In this document: positions 1-64,000 of the stretch, one piece after another
Layout of the letters: every line of letters starts with the position of its first letter
How positions within the stretch are numbered: the first letter of the stretch is position 1
NCBI RefSeq assembly: GCF_022846255.1
Contig: NZ_AP025682.1
Source of the DNA: Escherichia coli
GTDB taxonomy: Bacteria > Pseudomonadota > Gammaproteobacteria > Enterobacterales > Enterobacteriaceae
DNA: 64,000 bases
Reading direction: 5' to 3' (one strand)
Made by a program: the position numbers and the translations under genes
Notes under the pieces: model-generated
Database searches by the model: none
The model's input: the letters and a program-made list of their open reading frames with translations, nothing else
Told to the model about the DNA's origin: nothing

Positions 1-587
1 TTTCTGTCCAGTTCTATTTCATTCCAGTTAGATAAAACAAATTTTTCGTCAAATAACGTAAAAGGTAATACTGCTGTCCAGCCAACAACATAACCATTCC
101 AACCATTCGTTTGACCATATTTAGCTGAGACGTAGTCACCAGATTGATTATGTAATCCAATATACGGTTTAAAAAAGCCCCACTCGCCGTTCCAGCCGAG
201 GTAACCGAATCCATAAAACATATCAAGATCGTCACCCCATGAGTTATCCCATTGGCCATAAATTTTGCCAAAGAATGTCATATCAGAGTCAAAGAGTCTG
301 ACATGCGTCATTGCTGAAACCGTATGATTTCTCCCTGCTACAGCATGATTGAGTACATTACTTTCATAAAATGAGTAAAATTCTGCTTCTTTAAAATTTA
401 CCCCAAAATCCGCAGTCACTTTCCATACTTCACCACGGTGAGTGTTTACAAATCCACTATTCCAGTCTGCATAACCCGCATTTATTGAACCAAAGGTTCC
501 TTTATATTCTAATGAAGAATATGCAGGAAAATGATAGATAGCTGTTATCAGGGTACACGCAATAAGAAGTCGTCTTTTGGCAGACAT
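1..587 (-). CDS. Partial CDS (N-terminal ~195 aa; 3' end lies beyond window start): putative outer-membrane beta-barrel channel, Tsx/OmpK-like
   Basis: Minus-strand ATG at 585-587 opens a frame that runs uninterrupted to position 1. N-terminus MSAKRRLLIACTLITAIYHFPAYS resembles a Sec signal peptide. Mature part is W/Y/G/N/D/F-rich with motifs EAEFYSFYES and GFGYLGWNGEWGFF, reminiscent of Tsx-family porins. AT-rich. Family assignment by eye only. Confidence 0.55.
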   Translation of the reverse strand, partial: MSAKRRLLIACTLITAIYHFPAYSSLEYKGTFGSINAGYADWNSGFVNTHRGEVWKVTADFGVNFKEAEFYSFYESNVLNHAVAGRNHTVSAMTHVRLFDSDMTFFGKIYGQWDNSWGDDLDMFYGFGYLGWNGEWGFFKPYIGLHNQSGDYVSAKYGQTNGWNGYVVGWTAVLPFTLFDEKFVLSNWNEIELDR

Positions 588-1098
588 ATAATATGTTCTC
601 CATTCATTGTTTTTATGATTCCATAGGAATTAATACACCAGACAATTCATTTTTATTAAGAATGACCAGGCCAGTATATTTAAAGATGACTATCGAAGCG
701 TGATGAAGATCGCAGATTACTTTTGCGAACGGGCGGAGAGATATCGTGTTTCAGAAAATGTGTCTGTTTTAAATATCACCCTTTGATTTATAGGCATTTT
801 TCATGATGAACTTAGCATTGACTGCTGAACGTATTTCTTTGTCTCTCTATAGTATTACACTAACCTTTAATAATTAATTTCCTTTAGCTATTCACTTTTG
901 ATAGAGGAAAACACCTTTTTTTGTGAATCCATGGATATTTTTAAGTTAAATAAATTGATGTATTGAAATATTATTCCGTAAAAATGCGAGGCGTCTTCAG
1001 AAAAAGAATTGATAAAACAGAAGTGAATTAAAAGCGCTGTATAATAGCGGCGGGTGCTTGAGGCTATCTGTCTCAGGCATTAGCTGAACGGCAGATAG

Positions 1099-1153
1099 AG
1101 AAAAGCCCCGAGTGATATTTTACCATCAACCCGAGGCCCCCTATATGCTGAAC
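1099..1153 (-). ncRNA. sokC: sokC-like antisense RNA of the hok/sok type I toxin-antitoxin locus (position inferred)
   Basis: Placed antisense to the mokC translation start by analogy with hok/mok/sok loci. Boundaries are not determined from the sequence itself. Confidence 0.4.
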
Positions 1154-1354
1154 ACATGTAGAGTGCCTCTTACTGACCGTAAGGTCAAGGAGAAGAGAGC
1201 AATGAAGCAGCATAAGGCGATGATTGTCGCCCTGATCGTCATCTGTATCACCGCCGTAGTGGCGGCGCTGGTAACGAGAAAAGACCTCTGTGAGGTTCAC
1301 ATCCGAACTGGCCAGACGGAGGTTGCTGTTTTCACGGCTTACGAATCCGAGTAA
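1145..1354 (+). CDS. mokC: MokC, overlapping leader/regulatory ORF of hokC
   Basis: ORF beginning MLNTCRVPLTDRKVKEKRA and reading through the hokC frame; same stop as hokC. Confidence 0.7.
   Translation: MLNTCRVPLTDRKVKEKRAMKQHKAMIVALIVICITAVVAALVTRKDLCEVHIRTGQTEVAVFTAYESE
1202..1354 (+). CDS. hokC: HokC (Gef) type I toxin, 50 aa small membrane peptide
   Basis: Translation MKQHKAMIVALIVICITAVVAALVTRKDLCEVHIRTGQTEVAVFTAYESE is recognised as the Hok/Gef family peptide. Confidence 0.9.
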   Translation: MKQHKAMIVALIVICITAVVAALVTRKDLCEVHIRTGQTEVAVFTAYESE

Positions 1355-1428
1355 GAGCAACGGCGGGGAGTGATCCCCGCCACTTTACAGGTGCTCGCAT
1401 ATCTTCAACGCACCCTGTTTTTTACCTG

Positions 1429-1450
1429 GCCTGCCCACGGGCAGGCTTTT
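1429..1450 (+). terminator. GC-rich hairpin followed by TTTT in the hokC-dnaJ intergenic region; candidate intrinsic terminator
   Basis: Inverted repeat gcctgccc acg ggcaggc followed by tttt. A second GC hairpin at 1362-1384 may serve the convergent dnaJ transcript. Confidence 0.4.
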
Positions 1451-1457
1451 GGGGAGG

Positions 1458-2588
1458 TTAGCGAGTCAGGTCGTCGAAAAACTTCTTCACACCATCAAAG
1501 AAGCTCTTTGAGCGCGGGCTGTTGTGCTCGCCGGTTGGGCCACCGAAGCTTTCTTGCAGCTCTTGCAGCAGCTGTTTCTGCTTCTCGTTCAGGCCTACCG
1601 GTGTTTCGACGACAACGCGGCACAGCAAATCACCCTGTGCGCCACCGCGGACAGACTTGACGCCTTTACCGCGCATACGGAACAGCTTACCGGTCTGGGT
1701 TTCGCCAGGCACTTTCAGTTTGACGCGACCATCAAGAGTCGGTACTTCGATTTCGCCACCCAGCGCCGCCATAGCGAAGTTGATCGGGACTTCGCAATAG
1801 AGGTTGTTGCCTTCACGCTCGAAAATCGGGTGCTGTTTAACCTGAACCTGAACGTACAGATCGCCTGCCGGTGCGCCATGCTCGCCCGCTTCACCTTCGC
1901 CCGCAAGACGGATGCGGTCTCCAGTGTCCACTCCTGCCGGGATTTTAACGGACAGCGTTTTGCTGCGCTCAACACGACCATGACCATGACATTTGTTGCA
2001 CGGATCTTTGATCAGCGTACCGCGGCCCTGACAGTGTGGACAGGTCTGCTGTACAGCGAAGAAGCCCTGACGCATCTGCACCTGACCAGAACCATGACAG
2101 GTCGGACAGGTCTGCGGCTGTGTACCTGGTTTTGCACCGCTACCGTGGCAAACGTCACACTCTTCCAGAGTCGGAATGCGGATCTCTTTGGTCACGCCAC
2201 GTACAGCTTCTTCGAGGGTGAGCTCCATGTTATAGCGTAAATCAGCACCGCGCGCCGCACGTTGACGACCACGTCCGCCGCCAAAAATATCGCCGAAAAC
2301 GTCACCAAAAATATCGCTGAAGTCTGCGCCGCCGCCAAAACCGCCGCCGCCCATGCCGCCTTGCTCAAACGCAGCATGACCATACTGATCGTATGCCGCA
2401 CGTTTTTGCGAGTCGGTCAGAACTTCATAAGCTTCCTTGATCTCTTTAAATTTCGCCTCGGCCTCTTTGTCACCCTGGTTACGGTCCGGGTGGTATTTCA
2501 TGGCCAGGCGTTTGTAGGCCTTTTTGATTTCACGCTCTTCCGCTGTTTTGGAAACGCCTAAAATCTCGTAATAATCTTGCTTAGCCAT
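1458..2588 (-). CDS. dnaJ: Chaperone DnaJ (Hsp40)
   Basis: 376 aa starting [12 protein letters not shown] with J-domain HPD motif, G/F-rich region and four CxxCxGxG zinc-finger repeats. The ORF-track start is an upstream alternative codon; I trimmed to the MAKQ start. Confidence 0.97.
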
Positions 2589-2676
2589 CTTTTTTGATTT
2601 GCCCCTAGATGAATGCACGGGCGGAGAGGAAATTCCCCTTCGCCCGTGTCAGTATAATTACCCGTTTATAGGGCGA

Positions 2677-4593
2677 TTATTTTTTGTCTTTGACTTCTTC
2701 AAATTCAGCGTCGACAACATCGTCATCTTTCGCGTTGTTTGCAGAAGCATCAGCACCGGCAGTCTGCTGCTGGGCATGTTGCTGCTGGGCGATTTCCATC
2801 AGTTTCTGGGAAACCTGTGCCAGTTCCTGCATTTTCGCTTCGATAGCGGCTTTGTCTTCACCTTTCAGAGCAGTTTCCAGTGCAGTCAGCGCAGACTCGA
2901 TAGCAGTTTTGTCGTCAGCCGGCAGTTTGTCGCCTGCTTCTTCAACCTGCTTACGGGTGCTGTGCAGCAGATGGTCGCCCTGGTTGCGAGTCTGTACCAG
3001 CTCTTCAAACTTACGGTCAGCTTCGGCGTTAGCTTCTGCGTCGCGTACCATTTTCTGGATTTCATCTTCGTTCAGACCAGAAGAAGCCTTGATAGTGATC
3101 TTCTGCTCTTTACCGCTGTTTTTGTCTTTCGCGGAAACGTGCAGGATACCGTCAGCATCGATATCGAAGGTAACTTCGATCTGCGGCATGCCGCGCGGTG
3201 CCGGGTTGATACCATCCAGGTTGAACTGACCCAGAGATTTGTTATCAGCCGCACGTTTACGTTCACCCTGCAGCACATGGATGGTTACCGCAGACTGGTT
3301 GTCTTCAGCGGTAGAGAACACCTGGCTGTGCTTGGTCGGGATAGTGGTGTTTTTCGCGATCAGCGTGGTCATCACACCGCCCATGGTTTCGATACCCAGA
3401 GACAGCGGGGTAACGTCCAGCAGCAGTACGTCTTTTACGTCACCAGTCAGAACACCACCCTGAACAGCAGCACCGATGGCTACAGCTTCGTCCGGGTTAA
3501 CATCTTTACGCGGCTCTTTACCAAAGAATTCAGCAACTTTCTTCTGAACCATTGGCATACGAGTCTGACCACCAACGAGGATAACGTCGTCGATATCAGA
3601 TACGGACAGGCCAGCGTCCTGCAGTGCAACTTTCAGCGGCTCAATGGAACGGTTTACCAGATCTTCAACCAGGCTTTCCAGTTTCGCACGAGTCACTTTG
3701 ATGTTCATGTGTTTCGGACCGGTCGCGTCTGCAGTGATGTACGGCAGGTTAACGTCGGTCTGCTGAGCGGAAGACAGTTCGATTTTCGCTTTTTCTGCCG
3801 CTTCTTTCAGGCGCTGCATTGCCAGCGGATCGTTGCGCAGGTCAATGCCCTGATCTTTCTTGAATTCTTCAACCAGATAGTTGATCAGACGACTGTCGAA
3901 GTCTTCACCACCCAGGTGGGTATCACCGTTGGTTGCCAGAACTTCGAAGGTTTTTTCGCCGTCAACTTCGTCGATTTCGATAATGGAAATATCGAAAGTA
4001 CCACCACCCAGGTCATAAACCGCGATAGTACGGTTGCCAGTACCTTTGTCCAGACCGTAAGCCAGCGCAGCTGCGGTCGGTTCGTTGATGATACGTTTTA
4101 CTTCCAGACCAGCGATACGGCCTGCGTCTTTGGTTGCCTGACGCTGAGCATCGTTAAAGTATGCCGGTACGGTAATAACAGCTTCAGTTACCGGTTCACC
4201 CAGGTAATCTTCAGCGGTTTTCTTCATTTTTTTCAGCACTTCAGCAGAGATCTGCGGCGGTGCCATTTTCTGGCCTTTAACTTCGACCCATGCGTCGCCG
4301 TTATCAGCAGCAATAATTTTGAACGGCATGATGGAAACATCACGCTGTACTTCTTCGTCCTGGAAGCGGCGGCCAATCAGGCGTTTAATCGCAAACAGGG
4401 TGTTTTGCGGGTTCGTCACTGCCTGACGTTTAGCCGGCTGACCAACCAGAGTTTCACCATCCTGGGTATAGGCAATGATAGAAGGCGTGGTGCGATCGCC
4501 TTCGGCGTTCTCCAGTACACGAGGAGTGGTGCCATCCATAATCGCTACACAAGAGTTGGTAGTACCCAGGTCGATACCAATTATTTTACCCAT
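2677..4593 (-). CDS. dnaK: Chaperone DnaK (Hsp70)
   Basis: 638 aa starting [17 protein letters not shown] with Hsp70 signatures; immediately upstream of dnaJ. Confidence 0.98.
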
Positions 4594-4639
4594 CTAAACG
4601 TCTCCACTATATATTCGGTCATCATGTGGTTGTGAGTCT

Positions 4640-4750
4640 GTAATAGGGGCGAAACGTCTGGTTTCAACTGCCCAATTTCATTTTTTTGCAGACTCACTCA
4701 CTGCGGTTGACTACTAAATGGGGTCGTAACCCACGTCATCAAGGGGGAGA
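4640..4750 (-). promoter_or_regulatory. dnaK heat-shock (sigma-32) promoter region, P1 and P2
   Basis: Minus strand carries CCCCCTTGATGA...CCCCATTTA and TTGAAA...CCCCTATTA elements upstream of dnaK, matching the sigma-32 consensus (CTTGAAA / CCCCATnT). Confidence 0.6.
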
Positions 4751-4964
4751 TGCAAAAATTTTTTGTGCTTTTGCGCAGAAATTTCGCGATATGGCAGGAC
4801 AAGACGTGAAACTGACGGCAATTTTATTCATATAAAGAATGAATCGCAGCCAAGGCATTCATCAAAAAATTGTAATAAAAAGAAAATATTACGTGCCTGA
4901 AACTTCTCTTTATCAGCAGTAAACTAGTTTCATCCCCCTACCCCTCCCCACCAAGAGAATCCTT

Positions 4965-5369
4965 ATGAAATCCGTTATTACGATTTCCGCCAGCCTGGCG
5001 ATTAGCCTGATGCTGTGCTGCACGGCGCAGGCAAACGACCATAAAATCCTCGGCGTCATTGCAATGCCGCGAAACGAAACCAACGATCTGGCGCTGAAAC
5101 TTCCTGTTTGTCGCATTGTTAAACGCATACAACTCTCAGCCGACCATGGCGATTTGCAGTTAAGCGGTGCATCGATTTATTTCAAAGCCACCCGAAGCGC
5201 CAGTCAGACCCTGAATATTCCTTCAGAAATAAAAGAAGGGCAAACCACTGACTGGATCAACATTAACAGCGATAACGACAACAAACGCTGCGTCTCAAAA
5301 ATCACCTTTTCCGGTCATACAGTGAACTCATCGGATATGACCACGCTGAAAATTATCGGCGACGACTAA
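4965..5369 (+). CDS. yaaI: Secreted DUF2541-family protein YaaI
   Basis: 134 aa with N-terminal signal peptide [23 protein letters not shown]; K-12 position between dnaK and yaaW. Confidence 0.85.
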
Positions 5370-5394
5370 CGCCAGAATATAGAAACCACAAAAA

Positions 5395-6108
5395 ATGAAT
5401 GTTAATTACCTGAATGATTCAGATCTGGATTTTCTCCAGCATTGTAGTGAGGAACAGTTGGCAAATTTCGCCCGGCTGCTCACCCATAATGAAAAAGGCA
5501 AAACTCGCCTCTCCAGCGTACTGATGCGCAACGAACTGTTTAAATCGATGGAAGGACATCCCGAGCGACACCGCCGCAACTGGCAGCTGATTGCCGGAGA
5601 ATTACAGCATTTTGGTGGCGATAGTATCGCCAACAAACTGCGCGGACACGGTAAATTGTATCGCGCCATTTTGCTCGATGTTTCAAAGCGATTGAAGCTG
5701 AAAGCCGACAAAGAGATGTCTACGTTTGAAATTGAGCAACAGTTACTGGAACAATTTCTGCGTAATACCTGGAAGAAAATGGACGAGGAACATAAGCAGG
5801 AGTTTCTGCACGCGGTCGATGCCAGGGTGAATGAGCTGGAAGAGCTGCTGCCGCTGCTGATGAAAGACAAATTATTGGCAAAAGGTGTGTCGCATTTGCT
5901 TTCCAGCCAATTGACCCGCATTTTACGCACCCACGCAGCAATGAGCGTGCTTGGGCATGGTTTGCTGCGCGGCGCGGGTCTGGGAGGCCCTGTGGGCGCA
6001 GCATTAAATGGGGTTAAAGCGGTCAGCGGCAGTGCCTATCGCGTGACAATTCCAGCCGTACTGCAAATCGCCTGCCTGCGCCGGATGGTTAGCGCCACTC
6101 AGGTCTGA
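5395..6108 (+). CDS. yaaW: UPF0174 family protein YaaW
   Basis: 237 aa ORF, syntenic with K-12 yaaW. Confidence 0.85.
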   Translation: MNVNYLNDSDLDFLQHCSEEQLANFARLLTHNEKGKTRLSSVLMRNELFKSMEGHPERHRRNWQLIAGELQHFGGDSIANKLRGHGKLYRAILLDVSKRLKLKADKEMSTFEIEQQLLEQFLRNTWKKMDEEHKQEFLHAVDARVNELEELLPLLMKDKLLAKGVSHLLSSQLTRILRTHAAMSVLGHGLLRGAGLGGPVGAALNGVKAVSGSAYRVTIPAVLQIACLRRMVSATQV

Positions 6109-6256
6109 TACCGGAAACCGGGGAAAATTTTCATTTTCCCCTCAAAAGATCGTAGACACTGCCCCACTGGCTGATTATTATGCCGCGCCCTGAAAACACT
6201 ACAGTTATTCAGGGAAATTATTTCACCATTCATTCGATGATGATTTTTGAGGAATT

Positions 6257-6823
6257 ATGGGCAACACTAAGTTGGCTAATCCGGCACCGCTGGGCCTGAT
6301 GGGCTTCGGCATGACCACCATTCTGCTTAACCTGCACAACGTGGGTTATTTTGCTCTGGACGGTATTATTCTTGCCATGGGCATTTTCTACGGCGGCATC
6401 GCGCAAATTTTTGCCGGTCTGCTGGAGTACAAAAAAGGCAACACTTTCGGTTTAACCGCATTCACCTCTTACGGTTCTTTCTGGCTGACGCTGGTTGCAA
6501 TTCTGCTGATGCCGAAACTGGGGCTGACCGATGCGCCAAATGCCCAGTTCCTTGGTGTCTACCTGGGTCTGTGGGGCGTATTTACGCTGTTTATGTTCTT
6601 CGGCACGCTGAAAGGCGCACGCGTTCTGCAATTCGTTTTCTTTAGCCTGACCGTGCTGTTTGCCCTGCTGGCGATCGGTAACATTGCCGGTAACGCCGCG
6701 ATCATCCACTTTGCCGGCTGGATTGGTCTTATCTGCGGTGCCAGTGCAATCTATCTGGCGATGGGTGAAGTGCTGAACGAGCAGTTTGGTCGCACCGTTC
6801 TGCCGATTGGTGAGTCTCACTAA
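6257..6823 (+). CDS. satP: Acetate/succinate:H+ symporter SatP (YaaH)
   Basis: 188 aa hydrophobic protein starting MGNTKLANPAPLGLMGFG, GPR1/FUN34/YaaH family. Confidence 0.9.
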   Translation: MGNTKLANPAPLGLMGFGMTTILLNLHNVGYFALDGIILAMGIFYGGIAQIFAGLLEYKKGNTFGLTAFTSYGSFWLTLVAILLMPKLGLTDAPNAQFLGVYLGLWGVFTLFMFFGTLKGARVLQFVFFSLTVLFALLAIGNIAGNAAIIHFAGWIGLICGASAIYLAMGEVLNEQFGRTVLPIGESH

Positions 6824-6830
6824 TTGTTTT

Positions 6831-6860
6831 GAGATCCCCCCGCTCGGGGGGATTTTTTTA
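6831..6860. terminator. Bidirectional intrinsic terminator between convergent satP and mog
   Basis: Perfect hairpin atccccccgctcggggggat followed by a T-run, flanked by A/T on both sides. Confidence 0.8.
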
Positions 6861-7445
6861 TTCGCTAACTTCGCGTCTTGCACTCTTCGGTCTGAATGCA
6901 GCAACCACTTCCGGTGCCGTTTCAACGTATGGCCCTTCCAGCAACTGAATGCAGTACGGTACGCTGGCAAAAATACCGTGCACCACAACGTTACCCTCAG
7001 CGTCCTTCACACCTTCCAGCGTCTCTTTAATAGACTTCGGTTGACCGGGTAAGTTAAGGATCAGCGCCTGTTTGCGAATCACCCCCACCTGACGCGAAAG
7101 GATCGCAGTTGGTACAAAATGCAGGCTGATCTGGCGCATCTGTTCACCAAAGCCTGGCATCTCGCGGTCCGCTACTGCCAGCGTCGCATCGGGCGTTACG
7201 TCACGACGCGCCGGGCCAGTTCCGCCCGTGGTGAGCACCAGATGGCAACTCATTTCATCCACCAGCTCACACAACGTTTGCTCGATGATCGCCTGCTCAT
7301 CGGGGATTAAGCGGGTTTCCAGTTCAAACGGCGTGGTTAGCGCCGATGTCAGCCATTCTTCCAGCGCAGGGATGCCTTTATCCTGATAAACGCCGCTGGA
7401 TGCGCGATCAGAGATGGAAACTAAGCCAATACGTAAAGTATTCAT
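6858..7445 (-). CDS. mog: Molybdopterin adenylyltransferase Mog
   Basis: 195 aa starting MNTLRIGLVSISDRAS; ORF-track start trimmed by one codon. Confidence 0.9.
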   Translation of the reverse strand: MNTLRIGLVSISDRASSGVYQDKGIPALEEWLTSALTTPFELETRLIPDEQAIIEQTLCELVDEMSCHLVLTTGGTGPARRDVTPDATLAVADREMPGFGEQMRQISLHFVPTAILSRQVGVIRKQALILNLPGQPKSIKETLEGVKDAEGNVVVHGIFASVPYCIQLLEGPYVETAPEVVAAFRPKSARREVSE

Positions 7446-7559
7446 CAAGATTTTTCCGTTTAAACAGTCTCGTTAAACAGAATGATACACTGCGAAGGGA
7501 GTGACAGACAGGTTTCAGAAGAGGTAGCGTGACCGACTTCCCGGTCACGCTAAGAATGA

Positions 7560-8513
7560 TTACAGCAGATCGCCGATCATTTTTTCCAGTTTTTCCTGGT
7601 CAACAGCAAACTTACGGATACCTTCCGCCAGTTTATCTACTGCCATTGGATCCTGGTTGTGCTGCCACAGGAACTCGGACTCAGTGATACGCGCCGGACG
7701 CGCTTTCACTTCACCAGTGTAAGACAGTTTACGTTCGATAGCCCCTTCGCTCTCCGCCAGCTCTTTCAGCAGTGCCGGTGCGATGGTCAGACGGTCGCAG
7801 CCTGCCAGTTCCAGAATTTCGCCGATGTTACGGAAGCTTGCGCCCATAACCACGGTTTCATAACCATGCTCTTTGTAGTACTGGTAGATTTCAGATACAG
7901 AAACCACGCCCGGATCTTCTGCCGGAGCGTACTCTTTCTTATCGGTATTCGCTTTGTACCAGTCAAGAATACGGCCAACAAACGGCGAGATCAGGAACAC
8001 GCCCGCTTCCGCACAAGCACGAGCCTGAGCGAAGGAGAACAGCAGGGTCAGGTTACAGTTGATGCCTTCTTTTTCCAGCTGTTCCGCAGCACGGATACCC
8101 TGCCAGGTAGAAGCCAGTTTGATCAGAATACGATCGTTGCTAATACCTGCATCGTTGTAGAGTTTGATCAGGCGTTTTGCTTTCGCAATTGACGCTTCGG
8201 TGTCATAGGAAAGACGCGCATCAACTTCAGTTGAGATACGGCCCGGAACCAGTTTCAGGATTTCCAGACCAATATTTACGGCCAGTTTGTCGGTCGCGTC
8301 CACGATCTGCTGCGCGCGATCGTTGCTCTGCTGTTTCGCCCAGGCGACAGCATCATCAATCAACTTACGGTATTCCGGAATCTGCGCTGCGTTAAGAATG
8401 AGAGAAGGGTTGGTTGTGGCATCCTGCGGTTGATACAGCTTCATTGCCGCGATGTCCCCAGTGTCGGCCACTACGGTGGTGTACTGACGAAGGGAGGTCA
8501 ATTTGTCCGTCAT
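7560..8513 (-). CDS. talB: Transaldolase B
   Basis: 317 aa starting [20 protein letters not shown]; ORF-track start trimmed to the internal Met. Confidence 0.95.
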
Positions 8514-8791
8514 GATAGTATTTCTCTTTAAACAGCTTGTTAGGGGGATGTAACCGGTCTGCCCTGATGATATCACGACGCAACGTCAGCGCAACCGCCG
8601 ACAAGACGGTTATCGCCAGGCGAGACTGTTTCGGATTTCTGACACTGCGTTGATATCGCCCGCCATTTTTATACAAAACCTCATGTATGCTACGCAGAAG
8701 TTATCAAGTACCTCGTAGCGTATATACTTCTTAAACAATTGGTAACGTTTACACAGGAAAGTCATCGCGACCGGCAATAAGAGGGATATGC

Positions 8792-10222
8792 ATGCCAGAT
8801 TTTTTCTCCTTTATTAACAGCGTCCTTTGGGGATCGGTAATGATTTACCTGCTCTTCGGCGCAGGTTGTTGGTTCACTTTTCGCACCGGATTTGTGCAGT
8901 TTCGCTACATCCGCCAGTTTGGCAAAAGTCTTAAAAATAGCATTCATCCACAGCCAGGCGGTTTAACCTCATTTCAGTCATTGTGTACCAGTCTTGCAGC
9001 GCGCGTGGGTAGCGGCAACCTGGCCGGCGTTGCGCTGGCAATTACCGCCGGTGGACCTGGAGCCGTCTTCTGGATGTGGGTTGCCGCATTTATCGGCATG
9101 GCGACCTCGTTTGCCGAATGTTCCCTCGCACAGCTTTATAAAGAACGTGATGCCAATGGGCAGTTTCGTGGCGGACCGGCATGGTATATGGCGCGCGGGC
9201 TGGGGATGCGCTGGATGGGCGTTCTGTTCGCCGTCTTTTTGCTCATCGCCTACGCCATAATTTTCAGCGGAGTTCAGGCGAACGCCGTTGCGCGAGCTCT
9301 GAGTTTTTCTTTTGATTTTCCCCCGCTGGTAACAGGTATTATTCTCGCTGTCTTTGCTCTGCTGGCGATCACTCGCGGTCTTCATGGCGTCGCCCGGCTC
9401 ATGCAGGGGTTTGTCCCGTTGATGGCGATAATCTGGGTACTGACCTGCCTGGTGATTTGCGTAATGAATATCGGGCAACTTCCCCACGTCATTTGGTCTA
9501 TTTTTGAGAGTGCTTTTGGCTGGCAGGAAGCTGCAGGCGGCGCGGCGGGATATACCTTAAGCCAGGCGATTACTAACGGTTTTCAGCGCAGTATGTTTTC
9601 CAATGAGGCGGGAATGGGGTCGACGCCAAACGCGGCAGCGGCAGCTGCGTCCTGGCCTCCGCATCCGGCAGCGCAAGGAATTGTCCAGATGATTGGCATT
9701 TTTATCGACACCCTGGTCATCTGCACGGCAAGCGCCATGCTGATATTACTGGCGGGTAACGGCACAACCTACATGCCGCTGGAAGGTATTCAGCTTATCC
9801 AGAAGGCGATGCGGGTGCTAATGGGTTCCTGGGGTGCGGAGTTTGTTACCCTCGTGGTTATTCTGTTTGCCTTCAGCTCCATCGTTGCCAACTACATTTA
9901 TGCCGAAAACAATCTCTTCTTTTTACGCCTGAACAACCCTAAAGCGATCTGGTGTCTGCGGATCTGCACCTTCGCAACGGTCATCGGCGGCACCTTGCTA
10001 AGTTTTCCGCTGATGTGGCAACTGGCAGATATCATTATGGCCTGCATGGCTATTACCAATTTGACCGCCATATTACTGCTCTCGCCTGTGGTTCATACCA
10101 TTGCCAGTGATTATCTACGCCAGCGTAAACTCGGCGTGCGCCCGGTGTTTGATCCGTTGCGTTATCCGGAGATCGGTCGCCAGCTTTCTCCAGACGCGTG
10201 GGATGATGTTTCGCAGGAGTAA
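8792..10222 (+). CDS. yaaJ: Sodium:alanine symporter family transporter YaaJ
   Basis: 476 aa polytopic membrane protein, syntenic with K-12. Confidence 0.9.
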   Translation: MPDFFSFINSVLWGSVMIYLLFGAGCWFTFRTGFVQFRYIRQFGKSLKNSIHPQPGGLTSFQSLCTSLAARVGSGNLAGVALAITAGGPGAVFWMWVAAFIGMATSFAECSLAQLYKERDANGQFRGGPAWYMARGLGMRWMGVLFAVFLLIAYAIIFSGVQANAVARALSFSFDFPPLVTGIILAVFALLAITRGLHGVARLMQGFVPLMAIIWVLTCLVICVMNIGQLPHVIWSIFESAFGWQEAAGGAAGYTLSQAITNGFQRSMFSNEAGMGSTPNAAAAAASWPPHPAAQGIVQMIGIFIDTLVICTASAMLILLAGNGTTYMPLEGIQLIQKAMRVLMGSWGAEFVTLVVILFAFSSIVANYIYAENNLFFLRLNNPKAIWCLRICTFATVIGGTLLSFPLMWQLADIIMACMAITNLTAILLLSPVVHTIASDYLRQRKLGVRPVFDPLRYPEIGRQLSPDAWDDVSQE

Positions 10223-10291
10223 TCACAACTATCGATCAACTCATTCTCTTTTTTTGCTAAAGTCGGCATAAATTTCCTGCAAGGACTGGAT

Positions 10292-11068
10292 ATGCTGATT
10301 CTTATTTCACCTGCGAAAACGCTTGATTACCAAAGCCCGTTGACCACCACGCGCTATACGCTGCCGGAGCTGTTAGACAACTCCCAGCAGCTGATCCATG
10401 AAGCGCGGAAACTGACGCCCCCGCAGATTAGCTCCCTGATGCGCATCAGCGACAAACTGGCGGGTATCAACGCCGCTCGCTTTCATGACTGGCAGCCAGA
10501 TTTCACACCGGAGAATGCCCGCCAGGCAATTCTGGCGTTTAAAGGTGATGTCTACACTGGCTTGCAGGCCGAAACCTTCAGCGAAGACGATTTCGATTTT
10601 GCCCAACAGCATTTGCGAATGCTTTCCGGCTTGTATGGCGTACTGCGCCCGCTCGATTTAATGCAGCCTTATCGTCTGGAAATGGGGATACGTCTTGAGA
10701 ATGCCCGAGGGAAAGATCTGTATCAATTCTGGGGAGATATCATCAACAACAAGCTGAACGAGGCGCTCGCAGCACAAGGCGATAATGTAGTGATAAATCT
10801 GGCGTCAGATGAGTATTTTAAATCGGTGAAGCCGAAGAAATTGAATGCCGAGATTATCAAACCAGTGTTCCTCGATGAGAAGAACGGCAAATTTAAGATA
10901 ATCAGCTTCTACGCTAAGAAAGCACGCGGTCTGATGAGTCGTTTCATTATTGAAAATCGGCTGACCAAACCAGAGCAACTGACTGGTTTTAATAGCGAAG
11001 GTTACTTCTTTGATGAAGCTTCCTCCAGCAATGGCGAACTGGTGTTTAAACGCTACGAGCAGCGTTAA
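10292..11068 (+). CDS. yaaA: Peroxide stress resistance protein YaaA (UPF0246)
   Basis: 258 aa starting [17 protein letters not shown]. Confidence 0.9.
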
Positions 11069-11107
11069 GTTTGTAGTCAATGCCGGATGGTAATCCGGCA
11101 TTGATAT

Positions 11108-11404
11108 TTAGCGATGATGTTTGTCCGGCTCCGGACGATGATCGCCACGATGATCATTGTGCTTGTTATGGCGCGGCGATGGCGGCGGTCCATATGGGTG
11201 CCAGCGATTGCCTCGCCATTCATAATGTTGTTTCCACCAGCCGTGGTCGCGCCAGTGACCGCCATCCCAGTAATAGCCACGATTATCACGATCGCCTATC
11301 TGTAATTTTACTGACGGGACTAGCGTAATTTCCGCAGCCTGCGCTGCCATGGGAGCGACCAGAACCAGGGAAAGTGCGAGTACGATAGATTGCATCTTTT
11401 TCAC
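11108..11404 (-). CDS. yaaX: DUF2502 family secreted protein YaaX
   Basis: 98 aa with signal peptide and a His/Arg/Trp-rich C-terminal half; between yaaA and thrC as in K-12. Confidence 0.8.
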
Positions 11405-11617
11405 AGGTTACTCCTTTTATCATTGCCCGTTATGGGTCGATATCCGGAGATTACGCGATGAGAACGGCAGTTGTTATTCTCCGCAATCCTAATCTCTAAG
11501 TTACCGCATTTATTGAGAATTTCTCCTTTTTCCCTGTCGTTTTTCTCCATATTTTCTTCATAAAAAAGCCGGGCTGCATAAAAGCAAACCCGGCCTGATT
11601 GAGATAATGAATAGACG

Positions 11618-12904
11618 TTACTGATGATTCATCATCAATTTACGCAACGCAGCAAAATCGGCGGGCAGGTTATGCGAAAGCAAGGGTAAATCAGCACGTT
11701 CTGCCAGCTCTTTTGGCAGATCCAACGTTTCACCGAGAATCGCTTCCACGCTCTCTTTAAATTTCGCCGGATGCGCGGTGCCGAGGAACAAGCCATATTC
11801 GCCTGGATTCAACTGGTCACGCAGCGCACGATAAGCTACGGCAGCGTGCGGCTCCGAGGTATAGCCCAGTTCTTTTAACTCACGCATTGTCTGTTGCGTG
11901 GTTTCATCATCCACGGCTGCATACCCCAGCTCTTTCAGTTGCCAGATTTTGCGGCGGAACAACTCTTCCACACGCGGCCAGTTGTTTGGCTGGCTAACAT
12001 CCATCGCATTGGATAACGTCGCCTGAGTCGCTTTGGGTGACCACTGACCGTCGTGCAGGAAACGTGGTACGGTATCGTTCACGTTGGTCGCAGCAATAAA
12101 ACGTTTTACCGGCAGACCGAGTGACTTCGCCAGCAGACCTGCCGTTAAATCACCGAAGTTTCCACTCGGTACCGAGACAACCAACTGGTTACGTGCTTCT
12201 TGCGGCAACTGTGCGACAGCCTCAAAGTAATAACAAATCTGCGCCAGCAAGCGACTGATGTTGATGGAGTTAGCAGAATTCAGCCCCAGCGCCACTTTCA
12301 GTTCTTCATCATCAAACGCCTGCTTCACCAGCGCCTGACAGGCATCGAAATCGCCGTCGATGGCAACAGTTTCGATATTGCCGCCCAATGTACAGAACAG
12401 TTTTTCTTGCAGTGGACTGATTTTGCCTCGTGGATAGAGGATAACCACTTTCACATTCGGTAAACCGTAGAAAGCATGAGCCACTGCCGCTCCAGTATCA
12501 CCAGATGTCGCGGTCAGAATGGTCACTGGCTTATCGCCCGCAATATGGGTCAGCATTTGTGCCATAAAGCGACCGCCGAAATCTTTAAATGCCAGCGTTG
12601 GCCCGTGAAACAACTCCAGACAACCGACATCGCTTTCAACATTGGCGACCGGAGCCGGGAAGGCAAACGCCGCGCGTACGCGCTCTTCCAGGATTTCCTG
12701 CGGGATTTCATCACCAATAAACGCCGAGAGGATCTTCGCACTGCGGGTGACAAAATCCAGCTTCAGCATCTCATCAATTTCAGTCAGGCTGAATTCCGGC
12801 AGGTCGTGCGGGAAAAACAGCCCCTGATTTTTGCCCAACCCCTGGGTTACGGCTTGCGCAAAGCTGACCTGCTCATTGTGATCTTTCAGATTGTAGAGTT
12901 TCAT
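11618..12904 (-). CDS. thrC: Threonine synthase
   Basis: 428 aa starting MKLYNLKDHNEQVSFAQAV; last gene of the thrLABC operon. Confidence 0.97.
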   Translation of the reverse strand: MKLYNLKDHNEQVSFAQAVTQGLGKNQGLFFPHDLPEFSLTEIDEMLKLDFVTRSAKILSAFIGDEIPQEILEERVRAAFAFPAPVANVESDVGCLELFHGPTLAFKDFGGRFMAQMLTHIAGDKPVTILTATSGDTGAAVAHAFYGLPNVKVVILYPRGKISPLQEKLFCTLGGNIETVAIDGDFDACQALVKQAFDDEELKVALGLNSANSINISRLLAQICYYFEAVAQLPQEARNQLVVSVPSGNFGDLTAGLLAKSLGLPVKRFIAATNVNDTVPRFLHDGQWSPKATQATLSNAMDVSQPNNWPRVEELFRRKIWQLKELGYAAVDDETTQQTMRELKELGYTSEPHAAVAYRALRDQLNPGEYGLFLGTAHPAKFKESVEAILGETLDLPKELAERADLPLLSHNLPADFAALRKLMMNHQ

Positions 12905-13837
12905 TTAGTTTTCCAGTACTCGTGCGCCCGCCGTATCCAGCCGGCAAATATGAACAAAACCTTCCTGATTTTGCAGGTAGTTCTTACCCAACCAGTCGGC
13001 AACGCGCTGGGCGGTATCCGGCTTGTCACACAGAGCGAACAAAGTCGGGCCGGAGCCGGAGATACCGCTCGCTACCGCGCCGATTTCCGCAACCGCCTGC
13101 CGCGCCTGCCGGAAGCCTGGCAGTAACCGTTCACGGTAGGGTTCAGCGATAACATCTTTCATCAGCTTCGCGGCAAGCTCAGGCTGACGGGAATAGCAGG
13201 CGTGAATGAAGCCTGCCAGATGTCGCCCGTGCGCAATGCAATCCTGGCGGCGATACTGCGCCGGTAAAATAGCCCTGGCTTCTGCCGTCGAGACTTTAAT
13301 CCCCGGATACGCCAGCACCCACAGCCACTCATCAAACCCTGGCACTTGCTGACTGATGATGTCGTTTTCTTCAATCATCAACTGCATACCACCAAGAAAA
13401 CACGGTGCCACGTTGTCGTAATGAATGCTGCCGGAGATACGCCCTTCCAACTCGCCCATCAAAGCCAGCAAACGAGTGTCATTAAGCGGCTTGCCGCAGT
13501 GTTCATTCATCGCCATCAGCGCCGCGACCACTGAACAGGCGCTGGAGCCTAAGCCCGAACCGATCGGCATATTCTTTTCCAGAGTCATCGCCACTGGAAT
13601 TTGCTTGCCAAGCTCCTGGCAAAAACGCTCCCAGCACTGATAAACGATATTTTCCCGTGGCTCTGACGGCAGCTTATCGGCAAAGCGTCCGAGGTTGTTG
13701 AGACTGAATGTCTCTGCCGCCTCAACCGTGACTACATCTCCGAGCAATGCACCATCAACAGGTGTCACCGCCGCCCCGAGCACATCAAACCCGACGCTCA
13801 TATTGGCACTGGAAGCCGGGGCATAAACTTTAACCAT
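12905..13837 (-). CDS. thrB: Homoserine kinase
   Basis: 310 aa starting [21 protein letters not shown] (GHMP kinase). Confidence 0.97.
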
Positions 13838-13838
13838 G

Positions 13839-16301
13839 TCAGACTCCTAACTTCCATGAGAGGGTACGTAGCAGATCAGCAAAGACACCGGCAGCTGTAA
13901 CGTCATTGCCCGCACCATATCCGCGCAGTACCAACGGCAGCGGCTGATAATAGTGGCTATAGAAGGCCAGGGCGTTTTCGCCATTTTTCACTTTGAACAG
14001 CGGATCATTACCATCCACTTCGGCAATCTTCACGCGGCAGACGCCATCTTCATCAATATTGCCAACATAGCGCAAAACTTTTCCTTCATCACGGGCCTTC
14101 GCCACACGCGCGGCAAAGAGATCGTCGAGCTGTGACAGATTCGCCATAAAAGCGGCGACATCACCCTCGGCGTTAAACTCTGCGGGCAGCACAGGTTCAA
14201 TTTCAATATCCGCCAGCTCCAGTTCACGTCCCGTTTCACGAGCGAGAATCAATAGCTTACGCGCCACATCCATACCAGAAAGATCATCTCGCGGGTCCGG
14301 TTCGGTATAACCCATTTCCCGCGCCAGTGTGGTCGCCTCGGAGAAACTCATGCCTTCGTCTAACTTGCCGAAGATATAAGAAAGCGAACCTGAAAGAATG
14401 CCGGAGAACTTCACCAATTCATCACCTGCATTTAACAGATTTTGCAGGTTCTCAATAACCGGTAATCCAGCCCCAACGTTGGTGTCATAGAGGAATTTAC
14501 GCCGCGATTTTTCCGCCGCATGACGCAACAGATGGTAGTAATCCATCGACGAGGTGTTAGCCTTTTTGTTCGGCGTGACGACGTGGAAACCTTCGCGCAG
14601 GAAGTCAGCATACTGATCCGCCACTGCCTGGCTGGAAGTGCAGTCAACAATGACCGGGTTCAGCAGATGATATTCTTTCACGAGGCGAATTAAGCGCCCG
14701 AGATTAAACGGCTCTTTGGCTTGCGCCAGTTCTTCCTGCCAGTTTTCCAGATTAAGGCCATGTACATTGGTGAGCAGAGCCTTCGAGTTGGCAACACCGC
14801 AGACACGTAAGTCGATATGTTTATTCTTCAGCCAGCTTTGCTGACGCTTCAGTTGCTCCAGCAGCGCACCGCCAACGCCACCGACGCCAATCACAAACAC
14901 TTCGATAACCTGATCGGTATTGAACAGCATCTGATGAGTAACGCGCACGCCAGTGGTCGCATCATCGTTATTTACCACGACAGAGATTGAGCGTTCAGAA
15001 GATCCCTGAGCAATGGCGACAATGTTGATATTGGCGCGGGCCAGTGCGGCAAAGAATTTCGCCGAGATCCCACGCAAGGTGCGCATACCATCACCTACCA
15101 CCGAGATAATGGCCAGCCGTTCCGTCACTGCCAGCGGCTCCAGTAAGCCTTCTTTCAGTTCCAGGTAGAACTCTTCCTGCATTGCCCGTTCAGCTCGCAC
15201 ACAGTCGCTTTGTGGAACGCAGAAACTGATGCTGTATTCGGAAGATGATTGCGTAATCAGCACCACGGAAATACGGGCGCGTGACATCGCTGCAAAGACG
15301 CGCGCCGCCATGCCAACCATCCCTTTCATCCCCGGGCCGGAAACGCTGAACATTGCCATGTTATTCAGATTGGAAATGCCCTTGACCGGTAATTCGTCTT
15401 CATCACGGCTGGCACCAATGAGCGTACCTGGTGCTTGAGGATTTCCGGTATTTTTAATCAGGCAAGGGATCTGGAACTGGGCGATGGGGGTAATGGTGCG
15501 GGGGTGAAGAACTTTAGCGCCGAAATAGGAAAGCTCCATCGCTTCCTGGTAGGACATCGACTTCAACAACCTCGCATCGGGCACCTGACGCGGGTCGCAG
15601 GTATAGACCCCGTCAACGTCCGTCCAAATCTCGCAACAATCGGCGCGTAAACAGGCAGCCAGCACCGCCGCGGAGTAGTCGGAACCGTTGCGTCCAAGCA
15701 CCACCAGTTCGCCTTTTTCATTACCGGCGGTGAAACCTGCCATCAGCACCATGTGATCAGCCGGAATACGACTTGCCGCGATACGGCGAGTGGACTCAGC
15801 AATATCGACGGTAGATTCGAGGTAATGCCCCACTGCCAGCAGTTTTTCGACCGGATCGATAACGGTAACGTTGTGACCACGCGCTTCTAACACGCCGGCC
15901 ATAATGGCGATCGACATTTTCTCGCCACGGCAAATCAGCGCAGCGTTGATGCTATCCGGGCACTGCCCCAACAAACTGATGCCATGCAGGACATGTTTTA
16001 TTTGGGCAAATTCCTGGTCGACGAAAGTTTTCAATTGTGCCAGCGGAAATCCCGGCTGGGCGGCGGCGAGTCCCGTCAGAAGTTCGGCAAAAATACGTTC
16101 GGCATCGCTGATATTGGGTAAAGCATCCTGGCCGCTAATGGTTTTTTCAATCATCGCTACCAGATGGTTGGTGATTTTGGCGGGGGCAGAGAGGACGGTG
16201 GCCACCTGCCCCTGCCTGGCATTGCTTTCCAGAATATCGGCAACCCGCAGAAAACGTTCTGCATTTGCCACTGATGTACCGCCGAACTTCAACACTCGCA
16301 T
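13839..16301 (-). CDS. thrA: Bifunctional aspartokinase I / homoserine dehydrogenase I
   Basis: 820 aa starting [20 protein letters not shown]; ORF-track start trimmed to this Met. Confidence 0.97.
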
Positions 16302-16327
16302 GGTTGTTACCTCGTTACCTTTGGTCG

Positions 16328-16363
16328 AAAAAAAAGCCCGCACTGTCAGGTGCGGGCTTTTTT
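16328..16363 (-). terminator. thr operon attenuator (rho-independent terminator between thrL and thrA)
   Basis: Minus strand reads AAAAAAGCCCGCACCTGACAGTGCGGGC followed by a U-tract, immediately downstream of the thrL stop. Confidence 0.85.
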
Positions 16364-16381
16364 CTGTGTTTCCTGTACGCG

Positions 16382-16450
<69 letters not shown>

Positions 16451-16660
16451 TGTTGTGTACTCTGTAATTTTTATCTGTCTGTGCGCTATGCCTATATTGG
16501 TTAAAGTATTTAGTGACCTAAGTCAATAAAATTTTAATTTACTCACGGCAGGTAACCAGTTCAGAAGCTGCTATCAGACACTCTTTTTTTAATCCACACA
16601 GAGACATATTGCCCGTTGCAGTCAGAATGAAAAGCTGAAAATCACTTACTAAGGCGTTTT

Positions 16661-17347
16661 TTATTTGGTGATATTTTTTTCAATATCATGCAGCAAACGG
16701 TGCAACATTGCCGTGTCTCGTTGCTCTAAAAGCCCCAGGCGTTGTTGTAACCAGTCGACCAGTTTTATGTCATCTGCCACTGCCAGAGTCGTCAGCAATG
16801 TCATGGCTCGTTCGCGTAAAGCTTGCAGTTGATGTTGGTCTGCCGTTGTGTCACTTTTCGCCGGTTGTTGTATTAATGTTGCTAATTGATAGCAATAGAC
16901 CATCACTGCCTGCCCCAGATTGAGCGAAGGATAATCCGCCACCATCGGCACACCAGTAAGAACGTCAGCCAACGCTAACTCTTCGTTAGTCAGCCCGGAA
17001 TCTTCGCGACCAAACACCAGAGCGGCATGGCTCATCCATGAAGATTTTTCCTCTAACAGCGGCACCAGTTCTACTGGCGTAGCGTAGTAATGATATTTCG
17101 CCCGACTGCGCGCAGTGGTGGCAACAGTGAAATCGACATCGTGTAACGATTCAGCTAGTGTCTTGAAAACTTTAATATTATCAATAATATCACCAGATCC
17201 ATGTGCGACCCAGCGGGTGGCTGGCTCCAGGTGTGCCTGACTATCAACAATCCGCAGTTCGCTAAAACCCATCGTTTTCATTGCCCGCGCCGCTGCCCCA
17301 ATATTTTCTGCTCTGGCGGGTGCAACCAGAATAATCGTTATACGCAT
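16661..17347 (-). CDS. lasT: SpoU-family tRNA/rRNA methyltransferase LasT (YjtD)
   Basis: 228 aa starting MRITIILVAPARAENIGAAARA; ORF-track start trimmed. Confidence 0.85.
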   Translation of the reverse strand: MRITIILVAPARAENIGAAARAMKTMGFSELRIVDSQAHLEPATRWVAHGSGDIIDNIKVFKTLAESLHDVDFTVATTARSRAKYHYYATPVELVPLLEEKSSWMSHAALVFGREDSGLTNEELALADVLTGVPMVADYPSLNLGQAVMVYCYQLATLIQQPAKSDTTADQHQLQALRERAMTLLTTLAVADDIKLVDWLQQRLGLLEQRDTAMLHRLLHDIEKNITK

Positions 17348-17746
17348 ATTGCCACTCTTCTTGACCAAATAACCGCGAACAGGGTGATCATTGTCAACTT
17401 ATTACGCGTTGCGAATTTACAAATTCTTAACGTAAGTCGCAGGAAAAGCCCTTTGCTTAGCTTAAAAAAAGCTAAACTATTTCCTGACTGTACTAACGAT
17501 TGAATTGTTAAAAAATGCTACATATCCTTCTGTTTACTTAGGATAATTTTATAAAAAATAAATCTCGATAATTGGATTCACCACGTTTATTAGTTGTATG
17601 AAGCAACTAGTTGGATTATTAAAATAATGTGACGAAAGCTAGCATTTAGATACGATCATTTCATCAAACTGTTAACGTGCTACAATTGAACTTGATATAT
17701 GTCAACGAAGCGTAGTTTTATTGGGTGTCCTGCCCCTCTTAGCCTG

Positions 17747-17887
17747 TTATATTGCTGTTAAAATGGTTAGGATGACAGCCGTTTTTGACACTGTCGGGTC
17801 CTGAGGGAAAGTACCCACGACCAAGCTAATGATGTTGTTGACGTTGATGGAAAGTGCATCAAGAACGCAATTACGTACTTTAGTCAT
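17747..17887 (-). CDS. yjjY: Small protein YjjY (46 aa)
   Basis: Minus-strand ORF MTKVRNCVLDALSINVNNIISLVVGTFPQDPTVSKTAVILTILTAI in the arcA upstream region; below the ORF-track cutoff and translated by hand. Confidence 0.6.
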   Translation of the reverse strand: MTKVRNCVLDALSINVNNIISLVVGTFPQDPTVSKTAVILTILTAI

Positions 17888-17982
17888 GTTACGCCGATCA
17901 TGTTAATTTGCAGCATGCATCAGGCAGGTCAGGGACTTTTGTACTTCCTGTTTCGATTTAGTTGGCAATTTAGGTAGCAAAC

Positions 17983-18699
17983 ATGCAGACCCCGCACATT
18001 CTTATCGTTGAAGACGAGTTGGTAACACGCAACACGTTGAAAAGTATTTTCGAAGCGGAAGGCTATGATGTTTTCGAAGCGACAGATGGCGCGGAAATGC
18101 ATCAGATCCTCTCTGAATATGACATCAACCTGGTGATCATGGATATCAATCTGCCGGGTAAAAACGGTCTTCTGTTAGCGCGTGAACTGCGCGAGCAGGC
18201 GAATGTTGCGTTGATGTTCCTGACTGGCCGTGACAACGAAGTCGATAAAATTCTCGGCCTCGAAATCGGTGCAGATGACTACATCACCAAACCGTTCAAC
18301 CCGCGTGAACTGACTATTCGTGCACGCAACCTGCTGTCCCGTACCATGAATCTGGGTACTGTCAGCGAAGAACGTCGTAGCGTTGAAAGCTACAAGTTCA
18401 ATGGTTGGGAACTGGACATCAACAGCCGTTCTTTGATCGGCCCTGATGGCGAGCAGTACAAGCTGCCGCGCAGTGAGTTCCGCGCCATGCTTCACTTCTG
18501 TGAAAACCCAGGCAAAATTCAGTCCCGTGCTGAACTGCTGAAGAAAATGACCGGCCGTGAGCTGAAACCGCACGACCGTACTGTAGACGTGACGATCCGC
18601 CGTATTCGTAAACATTTCGAATCTACGCCGGATACGCCGGAAATCATCGCCACCATTCACGGTGAAGGTTATCGCTTCTGCGGTGATCTGGAAGATTAA
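17983..18699 (+). CDS. arcA: Aerobic respiration control response regulator ArcA
   Basis: 238 aa starting [21 protein letters not shown]; OmpR-family receiver plus winged-helix domain. Confidence 0.97.
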
Positions 18700-18716
18700 T
18701 CGGCTTTACCACCGTC

Positions 18717-18752
18717 AAAAAAACGGCGCTTTTTAGCGCCGTTTTTATTTTT
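18717..18752. terminator. Bidirectional intrinsic terminator between convergent arcA and creD
   Basis: aaaaacggcgctttttagcgccgtttttatttttc: GC stem with A-run upstream and T-run downstream. Confidence 0.85.
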
Positions 18753-18757
18753 CAACC

Positions 18758-20110
18758 TTATTTCCAGATACGTAATTCATCGTCCGTTGTAACTTCTTTA
18801 CTGGCTTTCATTTTCGGCAGTGAAAACGCATACCAGTCGATATTACGGGTCACAAACATCATGCCGGCCAGCGCCACCACCAGCACACTGGTTCCCAACA
18901 ACAGCGCGCTATCGGCAGAGTTGAGCAGTCCCCACATCACACCATCCAGCAACAACAGCGCGAGGGTAAACAACATGCTATTACGCCAGCCTTTCAATAC
19001 CGCCTGCAAATAAATACCGTTCATTAACGCCCCAATCAGACTGGCGATTATCCATGCCACAGTAAAACCGGTATGTTCAGAAAGCGCCAGCAAGAGCAAA
19101 TAAAACATCACCAATGACAGCCCCACCAGCAAATATTGCATTGGGTGTAAACGTTGCGCGGTGAGCGTTTCAAAAACAAAGAATGCCATAAAAGTCAGCG
19201 CAATCAGCAGAATGGCGTACTTAGTCGCCCGGTCCGTTAATTGGTATTGATCGGCTGGCGTCGTCACTGCGACGCTAAACGCGGGGAAGTTTTCCCAGCC
19301 GGTATCATTGCCTGAAGCAAAACGCTCACCGAGATTATTAGCAAACCAGCTACTTTGCCATTGCGCCTGAAAACCTGACTCGCTAACTTCCCGTTTGGCT
19401 GGTAGAAAATCACCTAAAAAACTGGGATGCGGCCAGTTGCTGGTTAAGGTCATTTCGCTATAACGCCCGCCAGGCACCACAGAAAGATCGCCGGTACCGC
19501 TTAAATTCAGCGCCACATTCAGCTTCAGGTTCTGCTTGCGCCAGTCCCCTTCGGGTAAAGGGATATGCACGCCCTGCCCGCCTTGCTCTAACCCGGTGCC
19601 GGGTTCAATGGTCAGCGCCGTACCGTTAACTTCAGGCGCTTTCACCACACCAATACCACGCGCATCCCCGACGCTAATCACAATAAATGGCTTGCCTAAG
19701 GTGATATTTGGCGCGTCGAGTTCGCTAAGACGCGAAACATCGAAATCGGCTTTTAGCGTTAAATCACTGTGCCAGACCTGACCGGTATAGATGCCTATCT
19801 TGCGTTCTTCCACGTTCTGATTGCCATCAACCATCAATGACTCAGGTAACCAAAAATGAATAAAACTTCTTTTCCGCTCCACGGTTTTATCGTCTTCCTG
19901 CACCGTATAAAGCTCGGTCACAGGAATAGCGATGAGCGGCCCAACGAGTTTTTGCGGCCCGCTGGTACTTTGGCGAATCACATCTTCCACATCGCTACGG
20001 TAATCGGCACGTTCGACAATCACCTGCCGAATCAGCATTATCGGAATCAACAACAGCAATACTGCACCAAACAAGGTGGTCATTTTCCAGAACAGGGGGG
20101 ATTTCAACAT
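18758..20110 (-). CDS. creD: Inner membrane protein CreD
   Basis: 450 aa membrane protein downstream of creC. Confidence 0.9.
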   Translation of the reverse strand: MLKSPLFWKMTTLFGAVLLLLIPIMLIRQVIVERADYRSDVEDVIRQSTSGPQKLVGPLIAIPVTELYTVQEDDKTVERKRSFIHFWLPESLMVDGNQNVEERKIGIYTGQVWHSDLTLKADFDVSRLSELDAPNITLGKPFIVISVGDARGIGVVKAPEVNGTALTIEPGTGLEQGGQGVHIPLPEGDWRKQNLKLNVALNLSGTGDLSVVPGGRYSEMTLTSNWPHPSFLGDFLPAKREVSESGFQAQWQSSWFANNLGERFASGNDTGWENFPAFSVAVTTPADQYQLTDRATKYAILLIALTFMAFFVFETLTAQRLHPMQYLLVGLSLVMFYLLLLALSEHTGFTVAWIIASLIGALMNGIYLQAVLKGWRNSMLFTLALLLLDGVMWGLLNSADSALLLGTSVLVVALAGMMFVTRNIDWYAFSLPKMKASKEVTTDDELRIWK

Positions 20111-20167
20111 AGTCTTCTCCTTTGCAATGACAGCAGGATACGAAGGCTATGTGGGAAGAATTTGAAG

Positions 20168-21592
20168 CTATGTGAAGTGACGGTGAAGTCGAAGCGAGGC
20201 CAGCACGCCACCTTCCTGCACGTTGCGCAGCGTGACTTCGCCGTTAAACAAACGGGCGACCTCACTGACAAACGCCAACCCCAAACCGCTGCTTTTTTGC
20301 CCATTTGCACGCGGCAAAGAGTAAAAGCGTTCAAAAATACGTGACAGCGCGTAGTCAGGAATCCCACTACCGGTATCCAGCACCTTAAGGGTGACGTATT
20401 CCTGATCCACTTCGGCGCTTAGCGTTATGCAACCGCTCTCGGGAGTAAAATCGATGGCGTTATCCAGTAAATTCCCCAGCGCCTGCTCCAGTAACGCCGG
20501 TTCAGAAGCAACGTTAACCTCAGTAGGCATAACATGCAAAGTGATGTTTTTTTCTGCCAACTGCACGGTGCGCGCTTCGCTGACGCGGCGAAATAATGCC
20601 GCCACATCAACAGCAGTCAGAACGACTTCCTGACGATTCTCCAGTCTTGCCTGGCGTAGTAACGTTTCCACCAGTGCCTGCATTCGCGCATTTTGCGTCA
20701 GAATGTTGTCGGTAAAACGAGCCACCACTTCCGGCGGCGGACCTTCGCGTAAAATTTCCGCCGCGCCACGAATCGCCGCCAGTGGGCTTTTTAGCTCATG
20801 AGTTAATGCGTAAACATACTGCTCAATATAGTTTTTCCCTTCCAGCTTCACGCGCATACTTTCCAGCGCCTGCGCAAGCTTACGCAGCTCGCTACTACCG
20901 AGATCGGGGAGAGGAACGGGCTTATTGTCAGTGACGGAATCAGCATAGCGAGTGAGCCGGGCAATGGAGCGGTTGATCCACCAAACCATGCCTGCGCCAA
21001 TCACCAGTGCAATCCCCAACAAAATGGCGCTGGCCCATAAAATTCGCCGCTCGCTGCGCTTAATGACCGGAGCCATCGCCGCGTTCGGTTTGCCTACGCT
21101 CAAAACGCCAATAAGCCGCGAGCCGTCCATAATCGGCGCAGCAACATACATCACAGAACTTTCGGGATCGGCAGGATTTTGCAACGTGCTGCGCGCACCA
21201 TACTGACCACGCAACGTTAGCCAGACGTCATTCCAGCGCGAATAATCCTGTCCAACGGCTTTATTTGCCGAATCGAACAATACTTTGCCCTGCGCATCGG
21301 TCATATAGACATGATATTCATTGCGCACTTTGTTAATGCCACCGATATTGGCGCGAAACGGGCGATGTTGTAGCTGATTAAACGCCTGCGCCAGTTGCCC
21401 ATGCGTTGGGTCCCCAGAGAGCAAATCGGGACGCGCCAGCTCCGCCAGCAACGTTGCGGTGTCGATCAACGTCCCCTCCGTTGCTCTTCGCACGCCCGGT
21501 TTAACTTCTTTGACAAAAATGGCCAGTACGAACCAGGCTGCCACCGCCACCAGTAAAAAATAGCCCAGCAACAACCGCATGCCGATACGCAT
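20168..21592 (-). CDS. creC: Sensor histidine kinase CreC
   Basis: 474 aa with two TM segments and an HisKA/HATPase region (HELKSPLAAIRGAAE). Confidence 0.95.
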   Translation of the reverse strand: MRIGMRLLLGYFLLVAVAAWFVLAIFVKEVKPGVRRATEGTLIDTATLLAELARPDLLSGDPTHGQLAQAFNQLQHRPFRANIGGINKVRNEYHVYMTDAQGKVLFDSANKAVGQDYSRWNDVWLTLRGQYGARSTLQNPADPESSVMYVAAPIMDGSRLIGVLSVGKPNAAMAPVIKRSERRILWASAILLGIALVIGAGMVWWINRSIARLTRYADSVTDNKPVPLPDLGSSELRKLAQALESMRVKLEGKNYIEQYVYALTHELKSPLAAIRGAAEILREGPPPEVVARFTDNILTQNARMQALVETLLRQARLENRQEVVLTAVDVAALFRRVSEARTVQLAEKNITLHVMPTEVNVASEPALLEQALGNLLDNAIDFTPESGCITLSAEVDQEYVTLKVLDTGSGIPDYALSRIFERFYSLPRANGQKSSGLGLAFVSEVARLFNGEVTLRNVQEGGVLASLRLHRHFT

Positions 21593-22281
21593 TACAGGCC
21601 CCTCAGGCTATATCCCATGCCGCGATGAGTATTAATCGGTGAAAGATCGGGGTTGATGGCGCGCAGCTTGGCACGCAGCGTTTTAATGTGGGTATCGACG
21701 GTGCGATCGTAGGTGTCCTGCGCATCTTCCCATACGCTATCCATCAGTTGCTGGCGGGACCAGACGCGGCCCGGTGACTTGAGTAACGTCTTCAACAATA
21801 AAAACTCATACCGCGTCAGCGCTAATGGCGTGTCAAACCAGCTGATCTGCGCCGCGGGTTCATTCAATTCAAAATGTCCAATACGGATGACGGGAGACGG
21901 CGTCGAGAACTTCTTCACCCGACGCAGTAAGGTGCGCACTCTGGCGCACACTTCGCGAGGTGAAAACGGTTTAGCCACGTAGTCGTCAGCGCCAATTTCC
22001 AGCCCAAGCAGGCGATCGACCTCTTCACTTCGGGCCGTCAGGAACAGTACAGGTAACGCCGGATGGAGCGCCAGTAACTGGCGGCACAATTCAAAGCCGC
22101 TGATATCAGGCAAACCAACATCGAGAATCATGACATCGGGAACCTGCTGGCGAGCTTTATCCAGCACTGGCAAGCCTCGCTCAAAGACCTCGACGTCAAA
22201 ACCTTCCTGTTGCAACATGTAGACCAGCGTATCGGCTATCCCTTGCTCGTCTTCGACTAACCAGACCGTTTCCCGTTGCAT
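21592..22281 (-). CDS. creB: Response regulator CreB
   Basis: 229 aa OmpR-family regulator; its stop overlaps the creC start by 1 nt. Confidence 0.95.
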   Translation of the reverse strand: MQRETVWLVEDEQGIADTLVYMLQQEGFDVEVFERGLPVLDKARQQVPDVMILDVGLPDISGFELCRQLLALHPALPVLFLTARSEEVDRLLGLEIGADDYVAKPFSPREVCARVRTLLRRVKKFSTPSPVIRIGHFELNEPAAQISWFDTPLALTRYEFLLLKTLLKSPGRVWSRQQLMDSVWEDAQDTYDRTVDTHIKTLRAKLRAINPDLSPINTHRGMGYSLRGL

Positions 22282-22293
22282 AAATCGCCTCTG

Positions 22294-22767
22294 TTATTGC
22301 CGCCACGGCATGACAGGAACCGCGCTAATCGCGTTTTTCGGCGAACCTTCTACAACTTTGTCGGAGTAAGCCAGATAAGCGAGCGCGTTGCGTTTAGCGT
22401 CATAAAAGCGCACGACCTGTAACGACTTAAAGACCAGGGACGTGCGTTTTTTGAATACTACCTCGCCCTGAGCTTTGCCGTTTTTAATACGATCCGACAG
22501 TTCAATCGGCCCGACTTGTTGACAAGAAATGGCCGCATCGGAGGTATCTTCTGCCAGGCCCAATCCCCCTTTAATACCACCGGTTTTCGCCCGGCTCACA
22601 TAACAGGTGACATTTTTCACATCGGGATCGTCAAAGGCTTCAACAACAATTTTGTGATCCGGGCCGATCATTTTAAATACGGTGTCGACCGAACCAATCT
22701 CTTCTGCATGAGCCAATGGCCCCAGCATTATCAGGCTTAAAGACAGGATTAAATGCTTGTATTTCAT
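22294..22767 (-). CDS. creA: Periplasmic protein CreA
   Basis: 157 aa with signal peptide; first gene of creABCD. Confidence 0.9.
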
Positions 22768-22977
22768 ATCGTTACCATTTTTATCTATTACACGAGCAAT
22801 TAGTTCGTCACGGTAAATAACATATTGATTAAGAACAAAATCTCAATACTTTTATTTCCGTCAAGACCTAAAACATACTCGACTAAGAAAAAAACACTGA
22901 ATGCTAAAACAGCAAAAAATGCTATTATCCAATTACCTGATGTCAGGTGCTCGTTGTTGAAAGGATGAGGATATTTT

Positions 22978-23847
22978 ATGGATCAGGCCGGCATTATTCG
23001 CGACCTTTTAATCTGGCTGGAAGGTCATCTGGATCATCCCCTGTCGCTCGACAATGTAGCGGCGAAAGCAGGTTATTCCAAGTGGCACTTACAGAGAATG
23101 TTTAAAGATGTCACTGGCCATGCTATTGGCGCGTATATTCGTGCTCGTCGTTTGTCGAAATCGGCGGTCGCACTACGCCTGACTGCGCGTCCGATTCTGG
23201 ACATCGCGCTGCAATACCGCTTCGACTCTCAACAGACATTTACCCGCGCTTTCAAGAAGCAGTTTGCCCAGACTCCTGCACTTTACCGCCGTTCTCCTGA
23301 ATGGAGCGCCTTTGGTATTCGCCCGCCGCTACGTCTGGGTGAATTCACTATGCCAGAGCACAAATTTGTCACTCTGGAAGATACGCCGCTGATTGGTGTT
23401 ACCCAGAGCTACTCCTGTTCGCTGGAGCAAATCTCTGATTTCCGCCATGAAATGCGCTACCAGTTCTGGCACGATTTTCTCGGCAACTCGCCAACCATTC
23501 CACCAGTGCTTTACGGTTTGAACGAAACACGTCCGAGCCAGGATAAAGACGACGAACAAGAGGTGTTCTACACCACCGCGTTAGCTCAGGATCAGGCAGA
23601 TGGCTATGTACTGACTGGGCATCCGGTGATGTTGCAGGGCGGCGAATATGTGATGTTTACCTATGAAGGTCTGGGAACCGGCGTGCAGGAGTTTATCCTG
23701 ACGGTATACGGAACGTGCATGCCAATGCTTAACTTGACGCGCCGTAAAGGTCAGGATATTGAGCGATACTACCCGGCAGAAGATGCCAAAGCGGGAGATC
23801 GCCCAATTAATCTGCGCTGTGAACTGCTGATTCCGATCCGTCGTTAA
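22978..23847 (+). CDS. rob: AraC-family right origin-binding protein Rob
   Basis: 289 aa starting MDQAGIIRDLLIWLEGHLDHPLSLD. Confidence 0.95.
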   Translation: MDQAGIIRDLLIWLEGHLDHPLSLDNVAAKAGYSKWHLQRMFKDVTGHAIGAYIRARRLSKSAVALRLTARPILDIALQYRFDSQQTFTRAFKKQFAQTPALYRRSPEWSAFGIRPPLRLGEFTMPEHKFVTLEDTPLIGVTQSYSCSLEQISDFRHEMRYQFWHDFLGNSPTIPPVLYGLNETRPSQDKDDEQEVFYTTALAQDQADGYVLTGHPVMLQGGEYVMFTYEGLGTGVQEFILTVYGTCMPMLNLTRRKGQDIERYYPAEDAKAGDRPINLRCELLIPIRR

Positions 23848-24491
23848 CGCTGCAGCTCATCTAATGCAGGGGCGTCCAGATGCGAGATGTCCCCTGCGGT
23901 TTCAACCACCCAGCCAGACGCCAGCCACAAGCTTTCCTGATAATCCACGCGCGAAATAGAACAGTTACGCAGACGTAAGCGGCGCTCTGCCCATGCTGGT
24001 AATCCGAGAATCGTACTCACCAGGCATCCCAGTGCAATACCATGGCTCACCAGTAGCGGTCGGCTTCCCTGCGGTAAGTCCCGGCAAGATTCCAGTGCCG
24101 CATTAACGCGATCGCTGAGCTCCTGCATTGACTCACCTTCAGGAATACGCCCGTCAACGGTGCCATTGACCAGTTGCCGACGCCAGTTCTCTTCTTCTTC
24201 GGTGAGTGAATCGATATTTCTTGTTTCCAGTACACCCATATTTAATTCACGCAGGCGAGAATCAAAGATGATGTCACAACCGCAGGCCTGGGCGATGATT
24301 TCCGCCGTGCGCCGGGTGCGTCCTAAATCGCTACTGATGATATGCGTAATGCCAAGCTCTTTGGCACGGGTTGCCACCTGCATCGCCTGTTGCTCACCTT
24401 TGGCGGTCAGCGGGCTGTCAGACTGGCCCTGAATACGTCGCTCGGCGTTCCACTGCGTTTCACCGTGGCGGACTAGGTATACCTGTAACAT
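23844..24491 (-). CDS. gpmB: Probable phosphoglycerate mutase GpmB
   Basis: 215 aa starting MLQVYLVRHGETQWN (histidine phosphatase RHGE motif). Confidence 0.9.
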   Translation of the reverse strand: MLQVYLVRHGETQWNAERRIQGQSDSPLTAKGEQQAMQVATRAKELGITHIISSDLGRTRRTAEIIAQACGCDIIFDSRLRELNMGVLETRNIDSLTEEEENWRRQLVNGTVDGRIPEGESMQELSDRVNAALESCRDLPQGSRPLLVSHGIALGCLVSTILGLPAWAERRLRLRNCSISRVDYQESLWLASGWVVETAGDISHLDAPALDELQR

Positions 24492-24530
24492 GCTTTTTTT
24501 CCGTATACTGCTGTAACGTTAATTTTCTGA

Positions 24531-25070
<540 letters not shown>

Positions 25071-25142
25071 TTAGGCGTTCACGCCGCATCCGGCATTCGG
25101 TGCACGATGCCTGATGCGCCATGTCCTATCAGGCCTACAAAA

Positions 25143-25484
<342 letters not shown>

Positions 25485-25558
25485 TTAGCGGGGGAAGCAA
25501 AATGCCTCCCCCGGTTGTACTCGCTAAAGAGTACGATAGCATATCATAAACGTGTGGA

Positions 25559-27496
25559 TCAGTAACGACGTCCCCATTCCGTGGCGCTCATCAACGTCGG
25601 TTTATCCCCCATGAAATAGCGGTAGTAAGCGTCATAAGCCAGCACGTTTTTCACATAACCGCGCGTCTCGGAGAATGGAATACTCTCGACAAATGCCACT
25701 GCGTCGATACGCCCTGCGCTGTTGCCAAGCCAGGTCCGCACCCGCCCTGGTCCGGCGTTATAAGCTGCTGAGGAGAAAATACGGTTATTGCCAAACTGCT
25801 GATAAACATATTGCAGGTAACTGGTGCCAATGTTGATGTTCGTTTCCGGATCCAGCAATTGCCCAGGGCTGCTATAACCGGGAATAGAGAACATCTTCAC
25901 CGTATGGGTCGCGGTACCAGGCATAATCTGCATCAGGCCGCTGGCCCCTACCGGTGATTTCACTTTTGGATTCCAGGCACTCTCCTGACGGGCAATCGCC
26001 ATCGCATAGCTTTGCGGGATCTCCTTACCACTGGTGTAGCGTTTGAAAAGATCGTTGTAAGCCAGCGGGAATCGCTCTTCCAGATGATCCCACAGCTTCC
26101 CGGCGATCGTTGCCTGAACGCTAAGATCCCACCATTGGTTATTGAAAGCATACCGAGCCAGTTGAGCCTGCTCTGTTTTTGACTTGCTCTTCACCAGATT
26201 GGCCCACTCGCTACGCGCGGTGTTATCGAGATTCCAGTACATCAACTCGCGCACGCGCGCCATCTCCGGCCCCTGAGTCAGGGCGCTGTCAACATTCTGC
26301 GGCGCTTTATCAATCTTCAGCTCATACTCTTCGCCGATGCGTTGTGCAGCAACCATCGGGTAGAAACCACGCTGTTGCATGAGTTGATGCAAAATCTCTT
26401 TTGCTTCAGCTTCACGTCCGCGTTCCAGCAATAAATCCGCCTGCCAGTAACGCCATTCATCTTTCTCTTTCGCTTCCATAGGCAGACGCGCCAGCCAGGT
26501 ATTCAGGCCGCGACGATCGCCGGTGCCAAGCGCCATTCGCACACGGCGTTCAATAAGCGAAGTAGATTGCGAGCGCATAATCGCGTCATCGCGCCATTTC
26601 GCCTGCTCGTCGGTGACATCGTTGCCCATCAAACGCCAGGCGACAATATCGCGCAGCTCCTGAATCTGATCTTCATTAAGCTGCTGTGCCTGAGCAAGCG
26701 ACGGGATCATCAGCCGTGCATTTTCAGCATCCTGCCGCGCCACACTGGCAAACGCCACCGCCGCCATTTGACGGGTAAAATCGGTCGCGCCGGTTGTACG
26801 CGCGAAGGTCAGTACCGTATTAGGGTTGTTCGCCAGTGAAATGATTGCCGAAGCGATAGTCTGGTAATCGGCAGGCATCTGCCCTGCCAGCACTGTTACC
26901 AGGCCGGTGTTACCCGCTTTCATCGCCAGACGGATACGCTCTAAATACGCCAGCGGATCTTGTTTACCTGACGCACGCCAGACGCTAAATAACTTGTCAC
27001 AGGCGTTAGGCTGGCTCTTGCCGGTTAGCCACAGCTCTTTCGCCCCTTGCCAGGCTTCTTCACTCTGCCCGGTGTTCCATTTCGCATAGTAGTAATTACA
27101 TTGCGCTTCGGTAGTTCCGGGCTTTTCCGGGCTAAAGGCTAACAAGCCACGCCAGTCTTCACGCCGCGCCAGTTCATTGACGAAACGAGATTGCAGCGTG
27201 CGAGCGGGAGGAAGCGTGGGGTTAGCGCGAACAAAGTTAGTGACCGTCACCGCCGGTTGATTCATCAGGTCATCAGTGATCTGGCGGTATTCCAGGTAGG
27301 GATAAAGTGGGTAATCTTTCAGTCCAGGCATCATTTGTTCGACCACATCCATTTGTCGATTATCCCAGGCCTGCTTAATTTGCGCGTAACGGCTACGCTG
27401 CTCATCCAGTGAGTCGGCTCGCGCCACGCTGCTGACCGTCAGCAGACAGACACCGGCAGCCAACAGCCGCCAGGTAACGTGTTTGGCTTTTTCCAC
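25559..27496 (-). CDS. slt: Soluble lytic murein transglycosylase Slt70
   Basis: About 645 aa with signal peptide and C-terminal lysozyme-like domain (ESAWNPKVKSPVGASGLMQIMP). Start placed at the probable GTG giving (M)EKAKHVTWRLL. Confidence 0.95.
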   Translation of the reverse strand: MEKAKHVTWRLLAAGVCLLTVSSVARADSLDEQRSRYAQIKQAWDNRQMDVVEQMMPGLKDYPLYPYLEYRQITDDLMNQPAVTVTNFVRANPTLPPARTLQSRFVNELARREDWRGLLAFSPEKPGTTEAQCNYYYAKWNTGQSEEAWQGAKELWLTGKSQPNACDKLFSVWRASGKQDPLAYLERIRLAMKAGNTGLVTVLAGQMPADYQTIASAIISLANNPNTVLTFARTTGATDFTRQMAAVAFASVARQDAENARLMIPSLAQAQQLNEDQIQELRDIVAWRLMGNDVTDEQAKWRDDAIMRSQSTSLIERRVRMALGTGDRRGLNTWLARLPMEAKEKDEWRYWQADLLLERGREAEAKEILHQLMQQRGFYPMVAAQRIGEEYELKIDKAPQNVDSALTQGPEMARVRELMYWNLDNTARSEWANLVKSKSKTEQAQLARYAFNNQWWDLSVQATIAGKLWDHLEERFPLAYNDLFKRYTSGKEIPQSYAMAIARQESAWNPKVKSPVGASGLMQIMPGTATHTVKMFSIPGYSSPGQLLDPETNINIGTSYLQYVYQQFGNNRIFSSAAYNAGPGRVRTWLGNSAGRIDAVAFVESIPFSETRGYVKNVLAYDAYYRYFMGDKPTLMSATEWGRRY

Positions 27497-27706
27497 AAGC
27501 GCATCCTCTAAGTGTAAATACATCAATGCAGCGTCATGCCACGTAATAGATTTATGCTAACCAGTCATTGCCGTTTACGCCACGTTACGGACACTTTTTT
27601 ACTTTTACTGCGAGGGTGATCGACCGGCTGGGATTAGATAAGGAAACAGGCTACACTTCGCCTTTGAAAACTCATCATCACGATAAACATAGAGGCGAAG
27701 TCCAAC

Positions 27707-29374
27707 GTGGCTCAATTCGTTTATACCATGCATCGTGTCGGCAAAGTTGTTCCGCCGAAACGTCATATTTTGAAAAACATCTCTCTGAGTTTCTTCCCTG
27801 GGGCAAAAATTGGTGTCCTGGGTCTGAACGGCGCGGGTAAGTCCACCCTGCTGCGCATTATGGCGGGCATTGATAAAGACATCGAAGGCGAAGCGCGTCC
27901 GCAACCGGATATCAAGATTGGTTATCTGCCGCAGGAACCGCAGCTGAACCCGGAACACACCGTGCGTGAGTCCATTGAAGAAGCGGTTTCTGAAGTGGTT
28001 AACGCCCTGAAACGCCTGGATGAAGTGTATGCGCTGTACGCCGATCCGGATGCCGATTTTGACAAGCTGGCCGCTGAACAAGGCCGTCTGGAAGAGATCA
28101 TTCAGGCTCACGACGGTCACAACCTGAACGTTCAGCTGGAGCGTGCGGCGGATGCGCTGCGTCTGCCGGACTGGGACGCGAAAATCGCTAACCTCTCCGG
28201 TGGTGAGCGTCGTCGCGTGGCGTTGTGCCGCCTGCTGCTGGAAAAACCAGACATGCTGCTGCTCGACGAACCGACCAACCACCTGGATGCCGAATCCGTG
28301 GCCTGGCTGGAACGCTTCCTGCACGACTTCGAAGGCACCGTTGTGGCGATTACCCACGACCGTTACTTCCTTGATAACGTTGCAGGCTGGATCCTCGAAC
28401 TGGACCGCGGTGAAGGTATTCCGTGGGAAGGTAACTACTCCTCCTGGCTGGAGCAGAAAGATCAACGTCTGGCGCAGGAAGCTTCACAAGAAGCTGCGCG
28501 TCGTAAGTCGATTGAGAAAGAGCTGGAGTGGGTACGTCAGGGAACTAAAGGCCGCCAGTCGAAAGGTAAAGCACGTCTGGCGCGTTTTGAAGAGCTGAAC
28601 AGCACCGAATATCAGAAACGTAACGAAACCAACGAACTGTTTATTCCACCTGGACCGCGTCTTGGCGATAAAGTGCTGGAAGTCAGCAACCTGCGTAAAT
28701 CCTATGGTGATCGTCTGCTGATTGACTCCCTGAGCTTCTCGATCCCGAAAGGAGCGATCGTCGGGATCATCGGTCCGAACGGTGCGGGTAAATCGACACT
28801 GTTCCGTATGATCTCTGGTCAGGAACAGCCGGACAGCGGCACCATCACTTTGGGTGAAACGGTGAAACTGGCGTCGGTTGATCAGTTCCGTGACTCAATG
28901 GATAACAGCAAAACCGTTTGGGAAGAAGTTTCCGGCGGGCTGGATATCATGAAGATCGGCAACACCGAGATGCCAAGCCGCGCCTACGTTGGCCGCTTTA
29001 ACTTTAAAGGGGTTGATCAGGGTAAACGCGTTGGCGAACTCTCCGGCGGTGAGCGCGGTCGTCTGCATCTGGCGAAGCTGCTGCAGGTTGGCGGCAACAT
29101 GCTGCTGCTCGACGAACCAACCAACGACCTGGATATCGAAACCCTGCGCGCACTGGAAAACGCCCTGCTGGAGTTCCCGGGCTGCGCGATGGTTATCTCG
29201 CACGACCGTTGGTTCCTCGACCGTATCGCCACCCACATTCTGGATTACCAGGATGAAGGTAAAGTTGAGTTCTTCGAAGGTAACTTTACCGAGTACGAAG
29301 AGTACAAGAAACGCACGCTGGGCGCAGACGCGCTGGAGCCGAAGCGTATCAAGTACAAGCGTATTGCGAAGTAA
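27707..29374 (+). CDS. ettA: ABC-F energy-dependent translational throttle EttA (YjjK)
   Basis: 555 aa with two ABC ATPase cassettes (Walker A GLNGAGKST and GPNGAGKST; LSGGE signatures). Confidence 0.97.
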   Translation: MAQFVYTMHRVGKVVPPKRHILKNISLSFFPGAKIGVLGLNGAGKSTLLRIMAGIDKDIEGEARPQPDIKIGYLPQEPQLNPEHTVRESIEEAVSEVVNALKRLDEVYALYADPDADFDKLAAEQGRLEEIIQAHDGHNLNVQLERAADALRLPDWDAKIANLSGGERRRVALCRLLLEKPDMLLLDEPTNHLDAESVAWLERFLHDFEGTVVAITHDRYFLDNVAGWILELDRGEGIPWEGNYSSWLEQKDQRLAQEASQEAARRKSIEKELEWVRQGTKGRQSKGKARLARFEELNSTEYQKRNETNELFIPPGPRLGDKVLEVSNLRKSYGDRLLIDSLSFSIPKGAIVGIIGPNGAGKSTLFRMISGQEQPDSGTITLGETVKLASVDQFRDSMDNSKTVWEEVSGGLDIMKIGNTEMPSRAYVGRFNFKGVDQGKRVGELSGGERGRLHLAKLLQVGGNMLLLDEPTNDLDIETLRALENALLEFPGCAMVISHDRWFLDRIATHILDYQDEGKVEFFEGNFTEYEEYKKRTLGADALEPKRIKYKRIAK

Positions 29375-29384
29375 TGCGTAAAAT

Positions 29385-29416
29385 GCCGGATGCGGCGCAC
29401 CAGCATCGCATCCGGT
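29385..29416. repeat. REP-like palindromic hairpin downstream of ettA
   Basis: gccggatgcg...cgcatccggt: 9-bp inverted repeat with the GCCGGATGCGGCG signature of REP elements. Probable ettA terminator and left edge of the toxin-antitoxin cassette. Confidence 0.5.
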
Positions 29417-29429
29417 ATTAGTTAAATGA

Positions 29430-29714
29430 TTAATGGGAAGCAAGTTCCCGGAAAAAGGCAGGATTTTCTTTAATTGTGGCAAGTACTTTTGCAGCCAATC
29501 CCGTAGGATTTCTTCGCTTCGATTCCCAGCTTTTAATGGTATCCACACTGGTTCCCAGAGCTTTTGCCATCTCACTTTGAGAAACGTTGAGTTGCTCACG
29601 AATAGCTTTAACATCCGCAATTTCGTAGCGGGTCACCCGTGCAGGTTCTTTTAAACCTTGTTTAATCTCGACAGCCTCTTCCAGAGAGGTTTTCAACTCA
29701 TCAAAAAAACTCAT
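29430..29714 (-). CDS. HigA2-like antitoxin (XRE-family HTH, addiction-module antidote)
   Basis: 94 aa MSFFDELKTSLEEAVEI...LNVSQSEMAKALGTSVDTIKSWESKRRNPTGLAAKVLATIKENPAFF: C-terminal XRE helix-turn-helix; start 1 nt after the toxin stop. Confidence 0.8.
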   Translation of the reverse strand: MSFFDELKTSLEEAVEIKQGLKEPARVTRYEIADVKAIREQLNVSQSEMAKALGTSVDTIKSWESKRRNPTGLAAKVLATIKENPAFFRELASH

Positions 29715-29715
29715 T

Positions 29716-30048
29716 TTATATCTCGCCTTTGAGCAGTTTCGTCAACTTCTTTAGTTGAGCTTTTTCCGTATCTGTCAGACTATCTTTGGCATTTATCGGA
29801 TAGGCCATAATCAAATAAATAATCTCTTCCGTCGCCAGAAAGTAAATTATTCTGACACTGCCACTTTTTCCCTGTGAACCCGCAGCCATTCGGACTTTAC
29901 GCAATCCACCAGTCTGCTGAATGAGATCACCTTTATCGGGAGTTCCGATGAGTTCTTTTTGTAATTCCTTTAATTCATCATCGGTTGCAATCTGCTTGAT
30001 CTGACGCGTAAACATTGGCGTCTCTATAAATATTTTCGCCTTACCCAT
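29716..30048 (-). CDS. HigB2/Gp49-like toxin of the RelE superfamily (type II TA toxin)
   Basis: 110 aa with the motif QTGGLRKVRMAAGSQGKSGSVRIIYF, typical of HigB-2 / addiction-module killer proteins; strong RBS GGAGGGGG; toxin-first gene order. Confidence 0.8.
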   Translation of the reverse strand: MGKAKIFIETPMFTRQIKQIATDDELKELQKELIGTPDKGDLIQQTGGLRKVRMAAGSQGKSGSVRIIYFLATEEIIYLIMAYPINAKDSLTDTEKAQLKKLTKLLKGEI

Positions 30049-30063
30049 TCCCCCTCCCTGTCA

Positions 30064-30100
30064 GGTACATTGTACACCTAAATGGAGTACTAAGTACACT
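30064..30100 (-). promoter_or_regulatory. Putative promoter/operator of the toxin-antitoxin cassette
   Basis: Two near-palindromic GTACnnnGTAC elements (ggtacattgtacacc and agtactaagtacact) 20-50 bp upstream of the toxin start. Confidence 0.4.
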
Positions 30101-30139
30101 TTTAAATCAGTAATCCCACTCAACATCTTATAAAGATGA

Positions 30140-31372
30140 TTATCTTTGCTCCCCCATCATCTCCCGCACCAGCTCCACGCAGCGCAGGAAACGGCTGTCG
30201 TAATCGTCCTCTTCAACCCGCACGAATTCGATATTGTTCTCTTCCAGCATCTCCACCAGCAAGTTCTGGAACTCTTTGCGATCCACCGAACTGCCGAGGC
30301 TGCGTAAACCATCCGCCACCCACGGCGTGTTGTTCTCCAGCAGGATCACCAGATCGAAACGGTATTCATCAATCAACGCCTGCACGAACGGATGCTCACG
30401 CCCTTCGTACTTTTTGCAGAACGCCTGGGTAGTGACAAAATCGGTGTCGATAAACGCCACTTTATTGGCATATTTCACTGCAAAATCAATATATTGCGCG
30501 TGTCCCAGCGCGATTTTATCGTAGTCGGAATACTGCAACGCAATCTCATCACCGCCAAGGTGTGAAAAGACATAATCGCGACCATATTCCCATGCACTGG
30601 TAGTGTTGAAGATATTGGCAAGTTTGTTTACCAGGGTGGATTTACCGCTCGACTCGCCGCCAAGGATCGCCACGGTACGCACAAAGAACGGCTTAACTTC
30701 CGTAGGAATATATTCCCAGTAGCGGAACGGGTTTTCGCGGATCTGCGCACCGCTGATACTCATAAAGGTACGCTTCGGATCGACCAGCACCGTCTCGATC
30801 CCCAGATGTTCCATATACTGCGGCGCATCGGCTTCTTCCGAGGTGTAGATCAGGTCCGGCTGAATGCCTTTTTCGGCCATAAACTTTTTGATGCCGTTGC
30901 TCCACACATCCCAGCCATGTGGATACGGTTCCATGCCCTCTTCGTTAAAAGCATGAATGCGGATATTTTTTTGATACTTAAAGGTCTGCAATAACCAGCG
31001 CAGACGATCCGGCACGGTTGGCTGCTGCGACATGGCGCTGTCTTCGAACAATGCGCGGTCGCGGGTATCGTCAAAACCCATAATGATATGCAGCTCGTCA
31101 ACCTGGCTACAGGCGCGCTGGATAAGGTAGATATGTCCAGTATGCAGCGGGTAAAACTTACCGAATACGACACCGATCGTTTTCTTCTGCCGGGGAAATT
31201 CAAGTCCCAAATAACGGTGCAATGCCTCCAGCTTTTGTGCGCTGGGGCTTTTAATTTTGGCATTCAGTAACTGGCTTAAATACCCTTTGGTCATACCGCT
31301 GGCATCAGCTACCTGCTGTAGCGTGCAGCCCTGTTGCTTGATGGCAGTTTTCAGGTAATCAAATGACGACAT
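30140..31372 (-). CDS. nadR: Trifunctional NAD biosynthesis/regulator protein NadR
   Basis: 410 aa starting MSSFDYLKTAIKQQGCTLQQVA (HTH, NMN adenylyltransferase and ribosylnicotinamide kinase regions). Confidence 0.95.
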   Translation of the reverse strand: MSSFDYLKTAIKQQGCTLQQVADASGMTKGYLSQLLNAKIKSPSAQKLEALHRYLGLEFPRQKKTIGVVFGKFYPLHTGHIYLIQRACSQVDELHIIMGFDDTRDRALFEDSAMSQQPTVPDRLRWLLQTFKYQKNIRIHAFNEEGMEPYPHGWDVWSNGIKKFMAEKGIQPDLIYTSEEADAPQYMEHLGIETVLVDPKRTFMSISGAQIRENPFRYWEYIPTEVKPFFVRTVAILGGESSGKSTLVNKLANIFNTTSAWEYGRDYVFSHLGGDEIALQYSDYDKIALGHAQYIDFAVKYANKVAFIDTDFVTTQAFCKKYEGREHPFVQALIDEYRFDLVILLENNTPWVADGLRSLGSSVDRKEFQNLLVEMLEENNIEFVRVEEDDYDSRFLRCVELVREMMGEQR

Positions 31373-31392
31373 ATCTCCCTCCGTATCTCTCA

Positions 31393-32775
31393 TTATAAGT
31401 CGTCGAACACGCTAAGCGCGTCGGAGAGTTTTTTAACGCCAAAAATCTGCATCCCTTCCGGCGCTTTTTTCGGCACGTTAGCTGCCGGAACAATTGCCCG
31501 GCGAAAACCGTGTTTCGCCGCTTCTGAGATTCGTTCCTGGCCGCTAGGCACCGGGCGGATCTCCCCTGCCAGCCCGACTTCACCAAACACCACCAGATCC
31601 TGCGGTAGCGGTCTGTCACGCAGGCTGGAAACCATCGCCAGCAGTAACGCTAAATCGGCACTGGTTTCCGTCACCTTCACGCCACCGACCACGTTAACAA
31701 ACACATCCTGATCGGCCATTTGTAGACCACCGTGACGGTGAAGCACCGCCAGCAGGATTGCCAGACGGTTTTGCTCCAGCCCGACTGCCACGCGGCGTGG
31801 ATTCGCCATCATCGAGTGATCGACGAGCGCCTGAATCTCCACCAGCAGCGGACGCGTTCCTTCCCACACTACCATCACTGAGCTACCGGAGGTCACTTCA
31901 TCGCCGCGACTTAAGAAAATTGCCGAAGGGTTGCTGACTTCACGCAGCCCCTGCTCGGTCATTGCGAAGACACCCAGCTCATTCACCGCGCCGAAGCGGT
32001 TTTTATGGCTGCGTAAGGTGCGAAAACGTGAGTCGGCATCACCATCCAAAAGCACCGAACAGTCGATACAGTGTTCCAGCACTTTAGGGCCAGCCAGCGA
32101 GCCATCTTTGGTTACGTGCCCGACCATGACAATCGCCACACCGCGCGTTTTGGCGAAGCGCGTCAGATAAGCCGCCGTTTCACGCACCTGTGCCACGCTG
32201 CCAGGCGATGATTGTACATCCGCCATATGCATCACCTGGATGGAGTCAATTACCATCAGCTTCGGTTGCTCTTCTTCGGCAATCAGGCAGATCTGCTCGA
32301 TGCTGGTTTCCGACAGCATATTAAGATTGTCAGTCGGCAGGCCAAGGCGATGAGCGCGCATTGCCACCTGTTGCAGCGACTCTTCGCCGGTGACATACAG
32401 CGTTTTCATCTGCTGCGCCAGTTTGCACAGCGTTTGCAGCAACAGCGTGGATTTCCCCGCACCAGGGTTACCGCCAATCAGAATGGCGCTTCCCGGCACC
32501 ACGCCGCCGCCTAATACGCGGTCGAACTCTTTAAATCCGGTGGAAAAACGCGGCAGCTCTTCAAGGCTGATGTCGGAAAGTTTCTGGACTTTTGCCACTC
32601 CGGCGCTACCGGCATAGCCACTGAGACGCTCGTTACGCGCCACCGTTGGCGACGCTGCAAGACGCACCTCGGTGATGGTGTTCCAGGCATGACAGGCACT
32701 GCACTGCCCCTGCCAGCGCGGATAATCGGCCCCGCATTCATTACAAACAAAGGCGCGTTTTGGAGCTTTTGCCAC
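31393..32775 (-). CDS. radA: DNA repair protein RadA (Sms)
   Basis: 460 aa with N-terminal C4 zinc finger, Walker A GGNPGAGKST and Lon-like C-terminus; probable GTG start. Confidence 0.95.
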   Translation of the reverse strand: MAKAPKRAFVCNECGADYPRWQGQCSACHAWNTITEVRLAASPTVARNERLSGYAGSAGVAKVQKLSDISLEELPRFSTGFKEFDRVLGGGVVPGSAILIGGNPGAGKSTLLLQTLCKLAQQMKTLYVTGEESLQQVAMRAHRLGLPTDNLNMLSETSIEQICLIAEEEQPKLMVIDSIQVMHMADVQSSPGSVAQVRETAAYLTRFAKTRGVAIVMVGHVTKDGSLAGPKVLEHCIDCSVLLDGDADSRFRTLRSHKNRFGAVNELGVFAMTEQGLREVSNPSAIFLSRGDEVTSGSSVMVVWEGTRPLLVEIQALVDHSMMANPRRVAVGLEQNRLAILLAVLHRHGGLQMADQDVFVNVVGGVKVTETSADLALLLAMVSSLRDRPLPQDLVVFGEVGLAGEIRPVPSGQERISEAAKHGFRRAIVPAANVPKKAPEGMQIFGVKKLSDALSVFDDL

Positions 32776-32823
32776 GATGTACCTCGTTAATGCTGTGCCG
32801 CCCGCAGGATGACGGGCGGACAA

Positions 32824-33792
32824 TTACTTCTGATTCAGGCTGCCAGAGAGGATGCAGAATACCCCCATCAGGTCAGCGTGACGGATGGTGACTTCCGTCT
32901 TTTCATTCACTTTTGGCTTGGCATGGTAGGCAATCCCCAGCCCTGCCGCTTTGATCATCGGCAGGTCATTGGCTCCATCGCCAATCGCCACGGTCTGCGC
33001 CAGCGGGATTTCATACTCCTGCGCGAGGCGGGTCAGGGTTTTCGCTTTATATTGCGCGTCAACGATGTCGCCGATCACATTGCCGGTAAATTTACCGTCC
33101 ATGATCTCCAGTTCATTGGCTACCACGGTTGTCAGGCGTAGCTTGTCGCGCAGGTATTCAGCAAAGAAAGTAAAGCCGCCGGAGGCAATCGCCACTTTCC
33201 AGCCCAGCGTTTCCAGCTTGAGTACCAGCTGCGTTAAGCCTGGCATCAGCGGCAGATTTTCACGCACCTGTTGCAGAATATTGGCGTCAGCGCCTTTCAG
33301 CGTCGCCACGCGGCTGCGCAGGCTGGCGGTAAAATCGAGTTCGCCGCGCATCGCCCGTTCGGTTACCTCCGCCACCCTCTCGCCCGTTCCGGCCAGTTTG
33401 GCGATTTCATCAATACATTCAATCTGGATGGCGGTGGAATCCATGTCCATCACCAGCAACCCCGGCGTGCGCAGGTGTGGGATTTTCCCCAGCGGCGCGA
33501 CATCCAGTTGCGCTTCATGGGCCAGGCGCGTAGCCCGCGCAGTGAGTGAACCTGCCAGACGAATCACCTGATAATCTTCCACGCACCAGGCGGCAACAAT
33601 CACCATAGCCGCGCCCAGTTTGCTCTGGTATTGGGTCAGACGTTGTTTATCCAGCCCACGACCATACAGCAGCCAGCCGCTACGACCTGCGTGGTAATCC
33701 AGTGGCATCACTTCATCACCACTTAATGAAAGAGGCAGACCAGGCCATAAAGAGACATCTTCAGGCAGGTCGCACCAGGTAATGTTAGGCAT
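32824..33792 (-). CDS. serB: Phosphoserine phosphatase SerB
   Basis: 322 aa starting MPNITWCDLPEDVSLWPGL with HAD motif DMDST. Confidence 0.95.
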   Translation of the reverse strand: MPNITWCDLPEDVSLWPGLPLSLSGDEVMPLDYHAGRSGWLLYGRGLDKQRLTQYQSKLGAAMVIVAAWCVEDYQVIRLAGSLTARATRLAHEAQLDVAPLGKIPHLRTPGLLVMDMDSTAIQIECIDEIAKLAGTGERVAEVTERAMRGELDFTASLRSRVATLKGADANILQQVRENLPLMPGLTQLVLKLETLGWKVAIASGGFTFFAEYLRDKLRLTTVVANELEIMDGKFTGNVIGDIVDAQYKAKTLTRLAQEYEIPLAQTVAIGDGANDLPMIKAAGLGIAYHAKPKVNEKTEVTIRHADLMGVFCILSGSLNQK

Positions 33793-33897
33793 TAAGGCTC
33801 CTGTAAAATCGTTCGAAGCAGGGAAAATAACGCATGAGGCTACCTTGTATCCATTGCTTCTGGCAACATTAAGTCTCAAATTTTCAAAGGGTGGAAG

Positions 33898-34542
33898 ATG
33901 GCTCGCACAAAACTGAAATTCCGGCTGCATCGGGCAGTGATTGTCCTGTTCTGTCTTGCCTTGTTAGTGGCGCTGATGCAGGGGGCGTCATGGTTTAGTC
34001 AAAACCACCAGCGACAGCGTAATCCACAGCTGGAAGAACTGGCCCGCACCCTGGCGCGTCAGGTGACGCTGAACGTTGCACCGCTGATGCGTACCGACTC
34101 ACCGGATGAAAAACGCATTCAGGCGATCCTCGATCAGTTAACGGATGAAAGCCGTATCCTCGACGCGGGCGTGTATGACGAACAAGGCGATCTTATCGCC
34201 CGTTCTGGCGAAAGCGTCGAAGTGCGCGACCGGTTGGCGCTCGACGGCAAAAAAGCGGGCGGCTATTTTAACCAGCAGATTGTCGAACCTATTGCCGGGA
34301 AAAACGGACCGCTCGGCTATCTGCGCCTGACGCTCGACACCCATACGCTCGCCACCGAAGCCCAACAGGTGGATAACACCACTAACATTTTACGCCTGAT
34401 GTTGCTGCTCTCACTGGCAATCGGCGTAGTGCTGACCCGCACGCTGCTACAGGGTAAACGCACCCGCTGGCAGCAATCGCCCTTCCTGTTAACCGCCAGC
34501 AAACCGGTGCCGGAAGAGGAAGAAAGCGAGAAAAAAGAGTGA
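33898..34542 (+). CDS. ytjB: Membrane protein YtjB (Smp)
   Basis: 214 aa starting MARTKLKFRLHRAVIVLFCLALLVA. Confidence 0.85.
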   Translation: MARTKLKFRLHRAVIVLFCLALLVALMQGASWFSQNHQRQRNPQLEELARTLARQVTLNVAPLMRTDSPDEKRIQAILDQLTDESRILDAGVYDEQGDLIARSGESVEVRDRLALDGKKAGGYFNQQIVEPIAGKNGPLGYLRLTLDTHTLATEAQQVDNTTNILRLMLLLSLAIGVVLTRTLLQGKRTRWQQSPFLLTASKPVPEEEESEKKE

Positions 34543-34569
34543 CCCATTACTACAAGAAAGGAAATCGTT

Positions 34570-35586
34570 ATGTCCACATTACGCCTGCTCATCTCTGACT
34601 CTTACGACCCGTGGTTTAACCTGGCGGTGGAGGAGTGTATTTTTCGCCAGATGCCCGCCACGCAGCGCGTTCTGTTTCTCTGGCGCAATGCCGACACGGT
34701 AGTGATTGGTCGCGCACAGAACCCGTGGAAAGAGTGTAATACCCGGCGGATGGAAGAAGATAACGTCCGCCTGGCGCGGCGCAGCAGCGGTGGCGGCGCG
34801 GTGTTCCACGATCTCGGTAATACCTGCTTTACCTTTATGGCTGGCAAGCCGGAGTACGATAAAACCATCTCCACGTCGATTGTGCTCAATGCTCTGAACG
34901 CGCTCGGCGTCAGCGCCGAAGCGTCCGGACGTAACGATCTGGTGGTGAAAACCGCCGAAGGCGACCGCAAAGTCTCAGGCTCAGCCTATCGCGAAACCAA
35001 AGATCGCGGCTTCCACCACGGCACCTTGCTACTCAATGCTGACCTTAGCCGTCTGGCAAACTATCTCAACCCGGATAAAAAGAAACTGGCGGCGAAAGGC
35101 ATTACCTCGGTACGTTCCCGCGTGACCAACCTCACCGAATTGCTGCCGGGGATCACCCATGAGCAGGTTTGCGAGGCGATTCGAGAGGCCTTTTTCGCCC
35201 ATTATGGCGAGCGCGTGGAAGCGGAAATCATCTCCCCGGACAAAACGCCAGACCTGCCGAACTTCGCCGAAACCTTTGCCCGTCAGAGTAGCTGGGAATG
35301 GAACTTCGGTCAGGCTCCGGCGTTTTCGCATCTGCTGGATGAACGCTTTACCTGGGGCGGCGTAGAACTGCATTTCGACGTCGAAAAAGGCCATATCACC
35401 CGCGCCCAGGTGTTTACCGACAGCCTCAACCCCGCGCCGCTGGAAGCCCTCGCCGGGCGACTGCAAGGCTGCCTGTACCGCGCAGATATGCTGCAACAGG
35501 AGTGCGAAGCGCTGCTGGTTGACTTCCCGGAACAGGAAAAAGAGCTACGGGAGTTGTCAGCGTGGATGGCAGGGGCGGTAAGGTAA
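34570..35586 (+). CDS. lplA: Lipoate-protein ligase A
   Basis: 338 aa starting [22 protein letters not shown]. Confidence 0.95.
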
Positions 35587-35617
35587 CTCGCTGATTAAAA
35601 TATCCAGGGAAGGAAAT

Positions 35618-35881
35618 ATGATCGATCTGGAAAACCAGGAACGGGAGATTATCAATTTAATGTTCAGCCAGGGTATATCCTGGCTAACCGCCGTGCGTAT
35701 CAGGCATAAACTATCACTTGCTGAAGTAAGTAAAATGTTAGGTATCTCCATTAATTCTCTAAAACAGATCGAAAAGACGGAACGGCTTAGTTCAAACATC
35801 AAAAGCAAAATGGCAGGAATTTATGGTTGTCCACCAGAGTTGCTGATATGCCCTTCCTGGATGACTGCTGAACATAAATGA
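35618..35881 (+). CDS. Small XRE-family helix-turn-helix protein (87 aa), unknown function
   Basis: ORF with RBS GGAAGGA 4 nt upstream of the ATG; HTH-like segment KLSLAEVSKMLGISINSLKQIE; AT-rich; 31 bp downstream of lplA on the same strand. Confidence 0.55.
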   Translation: MIDLENQEREIINLMFSQGISWLTAVRIRHKLSLAEVSKMLGISINSLKQIEKTERLSSNIKSKMAGIYGCPPELLICPSWMTAEHK

Positions 35882-35979
35882 ATAGATTCGTGAATAGATA
35901 CTTGAATGGATTTTATTTTCTATCCATATGAAAAATAATAGTAAATCTATAAATCAGTTGCTATTGATGAATAAATACT

Positions 35980-36008
35980 AAAAAGCCGGAGCAGTCTCCC
36001 ACTCCGGC
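35980..36008 (-). terminator. Intrinsic terminator downstream of deoD
   Basis: Minus strand reads gccggagtgggagactgctccggc followed by ttttt, about 35 bp after the deoD stop. Confidence 0.8.
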
Positions 36009-36041
36009 TTCACACGACAATCGCCTTTCAGCAAAACACAA

Positions 36042-36761
36042 TTACTCTTTATCGCCCAGCAGAACGGATTCCAGCGCGATTTTGATCATGTCGTTGAAGG
36101 TGGTCTGACGCTCAGCGGCAGTGGTCTGCTCGTGAGTGCGGATGTGGTCAGACACGGTGCAGATGGTCAGGGCTTTCGCGCCAAATTCTGCAGCGACGCC
36201 GTAGATACCAGCCGCTTCCATTTCCACGCCGAGGATGCCGTATTTTTCCATCACGTCGAACATTTCGCCGTCCGGAGAGTAGAACAGGTCAGCGGAGAAC
36301 AGGTTACCAACGCGAGCATCAACGCCCAGTGCTTTTGCCGCGTCTACCGCGTTACGCACCATGTCGAAGTCAGCGATAGCGGCAAAGTCATGGTCTTTAA
36401 AACGGATGCGGTTAACTTTGGAATCGGTGCAGGCACCCATACCGATAACGACGTCGCGCAGTTTTACGTGCGGCAGAACAGCGCCACAGGAACCAACGCG
36501 GATAATTTTCTTCACGCCGAAATCAGTGATCAGTTCTTTGGTGTAGATGGAGCAGGACGGGATACCCATACCGTGGCCCATTACGGAAATTTTGCGGCCT
36601 TTGTAAGTACCAGTGAAGCCCAGCATACCGCGAACGTTGTTCACTTCACGGGCATCTTCAAGGAAAGTTTCAGCAATATACTTCGCACGCAGCGGGTCGC
36701 CTGGCATCAAAACTACGTCAGCAAAATCGCCCATTTCTGCATTAATGTGTGGAGTAGCCAT
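36042..36761 (-). CDS. deoD: Purine nucleoside phosphorylase DeoD
   Basis: 239 aa starting [26 protein letters not shown]. Confidence 0.97.
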
Positions 36762-36817
36762 CGTTTTATCCTTTTTGTGACATATTAAAGGCGGAGTCAC
36801 TGCTCCGCCCAAATCCA

Positions 36818-38062
<1,245 letters not shown>

Positions 38063-38092
38063 TCAAATTTAAATGATCAGATCAGTATACCG

Positions 38093-39415
38093 TTATTCGC
38101 TGATACGGCGATAGACAGTTGGTGTGCTTTCCGGTGCTTTATCGGCAAGTTTAATTGCCGCTTTCACCGCTTTCGCCGCTTCCTGCCAGCTGTTTTCGTC
38201 TTTCGCGTGGATAACTGCCAGCGGACGCTGACCGTCTACCTGGTCGCCCAGACGCGCCATATCAGTAAAGCCGACGCTGTAATCGATGGTGTCAGATGCC
38301 TGACGGCGTCCGCCGCCCATTGCAACCACTGCCATCCCCAGCGCGCGGGTATCCATTTCACTGACAAACCCTTCGGTATCAGCATAGACTGCTTTCGTCA
38401 GCATCGCTGTCGGCAGATACTTCGCGTAGTTCTCAACGAAGTCGGTCGGACCTTTTTGTGCCGCTACCATACGACCAAAGACTTCTGCTGCTTTACCGTT
38501 GTCCAGCACCGCCTGTAATTTCGCGCGCGCTTCGGCGTCATTTTTCGCCAGTTTGCCGGAGATCAGCATCTCCACGCACAGTGCCATCGTGACATCAAAC
38601 AGACGCGGGTTACGATATTCACCCGTCAGGAACTGCACCGCTTCACGAACTTCAACCGCGTTACCTGCACTGGAGGCCAGTACCTGATTCATATCGGTGA
38701 GCAGCGCGGTGGTGCGCACGCCAGCGCCGTTAGCCACGCCAACAATCGCTTCGGCAAGGGCTTCAGAGAGTTCGTAGGTCGGCATAAACGCGCCGCTACC
38801 CACTTTCACGTCCATCACCAGCGCGTCCAGACCTTCCGCCAGTTTCTTCGCCAGAATAGAGGCGGTGATCAGCGGGATTGAATCCACGGTTGCGGTAATA
38901 TCGCGGGTCGCGTAGAAACGTTTATCCGCCGGAGCCAATGAGCTGGTCTGGCCGATAATCGCCACGCCGACGTCTTTAATAATTTCGCGGAAACGGTTGT
39001 CATCCGGGAAAATGTCGAAGCCAGGGATGGATTCCAGTTTGTCGAGCGTACCGCCAGTATGACCGAGGCCGCGACCGGAGATCATCGGAATATAGCCGCC
39101 ACAGGCAGCGACCATCGGCCCCAACATCAGCGAAGTCACATCGCCGACACCGCCGGTCGAGTGTTTATCAACAATCGGGCCATTCAGATGCAGGCTTTTC
39201 CAGTCGAGAACGGTTCCTGAATCTCGCATCGCCATGGTCAGCGAGACACGCTCAGGCATTGTCATATCGTGGAAGAAAATGGTCATCGCGAGGGCGGCAA
39301 TCTGCCCTTCGGAGATAGTGTTGTCGCGAATGCCGTTGATAAAGAAACGAATTTCTTCATCACTCAGCGCATGACCATCACGTTTTTTACGAATAATTTC
39401 TTGTGCGAGAAACAA
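38093..39415 (-). CDS. deoA: Thymidine phosphorylase DeoA
   Basis: 440 aa beginning (M)[21 protein letters not shown]; start is a probable TTG, so the exact start codon is uncertain. Confidence 0.93.
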
Positions 39416-39492
39416 GGTAACCTCCCGTGGAAAAGAGACGAGGTAATCGGGGAACCGGATGAGCATCGCTGCATCATCCGGCAAATCAAGCC

Positions 39493-40272
39493 TTAGTAGC
39501 TGCTGGCGCTCTTACCGTCGCCGTGGCCCAGAGCTTTCAGCAGGCTTGCCAGCAAGCTGGAAGCACCAAAGCGGTAGTGACGCGCATCAGCCCAGTCAGC
39601 ACCGAACAGTTCATCTGCAATGGCGAGATATTTCTGCGCATCTTCCGCAGTACGCACGCCGCCCGCCGGTTTGAAACCAACGGTTTTTTCTACGCCCATA
39701 TCGCGGATCACTTCCATCATGATGCGCGCGCTTTCCGGCGTCGCATTCACAGCCACTTTACCGGTAGAGGTTTTGATGAAGTCAGCACCCGCTTTGATGG
39801 AGATTTCAGACGCTTTACGGATCAGCGCTTCGTCTTTCAGTTCGCCGGTTTCAATAATCACTTTCAGCAGTACGTTCGCCGCAGCGCAAGCCTCTTTACA
39901 GGCTTTCACCAGGTCAAAACCAACCTGCTCGTTACCCGCCATCAGCGCGCGGTACGGGAACACCACGTCAACTTCATCGGCACCGTAGGCGATTGCCGCA
40001 CGGGTTTCTGCCAGCGCAATGTCGATGTCGTCGTTACCGTGTGGGAAGTTAGTTACCGTAGCGATACGGATTTCCGGGGTGCCCTGCTCTTTCAGAGTTT
40101 TGCGAGCAATCGGGATAAAGCGAGGATAGATACAGATAGCGGCGGTATTGCCGACCGGAGTTTTGGCCTGATGACACAGGGCGATCACTTTCTCATCGGT
40201 GTCGTCGTCATTCAGGGTGGTCAGGTCCATCAATTTCAGTGCACGCAGGCTGCTTGCTTTCAGATCAGTCAT
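39493..40272 (-). CDS. deoC: Deoxyribose-phosphate aldolase DeoC
   Basis: 259 aa starting [24 protein letters not shown]. Confidence 0.95.
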
Positions 40273-40529
40273 TTCATTCTCCTGGCTTGTCGCCAATAAA
40301 ATTCACCTTGCGAGTTTGTTAGTATTCTAACATCTACTCCGCAACACACTTCGATGTACATCACAATTAAGGAAATCTACTTACAAGTTTGCATCACTGT
40401 AATGCGATCTGGTTCAAATAATTCACTTTCAAATGAATGCGTCAGTGGTGGCAAACGTATCAGGATCAAAGTGAACATCACGAAACTTCTTACAATGGCG
40501 CATCACCTTCGGCATAAAAGGAAAAGAAG

Positions 40530-42080
40530 ATGCCCACTTCTCATGAAAATGCACTGCAACAACGTTGCCAGCAAATTGTCACCAGCCCGGTACTTAGCCC
40601 GGAGCAGAAGCGCCATTTTCTGGCACTGGAAGCAGAAAATAATCTGCCTTACCCACAGCTGCCTGCCGAAGCCCGCCGCGCGCTGGATGAGGGGGTAATC
40701 TGCGATATGTTTGAAGGTCATGCGCCGTACAAACCGCGCTATGTCTTACCCGATTACGCCCGTTTTCTGGCGCACGGTTCCGAATGGCTGGAGCTGGAAG
40801 GCGCGAAAGACCTTGATGACGCACTCTCTCTGCTGACCATTCTTTACCACCATGTACCGTCGGTCACATCGATGCCGGTCTACCTGGGGCAACTGGATGC
40901 GTTGTTGCAACCGTATGTTAGAATTATAACACAAGACGAGATCGATATTCGAATAAAACGTTTCTGGCGTTACCTCGACAGAACCCTGCCAGACGCCTTT
41001 ATGCATGCCAATATCGGCCCGTCTGATTCGCCCATTACCCGTGCGATATTACGTGCAGACGCAGAGCTGAAGCAGGTTTCACCGAACCTGACCTTTATCT
41101 ACGATCCTGATATCACCCCTGATGACCTGCTGCTGGAAGTGGCGAAAAACATCTGTGAATGTAGCAAACCGCACATCGCCAACGGTCCGGTGCATGATAA
41201 AATTTTCACAAAGGGGGGCTACGGGATTGTGAGCTGTTACAACTCACTGCCGCTGGCGGGTGGTGGCAGCACGCTGGTACGCCTAAACCTGAAAGCCATT
41301 GCCGAGCGCAGTGAATCGCTGGAGGACTTCTTTACGCGCACTCTACCGCACTACTGCCAACAGCAGATCGCCATCATCGATGCGCGGTGTGAATTCCTCT
41401 ATCAACAATCACACTTCTTTGAGAATAGCTTCCTGGTGAAAGAAGGGCTGATTAACCCTGAACGTTTTGTGCCGATGTTTGGCATGTATGGGCTGGCGGA
41501 AGCGGTTAACTTGCTGTGTGAAAAAGAAGGGATTGCCGCACGCTACGGTAAAGAGGCCGCCGCAAATGAAGTGGGTTATCGCATTAGCGCGCAACTGGCG
41601 GAGTTTGTCGCCAATACCCCCGTGAAATATGGCTGGCAAAAACGCGCCATGTTACACGCACAGTCGGGGATAAGTTCCGATATCGGCACCACGCCGGGCG
41701 CGCGTTTGCCGTATGGTGATGAGCCAGATCCGATTACCCATCTGCAAACTGTCGCCCCGCATCATGCTTATTATTATTCCGGCATCAGCGACATTCTGAC
41801 GCTCGACGAAACCATCAAACGTAATCCGCAGGCGCTGGTACAGCTTTGCCTCGGTGCCTTTAAAGCCGGAATGCGTGAATTTACCGCCAATGTCAGCGGT
41901 AACGATCTGGTTCGCGTTACCGGTTATATGGTGCGTTTGTCGGATTTAGAAAAATATCGCGCCGAAGGTTCACGCACCAACACTACCTGGCTGGGAGAAG
42001 AAGCCGCACGCAACACTCGTATTCTGGAACGCCAGCCGCGCGTGATAAGCCATGAACAGCAGATGCGCTTTAGTCAGTAA
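40530..42080 (+). CDS. yjjI: Glycine-radical-enzyme-like protein YjjI (DUF3029), unknown substrate
   Basis: 516 aa ORF, syntenic with K-12 yjjI; followed by an overlapping radical-SAM activase gene. Confidence 0.9.
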
Positions 42081-42915
42081 GATTATCCCCTTCTCTTGCG
42101 TTGACGGGCCAGGCAGTCGTCTGGCTCTGTTTTTGCAGGGCTGCAATCTGCGCTGCAAAAACTGTCACAATCCGTGGACGATGGGGCGCTGTAATGATTG
42201 CGGAGAGTGCGTGCCGCAGTGTCCGCATCAGGCGTTGCAGATTGTCGACGGCAAAGTGGCGTGGAGCGCGGCTGTCTGCGAGCAATGTGATACCTGCCTG
42301 AAGATGTGTCCGCAACATGCTACGCCAATGGCGCAATCCATGAGCGTGGACGAGGTGCTTAACCATGTCCGCAAAGCGGTTCTGTTTATTGAAGGGATAA
42401 CGGTAAGCGGCGGCGAAGCCACGACCCAGTTGCCGTTTGTGGTGGCGCTGTTTACTGCCATCAAAAACGATCCGCAACTGTGCCATCTCACCTGCCTCGT
42501 GGACAGTAACGGCATGTTGAGCGAAACCGGCTGGGAAAAATTGCTCCCGGTGTGTGACGGCGCAATGCTCGATCTCAAAGCGTGGGGGAGCGAATGTCAT
42601 CAGCAATTAACCGGACGCGATAATCAGCAGATCAAGCGCAGCATCTGTTTGCTGGCAGAGCGCGGTAAGCTGGCGGAACTGCGTTTGCTGGTAATCCCTG
42701 GCCAGGTGGATTATTTGCAACACATCGAAGAACTGGCGGCGTTAATCAAGGGACTTGGCGATGTTCCGGTACGCCTGAACGCGTTTCATGCCCACGGCGT
42801 GTATGGCGAGGCGCAAAGCTGGCCGAGTGCCACGCCGGAGGATGTGGAACAACTGGCTGATGCGTTATGGGAGCGCGGGGTGAGCCGGTTAATATTTCCG
42901 GCGCTATATTTGTGA
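42052..42915 (+). CDS. yjjW: Glycyl-radical enzyme activating protein YjjW (radical SAM)
   Basis: 287 aa with cysteine clusters CxxxCxxC and CxxCxxCxxxC; overlaps the yjjI 3' end by 29 nt. Confidence 0.9.
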
Positions 42916-43907
<992 letters not shown>

Positions 43908-43911
<4 letters not shown>

Positions 43912-44981
43912 GCCAGATCCTCATTGTTAAATGTCGGGTCGTTCGCCTGCGGAGCGTCGCTCACTTCGGCAACCAGCGTATCGTTGGCGACTGGCGCAGG
44001 CGGAATAACGATCGACTCCGGCGTCACCACCGGCACCAGATGGCGGCTCAGCGGCGCTTTTTCAGTCAATAATTTACCGACCGTTGCCAGAAAATAACGC
44101 CCGCATAAACGTCCAAGTTTATAGTCTTCACGCAGCGCCGGAATCCGACTGCCGAGCGCGATACTATGCAATGGCTTCGGCGGATAAATTTCGAATATCC
44201 GCAGCTGGCCCGGTGGTTTCTCAATAAATTGCTGAATCTCACGATAGCTTGTTTCATGATGCTGCACCAGATTGACCAGCGGCTGCAGGCTACTGTCACC
44301 CAGCCAGCGTTCCATGCGTTTGAACCACTGCGGCGTGTAGTACATTTGTGACGGCACAGTGCGGATGACGACCAACGTTTTTGCTCCCTGCCTTGCCGCC
44401 TCTTTAACCGGGATCGCATCACTGATCCCACCATCCAGGTAGTTAATACCTTCCAGCGACACTCCGCTACGATAAAAGCCAGGTATCGCACTGGAGGCGC
44501 GAATCACATCCAGCCAGTTTTGTTTAGTTGGCAAAAAGTAATTCGGCGCATAGTCATCCTGACGACAGGCGCACATATAAAACGATTTGCCGCTGTCAAA
44601 TAACCGCGCTGCGGTATCCATTTGCAACGGCATCTGGCTTGCGGTGGCCTCCACCAGCCAATCGAGATCGATAAGATTTCCTCCACGGACAAAGCGCAAT
44701 GGATCGAAAAATTCGCGTTTTGTGGTGTAACGCATGATGACTTTGCGCGCGTAACCGGGCTGATTGCAGATATACGCCGAGAGGTTCTGCGCCCCGGCAG
44801 ATGTGCCGAGATAAAGATCGAAAGGATTAAACTGCGCGCGCATAAACTCATCCAGCACGCCAGCCGTGAAAATTCCACGTTGTCCGCCGCCTTCGCACAC
44901 CAGAGCAATCCGTCCAGGCTGGAACGGCCTTAGCGACAACGGCGCAATATTACCAAGCGTTACAGGTATTCGCTGCCCCAC
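43908..44981 (-). CDS. yjjU: Patatin-like phospholipase YjjU
   Basis: 357 aa with the GGGxRG and GTSAG patatin motifs; probable GTG start. Confidence 0.85.
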
Positions 44982-45102
44982 CTCTGCCTTCCTGTTTTTG
45001 TTGTGAAAGAATGACAAAGTAACGCAATTTATTATTCGCTAAAACCGCAAAAGCCAGTCCGCTGGACTGGCTTTGGATAAAATTTTCTTAATGGTCTGAA
45101 AT

Positions 45103-45264
45103 CTAGGGTCGTTTTCGGCCCATGAACAAACTCACCAGGAACAGAATAATCCCGACGACAAAGACAATTTTAGCTGCGCCTGCAGCAGTACCGGCCAGAC
45201 CACCAAACCCAAGTGCGGCGGCGATTAACGCGATAACCAGAAATATGATGCCCCAACGAAACAT
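45103..45264 (-). CDS. ytjA: Small inner-membrane protein YtjA (53 aa)
   Basis: [53 protein letters not shown]; ORF-track start trimmed. Confidence 0.7.
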
Positions 45265-45390
45265 AAGCGTCTCCTTTACCATAGTTAATGTCACCGCTTG
45301 ATATGAGCGTGAAAATCACTCAATGCGATATTTTTAGTGTGGTGCACATCGCGCCTCCCGACAAAGTTCGGGAGGTCGAATTACGACGAA

Positions 45391-45996
45391 TTACTTAGTT
45401 TTCAGATCATTTTTAACGCTTTTCACACCATCTACCGCTTTGGCGATACTTTCAGCACGGTCGCTCTGTGCCTGAGAATCTACGGTACCGGAGAGCTGGA
45501 CCACGCCATCGGTGGTTTCAACTTTCACATGACGGGAAGGGACGATATCGTCCGCCAGCAGTTTGGCTTTGATTTCACTGGTGGTGGCGGTGTCACCCGC
45601 GTAGCCCTTCACAGAGCCTTCTTTAGCGTCGCGAACGTGCAGTTTGTCGCTGACAGAGGTCACGCCCTCAACACCTTTCGCCACTTTCACCGCCTCTTCG
45701 GCCTGAGCCTGGCTTTCAACGAAACCGCTCAGGGTCACGACTTTTTGATCGGTTTTGACAGAGATATCGGTGCTCTTGATGTTGTCATGGTCCACCAGGG
45801 CTGCCTTCACTTTCGCGGTGATGGCACTGTCATCCATGAAATTACCGACTTTATTCATAGAGCTATCGACTTTTTGCCCTGCGCTTTCATTGGTAGTCTG
45901 CGCGTTGTTTTCTGCGTAGGCAGAGCCGGTCGCGACGGCAGAGGTCAACATTACAGCCAGCAGAGTTTTCGAAATCTTCAGTCTTGTCATAGTCAT
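45391..45996 (-). CDS. osmY: Osmotically inducible periplasmic protein OsmY
   Basis: 201 aa starting [28 protein letters not shown] with two BON domains. Confidence 0.95.
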
Positions 45997-46388
45997 CGAT
46001 TTATTCCTGTATGTTTGCTCGTAATTTGAGCCTGGCAACACGAGGTTGCATTGCTGAATAGGGAGAGACTTCACCCTCTACAGAAGTCAATGGTCGCCAT
46101 CACAAAAGCGATGGGTGATGAATAACGACCATTACAGCCTCTGAATCAGTTATTAATATCGGTAGAATGACAATCAACGGCTTTAGATACTGATATCTAC
46201 GCATTGAACGGTATTTAACGCCGTCATAAATGTCATTACTTTGTTAAATATAGATCACAATTTTGAAACCGCTCGGGATATCAGCTAAAACATAAGCAAA
46301 AGTGAATGTTTTAAGAACATTCCGTAAGCGGCTAATAAGGAAGGGAAATTGACAGGGCGCAGCGGCTACCGCGCCCTGGAGGCTAGAA

Positions 46389-47978
46389 TTAATGCTCGCG
46401 GGTCTGGTGGAACTGAACGTCCGGATAACGTTCCTGCGCCAGGCGCAGATTGACCATGCTGGTAGCGATGTAAGCGAGGTTATCGCCGCCATCAAGCGCC
46501 AGTTGGCTTTCGTTCTTACGCTTGAACTCTTCGAATTTCTTCGCGTCCGCACATTCTACCCAGCGGGCGGTGGCAACGTTGACTGACTCATACACTGCTT
46601 CAACGTTGTATTCGCTCTTCAGGCGCGCTACCACCACATCAAACTGCAGCACACCAACCGCGCCAACGATCAGATCGTTGTTGGAGATCGGACGGAACAC
46701 CTGCACCGCCCCCTCTTCGGAAAGCTGTACCAGCCCTTTGAGCAGCTGTTTTTGCTTCAGCGGATCTTTCAGGCGGATACGACGGAACAGTTCTGGCGCG
46801 AAGTTCGGAATACCGGTGAACTTCATCATCTCACCCTGGGTAAAGGTATCGCCGATCTGAATGGTGCCGTGATTGTGCAGGCCGAGGATATCGCCCGGAT
46901 ACGCTTCTTCAACGTGCGAACGGTCGCCTGCCATAAAGGTCAGCGCGTCGGAGATCACTACATCTTTCGCGGTGCGCACCTGGCGCAGCTTCATGCCTTT
47001 TTCATATTTACCGGATACCACGCGCATAAACGCCACGCGGTCGCGATGTTTCGGGTCCATGTTGGCCTGAATTTTAAATACGAAGCCGGTAAATTTATCT
47101 TCGCTCGCTTCTACGGTACGGGTATCGGTCTGACGCGGCATCGGCGCAGGCGCCCACTCCACCAGGCCATCCAGCATATGATCGACGCCGAAGTTACCCA
47201 GCGCAGTACCAAAGAATACCGGGGTGATTTCGCCCGCAAGGAACAGCTCTTTGTCGAACTCATTAGACGCGCCTTTCACCAGCTCCAGTTCGTCACGCAG
47301 CTGCTGTGCCAGATCTTCACCAACCGCAGCGTCGAGATCCGGGTTATTCAGCCCTTTAACAATGCGGACTTCCTGAATGGTGTGGCCTTTACCGCTCTGA
47401 TAGAGATAGGTTTCATCTTTATAAAGGTGGTAAACGCCTTTAAACAGCTTGCCGCAGCCAATCGGCCAGGTGATCGGTGCGCAGCCGATTTTCAGCTCGT
47501 TCTCAACTTCATCGAGCAGTTCCATCGGGTCGCGGATATCACGGTCAAGTTTGTTCATAAAGGTGAGGATCGGCGTATCGCGCAGACGGGTAACTTCCAT
47601 CAGCTTACGGGTACGATCTTCTACACCTTTTGCGGCGTCGATAACCATCAGGCAGCAGTCCACCGCCGTCAGGGTACGATAGGTATCTTCCGAGAAGTCT
47701 TCGTGCCCCGGGGTATCGAGCAAGTTAACCAGGCAGTCGTGATACGGAAACTGCATCACAGACGTAGTGATGGAGATCCCACGCTGCTTTTCCATCTCCA
47801 TCCAGTCCGACTTAGCGTGCTGGTTAGAGCCACGGCCTTTTACTGTACCGGCGGTCTGAATGGCCTGTCCGAACAGCAGCACCTTCTCGGTGATGGTAGT
47901 CTTACCGGCGTCCGGGTGAGAAATAATGGCAAAAGTGCGGCGCTTCGCCACCTCTTGCAAATAAGGAGACAACGTCAT
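46389..47978 (-). CDS. prfC: Peptide chain release factor 3
   Basis: 529 aa starting [28 protein letters not shown] (translational GTPase). Confidence 0.95.
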
Positions 47979-48068
47979 AATTCTTTCTTCTTGAGTAAGC
48001 GGCATCGCGCCGCGCTTGTTGAAAACGAAAAATTGCGGCTATTTTACCCATCAACGGGGGGGAGGCAA

Positions 48069-48746
48069 TCAGTGTTTACACAGGAGCTGCTCCAGTTCGT
48101 GCAACGAAGAAACGGTCCAGGTGGGCGCGATGCCTTCTGGTTGCTCGCGATTGTGCGCATTCAGCCAGCAGGTCGCAAGCCCGGCGTTGATGCCACCGAG
48201 AATATCGGACTCAGCAGTGTCGCCAACCATCAGCACGCGTGAACGGTCAGGATTGCCCGCCTGTTCCAGCGCATAATCGAAAATTTTCTTATTCGGTTTG
48301 GCAACGCCAACTTCTTCGGAAATCACCAGCAAATCGAAGTAATCACGCAGGCCCGTGCGTTCCAGACGTACCTGTTGCAAGGCGCTAAAGCCGTTGGTGA
48401 TGATGCCGATTTTGGCGTTGCCACGAATGGCGTTAAGCAGGGAAACCGCCCCCGGCAACGGCGTACAGATTTCCGCCATCGCATTAATAAAGGCCTCGTT
48501 GAGTTTACCCGGTTCGACGTTCAGCCGTTCGGCCCAGCTCTCAAACCGCCCGTGCTGAAGCTGTAATGAAGTGATCGCGCCGTTTTGATAATCCACCCAC
48601 AGTGGCTTGTTAACGGCCTGATAGTCCTGAAAATCTTCAGCGGTAAAGGTGACGCTGTAATCAAGAAACATCCGCTGCAGGCCGGTGAATGAGTCAAAGG
48701 TAAACAGCGTTTCATCGGCATCAAAGAAAATCCAGTCCCACTTCAT
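48069..48746 (-). CDS. yjjG: Pyrimidine 5'-nucleotidase YjjG (HAD family)
   Basis: 225 aa starting [15 protein letters not shown] (HAD DxD motif). Confidence 0.9.
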
Positions 48747-48760
48747 TATTCCACCTTGTC

Positions 48761-49207
48761 TTACATACTGATTGGTAACGCCATGATGATGGCGTCTTCG
48801 CGACCGTCCGTGGTGGGGTAGTAATTGCGGCGAATCGTCGCCTCGTTAAAGCCTAAACTTTCGTACAGGGCAATGGCGGCAGCATTTGAGGCACGGACTT
48901 CCAGCCATAGCGTCGCCACGCCGCGTTTTTCCAGTTCGTCGATCAGATGTTCCAGCAGCGCCCTTCCCAATCCCTGACGCTGATAGTCAGGATCGACCGC
49001 AATATTGAACAATGTAGCTTCATCCAGCACCACTTGCGTAATCGCAAACGCCGCCATTTTGCCGTTTTGCGTTAACTGAAAGTTGAGATAGCGCTCGCCC
49101 TGGTTGCTGGCAAAGGTTTTTTCACTCCACGGAAAGGTGTGGGCGCGTTGTTCAATGTGGAAAGCAGCTGGTAAATCAGTCGTTTCGAGGGAAGAAATCG
49201 TGTTCAT
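48761..49207 (-). CDS. rimI: Ribosomal protein S18 alanine N-acetyltransferase RimI
   Basis: 148 aa GNAT-family protein. Confidence 0.9.
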
Positions 49208-49589
49208 ATGTGCAAATTTGTTGCCATAACGCGGCGCGTGCCGTTGGGTTTGCCCGTAATTCGGTGAGCGCCGGTGATGCCACCTGAGCGCCTTCCAGTG
49301 ATAGCGGTTCGTCAGTACCCAACCGCCAGCTGTTGCAGCGGCTGCCTTGCGGCAGCATCGCGATTTTTTCTGGCGTCAGTTGCAGCACTTGATCGGGGCT
49401 GACGGTTAACGCGCGCAGAACATCGCTCACTATAGGATCGGTCAGGGCGGGAAGATCGTTTGCCACCATCACCAGACGGACGTGTGCCGGGATCGCAATG
49501 GCAATCTCCCCCTGCAACGCGCCAGGGCGACGCAGCGACCACTGGGTAATGCCCAGTTGCTGTAACTGCCAGTCTCGTCGGGATGTCAT
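49176..49589 (-). CDS. holD: DNA polymerase III psi subunit HolD
   Basis: 137 aa starting MTSRRDWQLQQLGITQWSLRRP; 3' end overlaps the rimI start. Confidence 0.9.
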   Translation of the reverse strand: MTSRRDWQLQQLGITQWSLRRPGALQGEIAIAIPAHVRLVMVANDLPALTDPIVSDVLRALTVSPDQVLQLTPEKIAMLPQGSRCNSWRLGTDEPLSLEGAQVASPALTELRANPTARAALWQQICTYEHDFFPRND

Positions 49590-49691
49590 AGCGAATCGCT
49601 CCTGTTGTCAGGGGCGCAAATATAGCAAATTCGTCGATACCGCGCCAACATATGGCTATAATCGCCGCCAGTATTAATTGAGGAGCATTCC

Positions 49692-50723
49692 ATGTCTGCA
49701 TTTACCCCGGCAAGTGAAGTCTTGCTGCGTCACAGTGATGATTTCGAACAAAGCCGTATTCTTTTTGCCGGAGACTTACAGGATGACCTGCCCGCGCGTT
49801 TAGATACCGCGGCCAGCCGTGCTCATACCCAGCAATTCCACCACTGGCAGGTGTTAAGCCGCCAGATGGGGGATAACGCCCGTTTTAGTCTGGTCGCCAC
49901 GGCGGATGATGTCGCAGATTGCGATACGCTGATTTACTACTGGCCGAAGAACAAACCGGAAGCCCAGTTCCAGTTGATGAATTTACTTTCTCTGCTGCCA
50001 GTGGGCACGGATATTTTTGTCGTTGGCGAGAACCGCAGCGGCGTGCGCAGCGCCGAGCAGATGCTGTCAGATTATGCGCCGTTGAATAAAATGGACAGCG
50101 CTCGTCGCTGTGGCCTCTATTTTGGTCGTCTGGAAAAACAGCCAGTATTTGATGCCGATAAATTCTGGGGCGAATACAGCGTCGATGGCCTGACGGTCAA
50201 AACGCTGCCTGGCGTGTTTAGCCGCGACGGTCTGGATGTCGGTAGCCAGTTGCTGCTCTCGACGTTAACCCCGCACACGAAAGGTAAAGTGCTGGATGTC
50301 GGCTGTGGCGCGGGCGTACTTTCGGTTGCCTTTGCGCGCCATTCGCCGAAAATTCGTCTCACTCTGTGCGATGTCTCTGCACCTGCGGTAGAAGCCAGCC
50401 GCGCAACACTTGCGGCCAACGGTGTTGAAGGTGAAGTCTTTGCCAGTAACGTCTTTTCCGAGGTGAAAGGTCGCTTTGATATGATAATCTCCAACCCGCC
50501 GTTCCACGATGGGATGCAAACCAGCCTGGATGCCGCGCAAACGCTGATTCGCGGCGCGGTGCGTCATCTGAACAGCGGCGGCGAGTTGCGAATTGTAGCG
50601 AACGCCTTCCTGCCTTACCCGGACGTGCTGGATGAGACATTTGGTTTCCACGAAGTGATTGCGCAAACCGGGCGCTTCAAGGTGTATCGCGCCATTATGA
50701 CCCGCCAGGCGAAGAAAGGTTGA
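49692..50723 (+). CDS. rsmC: 16S rRNA (guanine1207-N2)-methyltransferase RsmC
   Basis: 343 aa with SAM-binding motif [12 protein letters not shown] and NPPFH. Confidence 0.95.
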
Positions 50724-50739
50724 GTATCTGATATATATC

Positions 50740-50780
50740 GCCGCATACCGTGTCGGATGCGGCGTACACGCCTTATCTGA
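50740..50780. repeat. REP element downstream of rsmC
   Basis: gccgcataccgtgtcggatgcggcgtacacgccttatctgacc carries the GGATGCGGCGT...ACGCCTTATC REP signature. Confidence 0.6.
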
Positions 50781-50922
50781 CCGACAAACGAATTATCCAC
50801 AATCCGCTGATGGACATTTTTCCAGCAATTACACTGCTGTCGATAATTAACTATTGACGAAAAGCTGAAAACCACTAGAATGCGCCTCCGTGGTAGCAAT
50901 TCTTTTTAAGAATTGATGGTAT

Positions 50923-51009
50923 GCGAAGGTGGCGGAATTGGTAGACGCGCTAGCTTCAGGTGTTAGTGTCCTTACGGACGTGGGGGTTCAAGTCCCCCCC
51001 CTCGCACCA
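50923..51009 (+). tRNA. leuQ: tRNA-Leu (anticodon CAG), copy 1
   Basis: 87-nt sequence GCGAAGGTGGCGGAATTGGTAGACGCGCTAGCTTCAGGTGTTAGTGTCCTTACGGACGTGGGGGTTCAAGTCCCCCCCCTCGCACCA with long variable arm and encoded CCA. Confidence 0.95.
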
Positions 51010-51037
51010 AAAACCACGTTGATATTGCTCGCACTGG

Positions 51038-51124
51038 GCGAAGGTGGCGGAATTGGTAGACGCGCTAGCTTCAGGTGTTAGTGTTCTTACGGACGTGGGG
51101 GTTCAAGTCCCCCCCCTCGCACCA
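51038..51124 (+). tRNA. leuP: tRNA-Leu (anticodon CAG), copy 2, with one substitution in the variable arm
   Basis: Identical to copies 1 and 3 except T instead of C at window position 51085 (GTGTTCTTAC versus GTGTCCTTAC). Confidence 0.95.
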
Positions 51125-51158
51125 AACGAGGCGATATCAAAAAAAGTAAGATGACTGT

Positions 51159-51245
51159 GCGAAGGTGGCGGAATTGGTAGACGCGCTAGCTTCAGGTGTT
51201 AGTGTCCTTACGGACGTGGGGGTTCAAGTCCCCCCCCTCGCACCA
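51159..51245 (+). tRNA. leuV: tRNA-Leu (anticodon CAG), copy 3
   Basis: 87 nt, identical to copy 1. Confidence 0.95.
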
Positions 51246-51283
51246 ATTATCTTTACTTCTTTTCTTGTCTCTTCACTGTTTTA

Positions 51284-51520
51284 TCACCCCTGATTCAAAT
51301 TCATTATCATCAGCATGATGCCAGCAATAAGCGCCAGGCACGATGGTAGCAAAACGTAATGCCGTAAATGTTTGTGATACAACATCACCGGCGTCAATAC
51401 CAATCCCATCAGAATGACAATCCGCCATTGATCCGGCGATAAATCCGCATACATCAGCCCTGCAATCAGCAATCCCGGCAGCAACACTCCCCAGCCACTG
51501 CCCAGCGTACGTTGCAACAT
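51284..51520 (-). CDS. yjjZ: Small membrane protein YjjZ (78 aa)
   Basis: MLQRTLGSGWGVLLPGLLIAGLMYADLSPDQWRIVILMGLVLTPVMLYHKHLRHYVLLPSCLALIAGIMLMIMNLNQG; ORF-track start trimmed to the internal Met. Confidence 0.7.
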   Translation of the reverse strand: MLQRTLGSGWGVLLPGLLIAGLMYADLSPDQWRIVILMGLVLTPVMLYHKHLRHYVLLPSCLALIAGIMLMIMNLNQG

Positions 51521-51535
51521 GGTTTCATCTCTTTC

Positions 51536-51581
51536 ATTGATAATGATAACTAATATCATATGATAATTTTTATCATTTGCA
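51536..51581. promoter_or_regulatory. Fur-box region in the divergent yjjZ/fhuF promoter
   Basis: attgataatgataactaatatcatatgataatttttatcatttgc contains overlapping GATAATGATAAC-like hexamer repeats matching the Fur consensus GATAATGATAATCATTATC. Confidence 0.6.
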
Positions 51582-51660
51582 AGCCAGAGAAATCCCTTGC
51601 TATCGGGTAAACCTATCGATAGGATTAGCAATAATTATCATTTAGATTACTATCACGATT

Positions 51661-52449
51661 ATGGCCTATCGTTCCGCACCGCTCTATGAAGATGTTATCT
51701 GGCGAACGCATCTCCAGCCGCAGGATGCTGGGCTTGCACAAGCCGTGCGGGCGACGATCGCCGAACATCGTGAACATTTGCTGGAGTTTATCCGCCTGGA
51801 TGAACCCGCCCCACTTAACGCCATGACGCTGGCGCAATGGTCATCAACTAATGCGCTAAGTTCTCTACTCGCAGTCTATTCCGATCATATCTACCGCAAC
51901 CAACCTTTGATGATCCGCGAAAACAAACCGCTGATCTCACTGTGGGCGCAATGGTATATCGGCCTGATGGTACCACCATTAATGCTGGCGCTGCTGACTC
52001 AGGAAAAAGCATTAGATGTGTCGCCGGAACATGTCCACGTTGAGTTTCACGAAACCGGACGCGCCGCCTGTTTCTGGGTCGATGTGTGTGAAGATAAAAA
52101 CGCAACACTACATTCGCCGCAGCAGCGAATGGAAACGTTAATCAGCCAGGCGCTGGTTCCGGTTGTGCAGGCACTAGAAGCAACGGGAGAGATTAACGGC
52201 AAACTTATCTGGAGCAATACCGGTTATTTGATCAACTGGTATCTGACTGAGATGAAACAGCTGCTCGGCGAGGCGACGGTTGAATCGCTGCGCTATGCCC
52301 TCTTTTTTGAGAAAACGCTTACTACCGGTGAAGATAATCCACTCTGGCGTACCGTGGTGCTACGCGACGGCCTGCTGGTGCGCCGCACTTGCTGCCAGCG
52401 TTATCGCTTACCGGATGTGCAGCAATGTGGCGATTGTACGCTGAAATGA
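51661..52449 (+). CDS. fhuF: Ferric-siderophore reductase FhuF (2Fe-2S)
   Basis: 262 aa ending with the cysteine cluster CCQRYRLPDVQQCGDC. Confidence 0.9.
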   Translation: MAYRSAPLYEDVIWRTHLQPQDAGLAQAVRATIAEHREHLLEFIRLDEPAPLNAMTLAQWSSTNALSSLLAVYSDHIYRNQPLMIRENKPLISLWAQWYIGLMVPPLMLALLTQEKALDVSPEHVHVEFHETGRAACFWVDVCEDKNATLHSPQQRMETLISQALVPVVQALEATGEINGKLIWSNTGYLINWYLTEMKQLLGEATVESLRYALFFEKTLTTGEDNPLWRTVVLRDGLLVRRTCCQRYRLPDVQQCGDCTLK

Positions 52450-52486
52450 AAGCACTGCCGGGGAAGTAAACCCGGCATCATGCGGA

Positions 52487-53164
52487 TTAATAAGGATGCA
52501 ACACATTACTTGTTTCGCAATGCCGCATACATAACAGAATATCTGCGGCCTCCAACAACCCTGCATCAGAACTGACGCCCAGTTTCGACATCACATTAAA
52601 TTTATGTGCACGGATCGTTTTGATATTGCGTTTAAGCTGCTCGGCAATTTGTGTCATTGAGTAGCCACGCGACATAAAGCGCAATATTTCTCTCTCCGTC
52701 GGGCTTAACGTCCGGCTTTGGTTAATGTACCACTGATTGTTCAGTCGATCGGTCGCCTGACGTACACCATTTAATGACAAAAAGAGTTCCTGATGAAAAA
52801 TCTCCAGCGTTGACGCTTTACTTAATACACCGTCCAGCGGTGATGGCGATAATGAACCAATCAGCCGAGCTTCAATATCATCATCCGCAATAACTAAACG
52901 CCGGGTACGCGGAAACTTAATCGCCAGTTCAGTCAGGCAGGATAATCCCTCTCTGCGCGCACTTCTCATGGCAGAAAAAGAAAAAATGACCGCTGCAAAC
53001 GAGATCCGCGACATGGCATCCTGAAATGACTCCTGACTGGTATAGGTATGGAGCTTATAAGGGTTACCCGCAAACTTTCTGAATAAACTCTCAATACCGA
53101 TACTACTCATGACGCATTTTTCTATGAGTGCGACATTTCTCTTCTTAATTCGGCTGTGTTCCAT
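52487..53164 (-). CDS. bglJ: LuxR-family transcriptional activator BglJ
   Basis: 225 aa with C-terminal LuxR-type HTH; overlaps the yjjQ 3' end. Confidence 0.9.
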
Positions 53165-53847
53165 TCTGCGGCATCTCCATAAACAGAAGGCAAGTTAAGT
53201 TCTCTTGCACCCTGCGCGCTATTTATCCATGCATACATTTCAGCGTTGCTGTGAATTGCCAGTCGACGCATCGCACTGTTTTTTTGGGCGCTGATAGTTT
53301 TATTACTTTTCTTAAGCAATGAAGCTATCTGGTTGATGCCCCATCCTTTACCTAATAGCCGCAGTACCTTGCGCTCTGAAAGAGTGAGAATGACGGAGCG
53401 ATAGCTAAAATCATGAGTTTCAGTCATTGCCGGAGAGGTCAGCATGGCGCTGATACGCTCTGAGTGCGTATTGCCGGAACGTACGGTCTTGACCAGATTC
53501 TCAATGGGTTCAACATCAGACAATAACGTCGCCGTAGGGCACATGAGCAATTCTACTGCCTGGGAATACCAGGAGCGTGACACCATGAAAACCCAGTGAA
53601 TTTCCCGATATTGTGAGATTAAAGAGTAATAATGCTCACAAACGGAACGTGGATCTTCACTTTCACCGGCCAAATCAGCAATGACTAATCCGGAACGACG
53701 TAATTGTAATAAGGTAAGGTCCTCCGCAGAGGCGCTGGATATTATTTCATATTCAGGGAAGTGAGTCCTCATGACCTCTTTTAACCCTGCTTGCATAACA
53801 GGTATTTTACTGATAACAATTCCATTTTTGCAGCATCCTGGCAACAT
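53122..53847 (-). CDS. yjjQ: LuxR-family transcriptional regulator YjjQ
   Basis: 241 aa with C-terminal LuxR-type HTH ([34 protein letters not shown]). Confidence 0.9.
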
Positions 53848-54466
53848 ATTTCCTCCACATCCACTGTCTAAAAATCATGATGGTTTATTCAAGGTATTCA
53901 TTCCTTAAATATTTCCAGCAAATTAATAGATTAAGCGAATAAATTATCCTTAGCATTCACTTTCATATCAGCATACTCCTGCTGCACAACAACTCCACTG
54001 CATGTGTCAGAAGGTTAGCATCAAATGATAACCTGGTGAAATAGCCTGGAGACATTTAAAATATCTACATTAAGTTGTTAGAAATACTTAATGAAAAACA
54101 GAAATCTCATTCATTTAATTTATAATTAAATGATATCTCTTCCCGCAGAGTGCGGGAATCACACAATCAATATTTATTCAATAAAATCTGATGGTTTTAA
54201 CTTGTTAACATTAAAAAACGCGCCCAGCTATCTATTATCCTGACTCGTAAAGGCCAAATAACAAATTCATTATAGTGATAATATTCATGCGATAGTTTGT
54301 TTACGGCGAGAGATAATTCGCTTTTTATCACCGAGCATCTCCCGATAACCAGGATTAATCAGCGCAATTTTGATCTTAACCTACCGCAAAACAACCGTGC
54401 TTCATGATACAAATGGATTCTCATTATCTGAACAATACGCAGCACGTCTATGACAAAGGGCGAGTT

Positions 54467-55701
<1,235 letters not shown>

Positions 55702-55808
55702 AATTGCCTCGCTTAAAGCACACGGATGAGAGACAGCCTCCTTTCCTCCGTGTGTTACTATAAAAGTTATCTCCCTTCTCGTTCATCGTTCCATATTTGA
55801 GAAACAGT

Positions 55809-56348
55809 ATGTCTTCCAGAGTTTTGACCCCGGACGTCGTTGGTATTGACGCCCTGGTACACGATCACCAAACCGTTCTGGCAAAAGCTGAAGGCGGTGT
55901 GGTTGCCGTATTTGCTAACAATGCCCCGGCGTTTTATGCCGTCACGCCTGCACGCCTGGCTGAACTGCTGGCGCTGGAAGAAAAGCTGGCGCGTCCGGGA
56001 AGCGATGTCGCTCTGGACGATCAACTCTATCAGGAACCGCAAGCCGCTCCCGTTGCTGTACCCATGGGGAAATTCGCCATGTATCCGGACTGGCAACCCG
56101 ATGCCGACTTTATCCGCCTGGCGGCGCTATGGGGCGTGGCGCTAAGAGAGCCGGTGACCACCGAAGAACTGGCCTCATTCATTGCCTACTGGCAGGCGGA
56201 AGGTAAAGTCTTTCACCATGTGCAGTGGCAACAAAAACTGGCGCGCAGCCTGCAAATCGGCCGTGCCAGCAACGGCGGACTGCCGAAACGAGATGTGAAT
56301 ACGGTCAGTGAACCTGACAGCCAAATTCCACCAGGATTCAGAGGGTAA
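55809..56348 (+). CDS. dnaT: Primosomal protein DnaT
   Basis: 179 aa starting [21 protein letters not shown]. Confidence 0.9.
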
Positions 56349-56350
56349 CG

Positions 56351-57088
56351 ATGAAAAACGTTGGCGACCTGATGCAACGCCTGCAAAAAATGATGCCTGC
56401 CCATATCAAACCTGCGTTCAAAACGGGTGAAGAACTACTGGCCTGGCAGAAAGAACAAGGAGCGATCCGCTCCGCCGCTCTCGAACGTGAAAATCGGGCG
56501 ATGAAAATGCAGCGCACCTTTAACCGCTCCGGTATTCGTCCACTGCATCAGAACTGCTCCTTTGAGAACTATCGCGTTGAGTGTGAAGGGCAGATGAATG
56601 CGTTAAGCAAAGCGCGCCAGTATGTCGAAGAGTTTGACGGCAACATCGCCAGCTTCATCTTTTCTGGCAAGCCCGGAACCGGCAAAAACCATCTGGCGGC
56701 GGCAATCTGCAACGAGCTGCTGCTACGCGGTAAATCCGTATTGATCATCACCGTGGCCGATATTATGTCGGCGATGAAAGATACCTTCAGGAATAGCGGT
56801 ACCAGCGAAGAACAACTGCTTAACGATCTGAGCAACGTTGATCTGCTGGTGATCGATGAGATCGGCGTGCAGACCGAATCGAAATACGAAAAAGTGATCA
56901 TCAACCAGATCGTCGATCGCCGCTCTTCTTCCAAACGCCCAACCGGGATGCTGACCAACAGTAATATGGAAGAGATGACCAAGTTGCTGGGCGAACGCGT
57001 GATGGACCGTATGCGCCTGGGTAACAGTTTGTGGGTGATCTTCAACTGGGATAGCTACCGTAGCCGGGTAACGGGTAAAGAGTATTAA
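56351..57088 (+). CDS. dnaC: DNA replication helicase loader DnaC
   Basis: 245 aa with Walker A GKPGTGKNHLA; begins 3 nt after dnaT. Confidence 0.95.
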   Translation: MKNVGDLMQRLQKMMPAHIKPAFKTGEELLAWQKEQGAIRSAALERENRAMKMQRTFNRSGIRPLHQNCSFENYRVECEGQMNALSKARQYVEEFDGNIASFIFSGKPGTGKNHLAAAICNELLLRGKSVLIITVADIMSAMKDTFRNSGTSEEQLLNDLSNVDLLVIDEIGVQTESKYEKVIINQIVDRRSSSKRPTGMLTNSNMEEMTKLLGERVMDRMRLGNSLWVIFNWDSYRSRVTGKEY

Positions 57089-57136
57089 TCCCCGTTTCTG
57101 GCGGTATACTGCGACACAATTCCACCTTGAGTAATG

Positions 57137-57631
57137 ATGATGAAAACTGTTAAACATCTTCTGTGCTGTGCCATTGCCGCCAGCGCATTAATTTCCACCG
57201 GGGTGCATGCTGCGTCCTGGAAAGATGCGCTCTCCAGCGCCGCCAGCGAACTTGGCAACCAAAACAGCACGACACAGGAAGGCGGTTGGTCGCTCGCTTC
57301 ATTAACTAGCTTGCTTAGCAGCGGGAACCAGGCCTTAAGCGCAGATAACATGAACAATGCCGCAGGCATACTGCAATACTGCGCGAAGCAGAAGTTGGCT
57401 TCGGTAACCGATGCCGAAAACATCAAGAATCAGGTACTGGAAAAACTGGGCCTGAACAGTGAAGAGCAAAAAGAAGACACCAACTATCTGGATGGCATTC
57501 AGGGTTTGCTGAAAACCAAAGATGGTCAGCAACTCAATCTGGATAATATTGGAACGACTCCGCTGGCAGAAAAGGTGAAAACCAAAGCCTGCGATCTGGT
57601 GTTAAAGCAGGGGCTGAACTTCATTTCCTGA
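57137..57631 (+). CDS. yjjA: Secreted protein YjjA (unknown function)
   Basis: About 164 aa with signal peptide MMKTVKHLLCCAIAASALISTGVHA; three tandem ATG codons make the exact start ambiguous. Confidence 0.8.
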   Translation: MMKTVKHLLCCAIAASALISTGVHAASWKDALSSAASELGNQNSTTQEGGWSLASLTSLLSSGNQALSADNMNNAAGILQYCAKQKLASVTDAENIKNQVLEKLGLNSEEQKEDTNYLDGIQGLLKTKDGQQLNLDNIGTTPLAEKVKTKACDLVLKQGLNFIS

Positions 57632-57884
57632 ACCGCGAAACGCCGCGTTTTAGCTGTTACCCGGCTGACGCGGCTCTCTCCTGCCCTTTTCCCTGCTCCT
57701 GGACGGTTTTACCCCTGTTACACGGGAAGCGACCGTAATCAAAAAAGTCTGTTTATAAACTAATTCCTAACAACATCGCATTTTTTTGACACTAGAATTG
57801 CAGCAATATGGCGACGCCATTACATTGTGCTTTTCAAAAAGCTTAAACGTTGGCTAAACGGCCCGGTTTAGTGAGGATCGCCCG

Positions 57885-64000: not shown

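Follow-up and report, generated by a model that had tools for sequence, protein, structure and literature searches.

What does the gene beside hokC at the left end of this Escherichia coli stretch encode, how old is it at that site, and what would its product let through the outer membrane? The first-pass annotation, made from the sequence alone, had described an AT-rich and possibly horizontally acquired gene for a Tsx/OmpK-like channel. These points were followed up in the window (the whole stretch of DNA analysed, 64,000 nucleotides), in complete E. coli genomes and in other bacteria.

The channel gene and its site

The window is E. coli chromosome in reversed orientation relative to K-12, with dnaK (4593-2677) and dnaJ (ending at 1458) both on the minus strand and the hokC ORF (hokC/mokC) on the plus strand at about 1202-1354. 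As annotated, a minus-strand gene starts at 587 and leaves the window: translation from 587 to 3 yielded 195 codons without a stop, beginning MSAKRRLLIACTLITAIYHFPAYSSLEYKG and continuing past the edge. Codons 1-195 are those visible in the window, and the remaining 58, together with the whole sulfatase gene described below, fall outside it. The ribosome-binding site GGAG lies 10 nt 5' of the channel ATG. The features of the region are as follows.

1-587, minus strand: gene for a Tsx-superfamily outer-membrane channel, 5' 77% (codons 1-195 of 253), assigned from stop-free translation, identity to CFT073, Pfam match of the full-length orthologue, AlphaFold and Foldseek
516-587, minus strand: predicted Sec signal peptide, codons 1-24 (MSAKRRLLIACTLITAIYHFPAYS), with basic n-region, hydrophobic core and A-Y-S
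588-933, minus strand: islet-specific non-coding upstream DNA, 32% GC, with the ribosome-binding site GGAG at 598-601 and no K-12 counterpart
696-720, minus strand: conserved operator-like block of the upstream alignment (columns about 309-330)
934-1051, no strand assigned: core sokC-nhaA intergenic DNA common to K-12 by blastn, with the islet/core junction at 933/934
1052-1204, plus strand: sok antisense RNA and hokC/mokC regulatory region (Rfam RF01794, 120.5 bits, E = 1.7e-28), a neighbour outside the channel gene

The fragment was identical to residues 1-195 of the CFT073 protein WP_001274832.1 (253 aa, "outer membrane protein OmpK" in RefSeq), with 0 nonsynonymous and 8 synonymous differences between the two copies. 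Full-length orthologues have 253 aa and the C-terminus ...MLGYDF, which lies beyond the window; the closest genomes all carry an intact 253-codon channel ORF ending in ...GYDF.

The GC-content was 38.2% in 1-587, 32.4% in 588-933 and 37.3% in 934-1110, compared with 51.2% for the window overall, which confirms that both the gene and the DNA upstream of it are AT-rich. The upstream DNA, originally described as about 510 bp long, is not a single unit; it consists of 346 bp of islet DNA and the core sokC-nhaA spacer. Presumably, 588-933 holds the operon promoter. A simple strict scan of 1-1500 returned no sigma-70 site, and sok was the only match of an Rfam E-value scan. Alignment with the Citrobacter and Salmonella upstream regions revealed conserved blocks in 588-933. 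The block at 696-720, about 110-133 bp 5' of the start codon, reads GTGATGT-N7-ACATCAC in Citrobacter, a 7-bp inverted repeat without mismatch that points to a putative shared operator; the E. coli version is degenerate.

According to blastn, window positions 934-1377 correspond to K-12 17170-16728 at 93.7% identity, and 1-933 has no counterpart in K-12. The expectation that K-12 lacks such a gene here was borne out: K-12, Sakai and IAI1 run from hokC/sokC directly into nhaA. The gene belongs to an islet, a 4000-bp segment that takes the place of 72 bp of K-12 (17171-17242); beyond it, core DNA restarts about 245 bp 5' of nhaA. The 72-bp empty site has the same sequence in K-12 and Sakai, IAI1 being compared by annotation only.

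The channel part of the islet (1-933) was detected by megablast in 1273 of 5426 complete E. coli genomes (23.5%), always on the chromosome and in single copy, with the gene annotated as "outer membrane protein OmpK". Carriers include CFT073, Nissle 1917, E2348/69 and SMS-3-5, and K-12, Sakai and IAI1 are without the islet. Two allele classes were distinguished: one of ~932 genomes with 98-99% identity to the window, to which the known B2 strains CFT073, Nissle and E2348/69 belong, and one of ~337 genomes at roughly 89% identity, including SMS-3-5. The suggestion of a strain-specific copy is not supported by these counts. The channel gene is an already catalogued accessory gene of about a quarter of E. 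coli genomes and no strain-specific novelty: RefSeq already lists it as WP_001274832.1, over 1,200 complete genomes have it besides CFT073 and Nissle 1917, and the neighbouring sulfatase has a deposited structure (3ED4). B2- and F-type E. coli retain the cassette; the reference strains of groups A, B1 and E that were checked (K-12, IAI1, Sakai) do not have it.

Variant copies of the channel were also recorded. The database holds shortened forms of ~190 aa, some genomes have IS1 insertions at the channel locus, and the match in E. albertii is broken, with a 143-aa segment.

Family and predicted fold

The test originally proposed for the family assignment, a Pfam search with the 195-aa fragment, gave no match even at E ≤ 10. 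However, the full-length orthologue matched Channel_Tsx (PF03502) with 50.1 bits (i-E 3.9e-13) over residues 106-253. The fragment search taken by itself would thus have counted wrongly against the Tsx idea. PF03502 is carried by all database homologues.

The AlphaFold model, built from a 24-sequence alignment (pLDDT 91.6, pTM 0.81), predicts an N-terminal helix followed by 12 long strands. The best solved match of this predicted structure in Foldseek was Tsx (1TLW_A; TM 0.66, E = 1.4e-7, 13% identity), and the next was the 12-stranded NanC. At the superfamily level, the annotation of a Tsx-family β-barrel is therefore right, given the full-length Pfam match, the 12-strand model and 1TLW as best solved match. 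The description of the product as rich in aromatic residues, Gly and Asn also held, the mature protein containing 9.2% F, 5.2% W, 7.4% Y, 12.7% G and 7.9% N.

Signs of outer-membrane targeting were found at both ends of the protein: an N-terminal signal peptide in the window and an aromatic C-terminal β-signal (...MLGYDF) in the orthologues only. The signal peptide had been noted before, and reading of the N-terminus agreed with a Sec-type peptide, with K4R5R6, a hydrophobic core at residues 7-20 and A-Y-S at 22-24. In the AlphaFold model, a helix occupies residues 3-18 and the first strand begins at 28. Between genera, the signal peptide is the most variable part of the channel (21 of 24 positions). 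A lipoprotein reading of L-I-A-C (residues 8-11) was rejected; the hydrophobic stretch before it lacks the necessary length, and homologues do not conserve the Cys.

Direct comparison with K-12 Tsx revealed no relationship at the sequence level. The hhalign probability between the subfamily profile and K-12 Tsx was 5%, and neither phmmer nor a search with the 24-sequence profile (hmmsearch) matched any sequence in the PDB, Tsx included. The NCBIfam Tsx model NF011686 was not matched by the channel, K-12 Tsx itself scoring 573 bits. The sole NCBIfam match of the channel was NF008574 (PRK11528), where the fragment scored 77.1 bits and the complete protein 119.3 bits, far short of the 282-bit cut-off. 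The channel is a member of the Tsx superfamily and not an orthologue of Tsx.

The RefSeq product name was considered in the same way. An unauthenticated Vibrio OmpK sequence aligned with Tsx (28%, E = 3e-19) and gave no hhalign match to the channel subfamily profile. Because of this difference, the channel may not be an orthologue of classical OmpK and the name "OmpK" looks like a family label, which is a lead only as the OmpK sequence is unauthenticated.

The sulfatase cassette and its history

The islet of ~4 kb encodes, in order, the channel, a periplasmic Ser-type sulfatase and a transposase-derived zinc-ribbon protein. Wherever the islet was examined in E. coli, the sulfatase gene (497 aa) begins ~20 bp past the channel stop on the same strand. 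Its product has a signal peptide and the Ser-type motif S-S-P-S-R, and it matches PDB 3ED4 with E = 0, essentially as the same protein; its nearest solved relatives include steryl-sulfatase and arylsulfatase A. Structural genomics produced 3ED4, deposited as a "putative arylsulfatase from E. coli" and unpublished (PMC9063841).

The third gene, after the sulfatase, encodes a protein of 414-419 aa that is annotated as "transposase", "IS1/IS1595 zinc-binding domain protein" or "hypothetical". This ~415-aa protein combines a zinc-ribbon/HTH with a transposase (RNase-H-like) fold and probably evolved from a transposase into a regulator. The idea that the 419-aa gene is a working IS transposase by which the islet moves was rejected: the gene is single-copy and syntenic, diverges with its host and has an omega of 0.09.

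The neighbourhood of the channel was surveyed in other bacteria by scanning one genome per species for the channel and applying tblastn to the neighbour genes. The sulfatase was adjacent at all 21 loci with channel identity of at least 55% (divergent neighbours counted), and the Zn-ribbon gene was present at 20 of them. In contrast, none of the 32 loci with channel identity of 46% or less had an adjacent sulfatase, and nine enterobacterial paralogues at 35-37% identity adjoined an inosine-uridine nucleoside hydrolase and NupC. PNP, NupC or nucleoside-hydrolase neighbours occurred at 0 of the 21 sulfatase-linked loci. This clean split (21/21 versus 0/32) is the main basis for the functional inference that the channel subfamily serves the sulfatase and the sister subfamily nucleoside catabolism. 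The gene is not a second Tsx: sequence similarity to K-12 Tsx was not detectable, and the linkage was always to the sulfatase, not to nucleoside genes.

The cassette varies in composition between genera. In Salmonella, Citrobacter, one more enterobacterium and a Vibrio, the channel is followed by the sulfatase, a radical-SAM/SPASM enzyme (anSME) and then the ~415-aa protein, whose gene is on the opposite strand in the Vibrio cassette. The anSME gene was found in the cassette of Salmonella, Citrobacter, Kosakonia, Phytobacter and Vibrio, and was missing from the cassette in E. coli (both allele classes), E. albertii, E. whittamii and Escherichia sp. MOD1-EC7003. A second Salmonella type has the channel divergent from the sulfatase operon, with a 5'-nucleotidase-like gene next. 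In several genera, arylsulfotransferase genes adjoin the cassette or lie close to it. Vibrio proteins were 31-38% identical to the channel, with 51% for the sulfatase-linked Vibrio copy. One Vibrio cassette lies beside deo genes. A Klebsiella paralogue in a plasmid context adjoins PNP, NupC and the hydrolase.

The position of the cassette is shared as well. Citrobacter, Kosakonia and Phytobacter carry it in the dnaJ-nhaA interval, and Salmonella next to nhaA; altogether, 13 of the 21 sulfatase-linked loci adjoin dnaJ and/or nhaA, including those of Citrobacter, Kosakonia, Phytobacter, Klebsiella spallanzanii and E. albertii. Low GC is common to the cassette in other hosts, being below that of the flanks in Citrobacter and Salmonella too. 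No terminal inverted or direct repeats were found at the islet ends, and comparison of these ends with the 72-bp K-12/Sakai empty site for an islet remnant or microhomology yielded nothing beyond brief AT-rich matches attributable to chance. The annotation shows neither integrase nor tRNA genes next to the islet. The plasmid and phage collections contained no genuine copies of the channel subfamily, the high-identity "plasmid" matches being Mb-sized mislabelled chromosomes.

The low GC had been taken as a sign of horizontal acquisition. The atypical composition stands, but recent acquisition of the islet appears unlikely given the cross-genus dnaJ-nhaA synteny, the lack of repeats and mobile copies, and the shared loss of anSME. 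Since every Escherichia version seen is without anSME, its deletion is probably old. The simplest interpretation is that the islet is a long-standing enterobacterial locus of atypical composition, which some E. coli lineages have retained and other lineages have lost.

Divergence between the two E. coli allele classes was used to assess selection. The channel had a dN/dS of 0.03-0.05, the sulfatase one of 0.03 and the Zn-ribbon gene one of 0.09, and dS in islet genes was 0.5-1.0 versus 0.11 for dnaJ. Of the 11 channel residues that differ between the classes, five belong to the signal peptide and only one to a predicted surface loop. Between genera, 27% of positions vary in the predicted loops versus 20% in the strands. 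In the model, the surface loops are not hypervariable, a pattern unlike that expected of a receptor in an arms race, and the analysis lent no support to a role as phage or colicin receptor.

Proposed function and related systems

On balance, we favour with reasonable confidence a conserved accessory gene for a small monomeric 12-stranded Tsx-superfamily barrel, the first of an operon-like cassette, with the barrel as a proposed channel for sulfate esters. The analysis establishes the identity, fold, distribution and synteny of the gene, its linkage to the sulfatase and the purifying selection on it. The channel, sulfatase and zinc-ribbon genes would be co-transcribed, and the barrel would serve as a substrate-selective diffusion channel across the outer membrane. 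Small sulfate esters would pass through it to the periplasmic sulfatase, much as Tsx supplies nucleosides to inner-membrane nucleoside transporters. The substrate class is deduced from the neighbouring genes; aryl/phenolic sulfates are the best guess because the solved relatives of the sulfatase include steryl-sulfatase and arylsulfatase A and because arylsulfotransferase genes co-localise with the cassette. This scheme supposes a sulfatase that is active without a cognate anSME, and the lack of that gene is its weakest point. No functional study of the channel or the operon was found in the searchable literature.

The most serious competitor to this proposal, which we consider unlikely, is that the operon has been functionless since Escherichia lost anSME and persists as a silent, decaying remnant that is disappearing lineage by lineage. 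A Ser-type sulfatase without anSME might be inactive in Escherichia, with the channel idle, and AT-rich islet DNA may be silenced. Consistent with decay, anSME is absent from all Escherichia versions seen, the islet is missing in the A, B1 and E reference strains checked, shortened forms and IS1 insertions are on record, and the simple scan of the AT-rich upstream DNA found no consensus promoter. However, all three genes are under strong purifying selection (omega 0.03-0.09 at dS 0.5-1.0), which is not expected of pseudogenes and argues that the operon still works, and the ORFs are intact in CFT073, SMS-3-5, 23AR0806 and others. 

A second nucleoside channel, that is, a functional Tsx paralogue importing nucleosides or deoxynucleosides, would account for the Pfam family membership and the Tsx-like fold, for the distant relatives (35-37% identity) in nucleoside-catabolism clusters and for the one Vibrio cassette beside deo genes. 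We regard it as improbable, because the profile-profile comparison with K-12 Tsx was empty, the NCBIfam Tsx model was unmatched, and all 21 subfamily loci are sulfatase-linked, with PNP, NupC or nucleoside hydrolase at none. Tsx and OmpK are known receptors, and a recently acquired strain-specific island gene with a main role as a phage or colicin receptor could be read from this, from the low GC (38% vs 51%), from the absence of the gene in K-12, Sakai and IAI1 and from the transposase-like gene within the islet. We regard that explanation as very improbable, given a single chromosomal copy in 23.5% of genomes, a site syntenic across genera, and an islet without terminal repeats, annotated integrase or tRNA alongside, or true plasmid or phage copies. 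The channel dN/dS of 0.03-0.05, the single surface-loop change among 11 allele-class differences and the variation across genera at 27% of loop positions against 20% of strand positions also speak against it.

Beyond the favoured sulfate-ester channel, a bolder version can be held only tentatively: the channel may be a distinct Tsx-superfamily branch re-tasked from nucleosides to small sulfate esters, with host aryl/steroid sulfates as candidates, forming a dedicated entry for the sulfatase under a transposase-derived regulator. Host sulfate esters are abundant in gut and urine. If this is true, the retention of the re-tasked branch by strong purifying selection in B2/F (ExPEC-rich) E. coli despite the loss of anSME would imply an unknown maturation route for the Ser-type sulfatase, and the channel would have a niche role in the gut or urinary tract. 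Sulfatase maturation in E. coli is incompletely understood, with aslB, ydeM and a suspected third system described (PMC8379841; Benjdia et al. 2007, cited in PMC6189696). 

The added value of these findings is modest. They show that, in Enterobacteriaceae and a Vibrio, one Tsx-family branch occurs in strict association with a sulfatase cassette, and they supply a testable hypothesis for an uncharacterised outer-membrane channel. The association is also relevant to the question of why a sulfatase operon persists in B2/F E. coli and not in the reference strains of groups A, B1 and E that were checked, and a confirmed sulfate-ester uptake route would be relevant to ExPEC and commensal metabolism.

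Among known systems, the closest in fold is E. coli Tsx (PDB 1TLW/1TLY), a nucleoside-specific channel and the receptor of phage T6 and colicin K. Both proteins belong to PF03502 and have a signal peptide, a C-terminal Phe and a 12-stranded monomeric barrel, predicted in the case of the channel, and both are probably substrate-selective channels, not general porins. They differ in sequence, with 13% identity in the structural alignment and no similarity by hhalign, phmmer or hmmsearch, in length (294 aa for K-12 Tsx versus 253 aa, about 40 residues shorter), and in their partners, the channel being accompanied by sulfatase and maturation genes instead of nucleoside genes. Vibrio OmpK, the receptor of vibriophage KVP40 and the source of the RefSeq product name, has the Pfam superfamily and a similar size in common with the channel; the unauthenticated OmpK sequence used here aligns with Tsx and not with the channel subfamily profile.

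The 244-aa enterobacterial paralogue NF008574 (PRK11528, "hypothetical protein") is 35-37% identical over its full length and shares motifs such as NWNEIELDRND with the channel. Unlike the channel, it lives in nucleoside-utilisation clusters (nucleoside hydrolase, NupC) and never beside a sulfatase. The cassette of other genera resembles the Klebsiella atsBA-type operons (Ser-type sulfatase and anSME) in pairing a periplasmic Ser-type sulfatase with a radical-SAM/SPASM maturase placed after it. The Escherichia cassette differs from these operons in having lost the maturase, and the cassette as a whole adds to them a dedicated outer-membrane channel and a transposase-derived zinc-ribbon protein.

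Integrity and upstream region of the channel gene

The channel gene is inactivated in some lineages, because shortened proteins of 141–190 aa occur in some E. coli lineages (database proteins P0044, P0045, P0048, P0051 and P0056), IS1 is inserted at the channel locus in some genomes (sequence hits H7 and H8), and the channel match in the E. albertii type strain (locus L034) is split, with a best segment of 143 aa.

Upstream of the gene, one block is common to E. coli, Citrobacter and Salmonella:

Window 696–720, minus strand: conserved upstream block

In Citrobacter, the block forms a perfect inverted repeat (GTGATGT-N7-ACATCAC), which includes a TGTGA...TCAC motif. The block may be a regulator site, possibly CRP-like.

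Divergence and insertions around the islet

Synonymous divergence between E. coli strains (loci L003, L017 and L019 for nhaA) was unusually high around the islet, with dS of 0.27–0.36 for nhaA and 0.5–1.0 for the islet genes, compared with ~0.11 for dnaJ. Within the region considered (window 1–1377 plus flanking nhaA), the hokC-side spacer was only 93.7% identical to K-12. Together, the high dS and the spacer identity suggest that haplotypes at the islet locus are deep or were imported from other Escherichia.

The window lacks IS186A, which occupies 15387–16731 in K-12, between dnaJ and hokC. At window 1366–1377, the two alignments to K-12 share 12 bp, an overlap consistent with the IS186 target site. 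From yaaJ to prfC, the window is collinear with E. coli RMDEC465, at an identity of only ~96–97%. RMDEC465 carries an IS621 between yaaA and yaaX that is absent from the window, and ~740 bp of the window at 29.4–30.1 kb (29397–30137) have no match in RMDEC465. Beyond ~47.9 kb (window 47955–64000) no RMDEC465 match was found; a prophage lies there in RMDEC465.

Comparison with cassettes of other genera and the sister subfamily

Cassettes of Salmonella, Citrobacter, Kosakonia, Phytobacter and Vibrio contain a radical-SAM/SPASM sulfatase-maturating gene, which was absent from all Escherichia versions examined (both E. coli allele classes, E. albertii, E. whittamii and Escherichia sp. MOD1-EC7003). 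The maturating-gene sites compared both lie outside the window:

L003 6184–6311: site in islet-bearing E. coli
L006 8380–9579: site in Citrobacter

Despite this absence, the Ser-type sulfatase is under strong purifying selection.

A sister channel subfamily (loci L043, L045–L049, L053, L065 and L012/L013) shares 35–37% identity with the channel gene product. Its best match is NF008574/PRK11528, yet the score falls under the cut-off of that model. The Klebsiella gene of this subfamily adjoins Tn3/IS110 elements. The sister-subfamily gene sits directly ahead of genes encoding an inosine-uridine nucleoside hydrolase and the transporter NupC in Citrobacter, Buttiauxella, Atlantibacter, Raoultella and Enterobacter; within this branch, the sister subfamily probably represents the true nucleoside channel.

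Follow-up and report, generated by a model that had tools for sequence, protein, structure and literature searches.

An uninterrupted chromosomal hokC/mokC/sokC locus beside dnaJ in Escherichia coli and its predicted R1-like mRNA switch

The genes hokC (gef), mokC and sokC, together with the IS186 element that inactivates the locus in K-12, have been described since 1989-1999. An allele free of the insertion raises the question of whether a chromosomal hok locus retains every element of a type I toxin-antitoxin system and what such an allele may do for its host. The allele considered here lies in the window (the whole 64,000-nucleotide stretch of E. coli DNA that was analyzed), in which positions 1-4600 are the dnaK-dnaJ region, reversed relative to K-12. 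There, a + strand ORF of 50 codons (1202-1354) is situated between a - strand OMP gene (3-587) and the convergent dnaJ gene (1458-2588, -). With a probability of roughly 0.85, the ORF belongs to an uninterrupted allele, free of IS186, of the chromosomal type I toxin-antitoxin locus hokC(gef)/mokC/sokC, for which we propose an R1-like mechanism. It is the form already described for wild E. coli, and it represents neither a new member nor a new variant. Its annotation value is that the window holds the complete allele common to approximately 70% of complete E. coli genomes.

The present analysis demonstrates the identity and synteny of the locus and finds each of its elements present and conserved. 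The ORF product, MKQHKAMIVALIVICITAVVAALVTRKDLCEVHIRTGQTEVAVFTAYESE, matches Pfam PF01848 (HOK_GEF) with E=1.8e-24 and 85.5 bits (cut-off 22) over the whole 42-position profile, and hokC DNA is identical to K-12 b4412 in alignment. As expected of the hokC ortholog, the gene has HokC-type sequence and adjoins the dnaJ 3' end, with its stop codon 104 nt from the convergent dnaJ stop. Rfam family RF01794 ("sok") matches 1052-1204 over its full model length (120.5 bits against a gathering score of 59, E=3e-28). It is the hok-sense strand that matches, over the whole mRNA leader between tac and the hokC AUG, and not the antisense RNA SokC (1153-1095, -), so taking the strand from Rfam would mis-annotate sokC. 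In RefSeq/PGAP, the 50-aa hokC CDS carries the label "mokC: type I toxin-antitoxin system toxin MokC" in the window and in five RefSeq loci. The 69-codon mokC frame and sokC are absent from the RefSeq annotation of the loci read, and K-12 alone has all three features.

A sequence-only reading had placed an intact hokC/mokC/sokC locus at 1099-1354, and Pfam, the K-12 alignment and Rfam find all three genes there. The comparison with known hok/sok loci that it suggested also bears it out, as the coding DNA is that of K-12 hokC, RF01794 matches, and the architecture agrees with the R1 type. The interval is the span of the three K-12 gene annotations, but the promoter and tac (1040-1098) fall outside it, as does the 3' UTR (1355-1450); it is too narrow because tac, the 3' stem-loop, fbi and the terminator, which decide intactness, fall outside it. 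The features that decide completeness (Table 1) sit outside the annotated genes. The word "intact" is justified for the sequence and the predicted RNA structure, where every computable regulatory element is present and mutually consistent, and no further than that.

Table 1. Elements of the hokC/mokC/sokC locus, in window coordinates
Element	Position	Strand	Remarks
Predicted mRNA promoter, -10 TATAAT	1040..1045	+	6 nt before conserved 5' end; -35 weak and variable; read from sequence
Predicted full-length hokC/mokC mRNA, ~398 nt	1052..1450	+	Ends predicted
tac, GGGUGCUUGAGG	1052..1063	+	Partner is fbi (full-length mRNA) or ucb (truncated mRNA)
Metastable 5' hairpin of nascent transcript (predicted)	1053..1081	+	tac pairs with sequence directly downstream
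sokC antisense RNA gene	1095..1153	-	5' end 1153, 3' end ~1095-1099; maps onto K-12 sokC b4413 (16952..17010)
ucb, anti-Shine-Dalgarno box	1103..1116	+	Predicted to pair with mokC SD region 1125-1137 (full-length) or tac 1052-1059 (truncated)
mokC Shine-Dalgarno GAGG	1133..1136	+	8 nt 5' of mokC ATG; nearly invariant in the 20-homolog alignment
mokC SD/dcb hairpin of truncated mRNA (predicted)	1133..1169	+	dcb is 1155-1169; loop and upper stem bear SokC target at mokC start
mokC frame, 69 codons	1145..1354	+	In frame with hokC, common stop; as K-12 b0018
Predicted sokC promoter	1160..1188	-	-35 TTGACC (1188->1183), 17-nt spacer, -10 CACTCT (1165->1160), +1 1153
hokC Shine-Dalgarno AAGGAG	1187..1192	+	9 nt 5' of hokC ATG; overlaps sokC -35 on opposite strand
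hokC (gef) toxin CDS, 50 aa	1202..1354	+	ATG 1202, TAA 1352-1354
UACG motif at Tyr47	1340..1343	+	A1341 is the reported TadA A-to-I site, Tyr to Cys
3' stem-loop, GGCGGGGAGUGAUCCCCGCC	1362..1381	+	Presumed 3' end protector of truncated mRNA; unoccupied IS186 target
fbi, CUUCAACGCACCC	1403..1415	+	Complementary to tac, with one bulged C
Predicted intrinsic terminator, GGCCUGCC-CACG-GGCAGGCU + UUUU	1428..1450	+	GC-rich hairpin, 8 nt from convergent dnaJ stop

Translational coupling of mok and hok is the step on which toxin synthesis would depend, and the coupling elements that the sequence-only reading called for are present: the mokC Shine-Dalgarno (SD) sequence stands before a frame that reads open across the hokC start. 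The same reading had described an overlapping mok frame as the canonical arrangement; a mokC frame does exist, but it is in frame with hokC, unlike R1 mok. In the window, mokC is an in-frame N-terminal extension of hokC. Homologs were compared in a MAFFT alignment of 20 sequences from Escherichia, Pseudocitrobacter, Kluyvera, Citrobacter, Photorhabdus and one unclassified metagenome-assembled genome. Relative to hok, mok is in frame 0 in the window, in frame 0, +1 or +2 among the 20 homologs, and in frame +1 in the R1-type locus; because all three occur, the frame of mok is not a defining feature. In-frame mok, giving an extended Hok of 68-70 aa, is found in hokC and in Photorhabdus, +1 mok is R1-like with 56-69 aa, and +2 mok consists of 19-20 codons that stop at or just past the hok ATG. 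This variation fits the view that translation across the hok start is all that matters. The CAAGG of the hokC SD is invariant in the alignment.

The probable ends of the mRNA can be read from conservation. Across the 20 homologs, conservation starts abruptly at 1052 with GGG(U/C)GCUUGAG, which is also where the Rfam sok model begins. K-12, O157, E. albertii and other alleles all retain TATAAT, and the bases upstream of it vary. Near the other end, the 3' stem-loop is an 8-bp hairpin in all folds and is near-invariant in the 20 homologs, including Photorhabdus, while fbi is identical in all 5 IS-free Escherichia alleles compared. The putative terminator hairpin agrees with E. albertii at 29/29 bases; it was not called by the terminator scan because it is followed by four T only. 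An alternative mRNA end at the T-run 1416-1423 was rejected, as alleles do not conserve this run and the loop of its hairpin measures 15 nt. The sole terminator-like match of the scan lies inside hokC (1296-1284, -) and was taken as chance, with 0.7 expected per region.

The antisense gene differs from K-12 sokC by one base (w1139), where five other Escherichia alleles compared have C. In its predicted fold (-23.1 kcal/mol, z=-4.95), SokC begins with 9 unpaired nt, continues as a long hairpin and ends in a U-tail; the unpaired 5' tail is complementary to the mokC start region within the predicted hairpin of the truncated mRNA. We infer the sokC promoter on two grounds: its geometry is right, and its sequence equals that of K-12, in which sokC is annotated as an ncRNA. 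A sigma-70 consensus scan of 900-1500 called no promoter on either strand. The mRNA -10 box was not called because no -35 reaches 4/6 matches, and the sokC promoter was missed because its -10 matches 2/6 consensus positions; in most paralogs aligned, that position reads TAATCT. The null result is not counted against the promoters; the hok -10 spells TATAAT in full, with no -35 to go with it, and the sok promoter region is that of K-12.

RNA folding yields an R1-like switch in which tac and fbi are paired in the full-length mRNA, as the sequence-only reading had proposed to check, and this predicted two-state fold is demonstrated in the present analysis. The minimum free energy of 1052-1449 is -167.8 kcal/mol; for 1052-1428, z=-5.9 and 0/100 shuffles folded as well, which argues that the mRNA fold is not due to chance. 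Alone, the first 34 nt (1052-1085) form a 12-bp hairpin (-17.7 kcal/mol) that sequesters tac. In the full-length mRNA (1052-1428 or 1052-1449), tac and fbi pair with p=0.97-1.0 (12 pairs, 1052-1063/1403-1415), ucb (1105-1116) pairs with 1125-1137, which includes the mokC SD GAGG (p=0.97-0.99), and pairing of the SD with dcb has p=0. When the mRNA is cut after the 3' stem-loop (1052-1388), tac pairs with 1103-1109 in ucb (p~0.8), ucb-SD pairing is at ~0.18, and the SD pairs with dcb (p=0.73-0.79), which places the mokC start atop a hairpin. It is therefore predicted from these folds that full-length mRNA hides the mok ribosome-binding site and that 3'-trimmed mRNA exposes the SokC target. Metastable, closed and open states have been described for R1 hok mRNA (PMC9841398), and the folds computed for the window correspond to these three states.

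Comparison among homologs supports the helices of the closed state. In the 20 sequences, 89.9% of cells in these helices are paired; sliding the 3' partners by 1-3 columns lowers this to 30-45%. The structure tested was derived from the window sequence itself. Five pairs have changes on both sides, and the observed covariation score was reached in 0/500 shuffles. Pair 4 of the tac-fbi helix is UA in 13 sequences and CG in 5, with a compensatory U-A to C-G change in Photorhabdus homologs, and three ucb-SD pairs changed on both sides (AU:10/GC:9, AU:8/GC:8 and GC:13/AU:5). The SD-dcb hairpin keeps its 5 basal pairs in 19-20/20 homologs. The tac-ucb helix is 99% paired and invariant; since it never varies, it fits the model and yields no covariation evidence. 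MAFFT shifts the outer tac-fbi pairs by one column in Photorhabdus, whose homologs have no bulge, so the "not paired" counts at tac-fbi pairs 7-12 understate conservation; by eye, Photorhabdus GGGCGCUUGAGA pairs perfectly with UCUCAAGCGCCC.

Some alleles depart from this pattern. The tac sequence is the same in all but one of seven Escherichia alleles compared, the exception being strain 2013C-4282. This genome is the closest to the window, and its one mismatch is a G-to-A change in the second base of tac (w1053), where the window has the consensus base; in 2013C-4282, pairing of tac with fbi as well as with ucb would be weakened. One hok copy of Photorhabdus khanii keeps the ORF, the 3' stem-loop and fbi, and its tac/ucb/mok leader is replaced by unrelated sequence, a truncation like that of hokD.

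We infer which promoters are used, where the transcripts end, how they are processed at the 3' end and cleaved by RNase III, that the mRNA is edited, and any killing phenotype. By homology with R1 hok/sok, the weak promoter would give the ~398-nt mRNA, and during its synthesis tac would be held by the 5' hairpin. In the finished mRNA, tac and fbi would be paired and ucb would mask the mokC ribosome-binding site. This closed full-length mRNA would be neither translated nor bound by SokC, forming a stable, inert pool. Slow 3' trimming to the stem-loop would take away fbi; tac and ucb would then pair, and the mokC ribosome-binding site would enter the dcb hairpin that displays the SokC target. 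SokC (~59 nt) would pair over the mokC start, blocking translation of mokC and with it the coupled translation of hokC, and the SokC-mRNA duplex would presumably be cleaved. If SokC drops, ribosomes on mokC may open the hokC start and allow synthesis of the 50-aa membrane toxin.

Editing of the toxin codon is probably a further control of toxicity, in which TadA would convert Tyr47 to Cys through A1341. In K-12, TadA is reported to edit 9% of hokC mRNA (A-to-I) at the Tyr codon of the UACG motif, giving the Cys that is already encoded in the genes of other Hok proteins (PMC12214031). Two Pseudocitrobacter homologs have Cys (TGC) hard-coded at the codon aligned to 1340-1342, which is consistent with Cys recoding by hokC editing.

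Flanking regions and insertions indicate how widely the allele is distributed. The locus is found in 5,425/5,426 complete E. coli genomes, and the CDS is named mokC or Hok/Gef in each listed match that covers it. The hokC-dnaJ junction is uninterrupted in 3,814 of the 5,426 (70%), and the remainder break at window 1366-1377; the uninterrupted form is the majority form in E. coli. The sequence-only reading had noted strain-variable content on both sides, with an empty IS186 site to the right and a Tsx-like gene to the left, and both observations hold. The site is unoccupied in the window according to the K-12 junction alignment, and the junction varies among the 5,426 genomes. The left flank is found in 933 of them (17%), and other genomes diverge from the window at ~934-943, with nhaA as the left neighbor.

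The left gene (3-587, -), which continues beyond the left end of the window, is OmpK in RefSeq. Its full-length homolog matches Pfam Channel_Tsx (E=3.9e-13), and a Pfam search with the truncated product in the window (195 aa) gave no match. In strain RMDEC465, a sulfatase gene comes after the Tsx/OmpK-family gene. E. albertii has the same OmpK-like/hokC/dnaJ order, and the AT-rich spacer 588-1039 is only 69% identical between the two. On the dnaJ side, the dnaK-dnaJ intergenic region (2589-2666, -) matches Rfam tpke11 (RF02031) with 68.8 bits against a gathering score of 43. In E. coli ESBL_DR28 (NZ_CP067250.1), an IS150 upstream cuts the mRNA leader before window 1127, and an IS186/IS421-family element lies downstream. 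Insertions seem to be drawn to both flanks of hok loci.

Comparison with E. albertii gives an estimate of constraint. Third codon positions are identical at 50/50 sites in hokC, 328/376 in dnaJ and 153/195 in the OmpK-like gene, that is, differences of 13% in dnaJ, 22% in the OmpK-like gene and none in hokC. By simple arithmetic on 50 codons and two comparisons, the chance of 0 changes in 50 sites at the dnaJ rate is ~0.001. The UTRs differ at 3/93 and 7/78 positions, and this speaks against the whole locus having been transferred very recently. Synonymous conservation of hokC would fit a constraint on the whole mRNA, as judged from very few sites.

On the in vivo activity of IS-free chromosomal hokC, the secondary sources conflict. 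A 2026 preprint reports that the IS-free hokC of ECOR24 gave no post-segregational killing and no rifampicin response, and an older paper calls the ECOR hok loci active (PMC1635323). The preprint reports that over-expression of HokC is toxic, and CRISPRi knock-down of sokC was strongly deleterious in K-12 (bioRxiv 10.1101/2020.03.04.975888). We tentatively consider, at somewhat less than even odds, that uninterrupted chromosomal hokC is a conditionally active toxin maintained by selection under three stacked RNA-level controls: the closed tac-fbi mRNA, repression by SokC and recoding of Tyr47 to Cys by TadA. If this is true, the synonymous-site conservation of hokC would reflect selection on the structure of the whole mRNA. 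The locus could instead be complete in sequence and physiologically silent, a relic kept by conservation from which, at single copy, no toxin is ever released. In favor of such a relic, an insertion that parts fbi from hokC is tolerated in approximately 30% of complete E. coli genomes, one strain carries both an IS150 upstream and an IS186-family element downstream, and the putative hok and sok promoters are weak by consensus. A silent relic is nevertheless unlikely: the locus is missing from only one of the 5,426 genomes and has an annotated CDS in each listed match covering it, all regulatory helices are retained with compensatory changes, and hokC synonymous sites are more conserved than those of dnaJ. 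The deleterious sokC knock-down, reported even for K-12, the toxicity of over-expressed HokC and the description of ECOR loci as active in the older paper also speak against silence.

A role for neighboring genes was also considered, in which the RNA structures would mainly act, for example, as terminator or insulator for the convergent dnaKJ operon, with the Hok frame incidental. The region does lie between two housekeeping operons, and the hairpin next to the dnaJ stop is 100% conserved relative to E. albertii, but the T-run of this hairpin is on the hokC strand and not on the dnaJ strand. In addition, the ORF is a strong HOK_GEF match, and paralogs with this layout of leader, ORF and 3' region are found elsewhere in chromosomes, at unrelated sites, and on thousands of plasmids, which makes such a role highly improbable.

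The closest known system is hokC/mokC/sokC of K-12 MG1655 (b4412/b0018/b4413), which is the same locus in the same place beside dnaJ. Between the -10 box and the IS186 junction (w1040-1377), only two bases set the window apart from K-12 (w1066 and w1139), and the HokC and MokC proteins are identical. The left flank differs, with nhaA in K-12 and the OmpK/Tsx-like gene in the window. In K-12, IS186A is inserted in the 3' stem-loop, 19 nt past the stop codon, whereas in the window the target is present once and is empty; both K-12 junctions carry GGGAGTGATCCC, which occurs once in the window (1366-1377). IS186 prefers targets with G-runs or C-runs. With IS186A in the stem-loop, fbi and the terminator of K-12 are 1.3 kb off, on the dnaJ side. 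When the K-12 transcript was extended 150-250 nt into IS186 and folded, tac-ucb had p=0.95-1.0, ucb-SD ~0 and SD-dcb 0.9-1.0. The K-12 mRNA is thus predicted to be permanently open, with no inert reservoir, whereas the window mRNA would be closed. Loss of the closed mRNA is the accepted rationale for K-12 hokC being inactivated (PMC3562002; PMC12214031), and it is in this decisive respect that the window allele departs from K-12. For the question of chromosomal hok function, the IS-free allele is the right substrate, not the K-12 allele.

The IS-free hokC of wild E. coli is represented by ECOR24, which is described, in papers citing Pedersen and Gerdes (1999), as having the same uninterrupted layout of tac, fbi, mok and sok. 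Its hokC transcript is given as ~330 nt (PMC3562002), which matches the predicted truncated mRNA of the window, 1052 to ~1385. The plasmid-borne hok/sok of R1, for which post-segregational killing is proven, was represented by an R1-type locus from the IncF plasmid NZ_LS992188.1. Like the window, this locus has tac with GGCGCUUGAGG at the 5' end, fbi with AAGCGCC at the 3' end, a ~398-nt mRNA and an antisense RNA over the mok start, as well as a GC-rich 3' stem-loop and a UACG Tyr codon near the C-terminus. The Hok proteins of R1 and the window are only ~41% identical. R1 mok has 70 codons, starts 58 nt before hok and is out of frame with it (numbering of PMC9841398), whereas mokC is in frame.

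Follow-up and report, generated by a model that had tools for sequence, protein, structure and literature searches.

A single palindromic piece of DNA directly downstream of hokC very probably has two roles, as a hairpin in the hokC mRNA and as a preferred target of the insertion sequence IS186, a target that is unoccupied here and in its ancestral condition. The window, by which we mean the whole 64-kb stretch of Escherichia coli DNA that was analysed, contains one match to the IS186 target motif GGGG-N6-CCCC, GGGGAGTGATCCCC at positions 1365–1378, with a 6-bp core of AGTGAT. This motif is nested in the palindromic string cGGCGGGGAGTGATCCCCGCC at positions 1361–1381; the preliminary description had quoted the string as cggcGGGGagtgatCCCCgcc, which is present at 1361–1381, and only the coordinates given for it, 1362–1384, were trivially offset. 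At the RNA level, the palindrome would form a GC-rich hairpin after the hokC stop codon and thereby the 3'-terminal stem of the processed, translatable hokC mRNA. Judging from the homology with hok of plasmid R1, such a terminal stem would guard the processed mRNA from 3'-to-5' exonucleases, with the fold-back inhibition (fbi) element and the terminator lying downstream of it. At the DNA level, the GGGG-N6-CCCC sequence would act as a preferred IS186 target. With the site unoccupied, the window has an intact hokC/sokC locus that retains the whole of its 3' regulatory region. K-12 and about 30% of the complete E. coli genomes carry IS186 here, in either orientation; the insertion splits the hairpin and leaves the fbi element and the terminator detached from the reading frame of hokC.

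The hokC gene of the window is intact and encodes 50 amino acids on the plus strand (1202–1354, stop codon 1352–1354), as indicated by the list of open reading frames and by the annotation of matching genomes. The encoded protein, a Hok/Gef-family toxin of the typical length of about 50 residues, has the same sequence as the K-12 hokC translation. On the same strand, mokC is the in-frame upstream extension of hokC according to the mokC/hokC annotation in matching genomes, which label the locus mokC, type I toxin-antitoxin system toxin. The 5' leader of the hokC mRNA (1052–1204, plus strand) includes the tac element (1052–1063) and the mok SD region, and the conserved sok antisense region is recognizable in it as a full-length match to the Rfam family RF01794 (sok) at 1052–1204, with 120.5 bits (gathering score, 59). 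The sokC antisense RNA lies on the minus strand at approximately 1094–1152, a position transferred from the K-12 annotation. Convergent with hokC, dnaJ occupies 1458–2588 on the minus strand with its stop codon at 1458–1460 (the open reading frame of 1458–2618 has a DnaJ sequence, and the gene is annotated as 1131 nt in matching genomes), and dnaK is located at 2677–4593, also on the minus strand; the orientation of the window is the reverse of the usual K-12 orientation. The spacer between hokC and dnaJ measures 103 bp, close to the earlier estimate of about 100 bp. The closest match of the window is strain 2013C-4282, with 99.9% identity.

In an Rfam scan of positions 800–1600 at a permissive threshold, sok was the sole family found; a hit of rpsL_pseudo over the hairpin region, with 19.6 bits (gathering score, 70) and E = 0.17, was rejected as a chance match. 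Other Rfam matches in the window comprise the tpke11 sRNA between dnaK and dnaJ (2589–2666, minus strand), as well as the leader of the thr operon, two naRNA4 repeats, and a tandem array of three tRNA genes, which together have the coordinates 16327–16446 (minus), 42954–43132 (minus), and 50923–51242 (plus). The left end of the window (1–934) is AT-rich, with a GC content of 0.30–0.41, and contains the 3' portion of a minus-strand gene for an ompK/tsx-like outer-membrane protein; this gene reaches to 588 and continues past the left end of the window. In the near-identical strain 2013C-4282, genes for a sulfatase and an IS1-like zinc-binding protein come after the ompK/tsx-like gene. The homology to K-12 begins only around position 934, and for most E. 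coli genomes the alignment starts no earlier than 1005. This segment looks like an accessory island adjoining the promoter side of hokC/sokC; K-12 has nhaA there.

The hairpin GGCGGGGA-GUGA-UCCCCGCC in the 3' UTR of the hokC mRNA (1362–1381, plus strand) contains eight base pairs and starts 8 nt after the stop codon. Folded alone, it has a predicted energy of −18.5 kcal/mol with a z-score of −4.95. In the fold of the predicted full-length hokC mRNA (1041–1450), which has a minimum free energy (MFE) of −168.3 kcal/mol and a z-score of −6.47, the probabilities of the hairpin pairs range from 0.956 to 1.0; seven of the eight pairs reach at least 0.98, and the closing A-U pair has the lowest value of 0.956. 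In the same MFE fold, the tac sequence GGGUGCUUGAGG (1052–1063) pairs with CUUCAA-C-GCACCC (1403–1415), that is, with the predicted fbi element CUUCAACGCACCC on the plus strand. A long-range interaction between tac and fbi is typical of hok mRNAs, and the pairing of a 5' tac with a 3' fbi is predicted for the mRNA of the window as well. A further hairpin, GGCCUGCC-CACG-GGCAGGCU followed by UUUU (1428–1450, plus strand), adjoins the dnaJ stop codon and, in this structural model, is the likely terminator of the hokC mRNA; a simple terminator scan did not flag 1428–1450 because its T run comprises only four residues.

The position of the palindrome between two convergent genes and its predicted stability on both strands (−18.5 and −19.3 kcal/mol) would also be expected of a plain terminator for hokC or for dnaJ, in which case the match to the IS186 motif would be incidental. 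However, the stem is followed by ACUUUACAGG on the plus strand and by GUUGCUCUUAC on the minus strand, so that there is no U-tract after 1381 (plus) or 1362 (minus), and the terminator scan did not flag the palindrome. Since a U-tract is missing on either strand and the scan was negative, the palindrome is not a classical terminator, and the hairpin with UUUU at 1428–1450 is the better candidate for that function in hokC. An incidental match to the motif is also at odds with the roughly 1,600 genomes that have IS186 at precisely this position and with its insertion into the corresponding hairpin of a further two hok genes. We therefore consider this explanation improbable and retain the assignment of the palindrome to both a hok-mRNA hairpin and an IS186 target.

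The target of IS186 is GGGG(N6/N7)CCCC, whose core is duplicated on insertion and which is used in either orientation (Lee et al. 2016, NAR, PMC5009759). The K-12 genome contains only 19 N6 and 35 N7 target sites of this kind (PMC5009759), and the target site of IS186 was also addressed by Sengstag et al. 1986, as cited in PMC3562002. The sequence GGGGAGTGATCCCC at 1365–1378 fits the N6 form of this published motif. The motif is not significantly enriched in the 64 kb, with one observed match against 0.54 expected, and at least one match to GGGG-N6-CCCC occurred in 38 of 100 shuffled sequences. These numbers would be in line with a chance GC-rich palindrome devoid of biological meaning, but the exact coincidence with the insertion point and the duplication of IS186 in K-12, together with the conservation of the palindrome after the hok stop codon across genera, leave that reading with next to no likelihood. 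What gives the motif its meaning is homology: its position agrees with the insertion point of K-12 IS186A down to the single base.

In MG1655, IS186A is annotated at 15387–16731 and its gene insL1 at 15445–16557, between dnaJ and mokC/hokC. The preliminary description had placed an IS186 (insL1) between dnaJ and hokC of K-12 at about 15.4–16.7 kb, and both the element and its coordinates are correct. In the orientation of the window, AACGGCGGGGAGTGATCCC is joined to ATAAGCGC at one K-12 junction and GCGCTTAT to GGGAGTGATCCCCGCCACTTT at the other, with IS186 in between; in an alternative rendering, the same junctions read GAGTAAGAGCAACGGCGGGGAGTGATCCC joined to ATAAGCGCTAACTTAAGGGTTG and CAACCCTTAAGTTAGCGCTTAT joined to GGGAGTGATCCCCGCCACTTTACAGG. 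A 12-base direct repeat, GGGAGTGATCCC, which corresponds to 1366–1377 of the window, lies on either side of IS186 in K-12 and other strains. The target duplication reads as 6, 10, or 12 bp according to the placement of the IS ends; when the ends are drawn as CCCATAAG and CTTATGGG, the duplication is the 6-bp core AGTGAT between GGGG and CCCC. After removal of the IS and one 12-bp repeat, K-12 is 98.0% identical to the window over 2.3 kb. The alignment with MG1655 around insL1, which had been proposed as a check, places both IS186 flanks and the 12-bp repeat GGGAGTGATCCC on the motif. It bears out the earlier suggestion that the motif is the target used by IS186 in K-12, as the insertion sits at the exact position and fits the published GGGG(N6/N7)CCCC. 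The claim that the strain is not K-12-like at this locus agrees with the empty site and with the best match to 2013C-4282 at 99.9%.

We queried 5,426 complete E. coli genomes with a 701-bp sequence spanning the site. The sequence is contiguous, and the site hence empty, in 3,814 genomes (approximately 70%); in the remaining genomes, the query breaks at its positions 367–378, which are the motif. With queries for the dnaJ-side junction, 672 of the 5,426 genomes proved to have IS186 at hokC oriented as in K-12 and 923 to have it inverted, and the three states together account for 5,409 genomes. We used the dnaJ side for these counts as it is free of paralogs and sums cleanly; the counts from the hokC side (820 and 939) were dropped since they are inflated by IS186-bearing hok paralogs and plasmid hok genes. 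Many of the 672 genomes with the K-12 orientation are K-12 laboratory derivatives, but they also include natural isolates, for example CV839-06, O169:H41 2014EL-1345-2, and GB089. In NDM5 and P13-6, IS186 occupies the same position with the repeat GGGAGTGATCCC, inverted relative to K-12. Thus, relatives of the window strain carry IS186 at the exact position of the motif, as seen both in the junctions of K-12, NDM5, and P13-6 and in the 672 and 923 genomes. The two orientations at one position imply at least two independent insertions and make the site a genuine hot spot. NDM5 additionally carries an IS150 transposase gene directly upstream of hokC, so that with IS186 downstream the locus is bracketed by two different ISs. 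The empty state, found in about 70% of the genomes, says little about the strain of the window beyond its not being K-12. As a marker, the site cleanly scores presence, absence, and orientation of IS186 and separates K-12-type lineages from other E. coli.

We also searched one genome per species with the hok-side flank and the stem fixed and the loop left free. The empty arrangement of hokC, hairpin, and convergent dnaJ was found, without an IS, in E. albertii, Escherichia sp. E1V33, and E. coli SCPM-O-B-8794. Its presence in E. albertii and Escherichia sp. E1V33 indicates that the arrangement predates E. coli; on this sequence comparison, the empty site is the ancestral state, and the ancestral empty site postulated at the outset is supported by two outgroup genomes that both lack the IS. 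Twelve chance GC-rich matches at 11 loci (in Lysobacter, Myxococcota, Clostridia, Oscillospiraceae MAGs, and others) had no hok upstream and were ignored. A precise excision of IS186 from a once-occupied lineage would recreate an identical sequence, with which the window alone is compatible, and one of the 857 events catalogued by Lee et al. was an IS excision (PMC5009759). However, excision is far rarer than insertion in the same data (PMC5009759), and the site is empty in about 70% of the complete E. coli genomes as well as in E. albertii and Escherichia sp. E1V33. In addition, IS186 terminal repeats are absent from the entire window, hokC and dnaJ are contiguous with a single copy of the core, and neither IS186 sequence nor an IS186 footprint is present at the site. 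An empty site produced by excision is thus highly improbable, and we keep to the ancestral one.

The hairpin after the hok stop codon is also present in Pseudocitrobacter, in Enterobacter with a divergent Hok, and in many hok copies of Photorhabdus. In the species matches the stem GGCGGGG-N6-CCCCGCC is identical and the loops are AGTGAT, AGCAAT, AGTCAT, AACAAT, AGCGAT, AGTAAT, and TGTGAT; these matches were chosen by a pattern with a fixed stem and demonstrate loop variation only. Independent evidence for the conservation of the stem comes from just four paralog classes. The post-stop hairpin is UGCGGGGA-GUAA-UCCCCGCA in hokE, ACGCGGGG-GUAAAA-CCCCGCGU in the hok gene adjacent to cysH, and GGCGGGC-GCAG-GCCCGCC in the R1-type plasmid hok. 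All three, hokE, the cysH-linked hok, and the R1-type hok, possess a GC hairpin of 7–8 bp in the same place, and the pairs are kept via two-sided changes, such as the change of the outer pair from G-C to U-A. A GC-rich stem-loop after the hokC stop codon is thus present, predicted to be stable, and conserved. In Photorhabdus genomes, for example that of Photorhabdus thracensis, multiple copies of hok cluster in a segment of a few kb; GGCGGGG-N6-CCCCGCC follows the stop codon of each copy, and these hairpins contain the canonical IS186-type motif. The preliminary description had missed that the palindrome is a conserved hok-mRNA hairpin, that insertions occur in both orientations, and that approximately 70% of the genomes are empty.

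At the IS186 junction, the predicted local folding weakens from −23.1 to about −10 kcal/mol. The insertion splits the stem and displaces the segment 1382–1402, the fbi element, and the terminator by approximately 1.34 kb from the hokC reading frame. According to PMC3562002, the IS186 element downstream of gef/hokC presumably disrupts fbi and the processing of the mRNA, and K-12 gef is nonetheless transcribed and under antisense RNA regulation. From this literature, we infer that IS186 impairs the normal regulation of hokC.

Insertions into the same structural element were observed at other hok genes. In K-12 hokE, IS186 is located in the post-stop hairpin at GGGG-AGTAAT-CCCC with the 12-bp repeat GGGAGTAATCCC, and in strain NT1F10, it is located in the hairpin of the cysH/cas3-linked hok at GGGG-GTAAAA-CCCC with the 12-bp repeat GGGGTAAAACCC. 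Of the 5,426 genomes, 2,899 have the reconstructed empty hokE site uninterrupted and 2,264 that of the cysH-linked hok, and in the sampled matches of other genomes, the breaks fall at the hairpin of these sites. On the plasmid pPCP06102_contig_2, IS186 is also found at a hok post-stop hairpin, where GGCGGGGAGAGATCCC abuts the IS; the far side of the IS lacks the matching repeat and runs into a mer operon, which suggests a later IS-mediated rearrangement.

It is possible, and we propose it only tentatively, that the terminal GC stem of hok-family mRNAs is a family-wide, recurrent landing pad for IS186. The need of the hok RNA for a strong G/C stem would give rise to GGGG-N6-CCCC, and IS186 would consequently remove the 3' regulatory region of chromosomal hok genes again and again. 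The cases in point are hokC, with insertions in two orientations in about 30% of the complete genomes, hokE, and the cysH-linked hok. If such insertions are selected and not merely tolerated, they would represent a general natural route to silence or re-tune chromosomal type I toxins, and, if true, the proposal would go some way towards explaining why E. coli keeps IS186 target sites, a question posed by Lee et al. In conceptual terms, the site illustrates how a structure required at the RNA level can turn a DNA sequence into a hot spot for transposons.

The role ascribed to the stem derives from hok of plasmid R1. Among 22 loss-of-function substitutions in the R1 hok 3' UTR, 19 break CG pairs of Tr-hok mRNA's terminal stem, among them G345A and C358A; Tr-hok mRNA is missing from these two mutants, for which the authors blame 3'-to-5' exonucleases, for example PNPase (Le Rhun et al. 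2022, PMC9841398). The Tr-hok terminal stem-loop of R1 is also attributed to Franch, Gultyaev & Gerdes 1997, as cited. In the R1-type locus, the post-stop hairpin spans mRNA positions 337–354, and positions 345 and 358 of R1 are a G and a C inside this hairpin after an offset of 4–5 nt; this numbering was matched on an IncFII variant with an inferred offset, in place of the R1 sequence itself. The R1 terminal stem resembles that of hokC in being GC-rich and 7–8 bp long, with a 4-nt loop, and in lying shortly after the stop codon and upstream of fbi, and a long-range pairing of tac and fbi is predicted in both mRNAs. The stems differ in sequence, with GGCGGGGA/UCCCCGCC in hokC and GGCGGGC/GCCCGCC in R1; the R1 stem reads GGG-N6-CCC and hence is not a canonical IS186 site. 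By this analogy, the hairpin of the window appears to be a positional homolog of the R1 stem, which terminates and stabilizes the processed hok mRNA, and the hairpin may protect the processed hokC mRNA in the same manner. An intact chromosomal hokC, that of ECOR24, reportedly confers no post-segregational killing (bioRxiv 10.1101/2025.08.07.668861).

The IS186 target rule, the insertion in K-12, and its presumed effect on hokC regulation are already published. What is added here is modest: the IS186 motif and the terminal stem of hok are linked at the level of single bases, both orientations are documented, and population frequencies are given. Like the published IS186 targets, the site of the window has the exact motif and receives insertions in both orientations among genomes. 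In the sites of Lee et al. and in the window site alike, the length of the duplication is ambiguous because the IS ends (…CCC/GGG…) overlap the target. The window site represents a natural polymorphism, whereas Lee et al. scored theirs during mutation accumulation, but there is no difference in kind; in the K-12-derived founder strain of that study, the hokC site would have been occupied from the start. Compared with K-12 IS186A, the window shares the locus, the insertion point, and the flanking sequence, and only its allele is uninterrupted; the commonest occupied allele (923 versus 672 genomes) has IS186 inverted relative to IS186A. In 1999, Pedersen and Gerdes are said to have reported in Mol Microbiol that K-12 hokA, hokC, and hokE are inactivated by IS150 or IS186 located near, and outside, their reading frames. 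Of the interrupted hok loci of K-12, hokC and hokE both have IS186 just past the reading frame. Beyond the reports on K-12 hok loci, the comparison presented here gives the exact position of the insertions in the hairpin, a third locus in the hok gene next to cysH/cas3, and the population frequencies.

Follow-up and report, generated by a model that had tools for sequence, protein, structure and literature searches.

Among proteins of solved structure, the best match to the gene pair analysed here is HigB2/HigA2 of Vibrio cholerae (VCA0468/VCA0469; PDB 5JA8, 5JAA, 5J9I and 8A0X). HigB2 is a toxin of about 110 residues from the PF06296 family, and K84A, the most damaging of its active-site changes, lowers the activity 3000-fold (PMC5416850). 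By analogy with this pair, an intact toxin of the same type would enter the ribosomal A site and cleave translating mRNA, although for the Escherichia coli locus toxicity, neutralisation and operator binding are extrapolated from the V. cholerae proteins, with which identity is only ~34%. Our literature search on the Escherichia coli locus, including PF06296 and nadS, found no experimental study.

The window, a 64,000-nucleotide stretch of E. coli DNA, contains two small minus-strand genes in positions 29375–30139, which is exactly the intergenic region between ettA and nadR. The toxin gene (29716–30048, minus strand) and the antitoxin gene nadS (29430–29714, minus strand) both start with ATG and encode 110 and 94 amino acids, respectively. 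A single nucleotide (29715) separates the TAA stop of the toxin gene from the ATG of nadS, confirming the tight coupling, toxin first, that had been described in a sequence-only reading of the window. The pair has the organization of a type II toxin-antitoxin (TA) operon, with the antitoxin directly 3' of the toxin and the two genes kept as a unit. The same reading had described an AT-rich cassette of about 715 bp, and we indeed find 710 bp with 41.4% GC between the stop codons of nadS and nadR. This composition is foreign, as GC contents are 50.6–57.3% in slt, ettA, nadR and radA, and 51.2% over the whole window. Among the open reading frames of the window no integrase, transposase or recombinase gene bounds the cassette, a search for flanking terminal or direct repeats found none, and an Rfam scan of positions 29250–30250 at permissive E-values returned no RNA family. 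We consider it probable that the pair is a chromosomal type II TA operon of the HigB2/HigA2 (PF06296/NadS) family, an old resident that is now decaying and whose toxin is attenuated or inactive in this allele.

The toxin (WP_137500856.1) matches Pfam PF06296 ('RelE') over residues 10–106 (E = 1.7e-8), the V. cholerae HigB-2 PDB chains over residues 5–101 (6e-16) and PHROG 5869 (2.9e-27). Nearly all of the 903 database proteins that match it at E ≤ 1e-5 are tagged PF06296. An NCBIfam search gave no family model for the toxin, and its match to Crn1 is spurious (16 bits, with a cut-off of 125). The AlphaFold model (pLDDT 88.9, pTM 0.83) has the helix arrangement of HigB2, including the C-terminal helix, and the RelE/ParE (BECR) fold; the top 11 PDB matches in Foldseek are all HigB2 chains (TM 0.73–0.82, rmsd 1.6–3.6 Å). 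Both motifs that had been picked out by eye, GGLRKVRMA and GKSGSVRIIYF, are present in the translation, at residues 47–55 and 60–70. The Pfam and PDB matches and the predicted structure thus support the earlier assignment to the RelE superfamily and to the HigB-2 type, and supply the homology to RelE/HigB-family toxins that had been named as a check; the additional label 'Gp49-like' is only marginal (PF05973, E = 0.058). HigBA2 of Acinetobacter baumannii, which we considered as a comparator, belongs to the GP49-domain family and is the wrong one.

Residues Arg51, Arg64, Tyr82 and Lys84 of V. cholerae HigB2 correspond to Arg53, Arg66, Tyr83 and Ile85 of the window toxin. Judged by this alignment, the protein is a family member by descent, and its allele lacks a complete active site: both arginines and the tyrosine are kept, and the catalytic lysine is replaced. 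The isoleucine at this position had been overlooked in the sequence-only reading. Codon 85 (ATA; 29794–29796, minus strand) specifies lysine (AAA/AAG) elsewhere in the family, with Lys present in all 46 homologues from other species and in 116 of 120 cluster representatives; the four exceptions include three E. coli-type sequences and one with Thr. The codon reads AAA in E. coli UM146, and AAG in WL297, strain 131 and E. fergusonii, and these alleles indicate that Lys is the ancestral state. Lys88, three residues past Ile85, is invariant among the 120 representatives. The Ile85 allele is found in 222 of 672 cassette-bearing E. coli genomes and on at least 1000 contigs. The exact window sequence (K5/I85) is rare, occurring on only 3 contigs, and I5K is a private change at a position outside the columns that are at least 90% conserved. 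With its catalytic residue changed from Lys to Ile, the toxin encoded here has most probably lost much or all of its activity, and a toxicity assay may well turn out negative without disproving family membership. An Ile85 reading frame that is intact and common is also compatible with a change that is tolerated or compensated. Over-expression of a toxin that has lost catalysis could still be toxic if the protein continues to bind ribosomes.

NadS (WP_000007436.1) matches the NCBIfam model NF041265 over its full length (residues 1–94 of 94; E = 1.2e-54; 182.6 bits, cut-off 60). Its XRE helix-turn-helix (HTH) comprises residues 35–79 (Pfam HTH_3, 6e-10), and residues 33–91 align to the PDB chains of V. 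cholerae HigA-2 (2e-6), in agreement with the 94-residue XRE-HTH antitoxin proposed before. Residues 1–32 precede the HTH and show conservation both in the homologues and in a K-12 relic of the gene. They presumably form the toxin-binding segment, and show no significant alignment to the neutralising segment of HigA2 (residues 1–41). If NadS acts like its V. cholerae counterpart, it would neutralise the toxin through this N-terminal segment. The NadS protein is identical in the six E. coli alleles compared and differs by 0–1 residues in E. fergusonii; the number of variable amino-acid positions among the E. coli alleles is five for the toxin and zero for NadS. The alleles thus point to uneven constraint, with an invariant NadS and a toxin that varies even at the catalytic Lys; the changes in nadS are 2 synonymous and 0 non-synonymous, which are tiny counts.

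The 91-nt spacer between nadR and the toxin gene (30049–30139, minus strand) contains predicted operators and a presumed promoter. A Shine-Dalgarno sequence read from the DNA, GGGAGGGGG (30050–30058, minus strand), lies 2–10 nt upstream of the toxin ATG. It is preceded by two predicted NadS operators 22 bp apart, both unstranded: a proximal site, GTACAATGTAC (30065–30075; context GGTGTACAATGTACCT), and a distal site, GTACTTAGTAC (30087–30097; context AGTGTACTTAGTACTCC). The proximal site contains a -10-like TACAAT (30069–30074, minus strand), and the distal one overlaps a weak -35-like TGTACT (30093–30098, minus strand). We propose that TGTACT-18-TACAAT, within the two operators, may be the promoter; a consensus scan detected no sigma-70 site in front of the toxin gene, and its one weak internal match is no more than shuffled sequences yield. 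A terminator scan of the spacer found none after nadR, so read-through from nadR is possible.

Of 53 homologous loci, 48 have the palindrome GTAC-N3-GTAC in the 100 nt that precede the toxin gene, with 54 matches in 5.8 kb of upstream DNA versus 4 in 366 kb elsewhere (~750-fold enrichment). Its conservation in these loci, together with the occurrence of only two matches in the 64-kb window, both upstream of the toxin, makes it likely that the palindromes are the NadS operator. Every E. coli and E. fergusonii allele in the comparison keeps the proximal site, and the distal site carries a point change in one E. coli allele (2014C-3338). Paired sites 21–22 bp apart are also found in Serratia and other enterobacterial loci (L006, L008, L015 and L018). 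In homologues with a single site the palindrome occupies the spacer between the -35 and -10 elements, where the V. cholerae operator likewise sits (PMC11006873). The palindromic sequence expected at the promoter of a TA operon is therefore present, and we infer that NadS binds it. Because the V. cholerae operator has a different spacing and three of the four base-contacting residues differ in NadS, the operator assignment is one of comparative conservation. Bound to these promoter-overlapping palindromes through its C-terminal HTH, a NadS dimer would repress the operon, as modelled on HigBA2.

At the other end of the cassette, between the convergent genes ettA and nadS, an unstranded REP-like hairpin (29382–29419) starts 8 nt past the ettA stop codon. 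Its 13-nt arms (29382–29394 and 29407–29419) are 92% complementary and enclose a 12-nt loop, and the predicted RNA fold has an energy of -26.7 kcal/mol (z = -4.6), with none of 200 shuffled sequences being as stable. The left arm, GCCGGATGCGGCG, also occurs in the REP found at this position in K-12, M70 and SCPM9504; the right arm and the loop are unlike the canonical REP seen in K-12. The strong fold and the shared left arm substantiate the hairpin noted before, which is likely a bidirectional terminator or an mRNA stabiliser.

Of 5426 complete E. coli genomes, 672 (12%) have an intact cassette at the position it occupies in the window, in single copy and always on the chromosome. In E. fergusonii ATCC 35469 the intact cassette also occupies this site, in the order radA-nadR-toxin-nadS-ettA-slt, and is 96.7–99.3% identical to that of the window, with flanks 94.8–96.8% identical. 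In ~69% of the E. coli genomes (3764 of 5426), K-12 included, what remains is ~33 nt from the 3' end of the toxin gene and the initial ~38 antitoxin codons, a relic fused to REP sequence; in K-12 it is annotated as a 55-residue nadS (WP_000007444.1). The whole stretch corresponding to 30049–30139 is deleted in K-12-type strains, and the deletion junction of K-12 is identical to that of SCPM9504. The K-12 relic and the window antitoxin have 74% protein identity over 46 residues and aligned DNA, which excludes an origin of the relic from unrelated sequence. Many strains carry a relic without its start codon or one flagged as a pseudogene. M70-type E. coli has no trace of the cassette, and ~10% of the genomes are without any remnant, a rough estimate based on 535 records at ≥99% identity to a junction query that is confounded by joining pieces across the K-12 relic. 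In an independent survey, Pfam 'RelE'-domain toxins were absent from phylogroups A, C and B1 (PMC10790755). The shared site in 672 genomes and in E. fergusonii, combined with the relics of the K-12 type, indicates that the polymorphism reflects loss in most lineages, and not gain in this one. The cassette had been called strain-specific, and an alignment of ettA-nadR spacers across E. coli had been suggested as a check; the shared site and the relics contradict that view. In K-12, where ettA and nadR had been described as nearly adjacent, the intact pair is missing, but the spacer is not empty.

Close relatives, 76–85% identical, are carried by small mobilizable plasmids and found in 53 other species in unrelated contexts. 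A NadS homologue (68–86% identical) follows the toxin in 52 of these 53 loci; the remaining one ends directly behind the toxin match. None of the loci adjoins nadR or a true ettA. The contig scan that yielded the 53 loci was not exhaustive, as it returned no Escherichia locus despite E. fergusonii ATCC 35469, and absence elsewhere cannot be read from it. Toxins that are 80–90% identical are carried by 100 plasmid records, mostly of 4–7 kb plasmids. Given the same pair on mobilizable plasmids of this size, we suggest that a module of the plasmid type probably settled between ettA and nadR ahead of the diversification of E. coli. It has probably been decaying since, leaving ~69% of the genomes with a relic, roughly 10% with nothing and 12% with the whole cassette. 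In the lineage of the window, Lys85 has changed to Ile (AAA to ATA) and I5K has been added, with the antitoxin and the operators staying intact.

Alternatively, the module might be a fully functional addiction or stress-response system in which K85I is neutral or compensated by Lys88 or by Arg53, Arg66 and Tyr83, so that the toxin still cleaves mRNA and needs NadS. The intact reading frame with its good Shine-Dalgarno sequence, the retention of all other catalytic and invariant residues, and the spread of the Ile85 allele over 222 complete genomes are consistent with this possibility, as is the preservation of NadS and both operators, which is expected if the toxin is still dangerous. However, the equivalent K84A is the worst active-site change in V. 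cholerae HigB2, Lys is kept in nearly all diverse representatives, Ile cannot act as a general acid or base, and the window allele has gained a further private, non-conservative change in I5K; we therefore consider full function unlikely. The mutated catalytic residue also argues against an anti-phage abortive-infection module. TA modules of the RelE/ParE superfamily have been proposed as defence elements (PMC11980606), and both proteins have matches among PHROG families known from phages, but the locus is flanked by the core genes ettA and nadR and does not lie in a defence island. PADLOC gives only generic HTH models and a weak match of a CARF model to the toxin (E 0.003), and we rejected a defence-system assignment; a role in phage defence seems very unlikely.

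The uneven constraint raises the question whether selection acts on NadS, as an anti-addiction factor against plasmid HigB2-type toxins or as a transcription factor, with the toxin as a decaying passenger. Apart from the invariance of NadS, its gene is 99.3% identical to that of E. fergusonii at the nucleotide level (flanks 94.8–96.8%), and the plasmid-borne NadS is more similar to that of the window than the plasmid toxin is (84% and 76%). The K-12 relic, moreover, keeps exactly the N-terminal part, of which residues 3–22 suffice for neutralisation in V. cholerae HigA2, and has been reported as expressed (PMC12350097). Against such domestication, the counts of changes in nadS are tiny and GTAC-N3-GTAC is found nowhere else in the window. 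In addition, the decay of the relic and the complete loss in ~10% of genomes show that there is no general selection for the relic. We regard domestication as quite unlikely, and slightly more so the more specific notion that NadS, and perhaps the 55-residue relic too, confers chromosomal anti-addiction immunity against the 76–85% identical plasmid toxins; if true, cells could lose small mobilizable plasmids without being killed. The reading from which the analysis started, a mobile addiction cassette that was inserted recently, and specifically in this strain, into an otherwise empty spacer, fits the AT-rich composition, the relatives on mobilizable plasmids and in unrelated contexts of other genera, and the traceless M70-type spacer. 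It is hardly tenable given that the cassette keeps its position and orientation throughout 672 E. coli genomes and in E. fergusonii, with allelic identities (96.5–99.5%) typical of core genes, and that K-12-type strains retain pieces of both genes with one deletion junction in common. Nor does the locus bear the marks of a recently inserted mobile element: it has neither a recombinase gene nor flanking repeats, genomes of the K-12 type contain relics, and its position is syntenic in E. fergusonii.

An old, decaying TA operon would explain a polymorphic spot in the E. coli core genome, and would give the recently reported K-12 small gene nadS an origin as a truncated HigA2-type antitoxin fused to REP sequence. 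The locus offers a natural decay series, from the intact module through a point mutant of the catalytic Lys and a toxin deletion with an antitoxin stump to complete loss, which could be useful for work on how chromosomal TA systems evolve and for marking E. coli lineages. Nothing here alters the present picture of TA biology, and the significance is mostly housekeeping.

Compared with known systems, the window pair is a toxin-first bicistron like V. cholerae HigB2/HigA2. The toxins are of similar length, belong to the same Pfam family, adopt the same fold, and share the motifs GGLRK(I/V)R and RIIY as well as three active-site residues. The antitoxins both combine an N-terminal non-HTH segment with a C-terminal XRE HTH, and a palindromic operator with a TGTAC core is located at the promoter of each operon. 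The toxins are nevertheless only ~34% identical. The two systems differ in the fourth active-site residue (Lys84 there, Ile85 in the window allele), and in the operator, which is GTAC-N3-GTAC, twice, in the window and a single TGTACGC-N5-GCGTACA in V. cholerae. The base-contacting residues Arg68, Glu71 and Asn72 of HigA2 are replaced by Asp58, Lys61 and Ser62 in NadS. The V. cholerae pair is located in the superintegron, and the window pair in a spacer between core genes.

The pairs on the Shigella boydii MOBP plasmid p600690_6 and on 5.2-kb plasmids of Yersinia ruckeri, Citrobacter and Pectobacterium are closer, with the same 333+1+285-nt module, toxins 76–85% and NadS 84% identical (76% and 84% for the p600690_6 type), and GTAC-N3-GTAC upstream. 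They differ from the window pair in having the catalytic Lys, a GTG start (VSHAIEF...) and a single operator, and they adjoin mob and rep genes; a role in post-segregational killing is expected there. The K-12 nadS is at the same locus and of the same lineage, with its first ~38 residues ~90% identical to the window antitoxin and the preceding 33 nt derived from the toxin 3' end. In contrast to the window gene, its HTH is replaced by REP-derived sequence and both the toxin and the promoter/operator region are gone, so that it is a relic and not a TA system. More distantly, RelE/RelB of E. coli K-12 (PF05016) and HigB/HigA of Proteus (PF09907) belong to the same RelE/ParE (BECR) superfamily of ribosome-dependent mRNases, but to other Pfam families, and structural matches to YafQ and ParE are weak (E ~1e-2). 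The Proteus operon is toxin-first, as in the window, whereas RelBE is antitoxin-first and has a ribbon-helix-helix antitoxin.

The cassette in the ettA-nadR spacer (29375-30139) has the layout that a sequence-only reading had described: two open reading frames on the minus strand, the toxin gene (29716-30048, 110 aa) and nadS (29430-29714, 94 aa), coupled by a single base between the toxin TAA and the antitoxin ATG. The toxin motifs quoted in that reading are found in the translation, and the region is indeed AT-rich, the 710 bp from the nadS stop to the nadR stop having 41.4% GC, compared with 50.6-57.3% in the neighbouring genes. The REP-like hairpin noticed after ettA is an inverted repeat with 13-nt arms, 8 bases 3' of the ettA stop (fold -26.7 kcal/mol, z = -4.6), with the same left arm as the REP at that place in K-12. 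No terminator is present between nadR and the cassette. The mechanically called nadR frame (30140-31393) encodes 417 aa, its ATG abutting the radA stop, and NadR has 410 aa in the RefSeq annotation of related strains, a trivial start-codon ambiguity.

Protein family searches identify the toxin as a member of PF06296 ('RelE', the Pfam family of HigB-2; 1.7e-8) and the antitoxin as a NadS/HigA-2 relative. PF06296 comprises toxin-first, ribosome-dependent mRNases called HigB2, RelE or StbE (Gerdes 2025, PMC11980606). The best solved relatives of the toxin by sequence are V. cholerae HigB-2 chains (6e-16, residues 5-101), and the top 11 Foldseek PDB matches of its AlphaFold model (pLDDT 88.9) are all HigB2 chains (TM 0.73-0.82), with ParE and YafQ far lower. 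The earlier label 'HigB-2/Gp49-like' is right in its HigB-2 half; the Gp49 model matches only marginally. The NCBIfam model NF041265 'NadS' covers the antitoxin from end to end (182.6 bits, cut-off 60); the protein has an XRE HTH at residues 35-79, and it can be aligned with V. cholerae HigA-2 in the DNA-binding domain. In RefSeq, the pair is named 'type II toxin-antitoxin system RelE/ParE family toxin' and 'NadS family protein'.

The cassette was proposed to be a strain-specific insertion, which its distribution contradicts. Of 5426 complete E. coli genomes, 672 have the toxin gene, always as a single chromosomal copy in the nadR-ettA position, with alleles 96.5-99.5% identical. In E. fergusonii ATCC 35469 the cassette is likewise intact, in the gene order of the window (radA-nadR-toxin-nadS-ettA-slt). 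K-12-type sites hold a relic, found in 3764 of the 5426 genomes: a 307-bp spacer in which the final ~33 nt of the toxin gene precede the ~38 initial codons of nadS, whose frame then passes into REP sequence. K-12 was expected to lack both genes, and it does lack the full pair, while retaining these pieces. The toxin body, operators and promoter region are gone, the deletion ending 3 nt short of the nadR stop codon. Judging from the identical junction in K-12 and in a strain with a further degraded relic, the K-12-type deletion was a single event. Approximately 535 genomes (M70 type) have REPs only. In M70 (L004:1576-1695) two REPs stand alone between ettA and nadR, yet its NadR protein does not differ from the one in strains with the cassette, which suggests that the cassette was lost completely in a later, separate deletion inside the same broad lineage. 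An independent survey reported no Pfam 'RelE'-domain toxins in phylogroups A, C and B1 (PMC10790755). Given its presence in the 672 E. coli genomes and E. fergusonii, the K-12 relic and the single junction, the cassette is an old resident of Escherichia, polymorphic by loss rather than gain.

Between E. fergusonii and the window (L067:2587-3297 against 29430-30139), the cassette is 96.7-99.3% identical and the flanks 94.8-96.8%. nadS reaches 99.3% nucleotide identity, compared with 94.8-96.8% for radA, nadR, ettA and slt, and in the toxin gene E. fergusonii agrees base for base with the E. coli WL297 allele. This closeness suggests unusually strong constraint or inter-species recombination. 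In the cassette-bearing strain E. coli Z1323HEC0355 (L063:2826-3926), the nadR-toxin interval has received an IS-type 'integrase core domain' gene, which overlaps the toxin 5' end and displaces the operator/promoter region, another route of locus disruption. The sole match in the laboratory strain E. coli Trp01 (879044-879113) is 70 nt across the nadS start and toxin end, under the annotation 'helix-turn-helix domain-containing protein'; ettA/nadR sequence around it gave no match, and the locus is possibly engineered or rearranged.

Outside Escherichia, the toxin and NadS genes move as one unit. Among species-representative genomes, a scan gave 53 loci with toxins 62-85% identical, none adjoining nadR or true ettA; in 52 a NadS homologue (68-86% identical) directly follows, and the remaining locus stops just past the toxin match. 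The scan gave no Escherichia locus despite the intact copy in E. fergusonii ATCC 35469, so that a missing match does not equal absence from a species. The plasmid collection contains 100 records with toxins 80-90% identical, mostly on 4-7 kb plasmids of Yersinia, Citrobacter, Pectobacterium, Hafnia, Klebsiella and Shigella. The 7-kb MOBP plasmid p600690_6 of Shigella boydii carries the module between mbe and rep genes, with the same 333+1+285 nt layout as in the window (toxin 76%, NadS 84% identical). The low GC content is still in keeping with, and points to, a foreign, plasmid-type original source.

The active site of VcHigB2 consists of Arg51, Arg64, Tyr82 and Lys84, and K84A is the most damaging change, 3000-fold (Hadži et al., PMC5416850). 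In the alignment these residues correspond to Arg53, Arg66, Tyr83 and Ile85 of the window toxin. Position 85 is Lys in all 46 other-species homologues and in 116 of 120 cluster representatives (Ile in 3, all E. coli-type fragments; Thr in 1). The codon is AAA in E. coli UM146 and 2014C-3338, AAG in E. coli WL297, strain 131 and E. fergusonii, and ATA (Ile) in the window and PSUO2-type strains. About a third of carriers have the Ile allele, a 61-nt probe around the codon matching exactly in 222 of 672 cassette-bearing genomes. The window toxin also has a private I5K, and the exact protein was seen on only 3 contigs. Among family positions at least 90% conserved, K85I is the sole window-specific change without a match in other E. 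coli alleles.

By analogy with VcHigB2 (~34% identical), our reading is that the toxin is probably disabled in the window's lineage, and that K85I is one more step in the decay of the locus. If V. cholerae HigBA2 is a guide, the Lys85 form would be a ribosome-dependent mRNase neutralised by the NadS N-terminus, a NadS dimer at the palindromes would repress the operon, and the Ile85 form would be strongly attenuated. That the module is fully active and tolerates K85I seems unlikely to us. Across six E. coli alleles the NadS protein is identical throughout and the toxin varies at 5 positions; selection on NadS, as anti-addiction immunity or as a regulator, is compatible with a disabled toxin, and we give it slightly less weight still. 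A role in phage defence, for which PADLOC offers no support, is very improbable, and a recent insertion, contradicted by the spread of the pair elsewhere and its old residency in Escherichia, is scarcely credible.

Our literature search gave no experimental work on the E. coli locus. The family, structures and regulation are already known, as are the gene names, from the NCBI annotation pipeline, and the lineage distribution, from large surveys; the catalytic-lysine allele is a modest addition, besides the predicted operator and the explanation of K-12 nadS. The latter (in the K-12 derivative JW5503, L001:1682-1849; window ~29600-29745) is a toxin-antitoxin relic annotated as 55-aa 'nadS', comprising the first ~38 residues of the antitoxin and a REP-encoded tail, with the toxin gene's final ~33 nt ahead of it. 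According to a recent PIRT-seq study it is expressed, and the paper treats it as a hypothetical protein annotated by PGAP (PMC12350097). Since its own promoter and operators are deleted, any expression would require transcripts reading through from nadR or else a new promoter.

Read on the coding strand, the 91-nt stretch ahead of the toxin gene includes AGTGTACTTAGTACTCC and GGTGTACAATGTACCT. Their GTAC-N3-GTAC cores (30065-30075 and 30087-30097) are the only two in the whole 64-kb window, and 48 of the 53 homologous loci have the core no more than 100 nt upstream of their toxin gene (54 matches in 5.8 kb of upstream regions, against 4 in the remaining 366 kb). With its flanks, the palindrome spans ~15 bp, G(T/A)GTAC-N3-GTAC(A/T)C, and we predict it to be a conserved operator. 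In E. coli and Serratia two sites are 21-22 bp apart. A consensus promoter scan gave nothing upstream of the toxin gene; the toxin promoter may consist of a -10-like TACAAT and a weak -35-like TGTACT, which lie within the proximal and the distal site respectively. Where homologues have a single site and a recognisable promoter, the palindrome occupies the spacer between TTGAC(A/T) and the -10, the same promoter position as that of the footprinted V. cholerae HigA2 operator, TGTACGC-N5-GCGTACA (PMC11006873). The half-sites are separated by N3 here and by N5 in V. cholerae, and by alignment three of the four base-contacting HigA2 residues differ in NadS.

Follow-up and report, generated by a model that had tools for sequence, protein, structure and literature searches.

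The nearest characterised homologue of the antitoxin described here, and its closest solved relative (PDB 8a0w, 8a0x), is HigA2 of Vibrio cholerae (VcHigA2). Its footprint covers the inverted repeat TGTACGC-N5-GCGTACA, reaching from past the -35 element across the -10 element, and it represses a reporter in vivo; the protein binds as a dimer via residues R68, E71, N72 and R77 of helix alpha-3, and the toxin-antitoxin complex binds DNA too (PMC11006873). The HigA2 antitoxin of Acinetobacter baumannii (higBA2, pAB120) represses its own promoter and the complex does so more strongly, the toxin being a co-repressor, in a study that defined no operator sequence (PMC5906591). In the E. coli mqsRA promoter, MqsA binds two AACCT-N3-AGGTT palindromes (PMC4894380), and the yefM-yoeB operator contains paired TGTACA motifs spaced 12 bp centre to centre (PMC1802561). 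No study of the present locus turned up in literature searches on the NadS antitoxin, on a toxin-antitoxin system with nadR and yjjK, and on the RefSeq accessions of both proteins. Nor was a description of an RRTGTAC-N3-GTACAYY operator motif for the subfamily found in the searchable papers.

The window, that is the whole stretch of DNA that was analysed, is 64 kb of E. coli chromosome. Along it lie ettA (27707-29374, plus strand), the antitoxin and toxin genes (minus strand), a 91-bp spacer, nadR (30140-31393) and radA. The features of the locus are as follows:

29430..29714, minus strand: antitoxin gene nadS, 94 aa, presumed repressor (NadS NCBIfam match, HigA2-like)
29716..30048, minus strand: toxin gene, 110 aa, HigB2-like (PF06296 and HigB-2 matches)
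30053..30057, minus strand: toxin Shine-Dalgarno sequence GGAGG, read from the sequence
30062..30078, minus strand: predicted proximal operator site, core GTACAATGTAC (30075..30065), extended GGTGTACAATGTACCTG, an exact GTACNNNGTAC match
30069..30074, minus strand: predicted -10 element TACAAT, 5/6 matches, within the proximal palindrome (left half plus spacer)
30084..30100, minus strand: predicted distal operator site, core GTACTTAGTAC (30097..30087), extended AGTGTACTTAGTACTCC, an exact GTACNNNGTAC match
30093..30098, minus strand: predicted weak -35 element TGTACT, 3/6 matches, 18-nt spacer, in the left half of the distal palindrome

The toxin gene comes first on the minus strand (30048..29716, with its ATG at 30048) and is followed after 1 nt by the antitoxin gene (29714..29430); in RefSeq the pair carries the annotation RelE/ParE family toxin and nadS. 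The toxin matches Pfam RelE PF06296 (E 1.4e-8, 35.4 bits, cut-off 27) and the V. cholerae HigB-2 chains in the PDB (E 6e-16), similarities from which it is predicted to be a HigB2-like ribosome-dependent mRNase of PF06296. The antitoxin matches NCBIfam NadS over its full length (E 1.2e-54, 182.6 bits, cut-off 60) and PDB HigA-2 across residues 33-91 (E 2e-6). Its AlphaFold model (mean pLDDT 81) has 8a0x, the HigB2-HigA2-operator complex, as best structural match, with further matches to 5jaa and 5j9i, and the C-terminal domain of the model superposes on that of HigA2 at 1.0-1.3 A. The gene pair is a toxin-first type II toxin-antitoxin (TA) operon of the HigB2/HigA2 kind, in which the antitoxin combines a presumed N-terminal toxin-binding region with a C-terminal HTH-XRE DNA-binding domain like that of HigA2. 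Between ettA and the end of nadS (window 29380-29430) there is a REP-like sequence (GCCGGATGCGGCG...CATCCGGT).

A first-pass annotation of this DNA had pointed to two palindromes at 30060-30105, about 22 bp apart and upstream of the toxin ribosome-binding site, as a candidate autoregulatory operator. Both are where it placed them: GTACATTGTAC occupies 30065-30075 and GTACTAAGTAC 30087-30097 (plus strand), with 22 bp from start to start; this puts the distal site about two turns of the helix further from the toxin gene than the proximal one, which itself stops 7 nt before the GGAGG sequence (30057-30053). Each consists of two 4-nt arms in perfect inverted repeat around a 3-nt spacer and, because GTAC is self-complementary, doubles as a direct repeat. 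They stand directly upstream of the first gene of the operon, 17 and 39 nt from the toxin ATG, and both fall within the 91-bp gap, 42-75 nt past the nadR stop. The pattern GTACNNNGTAC matches nowhere else in the 64 kb window, giving two matches against 0.32 expected, and the family consensus described below (RRTGTACNNNGTACAYY) matches 30084-30100 with one mismatch and 30062-30078 with two, no further place in the 64 kb window being found with fewer than three. That the two palindromes occur here by chance gains some room from shuffling, since 4 of 100 shuffles of the window contained at least two GTACNNNGTAC matches anywhere, but in the real sequence both matches lie within 33 bp of a single 91-bp spacer. 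Moreover, GTAC is rarer in the window than its composition predicts (150 seen vs 249 expected), and the nadR-toxin spacer is the single place in the window that holds four GTAC within 33 bp.

The locus resembles VcHigBA2 in toxin family, antitoxin fold, toxin-first order and a GTAC-containing inverted repeat that would lie over the -10 element. The V. cholerae operator, however, is a single 19-bp site with GTAC cores 13 bp apart, whereas two 17-bp sites with cores 7 bp apart are found here, and R68, E71, N72 and R77 of VcHigA2 align with D, K, S and R, so that three of the four base-contacting residues differ. Since both the contact residues and the half-site spacing differ, the VcHigA2 precedent supports the mechanism and not the exact contacts, and the GTAC common to both operators may be read differently from VcHigA2. 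With an N3 spacer and D/K/S/R residues the sites are not of the VcHigA2 operator type, which has a 7-bp half-site and N5; repeats of that type were found only with xxxTLxNWE helices. The A. baumannii higBA2 pair shares a PF06296 toxin and a NadS-annotated antitoxin (about 51% and 38% identity), but its helix, SARTLQNWE, is of the V. cholerae type and its upstream repeat is TACGC-N5-(A/G)CGTA, not GTAC-N3-GTAC. With mqsRA the locus shares the toxin-first order, two N3 palindromes in the promoter (here a predicted one) and a homologous HTH-XRE domain (TIGR03830, E 1.2e-9; 3fmy, rmsd 1.5 A). The two differ in that MqsA binds zinc through an N-terminal domain and NadS is free of cysteine, and in that MqsR belongs to another toxin family; the half-site being TGTAC and not AACCT, and NadS lacking cysteine, an MqsA-type operator was rejected. 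The likeness to yefM-yoeB is one of sequence only, consisting of paired GTAC-core palindromes over a TA promoter (here a predicted one), in a system whose toxin is again a co-repressor. There the antitoxin has the unrelated Phd/YefM fold, the order is antitoxin-first and the spacing is 12 bp. A YefM-YoeB operator was rejected as well: the spacer has one TGTACA (30071-30076), the spacing is 22 bp and the locus encodes no YefM-type antitoxin.

Relatives were collected by a scan that kept one genome per species, which gave 80 loci (81 with the window) from Enterobacterales, Halomonas, Aeromonas, Shewanella-like and other Gammaproteobacteria; their toxins are 67-85% identical and each is followed by a NadS antitoxin. 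In 76 of the 80 relatives (77/81 loci with the window) the 200 nt that precede the toxin start contain GTACNNNGTAC, and the remaining 242 kb of the 81 loci held only four matches. This recurrence at homologous loci refutes a chance origin, whose probability we regard as negligible. The upstream flanks themselves are unalignable: they group into 55 clusters that are unrelated to each other, and their median pairwise identity, 27%, is that of random sequence. The motif has therefore been retained while its surroundings diverged. The resulting consensus is a symmetric 17-bp palindrome, RRTGTAC-N3-GTACAYY, with tAT as spacer and aaGGTGTAC-tAT-GTACaCc as its fuller form. Its flanks mirror each other (R at -2/-3 vs Y at +12/+13) and the right half, GTACAYY, varies no more than the left. 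The arrangement seen in the window, two perfect cores 19-22 bp apart, recurs across 12/81 loci, 5 more have a degenerate second core, and most relatives have a single site.

Within E. coli, the spacer and intact pair are present in 673 of 5426 complete genomes. Strains MCJCHV-1, 83972 and NRG 857C carry the locus. Five spacer alleles, up to ~8% divergent, have about 9 variable columns, none of which is inside either site; were variation uniform, the chance of this would be about 0.03, on a small sample. In one strain (Z1323HEC0355) an insertion sequence (integrase core domain protein, 1506-2606 of its locus, L106) separates the operator from nadR, its insertion point, at about window position 30103, lying a short way upstream of the distal palindrome.

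The same type of pair, with a single GTACtatGTAC site, was also seen on small mobilisable ColE1-like plasmids (4-7 kb) of Klebsiella, Salmonella, Enterobacter and Pectobacterium, where it adjoins mbeD and rep genes. The toxins of these plasmid pairs (L087, L008, L009, L015-L022, H44-H50) are ~80% and the antitoxins 80-90% identical, and 138 plasmid records fall in this band. In Vibrio parahaemolyticus (L110), GTACtatGTAC precedes a toxin gene that is truncated. A 59-63 kb viral (prophage-like) contig from IMG/VR also carries a TA pair of the NadS type, together with a perfect GGTGTACNATGTACACC site (L088, 5184-5849; L094, 1318-1983). In the reverse direction, an exact search of viral contigs with GGTGTACNATGTACACC returned 14 matches, of which 2, belonging to one element, adjoin a TA pair, the others being inside genes or terminator-like hairpins; within the viral contig collection, the presence of the system cannot be read off from this 17-mer alone. 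A search of viral contigs for distant antitoxin relatives yielded 3 loci only.

We then asked what the motif is tied to. In three Enterobacter/Lelliottia chromosomes (L029, L032, L035) no copy precedes the toxin gene; the motif is found in a 65-nt spacer between toxin and antitoxin, 23 nt ahead of the ATG of the antitoxin gene. Across 79 distinct antitoxins the recognition helix, GTSxDTIKSWExKRRNPTGLAAK, hardly varies, matching the invariance of the core. Moreover, among distant pairs on plasmids, for which plasmid records were compared by helix class, different palindromes occupy the same upstream position when the helix is of another class:

helix SVDTIKSWE or SVDLVRSWE (Shewanella, K. pneumoniae IncF): palindrome GTAC-N3-GTAC
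helix SASLLQSWE (Y. ruckeri): palindrome TTCGTAC-N3-GTACGAA, two copies
helix SPSLVEAWE or SSSLVQSWE (Salmonella plasmids): palindrome TC[TC]TAC-N3-GTA[AG]GA, then TATAAT
helix xxxTLxNWE, the VcHigA2 type (Acinetobacter, Salmonella pRM11060-1, Croceicoccus): TACGC-N5-GCGTA type

At positions 58, 59, 61 and 62, where NadS has D, T, K and S, the antitoxins of the Salmonella plasmids have P, S, E and A. Because the motif relocates with the antitoxin, the helix is nearly invariant where the core is, and helix and palindrome covary, the motif is tied to NadS and not to the toxin gene or the neighbourhood. A separate feature of the Enterobacter/Lelliottia loci is CTGTATATAAATACAG, a perfect LexA/SOS-box-type CTGT-N8-ACAG sequence ~95 nt upstream of the toxin gene (box about 1395-1412, GTAC-N3-GTAC motif 1853-1863). 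Its presence, together with the relocated motif, suggests that in this variant the toxin may be SOS-controlled, while the antitoxin would have its own autoregulated promoter.

A host regulator unrelated to the TA pair might bind the palindromes instead. YefM-YoeB is one candidate, given the TGTACA at 30071-30076 and the paired TGTACA motifs of YefM operators (PMC1802561). Those are 12 bp apart centre to centre vs 22 bp here, and only one hexamer in the spacer is TGTACA. NadR is another, as the sites follow so shortly after its gene. The NadR box, however, is TGTTTA-N6-TAAACA and bears no resemblance to the GTAC-N3-GTAC motif. Against any such regulator, the motif travels with the TA pair to plasmids, prophage-like contigs and many unrelated chromosomal locations, in hosts that range from Enterobacterales to Halomonas and Shewanella; NadR is excluded as the binder because the motif accompanies the pair onto plasmids and unrelated chromosomal sites. 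We consider binding by a host regulator highly improbable.

A consensus sigma-70 scan of 29300-30400 called no promoter in the spacer (30049-30139), because the inferred -35 matches at only 3/6 positions. On the other hand, the proximal site contains TACAAT, and a -35 signal emerges in the relatives. Among those with a single site, agreement with TTGACA upstream of TACnAT, the hexamer within the site, shows a sharp maximum at a spacing of 17 bp (mean 2.98/6 vs ~1.5 at other offsets; at least 4/6 in 24 of 65 loci), and in relatives with two sites TGTACA or TGTACT stands 16-18 nt from the -10. The last T of the spacer is kept in 70/86 sites, beyond what palindromy requires, which is the behaviour expected at position -7 in a -10 hexamer. 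From the position of the -10 only, transcription is predicted to start at about 30061-30062, giving a leader of ~13 nt. On this assignment the proximal site would cover the -10 and the distal site the -35.

These same data could be taken to mean that the conserved block is just the -10 region with adjoining promoter sequence, kept for RNA polymerase with no repressor involved: the left half reads TACnAT, a -35-like element lies 17 bp upstream, and the last spacer T is conserved beyond palindromy. A -10 hexamer, however, needs neither an equally invariant right half nor mirrored R/Y flanks, and distal second copies exist where no -10 is expected. Furthermore, subfamilies with other helices keep an N3 palindrome yet place a separate TATAAT after it. 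A promoter element alone is thus very unlikely to account for the motif. An element acting at the RNA level, be it a hairpin in the toxin mRNA leader or a nadR terminator, would fit the 4-bp stem that each palindrome could form and the position of the region directly after nadR. The minus-strand fold of 30040-30150 (-21.7 kcal/mol) is, however, no more stable than shuffles would suggest (z = -0.23), there is no Rfam match, and no minus-strand terminator-like site was found in the spacer. If TACAAT is the -10, both palindromes would also be upstream of the transcript start, and we hold an RNA element to be extremely improbable.

Taken together, the comparative evidence (footprint, overlap with the predicted -10, relocation with the antitoxin, helix covariation and the HigA2 precedent) supports the autoregulatory reading of the first-pass annotation. 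The palindromes are very probably tandem operators for NadS dimers over the higB2-nadS promoter, through which the operon would repress itself. In this mechanism, NadS dimers, encoded two genes downstream, would bind both GTAC-N3-GTAC palindromes. The proximal site would hold the -10 (TACAAT), and the distal site, two helical turns upstream, would lie over the -35 position. Bound antitoxin, and probably the toxin-antitoxin complex too, would exclude RNA polymerase, and the operon would thereby repress its own transcription. Cores of 4 bp placed 7 bp apart are an unusual target for an HTH dimer, unless the bases that it reads are the RRT/AYY on either flank. By analogy with the dimer geometry of HigA2, the recognition helices would be placed on the outer GTGTA of each half-site, which would explain the conservation of the RRT/AYY flanks.

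K-12 lineages (L001, E. coli TG1/K-12, 1501-1647 vs window 29601-29744 and 29745-30139) have lost toxin, operator and HTH domain by deletion. What remains is ~29 nt from the 3' end of the toxin gene plus codons 1-38 of nadS, fused 33 nt past the nadR stop, and a REP-like GCCGGATGCGGCG sequence takes the place of the 3' part of nadS. A PIRT-seq study reports expression of the K-12 nadS remnant (PMC12350097); with promoter and operator deleted, this implies read-through from nadR.

That the tandem sites do more than simple autorepression, as a nadR roadblock, by cooperative ratio sensing or through other NadS targets, seems rather unlikely. NadS bound at the sites could form a roadblock and so shield the toxin gene from transcription running on out of nadR, an idea that arises because the sites follow the nadR stop by 42-75 nt with no terminator between and because the K-12 remnant is expressed. 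Two sites could also let the toxin:antitoxin ratio set repression by cooperative bridging; the single-site V. cholerae system lacks this arrangement. Lastly, NadS, in the manner of MqsA, could control further genes that have RRTGTAC-N3-GTACAYY.

Autorepression is ordinary for gene pairs of this kind, and our understanding of type II TA regulation is unchanged by the present locus. What the analysis provides is a defined, testable operator consensus, RRTGTAC-N3-GTACAYY, for NadS-annotated antitoxins, which are widespread on small mobilisable plasmids and on the chromosomes of Gammaproteobacteria. Moreover, the covariation of recognition helix and half-site listed above could guide studies of specificity in HigA2-type repressors.

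Follow-up and report, generated by a model that had tools for sequence, protein, structure and literature searches.

How Escherichia coli genomes differ at the junction of lplA and deoD

In E. coli K-12, the site between deoD and lplA is occupied by yjjJ (hipH), a monocistronic gene encoding a HipA-family kinase with an N-terminal helix-turn-helix (HTH) region (PMC8262856, PMC9948734, PMC11452175). In the 64-kb stretch of E. coli DNA analyzed here (the window), the same site holds a single small frame for an HTH protein, and the question arises whether this frame is what remained of yjjJ or an unrelated gene that took its place and, in the latter case, where it came from and whether it still matters. 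A first-pass annotation of the window had placed a 443-aa yjjJ between deoD and lplA in K-12 and concluded that the kinase module was absent here. Both statements held: yjjJ was found at this position in K-12-type strains, tblastn revealed no YjjJ-like sequence anywhere in the 64-kb window, and the 87-aa product of the small frame had no match to HipA_C (PF07804; NCBIfam NF007297), for which K-12 YjjJ scored 675 bits (NF007297) and 1e-20 (HipA_C). The strain is without the HipH kinase, whatever the fate of the small frame.

Organization of the gap between lplA and deoD

The gap is 455 bp long (35587-36041) and is flanked on the left by lplA, encoding lipoate-protein ligase (34570-35586, plus strand), and on the right by deoD, encoding purine nucleoside phosphorylase (36042-36761, minus strand). 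The deoD gene codes for 239 aa, and the 258-aa ORF listed at this position is the same gene read with an upstream extension. As the first-pass annotation had described, the gap is AT-rich and contains one XRE-type HTH ORF of 87 aa, co-oriented with lplA (35618-35881, plus strand); it was the one gene-like ORF of at least 40 aa found there. The GC content is 0.38 in the gap and 0.41 in the ORF, in comparison to 0.58 in lplA and 0.51 in the whole window.

The ORF is separated from lplA by a spacer of 31 bp (35587-35617, plus strand), in which the purine-rich, Shine-Dalgarno-like AGGGAAGGA ends 3 nt upstream of the ATG, very close for a run of this type. We found no terminator-like site between lplA and the ORF. 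The sole terminator-like hairpin of the gap is GC-rich, is located at 35982-36011, acts as the deoD terminator on the minus strand, and is the only one able to end a plus-strand transcript of lplA and the ORF. Because the spacer is only 31 bp long, no terminator intervenes, and the next hairpin also serves deoD, the layout suggests that the ORF is most likely co-transcribed with lplA by read-through, and that this transcript would end at the shared hairpin. A search of Rfam over 35300-36300, with E up to 1, returned no match.

To the right of the ORF, the gap retains elements of the upstream region of yjjJ. In the K-12-type strain C600 (L001), lplA (plus strand) is followed by yjjJ and deoD (both on the minus strand), and yjjJ converges on lplA without a spacer. 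The nucleotide alignment proposed in the first-pass annotation placed the breakpoints at the lplA stop codon, where homology between the two arrangements ends, and at the yjjJ ATG. Between them, the window has about 285 bp of haplotype-specific AT-rich DNA (35587-35872), and K-12 has, in the same place, yjjJ from codon 2 to the stop (1332 bp). The relic yjjJ start codon is located at 35873-35875 on the minus strand; on the plus strand it reads CAT and forms His86 of the ORF. It is followed by three tandem ATCTATTCA repeats with a 12-bp period (35879-87, 35891-99 and 35903-11, minus strand), the orphaned proximal part of the yjjJ upstream array, and the TGA stop of the ORF consists of the first three bases of the first of them. 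The next 56 bp (35912-35967), at the position of the yjjJ core promoter, could not be aligned with the spacer of K-12 or ST131, and no promoter match was found in them on the minus strand. A distal fourth repeat, ATTTATTCA (35968-35976, minus strand), adjoins the terminator. The window thus keeps all four copies, and of the 11 sites in the 64 kb that match with no more than one mismatch, four fall within these 98 bp. In comparison to the K-12 locus at the same deoD-lplA site, the window retains the yjjJ ATG, the four repeats and the deoD terminator and lacks the whole 1332-bp coding sequence, while its ORF, encoded on the opposite strand, shows no sequence relation to yjjJ and includes no kinase domain. 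The relic ATG also opens a frame of 26 codons antisense to the HTH ORF (35875-35795, minus strand), which is probably meaningless, since no promoter match lies upstream of it.

Family and fold of the 87-aa protein

In RefSeq, the ORF already carries the label 'helix-turn-helix domain-containing protein'. Pfam gave matches to HTH_3 (PF01381; 2.5e-5, residues 25-76) and Sigma70_r4 (1.7e-5), and further profile matches were obtained with HTH_25 and HTH_19 of Pfam, HTH_VI of PADLOC (1e-5) and phrog_7241 (2e-9); in NCBIfam there was no match above the curated cut-off. The AlphaFold model (pLDDT 88) has a five-helix XRE fold, with helices at residues 22-29, 34-41, 45-54, 59-69 and 73-76, and an additional N-terminal helix. 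Both the HTH_3 profile and the modeled five-helix bundle place the protein among the XRE / Cro-C1 HTH proteins. The best fold matches in the PDB were CylR2, C.BclI, SinR and P22 c2. CylR2, the C.BclI/C.AhdI controller proteins and the N-terminal domain of SinR are, like the ORF product, small stand-alone five-helix HTH regulators, and they were its top Foldseek matches (TM 0.54-0.62, prob 1.0, E ~0.02). The ORF product differs from them by the extra N-terminal helix, and membership in their families was not found at the sequence level, the phmmer search of PDB sequences having returned nothing below E 0.5. The fold search, carried out with a predicted structure, yields generic XRE regulators only.

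Word-indexed and exhaustive protein searches identified close relatives in Escherichia only (E. coli, E. marmotae, cryptic-clade strains and Shigella), and outside this genus the family was represented by a single contig (~15 billion proteins). The next tier of relatives, with 27-42% identity to the ORF, consists of the C-terminal parts of 102-129-aa proteins. Annotated relatives from phages and plasmids are 30-37% identical over ORF residues 3-77, and in the collection-wide tblastn the similarity to the antitoxin-like proteins was modest (E about 1e-6), with values of 2e-6 to 3e-3 in phages and plasmids. A toxin-type gene (ParE/RelE/HigB) is present upstream in five of the seven remote-homolog loci. 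In Pasteurella phage Pmp14, Enterobacteria phage PPyecE_EH1910, Leclercia plasmid pZ96-1_2 and Ewingella plasmid pB61a it lies directly upstream and has a product of 86-93 aa; these four genes were called by their record annotation (RelE-like toxin, RelE/ParE toxin or plasmid-stabilization protein), and the one confirmed by Pfam was that of Pmp14 (ParE_toxin, 7e-10). At the fifth locus (L023), a HigB_toxin gene is located two genes upstream. Since the remaining two loci (Xenorhabdus L024 and Logan L021) have no recognizable adjacent toxin, the label 'antitoxin family' rests on five loci.

The modules of Pmp14, PPyecE_EH1910, pZ96-1_2 and pB61a have a toxin-first, HigBA-like gene order, and their HTH proteins share with the ORF product the motifs (A/T)A(W/V)R, SQ/KQIEK and Y-x-C as well as the XRE fold. 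In contrast to these modules, the ORF has no toxin gene: its upstream neighbor is the lplA stop, 31 bp away, and a search of the 64-kb window for ParE/RelE-like sequences gave no match. It also lacks an N-terminal part, as in the alignment it begins ~45-60 residues into the relatives, whose 45-60 additional N-terminal residues show a weak Phd/YefM-like match. Furthermore, its 10-residue C-terminal tail is read from the junction and the relic DNA. In-frame sequence upstream of the ORF is closed by a stop at 35579-81, within the last codons of lplA; an extension of the antitoxin homology over 18 nt upstream of the ATG, reported by tblastn, contained no identities, was closed by this stop and was not counted. 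The comparisons demonstrate a relation, on the level of homology, to the HTH-type antitoxins of type II (ParE/RelE/HigB) systems, in a protein with neither a cognate toxin in its operon nor the full-length N-terminus. The ORF is best described as the putative surviving DNA-binding half of a toxin-antitoxin module, of which the toxin and the N-terminal domain would be gone. Its product is most likely a small dimeric XRE-type protein, predicted to bind DNA, that is, a solo antitoxin-like repressor without a toxin to control.

Constraint on the ORF and its dispensability

Among seven Escherichia alleles, the pairwise dN/dS of the ORF was 0.12-0.70, in comparison to 0.01-0.06 for lplA and deoD in the same genomes. 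Synonymous changes accounted for 19 of 42, versus 21% expected without constraint (P = 4e-4). Composition-matched shuffles stay open in 0.25-0.4% of cases, two orthologs that are 56% identical in DNA both retain 87 codons, and the conserved positions map to the HTH core. These observations argue that the ORF is more than a chance frame, and where it is intact it appears to be under moderate purifying selection.

A nonsense allele, Q50* (CAG to TAG at codon 50), was detected with an exact 41-nt probe in 1690 of the 5426 complete genomes of E. coli (31%, or ~42% of those with the HTH arrangement), for example in O111:H8, and another allele has a frameshift. With the nonsense allele in almost one third of E. 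coli genomes, the ORF is dispensable. In the window, codon 50 (35765-35767) is an intact CAG. The frame has evidently been kept for a long time, and it is intact here and dispensable in a very large E. coli lineage.

Alternatively, the ORF could by now be a functionless relic, unexpressed or expressed without consequence, which has not yet been destroyed in this strain. We regard this as possible, although rather unlikely. It would agree with the Q50* allele in 1690 of ~4036 genomes and the frameshifts in others, with a dN/dS that is 3-10 times that of the neighboring genes, with the lack of a partner toxin and with the decay of the adjoining relic repeats (two versus three copies, and point changes). 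However, dN/dS is well below 1 and the excess of synonymous changes is significant at the level given above; the frame and its exact length are kept in an ortholog of 43% identity, although only ~0.3% of shuffles stay open, and the conserved positions are those of the HTH core.

Two haplotypes across E. coli

The survey of the junction, also proposed in the first-pass annotation, was run on the 5426 complete E. coli genomes and revealed two haplotypes. The HTH haplotype, called when at least 80% of the window's gap was covered, was found in 4036 genomes and yjjJ in 1348, always on the chromosome and essentially in one copy per genome; the sum of 5384 is consistent with the haplotypes being alternatives. 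The carriers of yjjJ are K-12 derivatives, ST131 and a third group with a gene ~96% identical to K-12 yjjJ, and among the strains with the HTH haplotype are O157:H7, O111:H8 and the B2 strains M1/5 and A0 34/86. K-12 had been taken as the norm in the first-pass annotation; it is in the minority, and the arrangement in the window is a common, ordinary haplotype and not a peculiarity of the strain. In the searchable literature on HipH, we found neither a description of the hipH/HTH polymorphism nor a mention that most strains lack hipH.

The deoD genes of ST131 (yjjJ) and of the window (HTH) differ at 2 of 720 positions, and the lplA of K-12 is closest to the lplA of HTH strains. The flanking haplotypes are not sorted by the cassette between them, which indicates that the cassette has been shuffled by recombination. 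A scan of genome contigs with peptide patterns from the ORF alignment, which were narrow, returned two Escherichia loci only.

We also noticed that lplA is unusually polymorphic in E. coli, with 33-86 differences per 1017 nt and dS of 0.17-0.43 between strains. The window is identical to strain 1105 over 35485-36698 and differs from it at 60 sites in 34026-35484 (the 3' end of ytjB and lplA), a recombination mosaic, and no complete genome matched 34570-36818 above 98.5%.

Ancestral state of the site

In Salmonella enterica, Citrobacter freundii, Kosakonia cowanii, Cedecea davisae and one further genus, yjjJ is located directly downstream of deoD and converges on lplA. An Erwinia tasmaniensis-like contig (L028) has the order deoD-yjjJ-ytjB and no lplA at the site, so the linkage of yjjJ and deoD is conserved even there. 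The ATCTATTCA array, with one distal and three tandem copies, was present in all eight yjjJ loci examined for it, from Erwinia to E. coli (L001, L011, L013, L015, L016, L026, L027 and L028). At these loci the distal copy adjoins the deoD terminator, the three copies with the 12-bp period end 2-6 nt before the ATG, and the 55-65 bp that separate the distal copy from the proximal ones lack conservation across genera.

An array and a start codon without the gene, as seen in the window, are a relic, which suggests that the HTH haplotype comes from a yjjJ-bearing ancestor in which codon 2 through the stop was replaced. On the level of sequence, the alignments demonstrate the replacement, its breakpoints and the orphaned state of the putative yjjJ control region, and as part of the best explanation as a whole, yjjJ is probably the ancestral occupant of the site. 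The only non-Escherichia ortholog of the ORF that we found (P0081, 43% identical and also 87 aa) is encoded on a singleton Logan contig (L003), with lplA, 89% identical in protein, on one side and a convergent deoD on the other. The same junction is recognizable there, and this points to a single old event.

The relic repeats vary: three of the eight sampled HTH haplotypes have lost one 12-bp repeat unit (three versus two copies in the comparison of the window with L004, L005 and L007), and the third copy is variable, which is consistent with slippage and decay. In HTH haplotypes, conservation of the relic repeats does not exceed that of the non-coding DNA around them, and we found no evidence that they are still in use or that the ORF product acts on them. 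Between the two E. coli haplotypes, the homology of the distal-proximal spacer was indistinguishable from that of shuffles (39/500). A simple replacement in place does not explain such an unalignable spacer. Its divergence, similar to that between genera, would be in keeping with an HTH haplotype that arose in a diverged lineage and was later transferred or coexisted for long with the other.

The opposite order of events, with the HTH ORF as the original occupant and yjjJ inserted later in the K-12 and ST131 lineages, would suit the majority status of the HTH haplotype in E. coli and its presence in E. marmotae, other Escherichia clades and one other genus. However, yjjJ follows deoD, with the same array, in genera from Erwinia to Salmonella, the HTH haplotype holds a yjjJ ATG and array without a gene to serve, and the ORF family is otherwise limited to Escherichia and a single contig. 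We consider this order very improbable and rejected it on the basis of synteny and the orphaned repeats.

The first-pass annotation had offered two options for the ORF, an independent small regulator that replaced yjjJ or a remnant of yjjJ. The first is favored by the orphaned yjjJ ATG and repeats and by the presence of yjjJ at this site across Enterobacterales; the second did not survive comparison with YjjJ. The suggested BLASTP search of the ORF product against the 443-aa YjjJ gave no similarity (best E 0.2 over 6 residues), the ~285 bp of the window did not align with yjjJ DNA, and the N-terminus of YjjJ had no XRE-family match in Pfam, only a weak one to MarR_2. None of the marks of YjjJ/HipH, namely the kinase domain, homology to YjjJ and co-orientation with deoD in the direction from the repeat array to lplA, was found in the ORF. 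That the ORF is a yjjJ stump, reduced to the HTH domain by an internal deletion of ~1.07 kb, is hardly credible and was rejected, for although YjjJ does have an N-terminal HTH region (PMC8262856) and such a stump exists in strain WB61, the ORF runs on the strand opposite to yjjJ, resembles it neither in protein nor in DNA, finds no XRE-family counterpart in the YjjJ N-terminus and matches ParE/RelE-linked HTH proteins instead. The real stump in E. coli WB61 (L012, 2449-2640) is a 192-nt pseudogene of the yjjJ N-terminal part, overlaps the end of lplA and is labeled 'transcriptional regulator, missing C-terminus'.

Proposed course of events and implications

Taken as a whole, the locus is likely to represent an old polymorphism of two haplotypes, in one of which ~285 bp of foreign DNA, encoding an HTH ORF without a toxin, took the place of the yjjJ coding sequence. 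The ancestral order in Enterobacterales would have been deoD and then yjjJ/hipH, converging on lplA, with the array before yjjJ. In the ancestor of the HTH haplotype, yjjJ from codon 2 to the stop would have been replaced by the AT-rich foreign DNA, which presumably encoded, on the opposite strand, the DNA-binding half of the HTH protein of a ParE/RelE-type module. The surviving frame would cross the junction, run through the antisense of the yjjJ ATG and end in the first relic repeat, and the yjjJ promoter and repeat region would have been left orphaned and slowly decaying.

The position and deep conservation of the ATCTATTCA array at loci with yjjJ make it a candidate for the control of hipH. 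That these repeats serve as operators for HipH itself is made less likely by an earlier ChIP-exo study of tagged YjjJ in K-12, in which no DNA binding was detected (PMC8464067). As the repeats are located within the 5' leader, a role at the RNA level is also possible.

Work on K-12 (MG1655) and a single UPEC isolate has described HipH/YjjJ as a kinase; one study presents it as a DNase that is controlled by c-di-GMP and linked to persistence (PMC9948734, PMC11452175). Since ~75% of the complete E. coli genomes, among them O157:H7, O111 and some B2 strains, are without hipH, conclusions on HipH from K-12 are not transferable to them. The main value of our analysis is this caution for work on HipH, together with the pointer to a conserved array upstream of hipH; the 87-aa gene contributes modestly, as a further orphan HTH of antitoxin-like type.

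A more far-reaching combination of these elements, which we regard as speculative and improbable, would make hipH/HTH a balanced polymorphism that is long-lived and possibly trans-species, with the 87-aa protein as a working solo repressor of antitoxin type. Such a repressor might either silence or cross-neutralize the ParE-HTH modules of incoming phages and plasmids (anti-addiction) or act at the orphaned ATCTATTCA array, having been recruited there, and the array would then be the hipH control element.

Two further variants were seen at this site. In the genus whose YjjJ is 69% identical to that of K-12, an extra ORF of 163 aa, with no Pfam match, is located between deoD and yjjJ (L013, 3332-3823; L014, 201-692). 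In E. coli CEA106S (H48), an IS1A element is inserted in the gap between lplA and deoD and splits the HTH region.

What the first reader, a model, noticed from the sequence alone, without database searches (positions are those of the whole stretch)
40530..42915. Orphan glycyl-radical enzyme pair yjjI-yjjW with overlapping reading frames
A 516-aa glycine-radical-enzyme-like protein is followed by its radical-SAM activase, overlapping by 29 nt (translational coupling). The substrate of this pair is, to my knowledge, still uncharacterised even in K-12, and it sits directly beside the deo nucleoside catabolism operon.
Basis: partly seen in the sequence, partly recalled or inferred. Interest (0 to 1): 0.3.

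Follow-up and report, generated by a model that had tools for sequence, protein, structure and literature searches.

The report
Orphan anaerobic radical enzyme pair yjjI-yjjW
This is the known but still function-less E. coli glycyl-radical enzyme YjjI and its activating enzyme YjjW, and gene neighbourhoods in many unrelated bacteria suggest it works anaerobically on the sugar part of nucleosides, an idea that can now be tested directly.

Summary
ORF 40530-42080 (+, 516 aa) is YjjI and ORF 42052-42915 (+, 287 aa) is YjjW. They overlap by 29 nt in an E. coli chromosomal window, next to the divergent deoCABD operon.

I found no published substrate.

New here: in an unbiased neighbour analysis of 38 distant YjjI lineages, the commonest partners after the activase are nucleoside transporters, ribokinase, nucleoside hydrolases and phosphorylases, cytidine deaminase, phosphopentomutase and pseudouridine enzymes. 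These routes all lead to ribose 5-phosphate. Gilliamella and Pasteurellaceae show the same link. In Enterobacteriaceae, deoP1 and two DeoR operators lie inside yjjI.

Best hypothesis: an FNR-induced radical C-O cleavage or dehydration of a nucleoside-derived pentose phosphate. The genes themselves are already known; the lead is testable.

The parts
40530..42080 (+). yjjI CDS (516 aa + stop): YjjI-family glycyl radical enzyme
   Evidence: ORF. PF11230 E 3.9e-220; TIGR04040 786 bits against cut-off 498. 99% identical to K-12 b4380. AF2 model pLDDT 91.9 with a GRE/RNR barrel fold.
42052..42915 (+). yjjW CDS (287 aa + stop): dedicated radical-SAM activase
   Evidence: ORF. TIGR04041 397 bits against cut-off 250, with weaker matches to other GRE activases. 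Radical_SAM and Fer4 domains.
42052..42080 (+). 29-nt overlap of yjjI 3' end and yjjW 5' end (translational coupling, inferred)
   Evidence: The yjjW ATG lies in the Ser-His-Glu codons of the YjjI tail, with no SD upstream. An overlap of 29 nt (51 loci) or 26 nt (23 loci) is found in 74 of 79 species loci.
41913..41927 (+). Codons for R462-V-T-G465-Y466, the glycyl radical motif
   Evidence: Motif found. R462 and G465 are invariant across 24 sequences of 30-89% identity. The motif aligns with PFL RVSGY.
41232..41243 (+). Codons for S235-C236-Y237-N238, the Cys loop (thiyl radical site)
   Evidence: C236 is invariant. S235-C236 aligns with PFL C418-C419, and S-C-Y-N aligns with PflD G-C-V-E.
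42142..42165 (+). YjjW C31-x3-C35-x2-C38 radical-SAM cluster motif
   Evidence: Cysteine positions; Radical_SAM/Fer4_12 match.
42190..42309 (+). YjjW ferredoxin-like insert with two CxxCxxCxxxC motifs (C47-C57, C76-C86)
   Evidence: Fer4_9/Fer4_7 dicluster matches at residues 46-90.
40518..40522 (+). Shine-Dalgarno AAGGA of yjjI
   Evidence: Sequence. A GGA core is conserved in 13 genera.
40456..40496 (+). Putative FNR-dependent yjjI promoter: FNR-like box CGTATcaggATCAA (40456-40469; only the right half-site is conserved) and -10 TACAAT (40491-40496)
   Evidence: GGATCAA (40463-40469) and T-A-x-A-x-T of the -10 are invariant in 13 genera. The FNR ChIP peak lies about 93 bp upstream of the ATG and expression is FNR-dependent (PMC3688515). 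No full consensus FNR box was found here. The promoter assignment is an inference.
40317..40332 (.). DeoR operator O2 (at deoP2) in the yjjI-deoC intergenic region
   Evidence: TGTTAGTATTCTAACA, 1 mismatch to the palindrome. Conserved across genera.
40916..40931 (.). DeoR operator O1 with the deoP1 -10 (TATAAT on the - strand, 40923-40928), inside yjjI codons 129-134
   Evidence: TGTTAGAATTATAACA, exactly 599 bp from O2. Conserved in Enterobacteriaceae, Hafnia and Edwardsiella; absent in Proteus, Providencia and Gilliamella.
41195..41210 (.). Candidate DeoR operator OE inside yjjI
   Evidence: TGATAAAATTTTCACA lies 279 bp from O1. The identical sequence sits at the same position in most Enterobacteriaceae genera. 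Naming it OE rests on my recollection of the published deo operator spacing.
40350..40418 (.). deoP2 CRP-1 (40350-40365) and CRP-2 (40403-40418) sites, 53 bp apart, between deoP2 and the yjjI promoter
   Evidence: Pattern matches. CRP ChIP site TGTGATGTATATCGAA in the yjjI/deoC intergenic region (PMC4287617). Conserved blocks.

Best explanation
yjjI-yjjW is a two-gene anaerobic operon.

Shown or strongly supported:
- YjjW is a radical-SAM activase with a CX3CX2C cluster and a two-cluster ferredoxin insert. It is expected to use S-adenosylmethionine to abstract a hydrogen from G465 in the RVTGY loop of YjjI.
- YjjI is a compact (516 aa) glycyl radical enzyme with the ten-stranded barrel fold.
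- The stored radical is passed to the single invariant cysteine, C236, which attacks the substrate.
- The two genes are translationally coupled through a conserved 29-nt overlap.
- The operon is switched on without oxygen by FNR (literature).

Inferred:
- Its promoter lies between DeoR operators O2 and O1, so it sits inside the DeoR loop that controls the divergent deo operon.

The substrate is not established. My best-supported proposal comes from gene neighbourhoods in several independent lineages. YjjI belongs to nucleoside utilisation and acts on the pentose part, most likely ribose 5-phosphate or a close relative such as ribose 1-phosphate or the ribosyl ring of a nucleoside. The likely chemistry is an oxygen-sensitive radical 1,2-elimination (C-O cleavage or dehydration), of the type used by its two nearest structural relatives, PflD/YbiW and class III ribonucleotide reductase.

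Graded confidence:
- GRE plus activase pair: about 0.97.
- Functional link to nucleoside or pentose catabolism: about 0.6.
- Pentose phosphate as the actual substrate: about 0.35.
For: Identity and chemistry:
- Family models score above curated cut-offs.
- R462, G465 and C236 are invariant in a 24-sequence alignment reaching down to 30% identity.
- The AF2 model has pLDDT 91.9 and pTM 0.91.
- A profile search aligns S235-C236 with PFL C418-C419 and with the GCVE motif of PflD.
- The activase motifs are present.
- The activase is the commonest neighbour, in 32 of 38 lineages and always on the same strand.

Regulation:
- FNR ChIP plus FNR-dependent anaerobic expression (PMC3688515).
- Anaerobic induction of both genes in Yersinia intermedia (PMC3792023).
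- A conserved GGATCAA plus TACAAT footprint upstream of yjjI.
- DeoR O1 and OE lie inside the ORF and are conserved only where deo is the neighbour.

Nucleoside link:
- I clustered 893 neighbour ORFs around 87 distant homologues, which fall into 38 lineages at 70% identity.
- After the activase, the most recurrent families are a PnrA/Bmp-type ABC transporter and a PfkB kinase. Permeases occur in 10 lineages (22/22 same strand), the binding protein in 9 (14/14), the ATPase in 9 (10/10) and PfkB in 5.
- PNP, IU-nucleoside hydrolase, NupC, Cdd and DeoB also recur.
- 11 of the 27 lineages with at least 8 genes of context carry a nucleoside-specific family.

Example operons:
- L179: YjjI-AE-ABC-perm-perm-Cdd-phosphopentomutase.
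- L125: Bmp-YjjI-AE-ABC-perm-perm, then a pseudouridine-kinase-like gene and PsuG.
- L163: ribokinase (330 bits, above cut-off)-YjjI-AE, with IUNH nearby.
- L116 (94.5% identical to Aggregatibacter YjjI): YjjI-AE-NupC-DeoD.
- L093: IUNH, PfkB and PNP upstream of YjjI-AE, with Bmp downstream.
- Gilliamella: PNP, NupG, Add, Cdd, Pdp, YjjI, YjjW, all co-directional.
- Enterobacteriaceae, Hafnia and Edwardsiella: divergent deoCABD.

The partner enzymes cover purines, pyrimidines and pseudouridine. The shared product is therefore the pentose: ribose to R5P by ribokinase, R1P to R5P by DeoB, and pseudouridine monophosphate to R5P by PsuG.
Against: - There is no biochemical or genetic evidence for any substrate.
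- About two thirds of the lineages show the pair alone or among unrelated genes. These include an archaeon (L085), Anaerovirgula (L180), Vibrionaceae, Proteus and Providencia.
- The metagenomic loci are the 80 best matches to one clade, not a random sample. They carry no taxonomy, and I called their genes with a crude ORF finder.
- Bmp-family binding proteins do not all bind nucleosides (own knowledge).
- The Enterobacterales, Orbales and Pasteurellales contexts could partly share ancestry.
- E. coli metabolises ribose 5-phosphate without any radical chemistry, so the physiological need is unclear.
- YjjI lacks the catalytic Glu of known GRE eliminases (N238 instead) and the second cysteine used by NrdD. 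The exact chemistry therefore cannot be copied from either.
- I could not inspect the model coordinates, so the active-site geometry was not examined.
Confidence: 0.55

Rival explanations
1. YjjI acts on an intact nucleoside or nucleotide in a ribonucleotide-reductase-like way. It would remove or reduce the 2'-hydroxyl, giving a deoxy- or keto-nucleoside. The products would feed DeoA/DeoD, DeoB and DeoC, or serve deoxynucleoside salvage.
For: - Faint PF13597 (NRDD) hits are recorded for several family members.
- The pair clusters with nucleoside transporters of three different families.
- In L125 the pair is inserted between the binding protein and the ATPase of the transporter.
Against: - There is no second conserved cysteine. 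C58 varies.
- There is no C-terminal zinc-ribbon cysteine; the last Cys is C440.
- There is no ATP-cone or specificity region; Pfam finds only PF11230.
- The stand-alone cassettes in many genomes, with no transporter, fit a central metabolite better than an imported nucleoside.
Confidence: 0.15
2. The nucleoside neighbourhood is coincidental or only regulatory, and YjjI acts on something else. One example is a compound linked to anaerobic nitrate or nitrogen metabolism, as proposed from co-expression. Another is a nucleobase.
For: - yjjI co-clusters with narG and other FNR/Nar-regulated genes in an E. coli/Salmonella bicluster, read by the authors as 'nitrogen metabolism' (PMC3228777).
- It is co-expressed with anaerobic respiration genes.
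- Most lineages lack nucleoside neighbours.
Against: - Co-expression with the FNR regulon is expected for any oxygen-sensitive enzyme and says nothing about the substrate.
- The nucleoside association recurs with different gene sets and orders in separate clades, and always on the same strand.
- The partner enzymes are not specific for one base.
- The candidate pyrimidine-ring enzymes I suspected (M20, amidohydrolase) did not match such functions in NCBIfam.
Confidence: 0.2
3. YjjI is a pyruvate/2-ketoacid formate-lyase-type enzyme, as old annotations ('pflB homologue', 'formate acetyltransferase') imply.
For: - A weak profile match to PFL (E 2.5e-4) covers the Cys-loop region.
- An old EcoGene note is cited in PMC3228777.
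Against: - PFL chemistry needs two adjacent cysteines, and YjjI has Ser-Cys.
- There is no PFL-like or Gly_radical Pfam hit for the window protein at E <= 0.01.
- Identity to PFL is only 12-17%.
- YjjI is about 240 residues shorter.
Confidence: 0.03
4. The pair is a decaying or silent relic with no current function in E. coli.
For: No phenotype or activity has been reported in the searchable literature.
Against: - It is present over at least 80% of its length in 5422 of 5426 complete E. coli genomes.
- All catalytic motifs are intact and invariant over deep divergence.
- It is transcribed and FNR-activated.
- The overlap geometry is conserved.
Confidence: 0.03

Closest known systems
E. coli PflD-PflC and YbiW-YbiY (glycyl radical 1,5-anhydrohexitol-6-phosphate C-O lyases)
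   Same: - Both have the same barrel, Gly loop and Cys loop.
- Both have a dedicated activase with a ferredoxin insert.
- pflD and pflC also overlap, by 35 nt in K-12.
- The PflD and YbiW substrates are cyclic sugar phosphates cleaved by radical elimination (PMC12441222).
   Different: - Identity is only about 16%.
- YjjI is about 250 residues shorter (516 against 765 aa).
- The Cys-loop motif is S-C-Y-N rather than G-C-V-E, so the catalytic Glu is missing.
- YjjI is not detected by the PFL-like Pfam models.
- Its neighbours are nucleoside genes, not a PTS.
[quoted passage not shown]
   Same: - The sizes are similar.
- Both are self-contained two-gene cassettes.
- Both are anaerobic.
- The NrdD substrate is a ribosyl compound, which fits the nucleoside context.
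   Different: - Identity is 13-17%.
- YjjI has no C-terminal Zn-ribbon cysteines.
- It has no conserved second active-site cysteine.
- It has no ATP-cone or allosteric region.
- The YjjW activase is of the PflC/CutD type with a dicluster insert, not the short NrdG type.
Pyruvate formate-lyase PflB-PflA
   Same: - RVSGY and RVTGY are equivalent Gly loops.
- The Cys loops align.
- Both are FNR-activated.
   Different: YjjI has a single cysteine (S235-C236) instead of C418-C419. Identity is 12-17%, and YjjI is much shorter.

Membership tests
Glycyl radical enzyme superfamily | Ten-stranded beta/alpha barrel shared with ribonucleotide reductases | tested here: met
   [not shown]
Glycyl radical enzyme superfamily | C-terminal glycyl radical motif RVxG[FWY] | tested here: met
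   RVTGY at 462-466. R462 and G465 are invariant in 24 sequences. The motif aligns with PFL RVSGY.
Glycyl radical enzyme superfamily | Conserved catalytic cysteine on the Cys loop | tested here: met
   C236 is invariant. It aligns with PFL C419 and with the Cys of PflD GCVE.
Glycyl radical enzyme superfamily | Dedicated radical-SAM activase encoded alongside | tested here: met
   yjjW overlaps yjjI. The activase family is adjacent and co-directional in 32 of 38 lineages.
Glycyl radical enzyme superfamily | Formation of a stable glycyl radical (EPR) and oxygen-dependent backbone cleavage | not testable with these tools
   This needs anaerobic biochemistry.
YjjI family (TIGR04040 / PF11230) | Full-length HMM score above the curated cut-off | tested here: met
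   TIGR04040 786.5 bits against 498.3. PF11230 731.7 bits against 23, covering profile positions 1-485 of 485.
YjjW family GRE activase (TIGR04041) | HMM above cut-off, CX3CX2C motif, GGE SAM motif, and a ferredoxin-like insert with two Cys clusters | tested here: met
   397.5 bits against 250.2. C31/C35/C38, C47-C57 and C76-C86 are present. VSGGEAT is visible in the translation. Fer4 dicluster hits.
Pyruvate/ketoacid formate-lyase (PFL, TdcE) | Two adjacent active-site cysteines (C418-C419) | tested here: not met
   YjjI has S235-C236 at the aligned positions. S235 is nearly invariant.
Pyruvate/ketoacid formate-lyase (PFL, TdcE) | Match to Pfam PFL-like (PF02901) and Gly_radical (PF01228) | tested here: not met
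   PF11230 is the only hit at E <= 0.01. Only faint or weak PF02901 hits are recorded for some relatives.
Class III ribonucleotide reductase (NrdD) | C-terminal four-cysteine Zn site next to the Gly loop | tested here: not met
   There is no cysteine after C440.
Class III ribonucleotide reductase (NrdD) | Second conserved active-site cysteine for substrate reduction | tested here: not met
   C236 is the only invariant cysteine. C58 is replaced by H, Y or D in several members.
Class III ribonucleotide reductase (NrdD) | Match to Pfam NRDD (PF13597), with ATP-cone or specificity site | tested here: not met
   No hit for the window protein. Hits are faint, weak or unmarked in a few relatives.
GRE 1,2-eliminases (glycerol/propanediol dehydratase, CutC, HypD, IslA, PflD/YbiW) | G-C-V-E-(P) Cys loop, with the general-base Glu two residues after the Cys | tested here: not met
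   hhalign places S-C236-Y-N238 opposite G-C-V-E of PflD. N238 is at least 90% conserved. A functional replacement (for example invariant E305) cannot be excluded.

The most novel reading that the evidence does not exclude
YjjI would define a previously unrecognised, oxygen-independent radical step in nucleoside and pentose catabolism. In this reading it is a compact glycyl radical enzyme that cleaves or dehydrates ribose 5-phosphate (or ribose 1-phosphate, or a ribosyl ring). The product would be a deoxy-keto sugar phosphate, which a DeoC-type aldolase or a reductase then processes. This would link ribonucleoside breakdown to the deoxyribose branch, and it would assign a function to a glycyl radical enzyme of E. 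coli K-12 that has none. Its physical interleaving with the DeoR/CRP-controlled deo promoters would then be a regulatory device that couples the two.
Probability: 0.3. Interest if true: 0.75.

Novelty: already known. Interest (0 to 1): 0.45.

Why it matters
YjjI/YjjW is present in essentially every E. coli genome, and I found no assigned function for it. The family is small (540 representatives at 50% identity among 1.84 billion proteins) but spans Proteobacteria, Firmicutes and at least one archaeon.

Knowing its reaction would fill a gap in the anaerobic metabolism of gut bacteria. Radical enzymes already explain the use of choline, hydroxyproline, sulfonates and anhydro-sugars there.

The neighbourhood evidence gathered here narrows an open-ended substrate hunt to about a dozen nucleoside-derived compounds. 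It also suggests specific mutant and regulation experiments. If the pentose hypothesis is right, it would reveal a new route for nucleoside carbon and a new reaction type for a minimal glycyl radical enzyme scaffold.

Tried and rejected
- Sequence search of the PDB with YjjI alone gave only one chance hit at E 1.1. A family profile was needed to reach PFL, YbiW and NrdD weakly.
- A consensus FNR box (TTGATnnnnATCAA, up to 2 mismatches) was not found near the yjjI promoter. The only intergenic match, 40351-40364, is the deoP2 CRP-1 site. A second conserved 'TTCAA' block that I first took for an FNR half-site is part of deoP2 CRP-2.
- The generic sigma-70 scan found no promoter upstream of yjjI. 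The promoter proposal rests on the phylogenetic footprint.
- The first attempt to scan genomes with the 24-sequence alignment failed because no conserved stretch was available.
- Contexts of P0125, P0126, P0127, P0129, P0131, P0121, P0122, P0139 and P0337 gave no recurring partner beyond the activase.
- I considered that YjjI might replace a step of reductive pyrimidine degradation, because an amidohydrolase and an M20 peptidase sit in two operons. NCBIfam places them with TRZ/ATZ-type deaminases and ArgE/DapE deacylases, so this idea is not supported.
- The published 'nitrogen assimilation' guess rests only on FNR-type co-expression.
- Cluster look-up for organism names of ten distant homologues returned almost none.
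- An Rfam scan of 39500-43500 found only REP-derived naRNA4 matches.
Full report
**Observation.** The two reading frames are exactly as described: 40530..42080 (+, 516 aa) and 42052..42915 (+, 287 aa), sharing 29 nt. The yjjW start cannot be moved. An in-frame stop ends at 42048, ATG 42052 is the first start after it, and the next candidate (TTG 42133) would delete the conserved N-terminus. The window is an E. coli chromosome. 5422 of 5426 complete genomes carry at least 80% of 40200-43200, annotated yjjI, yjjW, deoC and yjjV. The window YjjI is 511/516 identical to K-12 b4380. In K-12 the pair has the same 29-nt overlap and is still named 'DUF3029 domain-containing protein YjjI' and 'putative glycyl-radical enzyme activating enzyme YjjW'.

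**What the proteins are.** YjjI matches PF11230 end to end (E 3.9e-220) and TIGR04040 at 786 bits against a cut-off of 498, and nothing else. YjjW matches TIGR04041 (397 bits against 250). It also matches, more weakly, every characterised GRE activase family. YjjW carries the following motifs:
- C31-x3-C35-x2-C38, the radical-SAM cluster motif.
- A DGPGSR loop.
- VSGGEAT.
- Two CxxCxxCxxxC motifs (C47-C57 and C76-C86).

YjjI has RVTGY at 462-466. In an alignment of 24 family members down to 30% identity, only 14 columns are invariant. They include C236 (motif V/A-S-C-Y-N...GGG), R462 and G465.

**Fold.** An AlphaFold2 model built on 48 sequences is confident (pLDDT 91.9, pTM 0.91).
- Foldseek ranks class III RNRs first, at E 1e-18.
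- The sequence alone finds nothing in the PDB.
- A family profile reaches PFL at E 2.5e-4 and puts S235-C236 opposite C418-C419.
- hhalign puts S-C-Y-N opposite G-C-V-E of PflD.

YjjI is therefore a true, minimal glycyl radical enzyme forming its own branch. It fails the defining tests for three known classes:
- PFL, because it has one cysteine rather than two.
- NrdD, because it has no cysteine after C440 (so no zinc ribbon), no second conserved cysteine, no ATP-cone and no PF13597 hit.
- The GCVEP eliminases, because Asn238 stands where the catalytic Glu is.

**Operon architecture.** No Shine-Dalgarno sequence precedes the yjjW ATG (GCGTGATAAGCCATG), whereas yjjI has AAGGA.
- Across 79 species-level loci from a scan of 100,044 genomes, the overlap is 29 nt in 51 and 26 nt in 23. 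These run from Escherichia through Proteus and Providencia to Gilliamella.
- The ATG is embedded in the Ser-His-Glu codons of a YjjI tail that the model leaves disordered (pLDDT below 50 at 508-516).
- Five loci do not show the overlap. Two are Phytobacter diazotrophicus and Kosakonia sp. S29, where an insertion brings its own AAGGAG. Two are Aliivibrio, with gaps of 44-48 nt. The fifth is an irregular Kluyvera locus. In Photobacterium the computed start is not a start codon, so that case is unclear.
- More distant lineages use 4- to 14-nt overlaps or short gaps.
- Translational coupling is therefore a well-supported inference. It is not unique, because pflD and pflC overlap by 35 nt in K-12.
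- Downstream, two REP/BIME units (42919-43137) separate yjjW from the convergent yjjV.

**Regulation.** The literature shows yjjI to be directly FNR-activated. There is a ChIP peak at 4,615,181 in the older MG1655 coordinates, about 93 bp upstream of the ATG, which is about window 40437 (PMC3688515). yjjI is listed as FNR-activated in PMC2634741. Both genes are anaerobically induced in Yersinia intermedia, and yjjI is co-expressed with anaerobic genes.

An alignment of the deoC-yjjI intergenic region from 13 genera shows two invariant blocks proximal to yjjI. These are GGATCAA (40463-40469) and, 21 nt further on, TACAAT (40491-40496). This fits a class II FNR promoter with one good half-site. 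No full consensus box exists, so this is an inference.

The rest of the intergenic region is the classical deoP2 control region:
- DeoR O2 at 40317-40332.
- CRP-1 at 40350-40365.
- CRP-2 at 40403-40418 (CRP ChIP in PMC4287617).

A second DeoR operator, TGTTAGAATTATAACA, lies exactly 599 bp away at 40916-40931, inside yjjI codons 129-134. A third operator-like site lies 279 bp further on, at 41195-41210. These spacings match what I recall for deo O2-O1-OE. On the minus strand, O1 contains the deoP1 -10 hexamer.

Both internal sites are conserved across Enterobacteriaceae, and O1 also in Hafnia and Edwardsiella. They are absent in Proteus, Providencia and Gilliamella, where deo is not the divergent neighbour. 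Two consequences follow by inference. deoP1 transcripts run antisense through the first ~390 nt of yjjI and its promoter. The yjjI promoter also sits inside the DeoR O2-O1 loop.

**Distribution.** The family is small. There are 540 representatives at 50% identity (E <= 1e-3) among 1.84 billion proteins, and about 25 of them are full length. At least 569 species among 100,044 carry a relative. There are two main groups. One holds Enterobacterales, Vibrionaceae and Orbales. The other is a distant clade, about 35-40% identical to E. coli YjjI, that holds Pasteurellaceae, Erysipelotrichaceae and Clostridia. One member lies on an archaeal contig, next to eIF-1A, NMD3 and RIO1 genes.

**Gene neighbourhoods: the new result.** The deoCABD adjacency holds in all Enterobacteriaceae, Hafnia and Edwardsiella loci, but that could be plain synteny. 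Three further observations argue for a functional link.

1. In Gilliamella (Orbales), the pair ends a co-directional run. The run is PNP_UDP_1, a NupG-type nucleoside:H+ symporter, adenosine deaminase, cytidine deaminase and pyrimidine-nucleoside phosphorylase.

2. I scanned metagenomes with the distant clade and obtained 80 loci. I called ORFs, clustered all 893 neighbour proteins without prior labels, and grouped the YjjI homologues into 38 lineages at 70% identity.
   - After the activase (32 lineages), the most recurrent families are the three components of a PnrA/Bmp-type ABC transporter. Permeases occur in 10 lineages (22/22 genes on the YjjI strand), the binding protein in 9 (14/14) and the ATPase in 9 (10/10).
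   - A PfkB kinase follows, in 5 lineages.
   - Nucleoside phosphorylase, IU-nucleoside hydrolase, NupC, cytidine deaminase and phosphopentomutase also occur.
   - 11 of the 27 lineages with at least 8 genes of context carry a nucleoside-specific family.

3. The arrangements differ from one lineage to the next:
   - L179: YjjI-AE-ABC-perm-perm-Cdd-DeoB.
   - L125: Bmp-YjjI-AE-ABC-perm-perm, then a pseudouridine-kinase-like gene and PsuG (Indigoidine_A, E 9e-129).
   - L163: ribokinase (TIGR02152, 330 bits, above cut-off)-YjjI-AE, with IUNH nearby.
   - L116 (94.5% identical to Aggregatibacter YjjI): YjjI-AE-NupC-DeoD (400 bits).
   - L093 and L132: IUNH, PfkB and PNP upstream, with Bmp-ABC, PNP and Cdd downstream.

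The partner enzymes handle purines, pyrimidines and pseudouridine alike. What they share is the pentose. Ribokinase, phosphopentomutase and PsuG all deliver ribose 5-phosphate.

About two thirds of the lineages show the pair alone. This is expected if the substrate is a central metabolite rather than an imported compound. It also weakens the statistics. The sample is not random and the gene calls are crude.

**Mechanism.**
- Shown or strongly supported: radical-SAM activase, then G465 radical, then C236 thiyl radical, then substrate hydrogen abstraction.
- Inferred: the substrate is a nucleoside-derived pentose compound. The chemistry is a 1,2-elimination like that of the two closest structural relatives. 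PflD and YbiW open the ring of 1,5-anhydrohexitol 6-phosphates to give 1-deoxyfructose 6-phosphate (PMC12441222). NrdD removes the 2'-OH of a ribosyl ring.
- YjjI has neither the Glu of the eliminases nor the second cysteine of NrdD, so its acid/base and redox partners are unknown. Invariant E305, H376, R251, R392 and K213 are candidates. A redox-neutral elimination seems more likely than a reduction.
- A product that feeds DeoC would explain the Enterobacterial arrangement. This is speculation.

**Novelty and score.** The genes, the family models and their orphan status are already known. No paper in the searchable library assigns a substrate, and paywalled literature could not be checked. 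The cross-phylum association with nucleoside utilisation operons, and the pentose-phosphate hypothesis, were not found in that literature. They turn an open question into a short list of experiments. I therefore rate the finding 'already known' as an object, with moderate interest (0.45).

Noticed in passing
window 40916-40931 and 41195-41210 (inside yjjI): The distal deo promoter deoP1 with DeoR operator O1, and an OE-like operator, lie inside the yjjI coding sequence. The same DNA therefore encodes protein and binds a repressor. Both sites are conserved wherever deo is the divergent neighbour. deoP1 transcripts would run antisense to the 5' part of yjjI.
   Followed up: partly
window 40926 (O1 position 11; yjjI codon 133): The window strain has TGTTAGAATTATAACA where K-12's L133 (CTA) implies, and other genera directly show, the perfect palindrome TGTTAGAATTCTAACA. 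This single base change is also the YjjI L133I substitution. On the minus strand it turns the deoP1 -10 from TAGAAT into consensus TATAAT. I did not check its frequency among E. coli strains.
   Followed up: partly
window 40403-40418: The deoP2 CRP-2 site is centred about 92 bp upstream of the predicted yjjI transcription start, mirroring its -93.5 position for deoP2. One CRP (and CytR) site could therefore serve both divergent promoters.
   Followed up: no
window 40853-40868: TGTACCGTCGGTCACA, inside yjjI, matches (1 mismatch) the intragenic CRP ChIP-seq site reported for ETEC H10407. It lies downstream of deoP1 on the deo transcript. Its role is unknown.
   Followed up: no
window 42919-43137: Two tandem REP/BIME units of about 100 bp lie between the convergent yjjW and yjjV. 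Each matches Rfam naRNA4 (RF02564, 79 and 76 bits on the minus strand). They account for the roughly 38 matching places per genome seen in the E. coli search. The K-12 spacer here is about 200 bp longer.
   Followed up: partly
L181 5259-5293 (K-12 pflD/pflC): The other E. coli GRE-activase pair, pflD-pflC, also has overlapping reading frames (35 nt). Long overlaps may be a recurring way of coupling activase synthesis to its enzyme.
   Followed up: no
L035 and L055 (Phytobacter diazotrophicus, Kosakonia sp. S29), about 9566-9657: These are exceptions to the conserved overlap. An insertion of 80-90 nt separates yjjI from yjjW and supplies a strong AAGGAG ribosome-binding site.
   Followed up: no
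L104, L105, L108, L109 (about 87% identical to Actinobacillus equuli YjjI): YjjI is followed directly by unrelated genes on the opposite strand, with no adjacent activase. Close relatives (L102, L116, L120) keep YjjI-activase-NupC. This could be loss or relocation of the activase.
   Followed up: no
L085 8001-10364: A YjjI-activase pair (40% identical to E. coli YjjI) sits on a 172-kb contig with archaeal translation genes (eIF-1A, NMD3, RIO1, aIF2-type). The family therefore reaches Archaea.
   Followed up: no
protein P0004: A single 574-aa database protein, 99% identical to YjjI, carries both PF11230 and a DeoC domain (PF01791) on a 2.9-kb contig. This is probably an assembly or gene-calling artefact of the divergent yjjI/deoC region.
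   Followed up: no
L098 1264-2805: The gene called for homologue P0146 does not translate to the recorded protein with table 11. It lies next to a BPD_transp_2 permease and peptidyl-tRNA hydrolase, with no activase. One possibility is an organism with an alternative genetic code.
   Followed up: no
window 43132-45017: The convergent neighbours yjjV (TatD-like metal-dependent hydrolase) and yjjU (patatin-like) are syntenic with yjjIW throughout Enterobacteriaceae. I did not examine whether the TatD-type nuclease relates to nucleoside supply.
   Followed up: no
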